A DNA stretch of 31,184 nucleotides from Candidatus Hodarchaeaceae archaeon. GTDB taxonomy: Archaea > Hadarchaeota > Hadarchaeia > Hadarchaeales > Hadarchaeaceae. The translations under genes were made by a program, and so were the position numbers. Each line of letters opens with the position of its first letter. The first letter of the stretch is position 1. Where the stretch lies: positions 1 through 31,184 of the forward strand of contig JASEGJ010000012.1 of the NCBI GenBank assembly GCA_030018135.1. The letters are read 5' to 3'. This document shows, piece after piece, positions 1 through 31,184 of this stretch. The notes below the pieces were generated by a model. It searched no databases and had not been told where the DNA came from. It saw only the letters and a list, made by a program, of their open reading frames with translations.

Positions 1-52
1 CCGCTTGCATGAATAGTCATCAACGGCAAAAACAAAGGAATTTTGCACACCC

Positions 53-510
53 CTAAATATTTTATTGAACTTTGCGCCGAATTTTTTTGCTGTAATCATT
101 GGCAGCTCGGCTGACCTCATTGAGGAGCATCTTCCTCAGGATCGAAACGAGCTGCTTGAGCTGGTTTTTATCCCTCACATTCAGCTCGACTCGCTTTTTA
201 TCAAAAATCCCACCTTCAATGATTTTGCATCAAGGATGTTAAAACAGTCGCCGAAGATGAGCAGGCCGCGATCGTGCCCCACCATATTTCTGACTTTCTC
301 GATCGCCTTCTGAATCTCTTCGTGCTTCCTAGAAACCCATCCCGTCTTCCTTTCGAGGAGGGAAGATTCGTCGCCCCAGCTCTTCGGGAGGACTACCAAC
401 AGTTTTCCAGTTTTGAACTCTAAGCGCGGGTATCTTACAGGCCTCCTTTCGACCACATATGGCATTTCCGAGCCGTTCACCCGGAGGAACTGCTCAATAA
501 ACTTGAGCAA
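53..510 (-). pseudogene. YgjP/DUF45-like M48 metallopeptidase, N-terminal part; frameshifted and truncated
   Basis: ORF 181..510 has the typical N-terminus (YVVERRPVRYPRLEFKTGKLLVVLP...KTGWV). After a frameshift at ~200-212 (GGG/TTTTT runs on minus strand) another frame continues DKKRVELNVRDKNQLKQLVSILRKMLLNEVSRAANDYSKKFGAKFNK. The expected WASCS/HExxH part is absent. Confidence 0.65.
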
Positions 511-563
511 GGGCGATGACCAGACAGTATGTGTTAAATAGGGGGATAGAAAGAAATTGTGCG

Positions 564-1374
564 TTATTTGGCGATTCTTTCTGTATGTTGCCTTAAAAAT
601 ATGTTTTCTAGTTTTTCAGGTATTTTTTTTCCAAATAGAGACCGGAAGACGCATTATTTCCCACATATCTCGGATTAATGGCTCTTGTCCAGGTGGATAT
701 ATCTGCGTTTTAAACTTCAAAATAAAGCCGTTACAGGGCTTCATTTGCTCAAATTGAACTGCTGGTGCGTTTCTTAAAATCCACAGGGGAATCAAACCGA
801 GAAATTCACACATCTTCAACTTGATCTTGAGTTCATCCTCTTCCATGTAGGGCAGTGTGTTTTTTACCTCCACACCATATGCGATTGAATCTTTTTCGAT
901 GATGAAATCCAAATCGTGCCCGGTTTCCTCCCACCTGAGCCCGCGGTATTCATTTGTATCCTCACCTACTATCCTGAACCCATTCAGCCGAAACATGAAA
1001 AAACAGCATTTGTGCAAATCTCCGATAGCCTTAGTTATTGTGGGATCGGTGTACCTACTAATTATCTTGGCTCTCCTATTGATCTCCCTACGAATGTATC
1101 TAATATCGGATCTGTACACAAAATGAGCGATATCTCTCTTTTCCAACCCCGGGAATCCCTCATCTACCAAACTATCAACGGCCCGATTGGTGACCCAATG
1201 AAAGTATTTGTCTTCAAAAATCACCTCAATTTGCTTCCTGTGGTGGGGGGAATTCGGGTTGCAGCTCGGGGTAGGAGTTCCGTATTGATAAGTCCAGTGG
1301 CGAGGATCTTTGAAAAATGACCTTATGTTCTCCTTTACTTCTGCATTTGTCAGCGCGCTCACGATCTTTCTCAC
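564..1374 (-). CDS. PD-(D/E)xK restriction-endonuclease-like nuclease (probable frameshift near C-terminus)
   Basis: Motif HDLDFIIEKDSIAYGVEVKN = (P)D...ExK. Visibly AT-rich. ORF stops at 616, but removing one base from the T8 run at 623-630 gives ...WKKIPEKLENIFLRQHTERIAK* ending at 564. Confidence 0.65.
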
Positions 1375-1403
1375 CCGATTGCTTGTGGTTTTTAACTTGC
1401 TGA

Positions 1404-1816
1404 TTACTGAATAAGCTTGTTAGAGATAATCCCATGGGCTTTCATGCTCGTGTAGCCGTCACTCCCGATTATCACGTGGTCCTGAATCCACACCCCTAGC
1501 ATCTTGCCAATTTTAACTAATTTTTTAGTGACCTCGATATCCGTCTCGCTGGGTTCCGGGCTCCCGCTTGGATGGTTGTGGACGAGGATGATGAAGGTGG
1601 CGGAGTTTTTGAATGCGCTCGCGAACACCTCTCGAGGGCGAAGCAAAGTTATGTCGACGCCCCGTCGGATATCGTCTCGCAGTTGATCAGCACGTTTTGG
1701 GAATCGAGGGAGATGAGCTTGACCACCTCGTGCGTAAGGGCCTGAACTTCCCGCCCGACCAACTCGAAAACATCTTTTGGACTCGTGATAAAAATTCTCC
1801 TGTTCTCTAATCCCAT
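1404..1816 (-). pseudogene. radC: RadC-like JAB/MPN domain protein (single frameshift ~1660)
   Basis: C-terminal frame has PREVF...IILVHNHPSGSPEPSETD...DHVIIG. N-terminal frame from ATG 1816 reads MGLENRRIFITSPKDVFELVGREVQALTHEVVKLISLDSQNVLINCETISDG. The two join if one base is added to the CCCC run near 1660. Confidence 0.8.
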
Positions 1817-1845
1817 TTTCCCGCCTAGGTTTTGGATGAGAGCGG

Positions 1846-1853
1846 TTTATAAA
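1846..1853 (-). promoter_or_regulatory. TATA box for radC-like gene
   Basis: TTTATAAA about 30 nt upstream of ATG 1816. Confidence 0.5.
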
Positions 1854-2216
1854 GACAAAACTCGCTTCAAGGGCTGATAGCTTTAAGGCGCGCTTCCCCA
1901 GTCCACCGACCGCCCCACCCTTCCAGTACCCGATCACCGCATCGCCGCCCACCAGCTCCGATCTCGCCCCCTGAACCTCCGAAGCCTGTGTGGGGCAGGT
2001 CCCGACCCCTCTGGAGGACATCTGCATCCTCAACGTCCTCATCCCCGCCTCTACAGATGTTTCCCCGTCGTGGGGCGTCATCGCCCACCTGCCCTGAAGG
2101 CCCCAAGGACAAACTGGCTCCTCCGGAAACGGGCACGATTAGAGCAGTGCAACATCACCGCCTGCTGGAGGGACACGGCGGGAAATGGTACTTAAGCTGG
2201 TGAACGGGTTGTGACC

Positions 2217-2555
2217 TCATTCCTCCGTCTCTACGACCATACGCTTTCCGACGACCCTTATCTCAACCCTGCGCCCGTGCCTCAGGCCGAGCATCCGCTC
2301 CACGTCCACGGGGATGTAAAGCGCCCATTTCTTCCCTATCCTAGAGACCTTGCGCTTAAGTCTGATCCCATGGCCCCAGATCCCGGCCTCCTCGGCGGCC
2401 GCCCTCAGCTTGGACGCCTGCTCCACGGTGAGCACCACCTCCCCGCACCGGTCACACTTCTCGACCTCGAGCCCCGCAACTAGCTTCACGCCTTCGACCA
2501 CGATGTCATCCCTCGCCTTGACGAGGGTTCCCTTCTTGCATTTAGGACACTCCAC
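2217..2555 (-). CDS. YgiT/MqsA-type zinc ribbon fused to AbrB/MazE/SpoVT DNA-binding domain (putative antitoxin)
   Basis: CPKC...CDRCGE zinc ribbon followed by RKVSRIGKKWALYIPVDVERMLGLRHGRRVEI (AbrB-like). Confidence 0.8.
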   Translation of the reverse strand: MECPKCKKGTLVKARDDIVVEGVKLVAGLEVEKCDRCGEVVLTVEQASKLRAAAEEAGIWGHGIRLKRKVSRIGKKWALYIPVDVERMLGLRHGRRVEIRVVGKRMVVETEE

Positions 2556-2682
2556 CCTTTCGCCCCCTCACATTGACGCTCATCACAACGATCGCGGCCG
2601 GGTTCTCCACGTAAACCACGCGCAGGATTTTCCTCCCCGCGCCGACCTCTGCGTAATACTTATCGGTCCTAGTGGGGAGCAT
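2542..2682 (-). pseudogene. C-terminal remnant of a DUF4258/RelE-like toxin
   Basis: KYYAEVGAGRKILRVVYVENPAAIVVMSV overlaps the antitoxin start by 14 nt in toxin-antitoxin order. The upstream in-frame sequence does not look like a toxin N-terminus. Confidence 0.5.
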
Positions 2683-2890
2683 TTTTGTGCTGATGGCAGG
2701 TAATAACCTCAGAACTCTCGCAGGAGAAGCGGAAAGAGCGATGGAGATGTATGATGCAGGCCAGATGGAGAGGGTTGTAGTCGATTTGTCGGGGAACTTC
2801 GCTTGGTCCGTCACGGTATTCGGAATAGGTGGCATCGTATACGGGATTAAGCGGCTCGTAGATGGCATGGCTGGAGTAGCTCGCGGGTGA
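2672..2890 (+). pseudogene. Small or partial membrane protein (C-terminal fragment?)
   Basis: 72 aa ORF with one hydrophobic segment (FAWSVTVFGIGGIVYGI). It starts where the toxin remnant is cut. Confidence 0.3.
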
Positions 2891-3059
2891 CTAAAACCGT
2901 GCTGAGAGGAAAAGGTGGAAAATCAAACTTGGATAACCGTACCTACCACGCTATTGGAAAGGTATACTTTTGTAATAGGGAACAAGCGGAAAACTGATCA
3001 AGCAAATCGAGAAGGACGGGTTGAAACCTTAAGCAAATGCAGGATTCGGGCCGAACCCG

Positions 3060-3440
3060 TTAAACCGCGCGTGAGATGAACATCAGCGGGTAGTCCAGCT
3101 CCCGCACATATCGCATGCCCACGCGCGCTCGAGCCTTGCCGTATTTTGCGAGGAGGTCAATCGTGAGCATCTCGCCAGACAGTTCCGGGTAGATGTAGGG
3201 GTGCCTGCGTCTACCCTTTGGGCACTTGATCTTCACCCTCGCCTCCTCGATGAACGGCTGCGCGAGCGCCGCCTGCTCCATCGCCCGCTCGAGCGCCTTG
3301 GCGTCGTGTATCGCCGCGCCCACGAACTGGTGGTAGAGGGCGCCGAGCGTTATCGCCCCCTCGAATATCGCCCGCTCGCGGTCCGTCACTCTCTTATCGA
3401 AGTACTTGCGCGCGGGGTCCTTCACCTCATCCCCTCCCAC
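3060..3440 (-). CDS. mptD: Archaeal dihydroneopterin aldolase (DUF372)
   Basis: TDRERAIFEGAITLGALYHQFVG and C-terminal ELDYPLM motifs; adjacent to mptE. Confidence 0.9.
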   Translation of the reverse strand: MGGDEVKDPARKYFDKRVTDRERAIFEGAITLGALYHQFVGAAIHDAKALERAMEQAALAQPFIEEARVKIKCPKGRRRHPYIYPELSGEMLTIDLLAKYGKARARVGMRYVRELDYPLMFISRAV

Positions 3441-3507
3441 GCCTTCTCGCCTTCAGGGCTAAATAACCGACGATGTCCAGCGGATATTGGAACTCGCGGG
3501 CCAACCT

Positions 3508-4233
3508 TCACCCAGCGACCTCCCGCGGCACGTTGGGGATGTCCTCCCCTCGGCTGGTGAGGTTGACGAGCCTCGCCTTAAGCTCGCCGGCGAGCCACGC
3601 CAGGAGCTCCTTGCATATGGCCAGCTTGACGAGCTTCCTCGCGATGTCCTTGTCGCCCGAATGCCTCCCCACCTGCCCGCCAAGGTCCATCCCGGCGAGG
3701 TAGATCTCGGACGCGCCCAGCTCGTGCGCCATGAACGCCGCGCGGTCGCCGTCCGTGAAGCCGCCGAAGTTGAGGAGCCCGCCGAATGGCTCGACCTGCG
3801 TCGTGCCAACGACGCGCTCCTTCAACCTTGGGGCGATGCTCAGGAGCTGATCGAGGTTATCGCCGTGGGCATGGACGACGAGCCAGGAACCCAGCCGCCA
3901 GGCGCGGAGCTGGTCCTCGATTTTGCCGTCCAGGTCCGTGACGATGATCTCGGGCCTGCGATGCTCGATCACCGCTGAGGTGGCGCCGTCCGCAGCTATG
4001 AGCACCTTCTCCAGGTATCCGGCCCGCCTTAGCCTAGTCAAATCCTCGTCCAGCGAGGGGCCGGCGCCGAACACCACGCACTCCCTCCCGCGCAGGGTGC
4101 CCGCCATTCCCTCGAGGTCCGGCTCTGGGAGGAGATCGTTCAGCGCCCTCGCGGCCTCCAGATCTGCGGCGGCATCCAGCCCCAGCCGCCCGACGATCTC
4201 CTCGTACTTAGGGCGCCAAACTTCCCAGCGCAT
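3508..4233 (-). CDS. mptE: 6-hydroxymethyl-7,8-dihydropterin pyrophosphokinase
   Basis: VFGAGPSL, IAADGAT, IVTDLDG, VHAHGDN, GTTQ and NFGGFTDGDRA motifs. Confidence 0.92.
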   Translation of the reverse strand: MRWEVWRPKYEEIVGRLGLDAAADLEAARALNDLLPEPDLEGMAGTLRGRECVVFGAGPSLDEDLTRLRRAGYLEKVLIAADGATSAVIEHRRPEIIVTDLDGKIEDQLRAWRLGSWLVVHAHGDNLDQLLSIAPRLKERVVGTTQVEPFGGLLNFGGFTDGDRAAFMAHELGASEIYLAGMDLGGQVGRHSGDKDIARKLVKLAICKELLAWLAGELKARLVNLTSRGEDIPNVPREVAG

Positions 4234-4242
4234 GCCATCGCC

Positions 4243-5337
4243 TCACAGATTTCCGTACTTCGTCTCGTAGGCCGCCAAGGCGTCCCTCCACTCCTCCTCC
4301 ATCTCGGTGTACACCCTGTAGGGGAGCTGCCCGAATCTCCCCTGGGACTCCACCGGCGCCCACCCCTCACCCGGCAGGTACACCTCGACCCATGCGTGGG
4401 AGACGATGTTCTCCCCCTCGGGCGTAGTGCCGACGACCATCTCGAAGCCCGGCGGGGGGCGAAATTCCCCGGTGAAGACTATCCTCCCGGCGACCCTCCT
4501 AGCGGGTATTCCCGCGGTCCTGGCGAGGGCGAGGTAGACGTTGGTGAAGTCCCCGCACTGCCCCTTCCCCAACTCCAGAACCTGCTCGGACGTGAGCCCG
4601 ACCAGAAAGACGTAGGTGATGTGGGTGCTCGTCCACTCGCAGAGCTTCCGCGCCAGCTCCCTGTCGTCCTTCGCGAGCCCGCGGACCTGCGACAGGACCT
4701 CGTTCACCCTCTCGCTGCCGGTGATCACCTGCGTCGAGGGGAGCAGAAAATACGCGTAGCTGGCCGGGATCTCGAAGTTATCCAGAGCTAAATTGCCGCT
4801 CGGCGCGGGCGCGAACTTGATCTCATCGGGCAACCTCCCGCCCTCGCGGTAGGAGAGGAGGATCCTGCTGAACGTAAACAGGATGTCCCTGAATCTGATC
4901 CTGCCGATCGAGGCTTCAACGCTGCCGGGCGCCCTCCCGGTCGCTTCCACCTCGTCGCGAATCCCTAGCGCCAGGCCGAGGTAATCGTCCTTTGAAAGAC
5001 TCCTCCAAGAGGCCGTGAAATCGCCGCTTTCTTCGCCCGCCCCGGCCACGGAAATCGGTCGCTCGATCGAGAACCGCTCGCCTCGAGCTGCGGCGACGAT
5101 CGCGTCCGCCGAGCAGTACAGCAGTTGGGGCGGGGTCAGGGAATACTCCAGACCTCCGACGGCGATCGAATATCGCTTGCCGAGCTCCCGTCCATATTTC
5201 AGGTCCCCGCGAACCTCGCCCATCGAACCCGCAAACTCCCGCAGGGCCTCATCGCTCGGGCGCCTCTGGAGCACGGCGATGGACAACATTGCCGCAGCTA
5301 CTATCGCAACGGCGGCGAGCAGGGCAACCTTGCGCAT
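4243..5337 (-). CDS. Exported/membrane-anchored transglutaminase-like cysteine protease with pseudomurein-binding-repeat (PMBR)-like segments
   Basis: N-terminal hydrophobic anchor. PMBR-like units SLSKDDYLGLALGIRDEVEATGRAPGSV and GRIRFRDILFTFSRILLSYREGGRLPDEI. Catalytic core GQCGDFTNVYLALARTAGIPARRV...SHAWVEVYLPGEGWAPVE. Confidence 0.8.
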   Translation of the reverse strand: MRKVALLAAVAIVAAAMLSIAVLQRRPSDEALREFAGSMGEVRGDLKYGRELGKRYSIAVGGLEYSLTPPQLLYCSADAIVAAARGERFSIERPISVAGAGEESGDFTASWRSLSKDDYLGLALGIRDEVEATGRAPGSVEASIGRIRFRDILFTFSRILLSYREGGRLPDEIKFAPAPSGNLALDNFEIPASYAYFLLPSTQVITGSERVNEVLSQVRGLAKDDRELARKLCEWTSTHITYVFLVGLTSEQVLELGKGQCGDFTNVYLALARTAGIPARRVAGRIVFTGEFRPPPGFEMVVGTTPEGENIVSHAWVEVYLPGEGWAPVESQGRFGQLPYRVYTEMEEEWRDALAAYETKYGNL

Positions 5338-5344
5338 GTTTCGC

Positions 5345-6181
5345 CTACCTTCTCCGGAGCAAGATCACGATCGCGGCCAGCACGACCAGCGCCGCCGCAA
5401 TTGCGCCGTACACGACATGGCTTGGGCCCTCCTCCGCGAGTGCTCCGGTGTATTCTATCGCGTGCGTCGGGAGCGTGTGAAGCAGTTCCTGCGGGGTTAT
5501 CGTGAGGTTATCCGTCGTGACGAAAATCTCGGTCCTCACCACGACCGCCGACCTCCCATCTATTCTTTCGATGCTGAGGGTGCTCTCCTCGCTGCTCCCC
5601 CCGCCGTACTCTATCCTCCAAGTGCCGACGCCCGCCAGCTCGGCCGCGTTGGTGATCTCGGCGCCCCTCGGCAGGATGGTCGCGAGATCCTGCGAAATTT
5701 TGAGCTGGGCCCCGGAGCCGAACGTAAGCAACATCGCCCGGAGGTTGTTCATCGTGTCGATCAGCCTCCGCGCATCCCCCTCTGGGTCGATGGGTTCGAA
5801 GGATATCGTCCATATGTTGTCGCTCCTCGCCAGGGCCGTTATCTCGCCGGTTATGGTCATCTGTAGCGTTTCCCCCTCGTCGAGGCCGGCGATTTCGCAT
5901 TTGAGATTTTTCACCTCCCAGCCGTATACGGCAAATGAGCTCCTCGCCTGCTCTATCGCCTGAGCTTTCACGAAGTCCTCCATGATCTTGTACATCGGCT
6001 TCAGGGCGTCCGCGAGAGGGGATGGGTGGTACTTCTGGACGAACCGGAGGGTGGCATTTCCCTTTTCATCGACGCGGATGTCGACGTCAGATGTTATCTC
6101 GAAGGGCTGTTGGGCCGCAAGCGGTTGCACCAAGGTCAAAAGCAAAAGCGCGGTCAGAGCTGCAGTCGCGAGATATCTCAC
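5345..6181 (-). CDS. Cell-surface protein with signal peptide and C-terminal TM anchor plus basic tail
   Basis: MRYLATAALTALLLLTLVQPLAA signal peptide; C-terminus VVYGAIAAALVVLAAIVILLRRR. Confidence 0.75.
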   Translation of the reverse strand: MRYLATAALTALLLLTLVQPLAAQQPFEITSDVDIRVDEKGNATLRFVQKYHPSPLADALKPMYKIMEDFVKAQAIEQARSSFAVYGWEVKNLKCEIAGLDEGETLQMTITGEITALARSDNIWTISFEPIDPEGDARRLIDTMNNLRAMLLTFGSGAQLKISQDLATILPRGAEITNAAELAGVGTWRIEYGGGSSEESTLSIERIDGRSAVVVRTEIFVTTDNLTITPQELLHTLPTHAIEYTGALAEEGPSHVVYGAIAAALVVLAAIVILLRRR

Positions 6182-6247
6182 GCATTCACCTCTGAGGACC
6201 CCTCGACCTTTTTTTGATAAATACCTTGACGAGCGAGCCGACCGCGG

Positions 6248-6622
6248 TCATCCCACGACTCTCAGTGCCATCTCCGCCCCGCGGTGGTCGTAGGCCCGCC
6301 AGGAGCGCCCGTCGTACGGAAAGGCGATTATCAGGTGCACGCGGCCGAACTTGGCGAACAGCGACAAGTCCTCCGGCGACGGCGAGGGGTTTGGCGATGG
6401 GTGGCTGTGCACCGTGCCGCATGCGCTTCGGTCGATCGGCAGCATGTGCAGCCGCAGCACAGCCGAGCGGTCGGAGGAGAAGGTCCCGGGCAGCACTAGG
6501 ACCTCTCGGATCAGGCCTCGCTCGGCGCGGAGCACGCCCGCAAACTCGTTGGGGTGGCTTGAGCGCGAGACCCCCAACATGAACTCGAGGGCCTCCCGCT
6601 CGACGCCGAAAATCCTCGACAA
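6248..6622 (-). CDS. JAMM/MPN+ (Mov34) zinc metalloprotease
   Basis: HPNEFAG glutamate plus GTVHSHPSPNPSPSPEDL (HxH-x7-S-x2-D). Confidence 0.88.
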   Translation of the reverse strand: MSRIFGVEREALEFMLGVSRSSHPNEFAGVLRAERGLIREVLVLPGTFSSDRSAVLRLHMLPIDRSACGTVHSHPSPNPSPSPEDLSLFAKFGRVHLIIAFPYDGRSWRAYDHRGAEMALRVVG

Positions 6623-6764
6623 TTAAGTCGCCCGATTTAGGTTTGGCTCAAACCCCCCTATTTACATCGCCCTCGGGCCTGTGCCAGCGGGCTTGGACAG
6701 CACAACTTTCATCTTTTGCTTCTTTCCATCTGGGTCAAGTTGTAACCCTCCGAGGAGCGCATGG

Positions 6765-7766
6765 TCAGCGCCATCTAGCCCTCACCTCTTTGACCGCCTC
6801 CACCATCGCCCGAAGCTTTCCGATGGCTTCCTCTCGCGTCCTAGTTTTGAGCCCGCAGTCCGGGTCGATCCAAAGCTGCTCCGGGCTGAGGACCTCCAAG
6901 GCGCGGCCGATCCGCCTCTTCACCAGGCCGATGCCCTCGATGACGTGCGAGTGGACGTCGACCACCCCGAACGAGATGTCCTTGGTGAACGGGTGCCTCC
7001 GGAAGAGCTCCACCAGATCGAGCTCGCTGTTCGACATCTCCAGATCGAAGTTGTCCACGGGCAGCTCCAGCATCTGGGGATAGATGAACTCAAACGCGCC
7101 GTAGCACACGTGGGTGATGAAGTACGCGTCGATGCCCTTGGTGACGATGTCCAGTGCCTCGACCGCAAACTCCGGAAGCTCCTCCGGCCTGGTGGAAAGT
7201 GCCGGCTCGTCGATCTGGATTATCTTGGCCCCGGCCAGCGCGAGCGCCTCGACCTCCTCGTGCAGCGCGCGCGCGAGGTCCAAGCAGGCCTCCCTTCGGC
7301 TCGGGTAGTACTCGTTGAAGGACCAGTCCATCATGGTGTACGGCCCCGTGATCATCCCCTTGACCGGCTTCTTCGTCAGCCCCTGGGCGAACTTCCACCA
7401 CTCCACCGTGATCGGGCCGCGCCAGCGCACCTTGCCCACGATGATGGGCTTCCTGTAGTAGCGGTTGCCGTACGAGCGGACGAGCCCGCTTATCGCGAAG
7501 CCGTCGAGGTTCTCCGCGAAGTGCGTCGCCATATCGCCGCGGTACATCTCCCCGTCCACAAGCACGTCCAGCCCGACCTCCTCCTGCAGCGCGATCCAGT
7601 CGCGCGTGGCCCGCTGCTCGAGCGGACGCAGTTCTCCTAGGGTGAGCTTTCCCGCCAGCAGCTTCTGCCTCGCCTCGAGCAGCTCTGGGGGCTTCGGATA
7701 GCTGCCCACCGCAGTCGTCGGGAGCAGCGGCAACTCCAGTCCGAGCCTTCGAAGCTTTTCCCGCAT
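6765..7766 (-). CDS. metE: Cobalamin-independent methionine synthase, catalytic (C-terminal-like) subunit of split MetE
   Basis: LPTTAVGSYP, DGEMYRGDM, VRSYGNRYYRKP, IQIDEPA; Zn ligands THVC, LEM, PDCGLKT. Confidence 0.9.
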   Translation of the reverse strand: MREKLRRLGLELPLLPTTAVGSYPKPPELLEARQKLLAGKLTLGELRPLEQRATRDWIALQEEVGLDVLVDGEMYRGDMATHFAENLDGFAISGLVRSYGNRYYRKPIIVGKVRWRGPITVEWWKFAQGLTKKPVKGMITGPYTMMDWSFNEYYPSRREACLDLARALHEEVEALALAGAKIIQIDEPALSTRPEELPEFAVEALDIVTKGIDAYFITHVCYGAFEFIYPQMLELPVDNFDLEMSNSELDLVELFRRHPFTKDISFGVVDVHSHVIEGIGLVKRRIGRALEVLSPEQLWIDPDCGLKTRTREEAIGKLRAMVEAVKEVRARWR

Positions 7767-8747
7767 CTAGATGACCTCCCTCGCCCTTTGCGCGATCGAT
7801 ACCATGTTTTTGAGCTTCGCGAACGCGACGTCGCGCGGCAGGTATTCCAGCCCGCAGGACGGGTTCAAATAAGCGCGGTCGGCTTCGACGTGCGCGAGTA
7901 TGCGCCTCAGCAACGAGATCGTTTCTCCCTCGCCCTCGATCCTCGTGTTGCGCGCGTCGATCAACCCTAGCCCGAGCTCCTTCTCAGAGCCCGATGCCTC
8001 TATGGCGCCCACCAGCCTTTTGCCGTAGGTGAAGTCGAGCCCCAGCGCGTCCACCTGCAGCTCCTGAAGCTCGTCGTAGAGGGGGGCGGCATCGCCGAAG
8101 TATAAGTAAAGGGCAAGCCGGGCTCCGTGCTTTCGCCCCGCCAGTCTTTCAACCGCTGTGCGCAGAAGCTCGAAATCTCTAGGATTTTTTAATATCGCTG
8201 GCTCGTCGATTTGAATTATCTCAGCACCGACCTTCACCAGCTCCTCGACCTCATTTGCGATGACCTGCGCGAGGTCGGCAACTACCGAGGGAAAATCCTC
8301 GTAGTACCTATTGATGGAAAGCTTGGCGAGGGTATAGGGCCCGGTGAGCACCGGCTTGACGGGGACGGGGGAAACGCCCTTCGCGAAGACGAACTCATCC
8401 CTGACGATGGGCGCCGCCCAACGCAAACGCCTCACGATCACCGGCTGGCGGAAGTAGGTGTTGGTGTCGAAGAACCTGAGGAGGCCGTTTATCTCGCAAC
8501 CCTCAAGCCCCTTGGCGAAGTGGGAGACCTGGTCGTACCACCGCACCTGCCCGTCGGTCACGATGTCCAGCCCAGCCCTCGCCTGCTCTTGAATCACCTC
8601 CCCCGTGACCTCGTTTTGTACCTCTCCAAATTTTTCGTCCGAGATCTCGCCCTTCTCCCACTGCGCGTAGGCCCGCCGCAGCCTCTGCTGCTCGGGCAGG
8701 TCGCCGATGCGGGGGTAACTTCCGGCGTTCGTCGTCAAAAGCTCCAT
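7767..8747 (-). CDS. MetE N-terminal-like (non-catalytic) subunit of split methionine synthase
   Basis: GSYPRIG, RFFDTNTYFRQP, LTGPYTL, QIDEPAI, PSCGLEYLP; HxC replaced by YLY. Start placed at ATG 8747; abuts the catalytic subunit with no gap. Confidence 0.85.
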   Translation of the reverse strand: MELLTTNAGSYPRIGDLPEQQRLRRAYAQWEKGEISDEKFGEVQNEVTGEVIQEQARAGLDIVTDGQVRWYDQVSHFAKGLEGCEINGLLRFFDTNTYFRQPVIVRRLRWAAPIVRDEFVFAKGVSPVPVKPVLTGPYTLAKLSINRYYEDFPSVVADLAQVIANEVEELVKVGAEIIQIDEPAILKNPRDFELLRTAVERLAGRKHGARLALYLYFGDAAPLYDELQELQVDALGLDFTYGKRLVGAIEASGSEKELGLGLIDARNTRIEGEGETISLLRRILAHVEADRAYLNPSCGLEYLPRDVAFAKLKNMVSIAQRAREVI

Positions 8748-8811
8748 GCCATCCCGAAAAGAGGATATGGGGGGGCGCATAAAATAGTTGCTATCAGGTT
8801 GGGTCGAGAGG

Positions 8812-10173
8812 ATGCAACCTAGGATGGTACGGATCCCGGAGATGGGCGCGGTGGATCTCAGTGGAAGGCCGTATTTCATCGTGGCGTCAGTCGAGCTCGG
8901 CAACGTTGTCACGAAATGCACGTTCGTCGCGACCGACCTAGAAACCCGCCGGACTTATGTTCTGGGCGGGGGTGCGCGACCCACGCGGGAGATCAGGCCA
9001 CCGGGACCGGACGAGGGGATAATCGGGAGGACCGTCGCCGGAGTCGAGCTCGCCGAGACCTCGGTGGAGGAATTTGTGGCAGATGTCGTGCGACTCTCGC
9101 TTGAGTCGGCGAGGCTAAACCTCGACGACCTGCACTTCGTCGTCTGCTCCACAGATGCGGTCGCTGGGCTCGCCAGCCCATCCGAGGTCGATGCGATCGT
9201 CAAAACTATTGCGAACGGTTGCTCGGCAGCTGGCGTGCGACCCGAGCAAATGGTGCCGCCGCTTGAGCCCACTGACATGCCGACCGAGTTGAGATCGTTC
9301 TCCGCGCTCGGCCGGAGGCGATTTGATGGCATCGTCGCGGGCATGCGCACATTTGGTCGAACTCGTTTGAGCGCGAATCAGATGAAGGGCGAGCTGGCCC
9401 TGGCGGGGGTGAAGGAGGGCGCGCGATCGGTCGTCGTCGACCTTCGCAATCCTGTCATGGCAATACATTTCGGAACGTTGCTCGCCGGGTTGGTGACCGG
9501 CGATGAAGAGCTCGCGAGCCCGGTCGGGATAATCTGCGGTTTGGGCGGCGCCATACCTGACGCCATGGCGAGGGGCTCCGGCGGTGTTGACCGGAAGCTT
9601 GGAGCGGCGCTCGATCTCCCTCCCGCGAGGGGCGATGCGTACGCTGAAATGGCGGGGGAACTCGCGGCTAGGGCGATGAAAACGGTCGGGATAGGAAGGG
9701 TCTCAGTTGGCAGACCAAGCGTCGGAATGATACCCATCGACACTAGGGCTGCGTACGAAGCTGGCGCGGTGCCGATCGGCTGCGATGTTGGGCGGGATGG
9801 TAAAGACCTGCCGAAGCTCATCGAGCTCGGATGCGATGCGGCCAGCTATGGACTGCCCACCTTGCATGCGACGATCGATCGCACCTGCGCACAGGTGGTG
9901 GCGCGACTCATAAAAACGGCTGACGACGAGGGGCTGCTAACAGAGCGAACGGCGTTCGGCATAGCCGGGCGAGCGGGCATAACGGGCGATAAGCCGAGGC
10001 TCGTGCTTGAGCTGCTGGGCGACATGGGGTTTGACGACATCGCCAACCGCGTGGTCTTCGTCGGGGATGGCTTGGCCCTCGGCGGCGCGGTCAGGGCGCG
10101 TTGTTTATGTGCCCTTTGCCCAGCCTGCCCGCCCCTGTGCGGTGCGCGGGGCAAGGACTTCAGTGCTTTTTGA
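8812..10173 (+). CDS. Methanogenesis marker protein 14 (DUF2114)-like ASKHA-fold protein, divergent
   Basis: PYFIVASVELGNVVTKC, TREIRPP, DLHFVVCST, GELALAGVKEGA, DLRNP, IICGLGGAIPDA, IGCDVGRDG, GRAGITGDKP and VFVGDGLA match the recalled marker-14 motif order. Confidence 0.8.
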   Translation: MQPRMVRIPEMGAVDLSGRPYFIVASVELGNVVTKCTFVATDLETRRTYVLGGGARPTREIRPPGPDEGIIGRTVAGVELAETSVEEFVADVVRLSLESARLNLDDLHFVVCSTDAVAGLASPSEVDAIVKTIANGCSAAGVRPEQMVPPLEPTDMPTELRSFSALGRRRFDGIVAGMRTFGRTRLSANQMKGELALAGVKEGARSVVVDLRNPVMAIHFGTLLAGLVTGDEELASPVGIICGLGGAIPDAMARGSGGVDRKLGAALDLPPARGDAYAEMAGELAARAMKTVGIGRVSVGRPSVGMIPIDTRAAYEAGAVPIGCDVGRDGKDLPKLIELGCDAASYGLPTLHATIDRTCAQVVARLIKTADDEGLLTERTAFGIAGRAGITGDKPRLVLELLGDMGFDDIANRVVFVGDGLALGGAVRARCLCALCPACPPLCGARGKDFSAF

Positions 10174-11828
10174 CCTGCCCCTGGTAAATTTCCCTTACCC
10201 TTTGGATGGTGTCGGCTTCCTCCGGTCCCTTATCCTCACGAACTCTGGTTACCCTGGCGAAACGCAGGGCCATGCCGCACTTGTACTTTGGGCTCCGCTG
10301 GACCTCGTTGTAAGCCACCTCCACCACTATTTTGGGAGTCACGATGACGCGCCGCCCCTCCCGCTTGACGGTCAGCTCCTTCAGCCGCTCGGTCATCTCG
10401 ACGATCTCTCTATCGGTGAGCCCCTTGAAGGTCTTGCCGACGATTAAGAACTCTCCCGTCTCGGCGTCGCGGGCCGCGAGGTAGTAGTCCGATAGCCACT
10501 CGTGGCGCCTCCCATAGCCGTACTCGGCAGCGACGATGACCAAGTCGAGCGGCTCCAGCACCGGTTTGACCTTCAACCAAAGCTTGCCCCGCAAGCCGGG
10601 CGTGTAGTGGCCGTCGAGCCGCTTCGCCATAAGCCCCTCGTGTCCGGCGCGCAATGCGTCATCTAGGAATCGCTCCGCATCCCCAACGTTGCTGGTGGTG
10701 AGCTGCTCGATCAGCGGTATGCCATCTGCGACCTCGGCAAGCTTGGCACGACGCTCATGATATGGAAGGTCGACCAAGCTCACGCCGTCGAGAAAGATGA
10801 TGTCGAAAAGGTAAAGTCCGACCGGCAGCTCCTGCATCATTTGCTTGATTTCCCGCTCCCTCCGGAAGCGCTGCATCAGGTATTGAAACGGTAGCGGCTT
10901 TCCCTGCTTGTCCAGCGCGATGATCTCCCCCTCGAGGATTGCCTCGCGGACTTGGAGCCCGTGCGCCCGCCTGACCACCTCCGGCAGACTTTCCGTCACG
11001 TCCGTCAGCCTGCGGCTGAAGATCCTGACAACATCGTCGGACTTATGAATTTGGACGCGGGCGCCATCTAGCTTGTGCTCGAACGCCGCCTCGCCGCCGT
11101 GTATTTTTAGCGCCTCCCTGATGCTGTCAACGCTTTGGGCCAGCATGGGCTGAATTGGCCTGAGGACTTGAGGTCGTAGCGCGGCCACGCCCTCCTCGCC
11201 ACGTTTCCTCGCAACCCTTGCGACATCGGCAACATCGCCGACAAACATCGCCGCCCGCTGAACCAGCTTTTGGGGCAAATCGAATGCCCTTGCAACGGCG
11301 AGTTCCATCAGACCCTCCTGAAAGCCCGTCCTCATCTCACCCACGATTATCTTGACCAAGTACTTCACCTCGAGCGGCACCGCGTTGCCCAGCAGTGCCT
11401 CGAGCAACCTCTTCTTTCGTTCGCGGGCGCCCGGACCGCGAGCCTCAGCGATGCCATCGAAAGTCCAACTGACGTCGAGTATGCCGAGCGGCCTTTCGAT
11501 CAGTGCGGCCTGTCGCCTGACCTTGCTGGACTCGAACACCATCGCTGCCGCTGCGCCCAAGTCGCCAGTTTTATCGAAGGCCTTTGCAAATCGCTCGTGT
11601 TCAACCTGCGTCAGCCGCCGGATTACATCGTAGAGTGCAGCCCAGCTGATATCAAGTGTCTTTTGACTCCACCTTGGAAACGCGCGGCCCAAAATCATCG
11701 ATACTGCTGGCTCGAGTTCCGCCGGTTGAAGCCCGCGCAGGAACCCTGCGACAAGCTCGACCATCTCCCCCCTCCCGCGCATCGCCCCGAGTTTTTCGCA
11801 GAGCTCAGCCAACTTCTCGAAATTTCAT
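10160..11828 (-). CDS. lig: ATP-dependent DNA ligase
   Basis: Motif I EHKLDGAR, EGEII, FDII, EGLMAK, WLKVK, LRFARV. Likely true start is ATG 11828 (MKFEKLAELCEKL) with one extra T near 11821; the ORF track starts at TTG 11812. Confidence 0.95.
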
Positions 11829-11937
11829 CCTATCCACGTGAATACCTAAGTTGCAATTGGGCGATAAGTCTTTTAGAGCGCACAGAAGGGAAGACACTTA
11901 TTTAAAGTTCGTGCTTAACACAAATTTTGGGTCATCG

Positions 11938-12873
11938 ATGGGGAAGGGCAGCGGTTTTGGAAAGGTGATCTTGTTAAACGAGCACTTCGTCGTCTACGGC
12001 GTGCCGTCGATCGTTTCCGCGATCGAGCAAGCGACGGTCGCGCTGGTGGAGCCGTTCGATGGTCGAGGCTGGATCATAGAGGATCGAAGGCCAGCTACGC
12101 CGGGCTACAAGGAGGAGAAGCTGGATCAGCAGAGGGGGTCCATCGAAAGAGTTTTAAAAGCTGCTAAAATTGACCCCTCTCGAAATCCGATTAAAATCGT
12201 GCTCGAAGGGGACTTGGTCGCGTCGAGCGGAATTGGAGCCAGCGCCGCGTCCTGCGTTGCCATCGCTAGGGCGCTGTCGGACGAGTTCGGCTTGGACCTC
12301 TCGGATGAAAGGGTAAACGAGATAGCCTACGAGGGCGAAAGGGCATACCACGGAACTCCCTCCGGGATCGACAACACGGCGGCAACTTACGGAGGCCTCA
12401 TCTGGTTCGTGCGGGGTACCCTAAACGTGATAGAGAGGATCAGAATAAGGAAGCCAGTCGAAATCGTGATGGGGAACACCGGCATGGTCGCGGACACCGC
12501 GGCGGCGGTAGCGGGGGTTCGCGAGCGCAGGGAAAGATATCCGGAGAAATACGACAAGCTGTTTAAGGCCGCGGAGGGGCTGGCGCGTGACGCTAGGAGG
12601 GCCGTTGAGGATTTTGACCTGAGGGAGTTGGGAAGGCTGATGGACGAGAACCACAAGCTACTGCAGGGGATAGAGGTCTCCTGCAAGGAACTTGATTTTT
12701 TGGTCGAGCTGGCGCGGAAGCATGGCGCACTCGGTGCAAAGCTGACCGGGGGAGGCCTCGGGGGCAACATGGTCGCGCTCACGCCGGGCAAGGAGCTGCA
12801 GGAGCGAGTGGCAAAGGCTATAGAGAAGGAGGGCTTCGAGGTCCTCAGGACGAGAATCGGGGTGAAAACATGA
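11938..12873 (+). CDS. mvk: Mevalonate kinase
   Basis: GKVILLNEHFVVYG, SSGIGASAA, HGTPSGIDN and GAKLTGGGLGG GHMP motifs; operon context. Confidence 0.92.
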   Translation: MGKGSGFGKVILLNEHFVVYGVPSIVSAIEQATVALVEPFDGRGWIIEDRRPATPGYKEEKLDQQRGSIERVLKAAKIDPSRNPIKIVLEGDLVASSGIGASAASCVAIARALSDEFGLDLSDERVNEIAYEGERAYHGTPSGIDNTAATYGGLIWFVRGTLNVIERIRIRKPVEIVMGNTGMVADTAAAVAGVRERRERYPEKYDKLFKAAEGLARDARRAVEDFDLRELGRLMDENHKLLQGIEVSCKELDFLVELARKHGALGAKLTGGGLGGNMVALTPGKELQERVAKAIEKEGFEVLRTRIGVKT

Positions 12874-14144
12874 ACATGCGCGAGTTCGTCGAGTTCCTCG
12901 ACGAGAAGGGGCTTCTAATAAAAATAGGGAGGCAAGTAAGCGTCAGGTACGAGGCGGCGGCCCTGATGAAAATGCTGGACGGGAAGCCGATCCTCTTCAA
13001 AAATGTCAAGGGATTCGAGATGTCGGTGGCGGCGAACGTCTGCTCCTCGAGGGAGCTAATAGCGATGGGGCTGGGGATAAAGAAAAATGAGATCATAAGC
13101 AGGCTGACGAAGGCCATCGATCACCCGAAGGAGCCCAAAGTGGTGGAGGCAGAAGGTTACGAGGAAATCGACGCCGACCTCACGAAGCTCCCGATCCTGA
13201 CGTACTACCCCATCGACGGGGGACCATACATCTCCTCCGGCGTCGTCGTGGCGAGCGACAGGGACCTCGGTCTCAACGCTTCGTTCCACAGGATGATGGT
13301 CATAGGAAAAGACGAGGTGGCGATGAGGATACTTCCGAGACACTTTGACGAGTTCCTGAAGCGGGGAAACAAGGAGTTCGCGATATGCATCGGAAATTCA
13401 GTGCCGGTGCTCGTGGCCTCCGCTGTCTCGGCGGAGCTCGGGAAGAGCGAGTTGAGTATCGCAAACGCCTTGGCTGAGACGAATCTGATGGAGTTCGACG
13501 GGCACAAGGTTCCGGAGGCTGAGATAGTCATGATCGCGGAGATGACCGACGAGCTGCACGACGAGGGACCCTTCATAGACCTGACCGAGACGCCCGACAT
13601 CGTCCGAAAGCAGCGGGTGGCGAGGATAAAGAAAATATTCGTAAAAAAGGACCCGATCTTCCAGGCGCTGCTTCCGGGCGGCTTGGACCACAAGTTATTG
13701 ATGGGGATGCCCCGCGAACCCACTATCTTCAGGGAAGTCAGCAAGGTTTGCGAGTGCAAGGATGTCCTGATAACCCCCGGGGGATGTTCTTGGTTGCACG
13801 CTGTCGTCAGCATAAGGAAAAAGGGACCGGACGACGGCAGGAAGGCGATAGAGGCCGCCCTCAGGGGACACAAGTCGCTAAAACACATTTTCGTGGTCGA
13901 CGATGACATAGACATCCACAACCCCGGCGAGGTGGAGTGGGCGATGGCGACGAGATTTCAAGGCGACCGAGACATGATCATCAGAAGGGAGCCCGGCTCC
14001 TCGCTGGACCCGTCCTCAGACCTTGAAACGAGGGACACCGCAAAGGTGGGCTTCGACCTGACGATACCTTGGGGGAGGGACAAAAGAGAGTTCAGGAAGC
14101 CCGACCTGCCGATGAAGCTCGACCTCAAGGATTACCTGGAGTGA
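12870..14144 (+). CDS. UbiD-family decarboxylase, probable trans-anhydromevalonate 5-phosphate decarboxylase
   Basis: DGGPYIS, NASFHRM, DEGPFID, GGCSWLH, VVDDDID, WAMATRFQ, GSSLDPS; overlaps mvk (ATGA). Confidence 0.88.
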   Translation: MNMREFVEFLDEKGLLIKIGRQVSVRYEAAALMKMLDGKPILFKNVKGFEMSVAANVCSSRELIAMGLGIKKNEIISRLTKAIDHPKEPKVVEAEGYEEIDADLTKLPILTYYPIDGGPYISSGVVVASDRDLGLNASFHRMMVIGKDEVAMRILPRHFDEFLKRGNKEFAICIGNSVPVLVASAVSAELGKSELSIANALAETNLMEFDGHKVPEAEIVMIAEMTDELHDEGPFIDLTETPDIVRKQRVARIKKIFVKKDPIFQALLPGGLDHKLLMGMPREPTIFREVSKVCECKDVLITPGGCSWLHAVVSIRKKGPDDGRKAIEAALRGHKSLKHIFVVDDDIDIHNPGEVEWAMATRFQGDRDMIIRREPGSSLDPSSDLETRDTAKVGFDLTIPWGRDKREFRKPDLPMKLDLKDYLE

Positions 14145-14148
14145 TGGC

Positions 14149-15333
14149 TTGTACCTGACGAAAGAGCAGGAGCGGATGTTGAGCGGGGAGTACGGCGAGG
14201 TCCTGGAGCGGAACTTCAGGTTGCTCGTCAGGTTGGGCGAAATCTACGGCGCCGATAGGATGATCCCCGTGGGCTCGGTTCAGGTCGCTGGCGTCTCCTA
14301 CAAGTCCATCGGCGACCCGGGACTTGAGTTCCTTGAGGACCTGGCGGACAAGGGGGCTAGAGTTAGGGTGCCGACCACCCTGAACCCGCCCGGCATGGAC
14401 CTCGAGGACTGGAGGGAGCTCGGCTTTCCTAGGGACTTTGCCGAGAAACAGCTGAGGATAATCGACGCCTTCCGCAGGATGGGTGTGGCGATGACTGCGA
14501 CTTGCACCCCCTACCTCGTCGGCAACCTTCCGCGCTTCGGCGAGCACCTCGCTTGGTCCGAGTCGTCGGCGGTCTCCTTCGCGAACTCGGTGATCGGGGC
14601 GCGGACGAACCGCGAGGGCGGGCCCTCGGCGCTCGCGGCGGCGCTCTGCGGGGTGACTCCCAACTATGGACTGCACCTTGACGAGAACCGAAGGCCGAGC
14701 GTCGTGATAAAGGTCGATGCCGAGCTGAGGCGCGAGTCAGATTTCGGCGCCCTGGGCTACCACGTCGGAAAGACCATCGAGAAGGGGGTGCCCTACTTTT
14801 ATGGAATCAAGGACGCCGATGTCGACCAGCTGAAGGCCCTCGGCGCCGCGATGGCTGCGTCGGGGGCTATTGCCTTGTACCACGTCGAGGGCCTGACGCC
14901 GGAAGCTACTCTCGTGACAACCGGAGGGCTCGGGACGATCGAGGTCGGCGAGCGGGAGCTGAGGGAGGCCCACGAGGGGCTCAACACCGGGCGGGAGCCG
15001 GACATAGCCATCCTCGGCTGCCCCCACGCCTCGCTGGCGGAGATCGCGGAGCTGGCGGGCAAGCTCGAGGGGAGGCGCCTCCGCAAGCCCCTCTGGATCT
15101 GCACCGCGCGCGCGACCAAGCGGGCGGCGGCTGAGATGGGACTCGTCGATAAGATAGAAAGAGCTGGAGGCAAGGTGGTCGCCGACACCTGCGCGGTGGT
15201 CGCGCCCATCGAGCGCATGGGCTTTAAGTGCACGGCCGTGAACTCCGGCAAAGCGGCGAACTACCTGCCGGGCTTTTGTAAGCAGGCCGTCGTCTTCAAA
15301 AGCGTCGACGAGATATTGGAGATGGTGACATGA
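14149..15333 (+). CDS. Aconitase X-type phosphomevalonate dehydratase, large subunit
   Basis: GVSYKSIG, TCTPY, WSESSA, NSVIGARTNREGG, GCPH, DTC (Fe-S cysteines), NSGK. Confidence 0.88.
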   Translation: MYLTKEQERMLSGEYGEVLERNFRLLVRLGEIYGADRMIPVGSVQVAGVSYKSIGDPGLEFLEDLADKGARVRVPTTLNPPGMDLEDWRELGFPRDFAEKQLRIIDAFRRMGVAMTATCTPYLVGNLPRFGEHLAWSESSAVSFANSVIGARTNREGGPSALAAALCGVTPNYGLHLDENRRPSVVIKVDAELRRESDFGALGYHVGKTIEKGVPYFYGIKDADVDQLKALGAAMAASGAIALYHVEGLTPEATLVTTGGLGTIEVGERELREAHEGLNTGREPDIAILGCPHASLAEIAELAGKLEGRRLRKPLWICTARATKRAAAEMGLVDKIERAGGKVVADTCAVVAPIERMGFKCTAVNSGKAANYLPGFCKQAVVFKSVDEILEMVT

Positions 15334-15713
15334 AGGGCAGGGCGATCAGCCCGGGCAGGGCGAGCGGCGAGGCGCTGGTCTCGAGGGAACCCCTGAGCTT
15401 CTACGGCGGGGTAGACCCCAAGACAGGCATGGTCACGGAAAGGGGGCACGAGCTCGAGGGCAAATGCGTGAAGGATAAAATCCTGGTCTTCCCCCGCGGA
15501 AAGGGCTCGACCGTCGGCTCCTACGTGATCTACGGGCTGAAGAAAAACGGCGTCGCCCCCGCCGCGATCGTCAACAAGGAGACGGAGACCATCGTGGCGA
15601 CTGGAGTCATCTTAGCTGGAATCCCCTGCGTCGATGGAATTGATATAGACAAGATCAAAACAGGGGACAGGCTGACGGTGGATGGCGACAACGCAGTTGT
15701 CGAGCTTGGGTAA
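15330..15713 (+). CDS. Aconitase X swiveling domain (DUF126), phosphomevalonate dehydratase small subunit
   Basis: GEALVS, SFYGGVDP, KGSTVGSY, AGIP; overlaps large subunit (ATGA). Confidence 0.9.
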   Translation: MKGRAISPGRASGEALVSREPLSFYGGVDPKTGMVTERGHELEGKCVKDKILVFPRGKGSTVGSYVIYGLKKNGVAPAAIVNKETETIVATGVILAGIPCVDGIDIDKIKTGDRLTVDGDNAVVELG

Positions 15714-15771
15714 TTGAAGAGGGGTGGCCTGAGGGATACGAAGGATTTTAAAACGTTGGGGGTTGGGTTGC

Positions 15772-16008
15772 ATGACCGGTCCGGCTGAGAGCAAGGTAGA
15801 GATAGAGGCCAAGGTGTACATACACAAGCGCGATCCACTGACGCGCTCAAAGATCCCGCACATCGACATTGAGGCACCGATCTTGAATGAGATCATCAAG
15901 CCCGACGAGACGACCTTCGTGAGCGGAAAGGAAGGCGGAGTTTTCATAGGGCTCAGGCGGGAGATGCTGGCGCGGCTCGAGCATGTGTTGGAAAAATTGG
16001 AAAAGTAG
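15772..16008 (+). CDS. Small hypothetical protein
   Basis: 78 aa ORF with natural composition; own TATA-like TTTTAAAA about 20-25 nt upstream. Confidence 0.65.
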   Translation: MTGPAESKVEIEAKVYIHKRDPLTRSKIPHIDIEAPILNEIIKPDETTFVSGKEGGVFIGLRREMLARLEHVLEKLEK

Positions 16009-16067
16009 TCCTCTGGAATGGAAACCTTCTGTCAGCACATGGAATATCCAGCTGCCACTTTCACGAG

Positions 16068-16080
16068 AAGGTTTAATATC
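16068..16080 (+). promoter_or_regulatory. BRE-TATA promoter of tRNA-Val
   Basis: AAGG-TTTAATAT about 22-30 nt upstream of the tRNA 5' end. Confidence 0.6.
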
Positions 16081-16100
16081 GTGCAACAGAATTTTTACTC

Positions 16101-16173
16101 GGGCCCGTGGTCTAGCGGTTATGACGGCAGTCTCACACACTGCAGATCCGGGGTTCGAATCCCCGCGGGCCCA
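16101..16173 (+). tRNA. tRNA-Val (anticodon CAC), intronless, CCA not encoded
   Basis: Acceptor GGGCCCG/CGGGCCC, anticodon stem GCAGT/ACTGC with loop CT-CAC-AC, T arm CGGGG-TTCGAAT-CCCCG, discriminator A. Confidence 0.95.
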
Positions 16174-16299
16174 TCATTTATTTCGGTAGTCGTCGATCCT
16201 CCGCCCGAGAAGAGACATCGTGCACCAAGATGCCCGCGTTAAGTAAGCTTTAATAATGCAGAAGGAGATGTCACTTCACCAAAAGAGGGAGTTGAAGGA

Positions 16300-16533
16300 G
16301 TGTATAGGCCAAGAGGATTCAGACCGAGAGGTGAACGAGGGCCGCCTGCTCCGGTTAAAGTGGGCGACACACCCACCGTGAAGATAGAGGGACGAGGAAA
16401 GGGTGGCGACGGGATCGCCCGCGTGGAGGGGTTCGTGGTCTTCGTGCCCGGCACAAACGTCGGGGATGAGGTAAGGGTCCGGATAACCGCCGTACAGCGA
16501 AGATTTGCCACAGCTGAAGTTGTTAGGGGGTAA
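16300..16533 (+). CDS. Single TRAM-domain RNA-binding protein
   Basis: PVKVGD...[33 protein letters not shown]; preceded by GGAG SD and upstream TTTAATAA. Confidence 0.92.
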
Positions 16534-16602
16534 GTTCCTTTTTTATCCGAGGCTCTGGCAATTCTCCCCCAAATAGCGGTAGCTAAAAACTTGAAATTTT
16601 AG

Positions 16603-17271
16603 TCACCACCCGCGTATCGCCTCCCCGCCGCAGAACCTGGTCACATAATCCACCGCGACCTCGCCAGCGTTTGCCAAGACGTCCCACCCTATGCCAGGCA
16701 CGCCGCAGATCAGGAGCATGACATTTTTCGTGGCGCTCGAGACCTTCGTTTGCTCGGCATCGCGGTAGGGGTAAATCGCGATTAACTTCTCCGCGTCAGT
16801 GACGATTACTTCCTCGCCAGCCAGCTTTTTGGGCGCCTGCATCCCTATGCCGAGGAAGCCCTCACCGGGGCGCGCGAACCTCATCATCGGCTCGCCGACG
16901 AGCAGGTCTCGATCGAAAGCGGCCAAAGCGATGCATGTCTTTATGGAGGCCAAGTTGTAGGCGTCGACGGCATTGTTTACGCTCGGGATGGGCTTCCCTG
17001 CCAAAATTCGCCTGATCAGCGCCTCCGCGGCTGGGCGGACCTTCGTGGGGTCTATGCCCACCCTCCAGAAGAAGTCCCGATAGGCCCTAAATGTGGGCAT
17101 GTCCTTCAACGACTCCAGCGTGTACCGCCGCCTCGTTTCCTCTAACAGCTGCTTAGAAAACTCTTTCAGGCGCTCGTCGCTCCGCCCGACCTTCACGCCC
17201 TCGACGTGAGCGACCAACGTGCAGAGGCCGGGAAATCTGGCCCTCAGCTCCCGAGCCACCCTCAACTCCAT
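16603..17271 (-). CDS. Stand-alone B3/B4 (PheRS beta-like) domain protein, putative aminoacyl-tRNA trans-editing factor
   Basis: AYRDFFWRVGIDPTKVRPAAEALIRR, NNAVDAYNLAS, YPYRDA motifs. Confidence 0.88.
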   Translation of the reverse strand: MELRVARELRARFPGLCTLVAHVEGVKVGRSDERLKEFSKQLLEETRRRYTLESLKDMPTFRAYRDFFWRVGIDPTKVRPAAEALIRRILAGKPIPSVNNAVDAYNLASIKTCIALAAFDRDLLVGEPMMRFARPGEGFLGIGMQAPKKLAGEEVIVTDAEKLIAIYPYRDAEQTKVSSATKNVMLLICGVPGIGWDVLANAGEVAVDYVTRFCGGEAIRGW

Positions 17272-17743
17272 TTGGCAACCCCCGGGTCTCCCGCGGGTTA
17301 ACTTTGTGTGGACGACATGTAAACTACCACCGGTCGAAGACCAGTTGACTTCTACGCTCCCTGACCTCTTTGGGCCAGTTCATCCGTAGCTTAGGGTGGT
17401 TCATCTGCACCCCCGACTCCGAGGCCCTGCCGAAATACCGGAGCCAGTTGGAGCAGGAACTTCCGATGGGTGATCGGCCCACCGCGCTCTCTCCACGGGA
17501 GCCGCGCCCGAGCTTACGCAAGGGGAAGTTCCCGCCGTCGATGAACCTACCATCCGAATCGCCTATATGCTTTATGGGGAGGGGGTCACCGAAAGTGATC
17601 CCTCGTCTTGCATCAAGGGGCTCGAGGTCCTCCGAAGAAGCCGAGATTTTGGGGCTTTGGGCCGGGGGCTACGGGGGATAGGATAGGGGGATAGTTACTT
17701 AAGCCGTTTGAAAATAACTAGCCATCGGGGTGAAAACACGAAA

Positions 17744-18085
17744 TTGAAGAAACTAAGAGATGACAAGATCGTCGGCTACGTCTTGCTCGCCGTGGGGCTG
17801 GTCATGATACTGTTCGCGGTTCGCTCGATGTACGGCGTCTACACTGGCGCGGATCCGCCGCCCTCGGTCATCAGGGTCAGCGATGTCAAGTTCCCCGTAC
17901 CAAGCGAGGAGGGACAGCCCCGCGAGGAGGTCCTGCTGATATCGGGCGACCAAGCGAGCAAGGTGATAAACATGGGGCTGTGGTCGGTCCTGATGCTCTT
18001 CGTCGCCTCCGCGGGGGCAAAGATCGGGGGCCTCGGGGTAAAGATGGCGAGGGAGATAAAGGTCGAGGTGAAGAGGGAGGACTAG
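17744..18085 (+). CDS. Hypothetical membrane protein (2 TM)
   Basis: Two hydrophobic helices. Start placed at TTG 17744 after GGGGTGA SD; the ORF track starts at 17708. Confidence 0.7.
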   Translation: MKKLRDDKIVGYVLLAVGLVMILFAVRSMYGVYTGADPPPSVIRVSDVKFPVPSEEGQPREEVLLISGDQASKVINMGLWSVLMLFVASAGAKIGGLGVKMAREIKVEVKRED

Positions 18086-18372
18086 CCCCGCCCTCGAGCT
18101 TTTCCCTAGACCCCCTCGAATTCCTCCACGCTGGCGTCCAACCGGTAGCCTAAGAAGAGCCCGTCCAGGGTTATGTTACTCACATTACTCACGCCGATGT
18201 TGCCCTTCCCGCGCAGCACGAGCAACTCCTCGAATATCAGGAAGTCGACCTCACGCGCCGCGATTATGGCGAATGATCTCCCATTTGCGCCTTTCGCGCC
18301 ACATTTTCTGCGCTCGAGATTTTTTATGCAAAAATCGACCATTTTTAAAAGGTTTCAGATTTGAACCGATCC

Positions 18373-18387
18373 AAAAAGCTTTTAACC
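18373..18387 (+). promoter_or_regulatory. BRE-TATA promoter of modABC
   Basis: AAAAAG-CTTTTAA about 27-30 nt upstream of ATG 18414 (leaderless-type spacing). Confidence 0.5.
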
Positions 18388-18413
18388 GCTGGTCGCCTAG
18401 AATTCCGTTGCCG

Positions 18414-19286
18414 ATGTCCAAAACTCGGAGGTCTGAGTTATTGAAGGGCCAGAGGATTATTCCATCGCTCGTCATCGCCGCCTTGATGATTTTAGGGTAC
18501 CTCTCACTTGGCCCGCGCGGCGAGGAAAAGATCATCGCATTTTGCGGCTCGGCCTCCAAACCAGCGCTGGAAGCCGCTGCCTCGGCATTCGAGAGGAAGA
18601 CAGGGATAAGGGTGGAGCTGCAGTTTGGAGGCTCGGGTGCGATGCTCTCAAGGATGGAGATCTCCGGGAGCGGTGACCTTTACATTCCCGGCTCGCCCGA
18701 CTACATGGCGAAAGCGGTTGAGGAGGGCATCGTAGACGAGGACAGCATTCGAACCCTAGCTTACTTAGTTCCGGCGATCATAGTGCCCAAAGGCAACCCT
18801 AAGGGCATCACCGAGCTGCGGGATTTAGCTAAGGCTGGCGTAAGGGTTGGGATCGCTGACCCGGAATCGGTTTGTATCGGCGAGTACGCGGTCGAGCTCC
18901 TGAAGCACAATCTCCTCTACGATGAGGTGAGCAAAAACATAGTCGTGTATGCCGAAAGCTGCTCCAAGGCCGGCGCACTGGTCCCGATTGGCGCGGTCGA
19001 TGCCGTCATAGGCTGGGATGTCTTTCACAGGTGGAACCCAGATAAGGCCGACATCGTCCATATCGAACCCCACGCAAAGATACCGAGGCTCGCCTACATA
19101 CCCGCGGCGATCTCCAGCTACAGCAAAAATGTAGGGGGTGCGAGGCAATTTCTAGACTTCCTTTCCTCACAAGAGGGCCGCGAATATTTCGAGAACGCGG
19201 GCTACTTAACCACAGAGGGGGAGGCCAGAAAATATGCGCCGGATGCAGAGGTCCCGAGCATTCGGCAGCTCCTGGAAAAAATTTAA
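18414..19286 (+). CDS. modA: Molybdate/tungstate ABC transporter substrate-binding protein
   Basis: TM anchor, GSASKPA, FGGSG, IIVPKGNPKGI, IADPESVCIGEYA. Confidence 0.88.
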   Translation: MSKTRRSELLKGQRIIPSLVIAALMILGYLSLGPRGEEKIIAFCGSASKPALEAAASAFERKTGIRVELQFGGSGAMLSRMEISGSGDLYIPGSPDYMAKAVEEGIVDEDSIRTLAYLVPAIIVPKGNPKGITELRDLAKAGVRVGIADPESVCIGEYAVELLKHNLLYDEVSKNIVVYAESCSKAGALVPIGAVDAVIGWDVFHRWNPDKADIVHIEPHAKIPRLAYIPAAISSYSKNVGGARQFLDFLSSQEGREYFENAGYLTTEGEARKYAPDAEVPSIRQLLEKI

Positions 19287-19316
19287 TCATAGCATAACTA
19301 AAGTTGCGGGGAGAAG

Positions 19317-20111
19317 ATGAGGCTAAACGGGAATAGGTCCTTCAGCTCCTTCAGCTTTCTGGCGTTGGCGTCGCTCCTCGCCCTCTTCCTGTTCTTCGTA
19401 ACCTTGCTGCTCTCGGTGTTTCTCTACGTCGGCCCGCGCGAGCTTGCATCCTCGCTGCTATCGGAGGAGATCCTCTTCTCCATTCGATTGAGTTTGATCA
19501 CAGCGACGATGGCGACGGCAGCTTGTCTACTCGTGGCCGTCCCTGCCGCCTATGCCCTCTCTAGATTCAATTTTCGTGGCAAGGGATTGGTCGATGTCCT
19601 ACTCTACCTACCCATAGGTATGCCCCCCGTGGCCCTAGGTGCAGCGCTGCTGATATTCTTCGGTACACCTATGGGGGGGATCTTCTCTGCGAGGTTCGTA
19701 TTCGAGGTCCCAGGGATAATCTTGGCCCAGTTTGCGGTCATCAGCGCCTTGGCGACGAAGATAATGAAATCGACCTTCGACGGCATAGACCCGGAGTACG
19801 AGTCCGTGGCGAGAACCCTCGGGTGCAGCAGGTTTCAGGCATTTTACAAGGTGGCCCTGCCCCTAGCGAAAGGCGGGCTCATAACCGCGGTCGCCATCTC
19901 ATGGATCAGGGCCCTGGGCGAGTTCGGGGCAACGGTCATGCTTGCGGGGGCGACGAGGATGAAGACGGAGACCCTGCCAGTGGCGATATTCCTCAACCTT
20001 GAAACGGCGGATGTGGTGAAGATGTCGGCGGCAGTCCTGATACTTGCGGGGGTCGGTTTGACGGCGTTGATCTTGATCCATAAACTTGGAAAAAGGTGGC
20101 CGGCGGTTTGA
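19317..20111 (+). CDS. modB: Molybdate ABC transporter permease
   Basis: LPIGMPPVALG, EAA-like ESVARTLG, RALGEFGAT, TETLPVAI. Confidence 0.9.
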   Translation: MRLNGNRSFSSFSFLALASLLALFLFFVTLLLSVFLYVGPRELASSLLSEEILFSIRLSLITATMATAACLLVAVPAAYALSRFNFRGKGLVDVLLYLPIGMPPVALGAALLIFFGTPMGGIFSARFVFEVPGIILAQFAVISALATKIMKSTFDGIDPEYESVARTLGCSRFQAFYKVALPLAKGGLITAVAISWIRALGEFGATVMLAGATRMKTETLPVAIFLNLETADVVKMSAAVLILAGVGLTALILIHKLGKRWPAV

Positions 20112-20809
20112 TAAGGGTAGAAAATCTCTCCATGCGGTTGGGCAATTTCGCTCTGACTGATGTGAATCTACGAGTTCAGAGGGGGGAACACTCGATTATC
20201 CTTGGGCCGATAGGCAGCGGCAAAACCACGCTCTTGAAATGCATCGCCGGCATTTACCGCCCGGACAGCGGGAGGATAGAGATGGACGGCGAGGACGTGA
20301 CGGAGCTGCCCCCCGAGAGGAGAAACATCGGCTATGTCCCGCAGGACTACAGGTTGTTCCCTCACCTGACGGTCAGCGAGAACATCTCGTTTGGGTTGAG
20401 GGTCAGAAGGTCGGGCAACTTGGAGGATAGGACGAGGGCGATGCTCGATCTGGTAGGCCTGTCCGACCTCTCGAGGCAATGCATAAAATGCCTGAGCGAG
20501 GGACAAAAACAGCTTGTGGCGCTGGCTAGGGCACTGGCAATTCAACCCAAGGTACTGCTGTTGGATGAGCCCTTCACTAGGCTGGACTCGACGGCGAAGG
20601 TAAGGCTTCGGAGGGAGCTGAGGAGGATTCACGAGCAGACAGGGGTAACGATAATTCACGTCACGCACGATTTCGAGGGGTCCTTGAACTCGAGGAATAG
20701 GGTCGCGATAATGAACGACGGGCGGCTGGTGCAAGATCTCTCCGAAATCAAGAAATATCTGGATGAAAAACTCGGGTACATCCCGATAGATCTGAGGGCA
20801 GGGGGCTGA
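20096..20809 (+). CDS. modC: Molybdate ABC transporter ATPase (short form)
   Basis: Walker A GPIGSGKT, Q-loop VPQD, signature LSEGQ, Walker B LLLDEP, H-loop VTHD. Confidence 0.85.
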   Translation: MAGGLIRVENLSMRLGNFALTDVNLRVQRGEHSIILGPIGSGKTTLLKCIAGIYRPDSGRIEMDGEDVTELPPERRNIGYVPQDYRLFPHLTVSENISFGLRVRRSGNLEDRTRAMLDLVGLSDLSRQCIKCLSEGQKQLVALARALAIQPKVLLLDEPFTRLDSTAKVRLRRELRRIHEQTGVTIIHVTHDFEGSLNSRNRVAIMNDGRLVQDLSEIKKYLDEKLGYIPIDLRAGG

Positions 20810-20860
20810 GTTATCTTTGACCATTTGAGGACCGCTGAACTTTGCGCGCGAACGGTCACC

Positions 20861-21381
20861 TTAACCGCTGGATTTGTGCAATCTGATGATCTCCTCATGT
20901 AGGGCATCGAGGCGTCCCAAGGCGGGATGGTCGGCGCCGAGTTGTGCCTTAAGTATCTCCTTAGCTTCCTCGTACGAAACATCGCCCGTTCCAACCATGA
21001 GTTTGTCCGCGTACGCGACGATCTTCTCCTCGAGGGTCTGCGGCATGAAATCCCTAGGTGGCAACCCAAGCTCCCCCGCCTCCTTAGCTGGGATGCCCGC
21101 CCCTATGTGAGATTCCGCAAATCCGGCGAACTCGCCCAAGCCCCGACTGCGCAGGAGTTGGGCCCCCTCCACGCCGTGTTCGATGTCGTGCGTCCTAGCC
21201 CTGCCGACATCGTGCAAGAGCGCCCCGAGCTCAACTAGCTTAGGTCCACCTCGTAACCATTTGCGCGGATCTGCCTGGCGATCTCGATCGCCTTTTTGGC
21301 AACCGCCGAGCAGTGCTCCACAACCCGCCTAGAGCAACCGGCCTCTCGCAGGAGGTTCAAAGCTTCCTCGCGAGTGAGCAA
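20861..21381 (-). CDS. HD-domain (HDIG, TIGR00295-like) protein; apparent frameshift ~21241
   Basis: From TTG 21381: LLTREEALNLLREAGCSRRVVEHC...YEVDL, shifting into KLVELGALLHDVGR...HGVEG...HIGAGI...EEKIVAYAD. Usual position downstream of tfe. Confidence 0.8.
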
Positions 21382-21882
21382 CTAGCTCCCCATAAGGCTT
21401 TGTTTGAGGGACTCGATCTGACGCTCCAATGCGGTGATGATGTTGCTGTTGTCGAAGTGCTCCAGCTGCTGCCCGCACTGCGGGCACTTGAAGTCGTTCT
21501 CGGCAGCGGCGTCGAACGACAGCTTTGCGCAGCTATTGCCGCAGCCGAAGAACATCGTATTGCGCTCCTGCTCCAGCCTGGCCTGAAGCTTTTGAAGCAG
21601 AAGCCTCTTGTTGTTGTTGAAGAACTCCATCGCTCGCTCGGGCTCTATGCGCCAATAGTAAATGTACCATCCGCTGTTCTCGTCGCGCACCCTGCGGTAG
21701 CCAACCATGCGATTTTCGTAAAGGTCGTACAAGATTTTCCTAACTAGGTTTAGTCGGATGCCCGTCCGCTTCGCCAGCTCTTCATCGGTAGCCTCCCTGC
21801 CGGCTAACGCGGACGCCACCTCATACCCATTTTCGCCGGCGATTCTGACTAGGATCTCCCTAAAAACTGGGTCTTCTGCCAT
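21382..21882 (-). CDS. tfe: Transcription factor E (TFE alpha)
   Basis: TDEELA, VRKILYDLYE, DENSGWYIYYW winged helix plus FKCPQCG zinc ribbon. Start may alternatively be ATG 21912. Confidence 0.93.
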   Translation of the reverse strand: MAEDPVFREILVRIAGENGYEVASALAGREATDEELAKRTGIRLNLVRKILYDLYENRMVGYRRVRDENSGWYIYYWRIEPERAMEFFNNNKRLLLQKLQARLEQERNTMFFGCGNSCAKLSFDAAAENDFKCPQCGQQLEHFDNSNIITALERQIESLKQSLMGS

Positions 21883-21968
21883 TTTTCCCCGGCCCACTTC
21901 ACTACCCTCCATGGGCTTGTATGTATTTTTGTTGAACTTATAAATAAAGTTAACGCGGAAATCTTAAG

Positions 21969-22508
21969 TTAACTAAACTTTTTAAACCTTTTTTCGACCT
22001 TTTTGCCCTTTTTGCTTGGTATTACCTTCAATTTGCTGTTTTTGAACTCCTTTTTCAGTTCGCTACCCTTAAAGAGCCTATCCAACAAAATAGCTAAAGC
22101 AGCGACCTCTGAGTGGGGCTGATGTCCAATTGCGACATTGAAATCCGCCAAATCGAAAAGTCCGCTTGGCATTTTCTCCGCTCCGACCACTATTAAAACA
22201 TCCTTTCCCTGAAGGTTGGGCAAAACTTCCTCGGGCGGCAGGCCATACATGGTGAGGTGGACCACCAAGCCACCGGCAGAGCGCCATTCCTCGATCACCC
22301 TTCGCCACGGCTCGCCAGCGCGGACGAAAAATGGGCCCCCCCAAAGTTCGACCACCCTTTGTACGCTTTGCTCAACCTGCTTGTCCCTAACATCGGCGAG
22401 GACGATGCCATCGGCTCCGAGGGCCCTAGCCGTCAACGCGACGTGCGTCGTGACGCGCTTATCCCTCTGCGACCTATGGCCCATGCGGAGGACCACAACT
22501 TTCGGCAA
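21969..22508 (-). CDS. trm56: tRNA (cytidine56-2'-O)-methyltransferase aTrm56
   Basis: [45 protein letters not shown]. Confidence 0.93.
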
Positions 22509-22519
22509 AATTTCACCAC

Positions 22520-23587
22520 TTAAGCTCCGATGCCCCTCTCAATCACCTTAGTCCGCAAAACATCGAGCAGTAAATCGAGGTTCGTGCCGTGCGCGGCTGA
22601 GATCGGCACAATCATTGACGAAATATCGCGAAGCAGCTCAAGCCTGTGCTCGAGTTCCGCGCGGGAAAGCAGGTCTATCTTGTTCAATGCGGTCACGACG
22701 TTCACCGGGTACTCCGCCAAGATCTCTCGGGATGCCTGAAGCTTCCGCAGGACCTCGTGCATCGGCTCCGAGACATCGACGACGAGCACGACGAGGTCCG
22801 CTAGGTATATCTCCTCCAGCGTTGCCTTGAACGCCTCGACCATCCAAGGGGGCAACCCGTCGATGAAGCCGACGGTATCAGTAAGCAAAATCGCTCGGCT
22901 CGCCTTCGCGGCGCGAGTTCGGGGCGTGAGAGTGGTAAACAACATGTCGTCCACCTCGACCTTGGCGGCGGTGAGCGCGTTCAGCAGGGTGCTCTTGCCC
23001 GCGTTAGTGTAGCCAGCGAGCGCGACCAAGTTGAAGCCGCGCCTGCGCCTGAGTTTCCGCCTTTGTTCCCTCGATTTGGCAATCGATGCGAGCTTTCGCC
23101 TCAGGCCAATCATGCGCCTCTTGATCATGTCGTAGTAAACATCAACCTCGTATTCACCCCTGCCCCGCAAGCCAGGCTGCTCGACAGACATTAGCGTCCT
23201 CACCCTTTCCCTGACCCTGGGCAGCTCGTAGCTCAGCCTAGCGTATTCGACTTGAAGCTTTGCCTCGGGAGAGCCCGCGCGCATCGCAAATATCTCCAAG
23301 ATTAACTGAAATCTATCGATGACATCCACGCCTGCCAGTTGGGAAAGCTTAAATGCCTGGGACGGCGTCAGCTGGTTGCTGAAGATCACGCGCTCCGCTT
23401 TTGCGACCTTGACCAAGTCGGCCAACTCCCTTGCCTTGCCCCTGCCAATTTGGTACGCCGGGTCTGGCTCGCGGATTTGCTCCACGACGGCGGCCACCTC
23501 GTGGTCGAGCGTCTTCGCCAATGCGGCTAGCTCATCCAGACGCGAGAGCTCTCCGGGCAGGCGGCGCTCCACCAGCACGACGCGCAT
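22520..23587 (-). CDS. hflX: Ribosome-associated GTPase HflX
   Basis: [43 protein letters not shown]. Confidence 0.95.
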
Positions 23588-23634
23588 AGTACCATTTTAA
23601 AATATGCGTCCAAACTCAAAAGATGATGGGTTGG

Positions 23635-23988
23635 CTATTTGTTCGCGCCACTCTCCTCTTCCTCATCTTGACCGCGCCTGTGCAAGTACCAAGAGCCAAG
23701 GTGCCCGTAGATGAGCCAGCCGACGATGAGGATTATACCATGACACATCAGCAAGGTCCCGATGACTAATGTCCAGATGTAAGACATCCCCGTTAGGAGG
23801 GTGATGAGCACCAATAATCCGCCGGTCACGATTGTGAGGATGCCAACGCCGACGGGGTGCCGGCGAGGTCTTTCGCGGGAGATCCCAAGTTTATCCCAAC
23901 GCCTTGGCCGACGGATGACTTGCCCACAGCCCTTACATATCGTGGCTCCGTCCGCGTTCTCGGCGCCGCATTTTCCGCAGCGGATCAT
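23635..23988 (-). CDS. Zinc-ribbon membrane protein
   Basis: CGKCG-x10-CKGCG followed by two TM helices and an acidic tail. Confidence 0.75.
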   Translation of the reverse strand: MIRCGKCGAENADGATICKGCGQVIRRPRRWDKLGISRERPRRHPVGVGILTIVTGGLLVLITLLTGMSYIWTLVIGTLLMCHGIILIVGWLIYGHLGSWYLHRRGQDEEEESGANK

Positions 23989-24051
23989 CGTTTCCCTGTC
24001 ATACTTTTCTTCAACAAATATGTATTTTCTGGTCTGCCGAAAATTTTGATG

Positions 24052-24402
24052 CTACTCGGTCAGCCGAACGTTCAACACGCGCTGAAGCTTTCTTGTGAGC
24101 CGCTCGTCCGGCCTCAGGTCGCCCGCCTCGAGCTTCTTCACGACGGAGACGCGCTCCAAGAGCCGCTTCGCCAGCTCCTCCTGCTTGAGGCCAAGTCGCT
24201 CCCTCGCCTGCCGAATGAGCTTCGGATATTCCTCGACGAGTTCCGGCATGTCGAACAGCTCCTCCGCAGGGGCGGCTCGGTAAACTTCCTTCAACCTATA
24301 GCCGAGGCTGGAACATCGCTCGCATACAGATACCACGACGTCCTCAATCGAAACCCTGTACGGCTTGCCGATGATCCTTCGGCCGCAAACCTCGCAGTCC
24401 AC
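24052..24402 (-). CDS. mbf1: Archaeal multiprotein bridging factor aMBF1
   Basis: CEVCG...VCERC zinc ribbon plus IRQARERLGLKQEELA HTH. Confidence 0.9.
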   Translation of the reverse strand: MDCEVCGRRIIGKPYRVSIEDVVVSVCERCSSLGYRLKEVYRAAPAEELFDMPELVEEYPKLIRQARERLGLKQEELAKRLLERVSVVKKLEAGDLRPDERLTRKLQRVLNVRLTE

Positions 24403-24446
24403 GGCATCACCGCCCTCATTTCTGCAAATAAAGCTTGATTTCTACT

Positions 24447-24458
24447 GAAAGTTTATAT
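24447..24458 (+). promoter_or_regulatory. BRE-TATA promoter of pan
   Basis: GAAAG-TTTATAT, near-consensus, about 35 nt upstream of TTG 24494. Confidence 0.65.
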
Positions 24459-24493
24459 CGAAGCCTTTCTCATTATGTTTTGGGAGAGTTTAA

Positions 24494-25690
24494 TTGGCGA
24501 ATGCCTCAAAAGCTAAGGAACCGGCACATGAAGACGAGTACATCATAGATTACATCAAGAATTTAGAGCAACGCGTCCGCAGCCTGGAGCACGAGAAGCG
24601 CTCGCTGGAGGGCGAACACGCGCGCATCCAGCGGGAGCTACACGGCCTTCGTACCGAATTCGAGCGCATACGGATGCCGCCCCTCATAGCCGCCACCTTG
24701 CTGGATATCCTGCCGGACGGTAGGGCAATAGTGCGGAGCAGCACAGGACCGCACTTTATAGTCAGCATATCGCAATTTATCAACCCAGAGGACCTCAGAC
24801 CCGGTGCTAGGGTCGCACTCAATCAGCGCACCTTCAGCATCATGGAGGTGCTGCCCTCAAAGAAGGACCCGCTAGTTCTGGGCATGGAAATCGAAGAGGC
24901 TCCAGATGTCACCTACGACGACGTTGGCGGGCTTGAGGAGCAAATTCGGGAGATACGAGAGACCGTCGAGCTACCGCTGCTGAAGCCGGAGCTGTTCAAG
25001 AAGGTGGGCATCGAACCGCCGCGCGGCGTGCTCCTATATGGCGCCCCGGGTACGGGCAAAACCCTGCTTGCGCGAGCGGTCGCCCATGAGACCCGTGCGA
25101 CGTTCATCCGCGTCATAGGCTCGGAACTCGTGCAGAAGTACATTGGCGAGGGAGCGAGAATGGTGCGCGAGATGTTCGAGCTGGCACAGGAGAGGGCGCC
25201 GAGCATCGTCTTCATAGATGAGATCGATGCGATAGGCGCGCGAAGGATGGACACCTCCACGAGCGGCGACCGCGAGGTCCACCGCACGATGATGCAACTG
25301 CTCGCTGAAATCGATGGATTCGATCCGCGCGGCGATGTCAAAATTTTGGCCGCGACCAACAGGCCGGATATCCTTGACCCGGCCCTGCTGCGACCCGGGC
25401 GCTTCGATAGGCTAATTCAGTTCCCGATGCCAAACGAGGCCGCGCGAGCCGCCATCTTCAAAATCCATGTGCGCGGAATGAACTTGGCCGAGGATGTCAA
25501 CTGGGAGGCACTCGCAAAGGAGACCGATAGGGCGACGGGTGCGGATATCAAGGCAATTTGCACCGAGGCCGGCATGTTCGCGATACGCAGGAGTGCCGAG
25601 CAGGTTACGCAGGCTGATTTCAAAATGGCGATCGCCAAAGTTTTGGCTGCCCCTCAAGCGCCCGCCAAGCCAGAAGTGATGTTCGGATAA
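24494..25690 (+). CDS. pan: Proteasome-activating nucleotidase (AAA+)
   Basis: N-terminal coiled coil, PPL OB fold, [15 protein letters not shown] pore loop, IDEID, C-terminal MFG. Confidence 0.95.
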
Positions 25691-25790
25691 GAAATGAATT
25701 TTCCACAACCAACTGTCCGAAAATCCCCTGTGAGAAATGTTGGGGTCTTTAACTCGCGCCACAAGTCATTTTTTGCCGTTGGTTCGAATA

Positions 25791-26342
25791 CTAGCCGCGC
25801 ACGTATGGGTAATCGTTCTCCAGCCACTCATAGGGGTCAGACTCCGAGGAGTAAAAGGTGTACCTCAACCAGTTGTGTCGTGGGTAAGCCTCCATCCCCC
25901 ACCTGAGCAACTCCGCGTTCACGTTCACCCAGGAGTTGTCGATCCTGACGTAGATCACAGCGAGCAACCTGCTATAGGCGTCACGATAACCGATGGCCTT
26001 GTCCTCCAAGTCGAGGTAAACCTCGGCCCCGGTTGGGCAGAGGCCGGAGATGAAGCCGCTCGCCTCCCTTCCGCCCTCGCTCCCCATCTCCGGGGCGTCT
26101 ATTCCGCCCGAGAACCTCACGCTCTCGCTCGTCCTGGCCGTGATGCCCTTTACGTTCTCCTGAACCCAGGTCAGGCTGACCCAGATGGTGTCGCCGTCGA
26201 CAACATAACTCACCGTCCCAATTGCCTCGAAATGCGGGGGCGGGATTTCTATTGCCGGAACTGGTCCGCGGGTGATCGCCATGGCAAAGACCAGACCCGC
26301 CACGACTACGACCGCCCCGATGAGGATGGCCTTCCTACCCAT
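25791..26342 (-). CDS. Membrane-anchored/secreted thermonuclease (SNase-like)
   Basis: N-terminal TM; VVDGDTI, VRFSGGIDAPE, RDAYSRLLAVIY, VNAELLRWG. Confidence 0.85.
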   Translation of the reverse strand: MGRKAILIGAVVVVAGLVFAMAITRGPVPAIEIPPPHFEAIGTVSYVVDGDTIWVSLTWVQENVKGITARTSESVRFSGGIDAPEMGSEGGREASGFISGLCPTGAEVYLDLEDKAIGYRDAYSRLLAVIYVRIDNSWVNVNAELLRWGMEAYPRHNWLRYTFYSSESDPYEWLENDYPYVRG

Positions 26343-26494
26343 GCGATTACCACCCCGCTTGATTCGATCCGCAACCATTTTAACTTCTGCCCTAAAAATG
26401 CCCCGGGGCCTCGCCGCGGCGATCCTTTAAGACATCTGACCAACTGCACATTCATTGGGATAGATTTTTATCGTCGGTGGTCCAAACTTAAAAT

Positions 26495-26557
26495 GCCGAT
26501 GATGTCACTGACATCGTCTGAGCTTCGGCTATGATTAGATGATGGGCGGACTGAGGC
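26495..26557 (+). ncRNA. Candidate box C/D methylation-guide sRNA
   Basis: GCC-G-ATGATGT (C), 12 nt guide, CTGA (D'), GC-TTCG-GC hairpin, ATGATTA (C'), 13 nt guide, CTGA (D)-GGC. Terminal GCC/GGC stem; TTTTTAT about 25 nt upstream. Confidence 0.6.
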
Positions 26558-26698
26558 CCTAGACAAAGCTCGAAATTCAAAGATGGGTCCTTCGAATTTG
26601 TCAAACGGTCTCGGATATCCCGGCAGCCAATCGCTTATCATCCGACTCCGCGCAACCCAAATGGCTAATACGATGAAAAACCTCAGTGTGATGAGAAA

Positions 26699-27232
26699 AT
26701 GGAAGTGTTCGAGGCCATTCGGAGGAGGAAGTCGGTCCGGGCATACTTGCCAACTCCCGTGCCGAGGGAGAAGCTGGAAAAGATCTTGGAGGCAGCTCGC
26801 TTGGCACCCTCGGCCGAAAACATCCAACCTTGGTACTTCGTGGTCGTGACGGATCCAGAGCGAAGGAGGCGGATCGCGAAAAGCGGGAGGTTTGCCAAGT
26901 TTCTGGTCGAATCTCCGGTCGTGATCGTCGGCTGCGGCGACCAAAGGGCCTCGCCGAGATGGCACTTGGTCGATGTCGCCATAGCTATGCAAAACATGGT
27001 CTTGGCCGCGACCGGCGAGGGCCTCGGGACCTGCTGGGTTGGGAGCTTCGACGAGGGGGTGGTCAGGAGGCTTTTAAAAATTCCGGAGCGCTTCAGGGTA
27101 ATCGCCCTCCTAGCGGTGGGTCATCCGCGCGGGAAACTCGACCTGCTGGGAAAAATGGTGCACCTCATCCATAGAAGGAAAAAGTTAGGGGAGATGGTGG
27201 GCTTCGAGGAGTACGGGGGCCCGTTCAGATAG
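26699..27232 (+). CDS. Nitroreductase family flavoprotein
   Basis: AIRRRKSVRAY, ARLAPSAENIQPWYFVVV, QNMVLAATGEGLGTCWVG. Confidence 0.92.
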   Translation: MEVFEAIRRRKSVRAYLPTPVPREKLEKILEAARLAPSAENIQPWYFVVVTDPERRRRIAKSGRFAKFLVESPVVIVGCGDQRASPRWHLVDVAIAMQNMVLAATGEGLGTCWVGSFDEGVVRRLLKIPERFRVIALLAVGHPRGKLDLLGKMVHLIHRRKKLGEMVGFEEYGGPFR

Positions 27233-27233
27233 C

Positions 27234-27704
27234 TCACTCCCTTCCCTTGGCCGCATCTAAAATTGCGTCGATGATCTGTCTGTAGCCCGTGCACCTGCAG
27301 AGGATGCCGCCCACTGCCTCCTTCACCTCGTCCTCGCTGGGGTGGGGGTTCCTCTTCAGCAGCGCCTCCCCGGCGACGATGAACGCGGGGGTGCAAAAGC
27401 CGCACTGCACCGCGCCGTGCTCGATGAACGCACGCTGGAGGCGCGTGAGTTTCTCCCCCTTCGCCAGCCCTTCGATGGTCGTCACCTCTCGCCCATCGAC
27501 CTCGACCGCCAACACTAGGCAAGATTTAACTGGCTCCCCATCCATGAGGACCGTGCATAACCCGCAGTCCCCGCGCTCGCACGCGCGCTTGGTGCCGGTC
27601 ATCTCGAGGTCCTCCCGAAGGAGCTGAAGCAGGGTCCTGTTCGCCTCGACCTCCAGCTCGTGGCGCTCGCCGTTGACCGAGAATGAAATTTTGTGCCTCG
27701 ACAT
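27234..27704 (-). CDS. Xanthine dehydrogenase/CoxS-family [2Fe-2S] small subunit
   Basis: CERGDCGLCTV, KSC, QCGFCTP, CRCTGY; start ATG 27704. Confidence 0.93.
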   Translation of the reverse strand: MSRHKISFSVNGERHELEVEANRTLLQLLREDLEMTGTKRACERGDCGLCTVLMDGEPVKSCLVLAVEVDGREVTTIEGLAKGEKLTRLQRAFIEHGAVQCGFCTPAFIVAGEALLKRNPHPSEDEVKEAVGGILCRCTGYRQIIDAILDAAKGRE

Positions 27705-28564
27705 CAGCTCACCCCAAGCAGCTGCCTGAGAACCCGTCTCGTGAGTACGCCGGCCATGTGCAGGCGATACTCCCTGCTGGCCCGAACATCGGAGATCGGG
27801 GAAATTCTCTGCACAACGACTGAAGCAGCTTTCTCTATTCGCTCCTCTATCGAACCCTCCCCCCGAAATATATCCTCGACCTCGGAGATGAGGAGCGGCG
27901 TTGGGGCGACGGATGATAGCGCGACGCGCACGAACTTCTTGCCGGAGTCTGCCGCGAGGGCCGCGACCCCCACTACTGCCAGGTCCTCGCCTCGCGTGCG
28001 CCCCCACTTTAGATAGTCGCTCTTGGCCCCTTCCGGCGGATTCGGTATCCGCACACCCCTGACGAATTCGCCTCGCTCAAGGGTCGTCCGCTTGACGCCC
28101 ACGAAGAAGTCCCGGATCGGGATTGTCCTCTCGCCCCTCGCACCCACGACCTCCACCCCTCCATCGAGAACCAGAAGCGCCGGAGCGGTGTCGGCTGCGG
28201 GGGAGGCGTTGCATATGTTGCCCACCAGCGTCGCACGGTTCCTTATCGTCGGGTCTGCCAGCACGCTCGCCGCCTTCCAGAGCGCGCCGAAGCGCTGCTC
28301 GACGATTTCCGAGCCGATCAACTCATTCAGCGTGACCGCAGCGCCGATCATCAGCCCTCGCCCTTTGTCCCACGAGAGCTCGCGCAACTCCTCGATGCCC
28401 TTGATATCTATCACGCACTTCGGCCTGACAAGCCTGTCTCTCATCAATACAAAAAGATCGGTACCTCCCGCAAGTATTTTTGCATCCGCTCCGTGCCCAG
28501 CGAGCAAGGAGACGAGCCCCTCGATCGTTTTCGGCCTGAAGTAGCTAAATTCAGGTAGCGGCAT
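27704..28564 (-). CDS. Xanthine dehydrogenase/CoxM-family FAD-binding medium subunit
   Basis: LAGGTDL, IRNRATLVGNICNASPAAD, DVRASREYR. Confidence 0.93.
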   Translation of the reverse strand: MPLPEFSYFRPKTIEGLVSLLAGHGADAKILAGGTDLFVLMRDRLVRPKCVIDIKGIEELRELSWDKGRGLMIGAAVTLNELIGSEIVEQRFGALWKAASVLADPTIRNRATLVGNICNASPAADTAPALLVLDGGVEVVGARGERTIPIRDFFVGVKRTTLERGEFVRGVRIPNPPEGAKSDYLKWGRTRGEDLAVVGVAALAADSGKKFVRVALSSVAPTPLLISEVEDIFRGEGSIEERIEKAASVVVQRISPISDVRASREYRLHMAGVLTRRVLRQLLGVS

Positions 28565-30893
28565 TTTTCCTCCCCTTCTGAAGCGCCCTCCAAACTTTTT
28601 CTCGGGTCATCGGGATCTCGAAGAGGTCGACCCCAATGGCATCGTAAATGGCGTTCGCTATCGCAGGCTCGATGGATATCCTCGGGTGCTCGCCGATGCC
28701 CCTCACGCCGTGGGGAGCGTTGCGCTGGGGGTTCTCTATGGGGATAAACACCAACTCATCCGGGATGTCCTGCGCCCTGCAGATCTTGTAATCGGTTAGG
28801 TTGTTATTCAACAGCACGCCCCTCCCGTTGAATATGAACTCCTCCATGAGCGCGCTCCCGATGCCCTGCACGATGCCCCCGTATATCTGACCCTCCAACA
28901 GCGACGGGTTGATGGCCTTTCCGATGTCAAACGCTGAGACCACCTTGATCACCTTAACATCGCCGGTTTCCGGGTCCACCTCCACCTCCGCCCCCTGCGC
29001 TCCGAAGGTCCACATGAGCGCCGGCAGCCCCTGCCCCGTTTCCGGGTCGAGGTTGGTCAGCCCCTCGGCGGTGTAATAACCGTAGCCGAGCACGGGGCCG
29101 CCGATGCCCCTGCCGTCGGGGAAAATACCCGCGGTCGCAAGCTTCGCTAAGGGCAAGCCCTTGTCTGGCCTCCCGGGCACGAATACCTTCTCGTCGGCCA
29201 CCACGAGCTCCTCCTCTGGAACTCCGAGCAACTGCGCGGCCATGCCTTTCACCTGCTCCTTGAGCTTTCTGGCGGCGTTGAGCGTGGCATTGCCCTCCAT
29301 GAAGAGGCCGCGGCTCGCGACGGTCTGCCAGGAGTAAGGGCCGAAATCCGTTTCCTGTTTTGTGACGACCTTGACCTTCTCGATCGGCATCTGCAGTTCC
29401 TCCGCCACCATCTGAGCTAAGGCGGTCGGGGTTCCTTGACCAATTTCCGTCGAGCTGATGGATAGGGTGACGCTACCATCCTCGTTGAGCTTCAGTATCG
29501 CGGAGGAGGAGGTAAAGGACGGCATCGCCGGAGCCTTCCAAAGCGCGGCTATCCCTATGCCGCGGAGTTTCCCACCGACCTGCTTTGGTCCCTTCTTTCC
29601 CCAGCCTATCGCCTCGGCGACGGCATTGATGCACTCGTCCACCCGCCCGGCATCCTCGCGGAGCTTCTCGCCCGTGGCGGTGATGCGCCCCGGCAGCGCG
29701 GCGTTTTTAAGACGGAACTCCACGGGATCCATGCCGATCGCCCTGGCAACCAAGTCCATCTGCCGCTCCACCGCGAAGTGGAACTCCGCGTGGCCGAACC
29801 CCCTATAAGCGGTGCCGTATGGATGATTGGTGTAGATGGTCAGGCTATCGCACTTCACGTTCGGGATCTCGTACGGCCCGGTGCACGAGTAGCCTGCGGC
29901 TCGCCCTATATTCACCCCGTAATCTGCGTAAGCTCCAGCGTCCCAAACGTAGAGGAATTCCCCAGCGACGATTTTTCCGTCTCGCTTGACCCCGGTCTTG
30001 ATGCGCGCGTAGAAGCCCTGGCGGACGGCGGTCGTGTTGAACTGCTCCTCGCGGGTCATCACAAGCTTCACAGGCCTTCCGCCGACCTTTTTAGACAGGA
30101 GGACCACCAAAGGTTCCCAGTGCAGCCCAGCCTTTCCGCCGAAGCCCCCGCCGACGTACGGAACTACAACGTTGATCTTGTGGATGGGGACGCCCAGCCC
30201 CGCGCTCAGGAGGTGTCTGACGGCGAAGGGAGATTGGGCGCTCGTCCAGATGTTTATCTGTCCATTGGGAAGCCACTGTCCTATAGAGGTGTGGGTCTCC
30301 ATCTGCACGTTTTGGACTTGCGGCTGGTAGAACTCGTTCTCCAAGATCACATCCGCCTCCTTGAAGCCGCGCTCCACATCGCCTTTGCGGAGCTTGAAGT
30401 GGTTGGCGATATTCGTGTGGGGTTTCGGGAAGATGAAGGGAGCGTGCTTGTACTCGTGAAGGCGTTCGTGAACCAGAGGAGCACCCTCCTTCCAAGCCTC
30501 GCGGACATCGAAGATGGGGGGCAACTCCCCGTACTCTACCTTTATGAGTTCGACCGCCCGCTCCGCGATCTCCTCGGTGTCAGCCGCGACCGCGACCACT
30601 GGCTCGCCGACGTGATGAACCTTTTCCTGAGCGAGCACCTCCTTATCCTGCATGTAGATCCCAAACTTGTAGGGCACCTCCTTCCCGGTGAGGATCGCGC
30701 GAACGCCCGGAAGCTTCTCGGCCTCGCTCGTGTCTATGCGGACGATTCGAGCGTGGGCATGGGGGCTCTTCAGCAGCTTAACGTGGAGCATTCCGGGGAG
30801 CCTCAGGTCGGCGGCGTACTGGGCCGCTCCAGTTACTTTTTCAATCGCGTCGATGCGGGGAACACGCTCACCGATGTACGAATATTTTTTCAT
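28551..30893 (-). CDS. Xanthine dehydrogenase-family molybdopterin-binding large subunit
   Basis: VGGGFGGK, AYRGFG, EIGQG, TVASR, GQIYGGIVQGIG, RGIGE. Real start is ATG 30893 after GGAGG; the 875 aa ORF is over-extended. Confidence 0.93.
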   Translation of the reverse strand: MKKYSYIGERVPRIDAIEKVTGAAQYAADLRLPGMLHVKLLKSPHAHARIVRIDTSEAEKLPGVRAILTGKEVPYKFGIYMQDKEVLAQEKVHHVGEPVVAVAADTEEIAERAVELIKVEYGELPPIFDVREAWKEGAPLVHERLHEYKHAPFIFPKPHTNIANHFKLRKGDVERGFKEADVILENEFYQPQVQNVQMETHTSIGQWLPNGQINIWTSAQSPFAVRHLLSAGLGVPIHKINVVVPYVGGGFGGKAGLHWEPLVVLLSKKVGGRPVKLVMTREEQFNTTAVRQGFYARIKTGVKRDGKIVAGEFLYVWDAGAYADYGVNIGRAAGYSCTGPYEIPNVKCDSLTIYTNHPYGTAYRGFGHAEFHFAVERQMDLVARAIGMDPVEFRLKNAALPGRITATGEKLREDAGRVDECINAVAEAIGWGKKGPKQVGGKLRGIGIAALWKAPAMPSFTSSSAILKLNEDGSVTLSISSTEIGQGTPTALAQMVAEELQMPIEKVKVVTKQETDFGPYSWQTVASRGLFMEGNATLNAARKLKEQVKGMAAQLLGVPEEELVVADEKVFVPGRPDKGLPLAKLATAGIFPDGRGIGGPVLGYGYYTAEGLTNLDPETGQGLPALMWTFGAQGAEVEVDPETGDVKVIKVVSAFDIGKAINPSLLEGQIYGGIVQGIGSALMEEFIFNGRGVLLNNNLTDYKICRAQDIPDELVFIPIENPQRNAPHGVRGIGEHPRISIEPAIANAIYDAIGVDLFEIPMTREKVWRALQKGRKNAAT

Positions 30894-30935
30894 CACTCGT
30901 CCTCCTGTCCACCTCCATTGCGAAGTCTTAAAAAT

Positions 30936-30951
30936 TTTTCCTCGTAATCGC
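30936..30951 (-). promoter_or_regulatory. BRE-TATA promoter of the Mo-hydroxylase operon
   Basis: Minus strand GGAAAAA-TTTTTAAG about 45 nt upstream of ATG 30893. Confidence 0.55.
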
Positions 30952-31184
30952 CACGCTTTGGTTAATCTCTCGCTAACATTTTTGATGAATTGAGCCCACG
31001 CGGTTTCCATGTTGCAAGTAACGTCATGATCGTCTCGTGGATTGAGGGTCGTCCTCAAGCACAAGCTTAGTTGATTATAGGGCTTGTAGAGCTTGTGTAG
31101 GGCTCTTCGGGTAGGCTTAGCCCCATAACGGTGCCGTTCAAATAAGGCTTTAATTTTTGAACCATAATCCATCGTCAATGGAGA

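What the first reader, a model, noticed from the sequence alone, without database searches (positions are those of the whole stretch)
4243..5337. Pseudomurein-endoisopeptidase-like architecture (PMBR repeats + TGase-like protease) in an archaeon not evidently pseudomurein-walled
Seen: N-terminal membrane anchor, two clear PMBR-like units (aa ~113-175, nt ~4813-5001, each ending GR-x-P), a more degenerate upstream pair (...LTPPQLLYCSADAIV), then a Cys/His core whose third triad residue appears as Glu (PVE) rather than Asp. Known: PMBR (PF09373) plus Cys-protease domains define the lytic enzymes PeiW/PeiP and surface proteins of Methanobacteriales. Inference: either this lineage has an unrecognised pseudomurein-like wall polymer, or it displays an enzyme that binds or digests methanogen walls (adhesion, predation, necromass scavenging).
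Basis: partly seen in the sequence, partly recalled or inferred. Interest (0 to 1): 0.75.

Follow-up and report, generated by a model that had tools for sequence, protein, structure and literature searches.

The report
PMBR–transglutaminase surface enzyme without pseudomurein
An uncultured archaeon with no detectable genes for the methanogen wall polymer pseudomurein still carries a surface enzyme built like the "pseudomurein-binding" transglutaminase proteins of wall-bearing methanogens, so this binding module probably recognises something other than pseudomurein here.

Summary
ORF 4243-5337(-) encodes a 364-aa protein with an N-terminal membrane helix, a four-unit PMBR-type module (aa ~38-178) and a Transglut_core domain (Cys261/His314/Glu330).

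Pfam alone scores PMBR below its cut-off (16.9 vs 24.9 bits). Two other tests support it:
- A profile of the module found canonical PMBR arrays (E down to 5e-77). All 47 non-family hits I scanned carry strong PF09373.
- The folded module matches only the PMBR domains of PeiR and PeiP at Z>=5, out of 48,161 PDB chains.

The gene is the C-terminal half of a ~600-aa family found in 37 of 66 genomes of its phylum. Earlier scan notes call the phylum Hadarchaeota; I did not verify the name. Here the family gene is split into two separately anchored ORFs (5345-6181 and 4243-5337).

The genome (93% complete) has no Mur-ligase, MraY-family or McrA match. Only 1 of 66 phylum genomes has a Mur-ligase hit, and it is weak. 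An unrecognised pseudomurein-like wall is therefore disfavoured.

Most likely the enzyme acts on the cell's own glycosylated envelope. Targeting the walls of neighbouring methanogens remains possible and untested. I class it as a new variant of a known architecture, of moderate interest.

The parts
4243..5337 (-). ORF2: 364-aa membrane-anchored PMBR-transglutaminase protein (the finding)
   Evidence: ORF list. Transglut_core scores 4e-20. There are 50 homologues at 43-100% identity. The AF2 model has pLDDT 90.8 and pTM 0.85.
5269..5334 (-). N-terminal transmembrane anchor, aa 2-23 (MRK + hydrophobic helix)
   Evidence: Sequence and helix 2-23 in the model. Other short forms (P0002, P0003, P0061, P0063) start the same way. 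An inside-to-outside topology is inferred.
5152..5226 (-). PMBR-type unit -1 (aa ~38-62, ...RGDLKYGRELG...), the most degenerate unit
   Evidence: Its KYGRE tail aligns with the RYGRLP end of a canonical PMBR in P0144. Some canonical hits match from profile position 6-7 onward.
5038..5151 (-). PMBR-type unit 0 (aa ~63-100, YSLTPPQLLYCSADAIV...)
   Evidence: It aligns in register with a PMBR of P0144. The commonest best stretch of canonical hits starts at profile positions 32-36, which is about aa 66-70.
4909..5007 (-). PMBR-type unit 1 (aa ~111-143, LSKDDYLGLALGIRDEVEATGRAPGSVE)
   Evidence: The Pfam PMBR stretch is aa 113-140. Supported by hhalign and by the structural match to PeiR/PeiP PMBRs.
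4804..4908 (-). PMBR-type unit 2 (aa ~144-178, IGRIRFRDILFTFSRILLSYREGGRLPDEIKF)
   Evidence: Supported by hhalign and the structural match. The Pfam PMBR model hits this unit in P0021.
4348..4689 (-). Transglutaminase-like core (aa 217-330) with Cys261 (nt 4555-4557), His314 (4396-4398) and Glu330 (4348-4350)
   Evidence: PF01841 scores 72.5 bits. Cys and His are invariant in 26 of 26 rows; the acid is Asp in 20 and Glu in 6. Fold matches are TglA Z 12.6, 3isr Z 12.5 and factor XIII/TG2 Z ~11. The alignment to TgpA puts Glu330 on the catalytic Asp.
5345..6181 (-). ORF1: 278-aa secreted N-terminal domain of the family, with its own signal peptide and C-terminal TM plus RRR anchor
   Evidence: It matches profile positions 20-270 of the 603-position family model at E 1e-39. 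It has no Pfam family above cut-off. A GPS-CTERM-like tail scores E 7e-4, below cut-off.
5338..5344 (-). 7-nt spacer between the ORF1 stop (TAG) and the ORF2 ATG, preceded by a purine-rich GGAGAAGG
   Evidence: Sequence read directly. Translational coupling is inferred.
6209..6223 (-). TATTTATCAAAAAAA, a TATA-like box upstream of ORF1 (inferred promoter of the pair)
   Evidence: Sequence read directly. This is inference only and was not tested.

Best explanation
ORF2 is one half of a two-gene, split version of a ~600-aa cell-surface enzyme family conserved in this small-genome archaeal phylum. The product is held on the outer face of the membrane by one N-terminal helix.

It carries a compact module of four PMBR-type helical units, directly followed by a transglutaminase-fold domain. 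That domain has an intact Cys-His-acid triad, with Glu in place of Asp.

In architecture it matches the N-terminally anchored 'PMBR beside C-terminal transglutaminase' surface proteins of pseudomurein methanogens. Those proteins are the proposed pseudomurein cross-linkers.

Shown: the domain identities, the homology to canonical PMBR arrays, family conservation, the split, and the lack of any detectable known pseudomurein pathway gene.

Inferred: because the lineage cannot make pseudomurein by the known route, the PMBR module most likely binds a different GlcNAc-containing glycan on the cell's own envelope. N-glycosylated S-layer or surface proteins are the likely target, since AglB is present. 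The module would then position the catalytic domain to cut or cross-link (isopeptide chemistry) envelope proteins.

PMBR would then be a general envelope-glycan module, not a marker of pseudomurein.
For: Identity and homology:
- True PMBR homology: the profile search gave 542 hits, and all 47 scanned non-family hits carry strong PF09373. Of these, 16 of 47 also have a C-terminal Transglut_core.
- hhalign gives 97.2% probability. PeiR and PeiP are the only structures with Z>=5 out of 48,161 chains.
- Feature-based Atlas neighbours are Transglut_core+PMBR clusters, commonest in Methanobacteriota (a lead only).

Conservation:
- The family is present at E<=1e-30 in 37 of 66 phylum genomes of 0.6-2.2 Mb.
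- Cys and His are invariant, which argues for a functional housekeeping-type enzyme.
- In a quick tree the family sits on one side of a branch (SH-aLRT 89). It is not nested inside the canonical PMBR-TGase group (95).

No pseudomurein pathway:
- The own genome has no Mur_ligase_M, Glycos_transf_4 or MCR_alpha match.
- Mur_ligase_M occurs in 1 of 66 phylum genomes. STT3/AglB is present.

Literature (passages read):
- PMB domains also bind fragments on lysozyme-treated bacterial spheroplasts, and the authors presume GlcNAc recognition (PMC3124540).
- PMB motifs occur in five bacterial genera (PMC3210951).
- Exported transglutaminases are the proposed pseudomurein cross-linkers (PMC11915815 section 13; PMC10117817).
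- TG-type adhesin-like proteins have an N-terminal TM helix, with PMBR beside a C-terminal TGase (PMC11532034).
Against: - No ligand or substrate was tested, and no Hadarchaeota envelope has been described in the papers I searched.
- Pfam PMBR is below its cut-off in this protein. At genome level it is over the cut-off in only 1 of 66 phylum genomes.
- The family profile does not hit PeiP or PeiW by sequence.
- Internal-repeat hhalign between the units is not significant; the best is P 0.025 for unit 1 against unit 2.
- The module is modelled as rigidly packed on the catalytic domain (pTM 0.85). It may therefore be structural and bind no ligand.
- The TGase-domain tree does not resolve whether the family and the canonical PMBR-TGases form a clade excluding other TGases. 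The outgroups split between them.
- The genome is 92.9% complete, so absences are not absolute.
- The phylum name rests on earlier unchecked notes.
Confidence: 0.5

Rival explanations
1. The enzyme is aimed at other cells. The PMBR module docks the archaeon onto pseudomurein-walled methanogens. The catalytic domain then cuts or remodels their wall peptides, for adhesion to a syntrophic partner, predation or necromass scavenging.
For: - The module is a true homologue of PMBR arrays, and three to four units align. The published minimum for pseudomurein binding is three motifs (PMC3124540, passages).
- The fold arrangement, PMBR pair then TGase-fold domain, parallels PeiP. Foldseek aligns 8z4f_A at E 1.1e-6 over 345 columns.
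- The producer has no pseudomurein pathway of its own.
Against: - The protein is tethered to the producer's membrane.
- It is conserved in 37 of 66 streamlined genomes and as a single fixed four-unit module. That looks like a housekeeping function, not an accessory one.
- The catalytic domain is not Peptidase_C71, and it is no closer in fold to PeiW than to generic TGases.
- The PMBR units are divergent from the canonical ones (Pfam sub-threshold).
- No co-occurrence or attachment data were examined.
Confidence: 0.15
2. The PMBR-type module is a structural or regulatory appendage of the catalytic domain (cap, spacer or pro-domain-like) with no glycan ligand. The protein would then be a generic surface cysteine protease or deamidase, and its PMBR ancestry would say nothing about its target.
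For: - The module and core form one compact body in the model (pTM 0.85, pLDDT >90 throughout).
- Family-specific invariant charged motifs (RLDLKYGRE, IRFRD) differ from the canonical PMBR consensus.
- The number of units is fixed, unlike the variable arrays of canonical proteins, which show 2-8 matched stretches.
Against: Canonical relatives with the same PMBR-beside-TGase layout are surface proteins of walled methanogens (PMC11532034, passages). In PeiW and MTH719 the module is needed for wall binding (PMC2989375 and PMC3124540, passages). I had no access to model coordinates to test whether the module occludes the active site.
Confidence: 0.2
3. The lineage has an unrecognised pseudomurein-like wall polymer, made by a route that does not use Mur-type ligases or MraY. 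This protein would be its cross-linker or hydrolase.
For: In pseudomurein methanogens, exported PMBR-bearing transglutaminases are the leading candidates for wall cross-linking (PMC11915815 section 13). The family here is conserved across much of the phylum. Published trees place Hadarchaeia near Methanomada and Thermococci (PMC9635834, figure legend passage).
Against: - Mur_ligase_M is absent from the own genome and from 65 of 66 phylum genomes. Every pseudomurein methanogen has at least four such ligases (PMC10117817, discussion passage).
- The own genome has no MraY-family match.
- No other PMBR-bearing protein exists in the phylum. All four genome-level PMBR hits lie in this family. Walled methanogens have many.
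Confidence: 0.07

Closest known systems
Host-encoded PMBR + Transglut_core surface proteins of Methanobacteriales (Group-III 'TG-type' adhesin-like proteins of M. smithii and M. stadtmanae; the exported transglutaminases proposed as pseudomurein cross-linkers, OG0000044)
   Same: Both have a single N-terminal TM anchor, PMBR units directly beside a C-terminal PF01841 domain, and an extracellular location (PMC11532034 and PMC11915815, passages). The module profile retrieves such proteins at E down to 5e-77, and 16 of 47 scanned hits have this layout.
   Different: - This family has a fixed four-unit, divergent PMBR module that is sub-threshold for Pfam in the window protein.
- Its ~250-aa N-terminal domain has no Pfam family in place of archaeal Big domains.
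- It is split into two anchored ORFs in this genome.
- It forms its own branch in the quick tree.
- It occurs in a phylum without Mur ligases.
Phage pseudomurein endoisopeptidases PeiP, PeiW and PeiR (PMBR x4 + Peptidase_C71; PDB 8z4f, 8jx4, 8z4h)
   Same: The order of parts is the same: PMBR units, then a transglutaminase-fold Cys-His-acid domain. The PMBR pair superposes at rmsd 2.0-2.2 A over 70-71 residues. The whole model aligns to 8z4f_A at Foldseek E 1.1e-6.
   Different: - The catalytic domain is PF01841, with no PF12386 hit at E<=1. PeiP itself scores 318 bits to PF12386 and 134 bits to PMBR.
- There is no sequence-level match to PeiP.
- This protein is membrane-anchored and chromosomal, not a soluble phage lysin.
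- tblastn against 50,697 phage records found only TGase-core matches in 20 bacterial-phage records, none covering 80% of the query.
Bacterial periplasmic or surface transglutaminase-like proteins (TgpA of P. aeruginosa, PDB 6g49; Cytophaga hutchinsonii putative cysteine protease, 3isr; S. pyogenes TglA, 9crn)
   Same: These are the best sequence and fold matches for the catalytic core. The family profile scores TgpA at E 1e-8 and 3isr at 3e-6. Fold scores are TglA Z 12.6 and 3isr Z 12.5. They are membrane-associated enzymes facing outward.
   Different: None of these structures matched the PMBR module. They have different N-terminal regions and are bacterial.

Membership tests
PMBR, pseudomurein-binding repeat (Pfam PF09373) | Score at or above the Pfam gathering cut-off (24.9 bits) | tested here: not met
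   The window protein scores 16.9 bits, E 0.0065. Relatives P0011 (26.5) and P0021 (26.2) pass, and 15 of 26 family rows match at E<=0.1. At genome level the model is over the cut-off in 1 of 66 phylum genomes.
PMBR, pseudomurein-binding repeat (Pfam PF09373) | Sequence homology to canonical PMBR arrays | tested here: met
   The A3 profile found 542 hits at E<=1e-3. All 47 scanned non-family hits carry PF09373 at E 1e-109 to 2e-12. hhalign of A3 against P0144 gives probability 97.2%, E 4.3e-11, over 125 columns.
PMBR, pseudomurein-binding repeat (Pfam PF09373) | Fold of solved PMBR domains | tested here: met
   PeiR 8z4h_A scores Z 6.7 (rmsd 2.0 A, 70 aa) and PeiP 8z4f_A Z 6.6 (rmsd 2.2 A, 71 aa). 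They are the only chains at Z>=5 out of 48,161, and the next is 4.2. The Z values are modest because only ~70 residues align.
PMBR, pseudomurein-binding repeat (Pfam PF09373) | At least three motifs, the published minimum for binding pseudomurein | tested here: met
   Three units plus the tail of a fourth align in register with a canonical array. The typical best stretch is profile 33-144, which is three units. The threshold itself comes from PMC3124540 (passages).
PMBR, pseudomurein-binding repeat (Pfam PF09373) | Actual binding to pseudomurein | not testable with these tools
   This needs a binding assay with sacculi.
Transglutaminase-like superfamily (Pfam PF01841) | Profile match plus the Cys-His-Asp triad | tested here: met
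   The score is 72.5 bits against a cut-off of 23. Cys261 and His314 are invariant. The acid is Glu330 here, and Asp in 20 of 26 and Glu in 6 of 26 rows. It aligns to the TgpA Asp.
Pseudomurein endoisopeptidase Pei (Peptidase_C71, PF12386) | Match to the C71 catalytic domain | tested here: not met
   There was no PF12386 hit at E<=1. As a control, PeiP scores 318.5 bits. The fold score to the PeiW catalytic domain is Z 10.7, within the range of generic TGases.
TG-type adhesin-like proteins of Methanobacteriales | N-terminal TM anchor, PMBR beside a C-terminal transglutaminase domain | tested here: met
   The family description is from PMC11532034 (passages).
TG-type adhesin-like proteins of Methanobacteriales | Archaeal Big (Ig-like) domains in the N-terminal part | tested here: inconclusive
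   Neither ORF1 nor the ~600-aa homologues have a Big-domain Pfam hit.
Pseudomurein-walled organism (Methanobacteriales/Methanopyrales) | At least four Mur-domain peptide ligases | tested here: not met
   The own genome (92.9% complete) has 0 matches. Across the phylum, 1 of 66 genomes has a match. The control rang in 12-13 of 14 named genomes.
Pseudomurein-walled organism (Methanobacteriales/Methanopyrales) | MraY-family transferase, and methyl-CoM reductase | tested here: not met
   PF00953 gave 0 matches and PF02249 gave 0 matches in the own genome.

The most novel reading that the evidence does not exclude
The PMBR-transglutaminase pairing could be older and broader than pseudomurein. On this reading it is an envelope glycan-binding, isopeptide-forming or -cutting machine already present in the common stock of Hadarchaeia and Methanomada. 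Methanobacteriales and Methanopyrales would later have recruited it to cross-link their new wall. Alternatively, these 1-Mb archaea use it to dock onto pseudomurein-walled methanogen partners. Either way the family would give a tractable, single-copy handle on the still unidentified pseudomurein cross-linking chemistry.
Probability: 0.15. Interest if true: 0.75.

Novelty: new variant of a known kind. Interest (0 to 1): 0.42.

Why it matters
PMBR is used as a diagnostic of pseudomurein-associated proteins. Exported PMBR-bearing transglutaminases are the leading, untested candidates for the enzyme that cross-links pseudomurein.

This family is a conserved, mostly single-copy and divergent PMBR-transglutaminase in a phylum where almost no genome has a Mur-ligase match. 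That means either the module's ligand range is wider than its name suggests, or these archaea interact with walled methanogens.

It also offers a compact enzyme (364 aa in the split form) for testing what PMBR modules bind. The same enzyme can show whether such transglutaminase-fold domains cut or form isopeptide bonds.

I found no paper linking Hadarchaeota/Hadesarchaea with pseudomurein-binding repeats. Searches returned five listings (four distinct works), and the passages I read in two of them do not make the link.

Tried and rejected
- The search for related loci in genome contigs with A1 returned only generic TGase-core matches, mostly in bacteria.
- The phylum name 'Hadarchaeota' therefore rests on earlier AI notes. 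It is consistent only with a 66-species phylum of 0.6-2.2 Mb genomes.
- Sequence-level links to phage Pei failed. The A1 profile against PDB sequences gave no Pei hit at E<=10. hhalign of A1 and of A3 against PeiP gave probability <1%.
- The internal-repeat test by hhalign between the four units was not significant.
- Foldseek with the N-domain alone gave no match at E<=0.001. PeiP ranked first, at E 0.056.
- The careful tree did not finish. Only the quick IQ-TREE result (SH-aLRT, midpoint root) is reported, and it cannot give direction or timing of transfer.
- The apparent split in G006 turned out to be two contig ends, not a split gene.
- I considered and rejected a frameshift or assembly artefact for the split here. 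ORF1 ends in its own TM plus RRR, and ORF2 begins with its own MRK plus TM. Four other short forms (P0002, P0003, P0061, P0063; 360-362 aa) start the same way.
- The taxonomic origin of the 542 profile hits could not be determined, because that library holds no names. Only the Atlas lead points to Methanobacteriota.
Full report
**What is at the coordinates.** ORF 4243-5337 on the minus strand encodes 364 aa.
- It begins MRK followed by a hydrophobic helix (aa 2-23).
- Pfam gives a solid Transglut_core match (aa 217-330, E 4e-20, 72.5 bits).
- Pfam gives only a sub-threshold PMBR match (aa 113-140, E 0.0065, 16.9 bits against a cut-off of 24.9) and no Peptidase_C71 hit at E<=1.

**The family and the split.**
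- A search of 5.8 billion clustered proteins returned 53 hits. Fifty of them, including the window's own protein, share 43-100% identity over about 90% or more of the query. Most are ~600 aa; three are 362-364 aa.
- The extra ~250 N-terminal residues of the long forms are homologous to the neighbouring upstream ORF 5345-6181(-). That ORF matches positions 20-270 of the 603-position family profile at E 1e-39, and the finding ORF matches 271-603 at E 4e-164.
- In this genome the family gene is therefore split. ORF1 has a signal peptide and ends in its own TM helix plus RRR and a TAG stop. Seven bases later ORF2 starts with MRK and its own TM helix.
- Four other short forms (P0002, P0003, P0061, P0063) begin the same way. 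The split is thus a maintained variant, not an assembly error. The topology keeps both halves outside the cell (inferred).
- An apparent split in genome G006 is only two contig ends.

**Is the PMBR call real?** Pfam alone is borderline:
- 15 of 26 family rows match at E<=0.1, best 6.1e-6.
- P0011 and P0021 just pass the cut-off.
- At genome level only 4 of 66 phylum genomes match at E<=0.01 and 1 of 66 is over the cut-off. All four hits lie inside this family.

Two independent tests settle it.

*Profile search.* I built a profile of the module alone: A3, window aa 35-200 plus 12 homologues cut from loci L083-L094. I ran it against 1.84 billion representatives.
- It found 542 hits at E<=1e-3, 213 at <=1e-10 and 51 at <=1e-30. 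Many are 1,000-2,400-aa proteins with 2-8 matched stretches. The commonest best stretch covers profile positions ~33-144, which is window aa ~67-178.
- From the 150 listed, I set aside 14 rows that look like the family itself. These have one stretch covering most of the profile and are 271-627 aa long.
- I scanned the 32 highest-ranked remaining rows plus 15 shorter lower-ranked ones, which fitted the residue limit. All 47 carry PF09373 at E 1e-109 to 2e-12.
- Of the 47, 16 also have a C-terminal Transglut_core, 9 have Beta_helix and/or NosD, and 5 have Peptidase_C39-type domains. Some of these domain types (right-handed beta-helix, transglutaminase-like, PMBR) are those listed for Methanobacteriales adhesin-like proteins (PMC11532034, passages).
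- hhalign of A3 against one four-repeat hit (P0144) gives probability 97.2% and E 4.3e-11 over 125 columns. Three units and the tail of a fourth are in register.

*Structure.*
- An AF2 model of aa 30-200 has pLDDT 93.8.
- Aligned against 48,161 PDB representatives, only two chains reach Z>=5: PeiR 8z4h_A (Z 6.7, rmsd 2.0 A, 70 aa) and PeiP 8z4f_A (Z 6.6, rmsd 2.2 A, 71 aa, chain residues 82-156, just before its catalytic domain). The next best is Z 4.2.
- Foldseek ranks PeiP first but weakly, at E 0.056.

*Results against.* The family profile does not hit Pei proteins by sequence. Unit-against-unit hhalign is not significant.

**The catalytic domain.**
- The full model has pLDDT 90.8 and pTM 0.85.
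- It matches transglutaminase-fold proteins: TglA Z 12.6, 3isr Z 12.5, factor XIII and TG2 at about Z 11, PeiW catalytic domain Z 10.7 and PeiP Z 10.3.
- Foldseek gives 3isr at 5e-7 and PeiP 8z4f_A at 1.1e-6 over 345 columns.
- Cys261 and His314 are invariant. The acid is Asp in 20 of 26 rows and Glu in 6 of 26, including this protein.
- It is a PF01841-type core, not the Pei C71 family.

**The organism.**
- The window lies in a 1.108-Mb, 45-contig genome that is 92.9% complete.
- That genome has no Mur_ligase_M, no Glycos_transf_4 (MraY family) and no MCR_alpha match. It does have STT3/AglB.
- Its phylum holds 66 species-level genomes of 0.6-2.2 Mb. Mur_ligase_M occurs in 1 of 66, and weakly.
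- The family is present at E<=1e-30 in 37 of 66 genomes: f1 34 of 46 including G000, f2 1 of 1, f3 2 of 9, f4-f6 0 of 10. A further 20 genomes have only a TGase-core paralogue.
- The own genome has one other TGase-like ORF, 548 aa on contig 45.
- Earlier notes of this scan call the genome Hadarchaeota.

**Interpretation.**
- All pseudomurein methanogens carry at least four Mur-type ligases (PMC10117817, discussion passage). A pseudomurein-like wall in this lineage is therefore unlikely.
[quoted passage not shown] They also occur in five bacterial genera (PMC3210951, passage).
- Exported transglutaminases are the proposed pseudomurein cross-linkers (PMC11915815 section 13; PMC10117817).
- The best-supported reading is a surface enzyme that uses a PMBR-type module to hold a GlcNAc-bearing envelope glycan. 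It would then cut or cross-link the cell's own envelope proteins.
- The rivals are targeting of neighbouring methanogen walls, a purely structural module, and an unknown wall polymer. They are scored in their own sections.
- A quick tree puts the 25 family rows and the 16 canonical PMBR-TGase rows on opposite sides of supported branches (SH-aLRT 89 and 95). The outgroups split between them and the root is arbitrary, so no direction of transfer can be read.

**Novelty.**
- The architecture is known. The new points are its conserved, divergent, fixed four-unit form in a phylum that lacks the pseudomurein pathway, the uncharacterised N-terminal domain, and the two-gene split.
- Searches for pseudomurein together with Hadarchaeota or Hadesarchaea returned five listings, four distinct works. 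The passages I read in two of them do not connect the two. I did not open the other two works (PMC5484517 and the preprint of PMC9635834).
- The scan holds no look-alike of this protein. An earlier unchecked note reports a PMBR-like plus TGase lipoprotein in a Bacteroidales PUL, which, if right, also argues that the pairing is not tied to pseudomurein.

Noticed in passing
window 5345-6181 (-): ORF1 is the detached N-terminal domain of the ~600-aa family. It has no Pfam family above cut-off; the weak hits are GldM_1st at E 0.028 and, by profile, the BspA variable domain 5dz8 at E 0.0026. Feature-based Atlas neighbours are stand-alone ~260-280-aa membrane proteins commonest in Microcaldota, the DPANN group that holds the Micrarchaeia (score 0.92-0.94; a lead only).
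   Followed up: partly
P0063 (360-aa short-form homologue): This short form has Ser where the family's invariant catalytic Cys sits (GGSAD in place of GQCGD). It may be an inactive or Ser-nucleophile variant.
   Followed up: no
window 8788-10173 (+): A methanogenesis marker 14 protein (TIGR03285, E 7.6e-127; DUF2114) sits in a genome with no McrA match.
   Followed up: partly
window 6765-7766 and 7767-8921 (-): Two adjacent cobalamin-independent methionine-synthase-like genes lie end to end (Meth_synt_2 at 1.8e-85; Meth_synt_2 plus Meth_synt_1 at 5e-43 and 7e-33).
   Followed up: no
window 11851-15713 (+): This is a compact archaeal mevalonate-pathway cluster. It holds mevalonate kinase, a UbiD-family decarboxylase, and the AcnX large and swivel subunits.
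   Followed up: no
window 1-2000: G+C drops to 44-50%, against ~60% for most of the window. The stretch holds a RadC-like JAB protein (1404-2081) and a 252-aa ORF with no family (616-1374). It may be foreign or mobile DNA.
   Followed up: no
window 3060-4233 (-): Directly downstream of the finding, with a 9-nt gap, lie an MptE-like 6-hydroxymethylpterin diphosphokinase and an archaeal dihydroneopterin aldolase. These pterin-biosynthesis genes are probably co-transcribed but functionally unrelated.
   Followed up: no
G000 contig 45, about 32824-33096 (-), 548-aa open frame: This is the only other transglutaminase-core ORF in the genome. It matches only profile positions 468-569/570 of the family model, outside the PMBR region.
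   Followed up: partly
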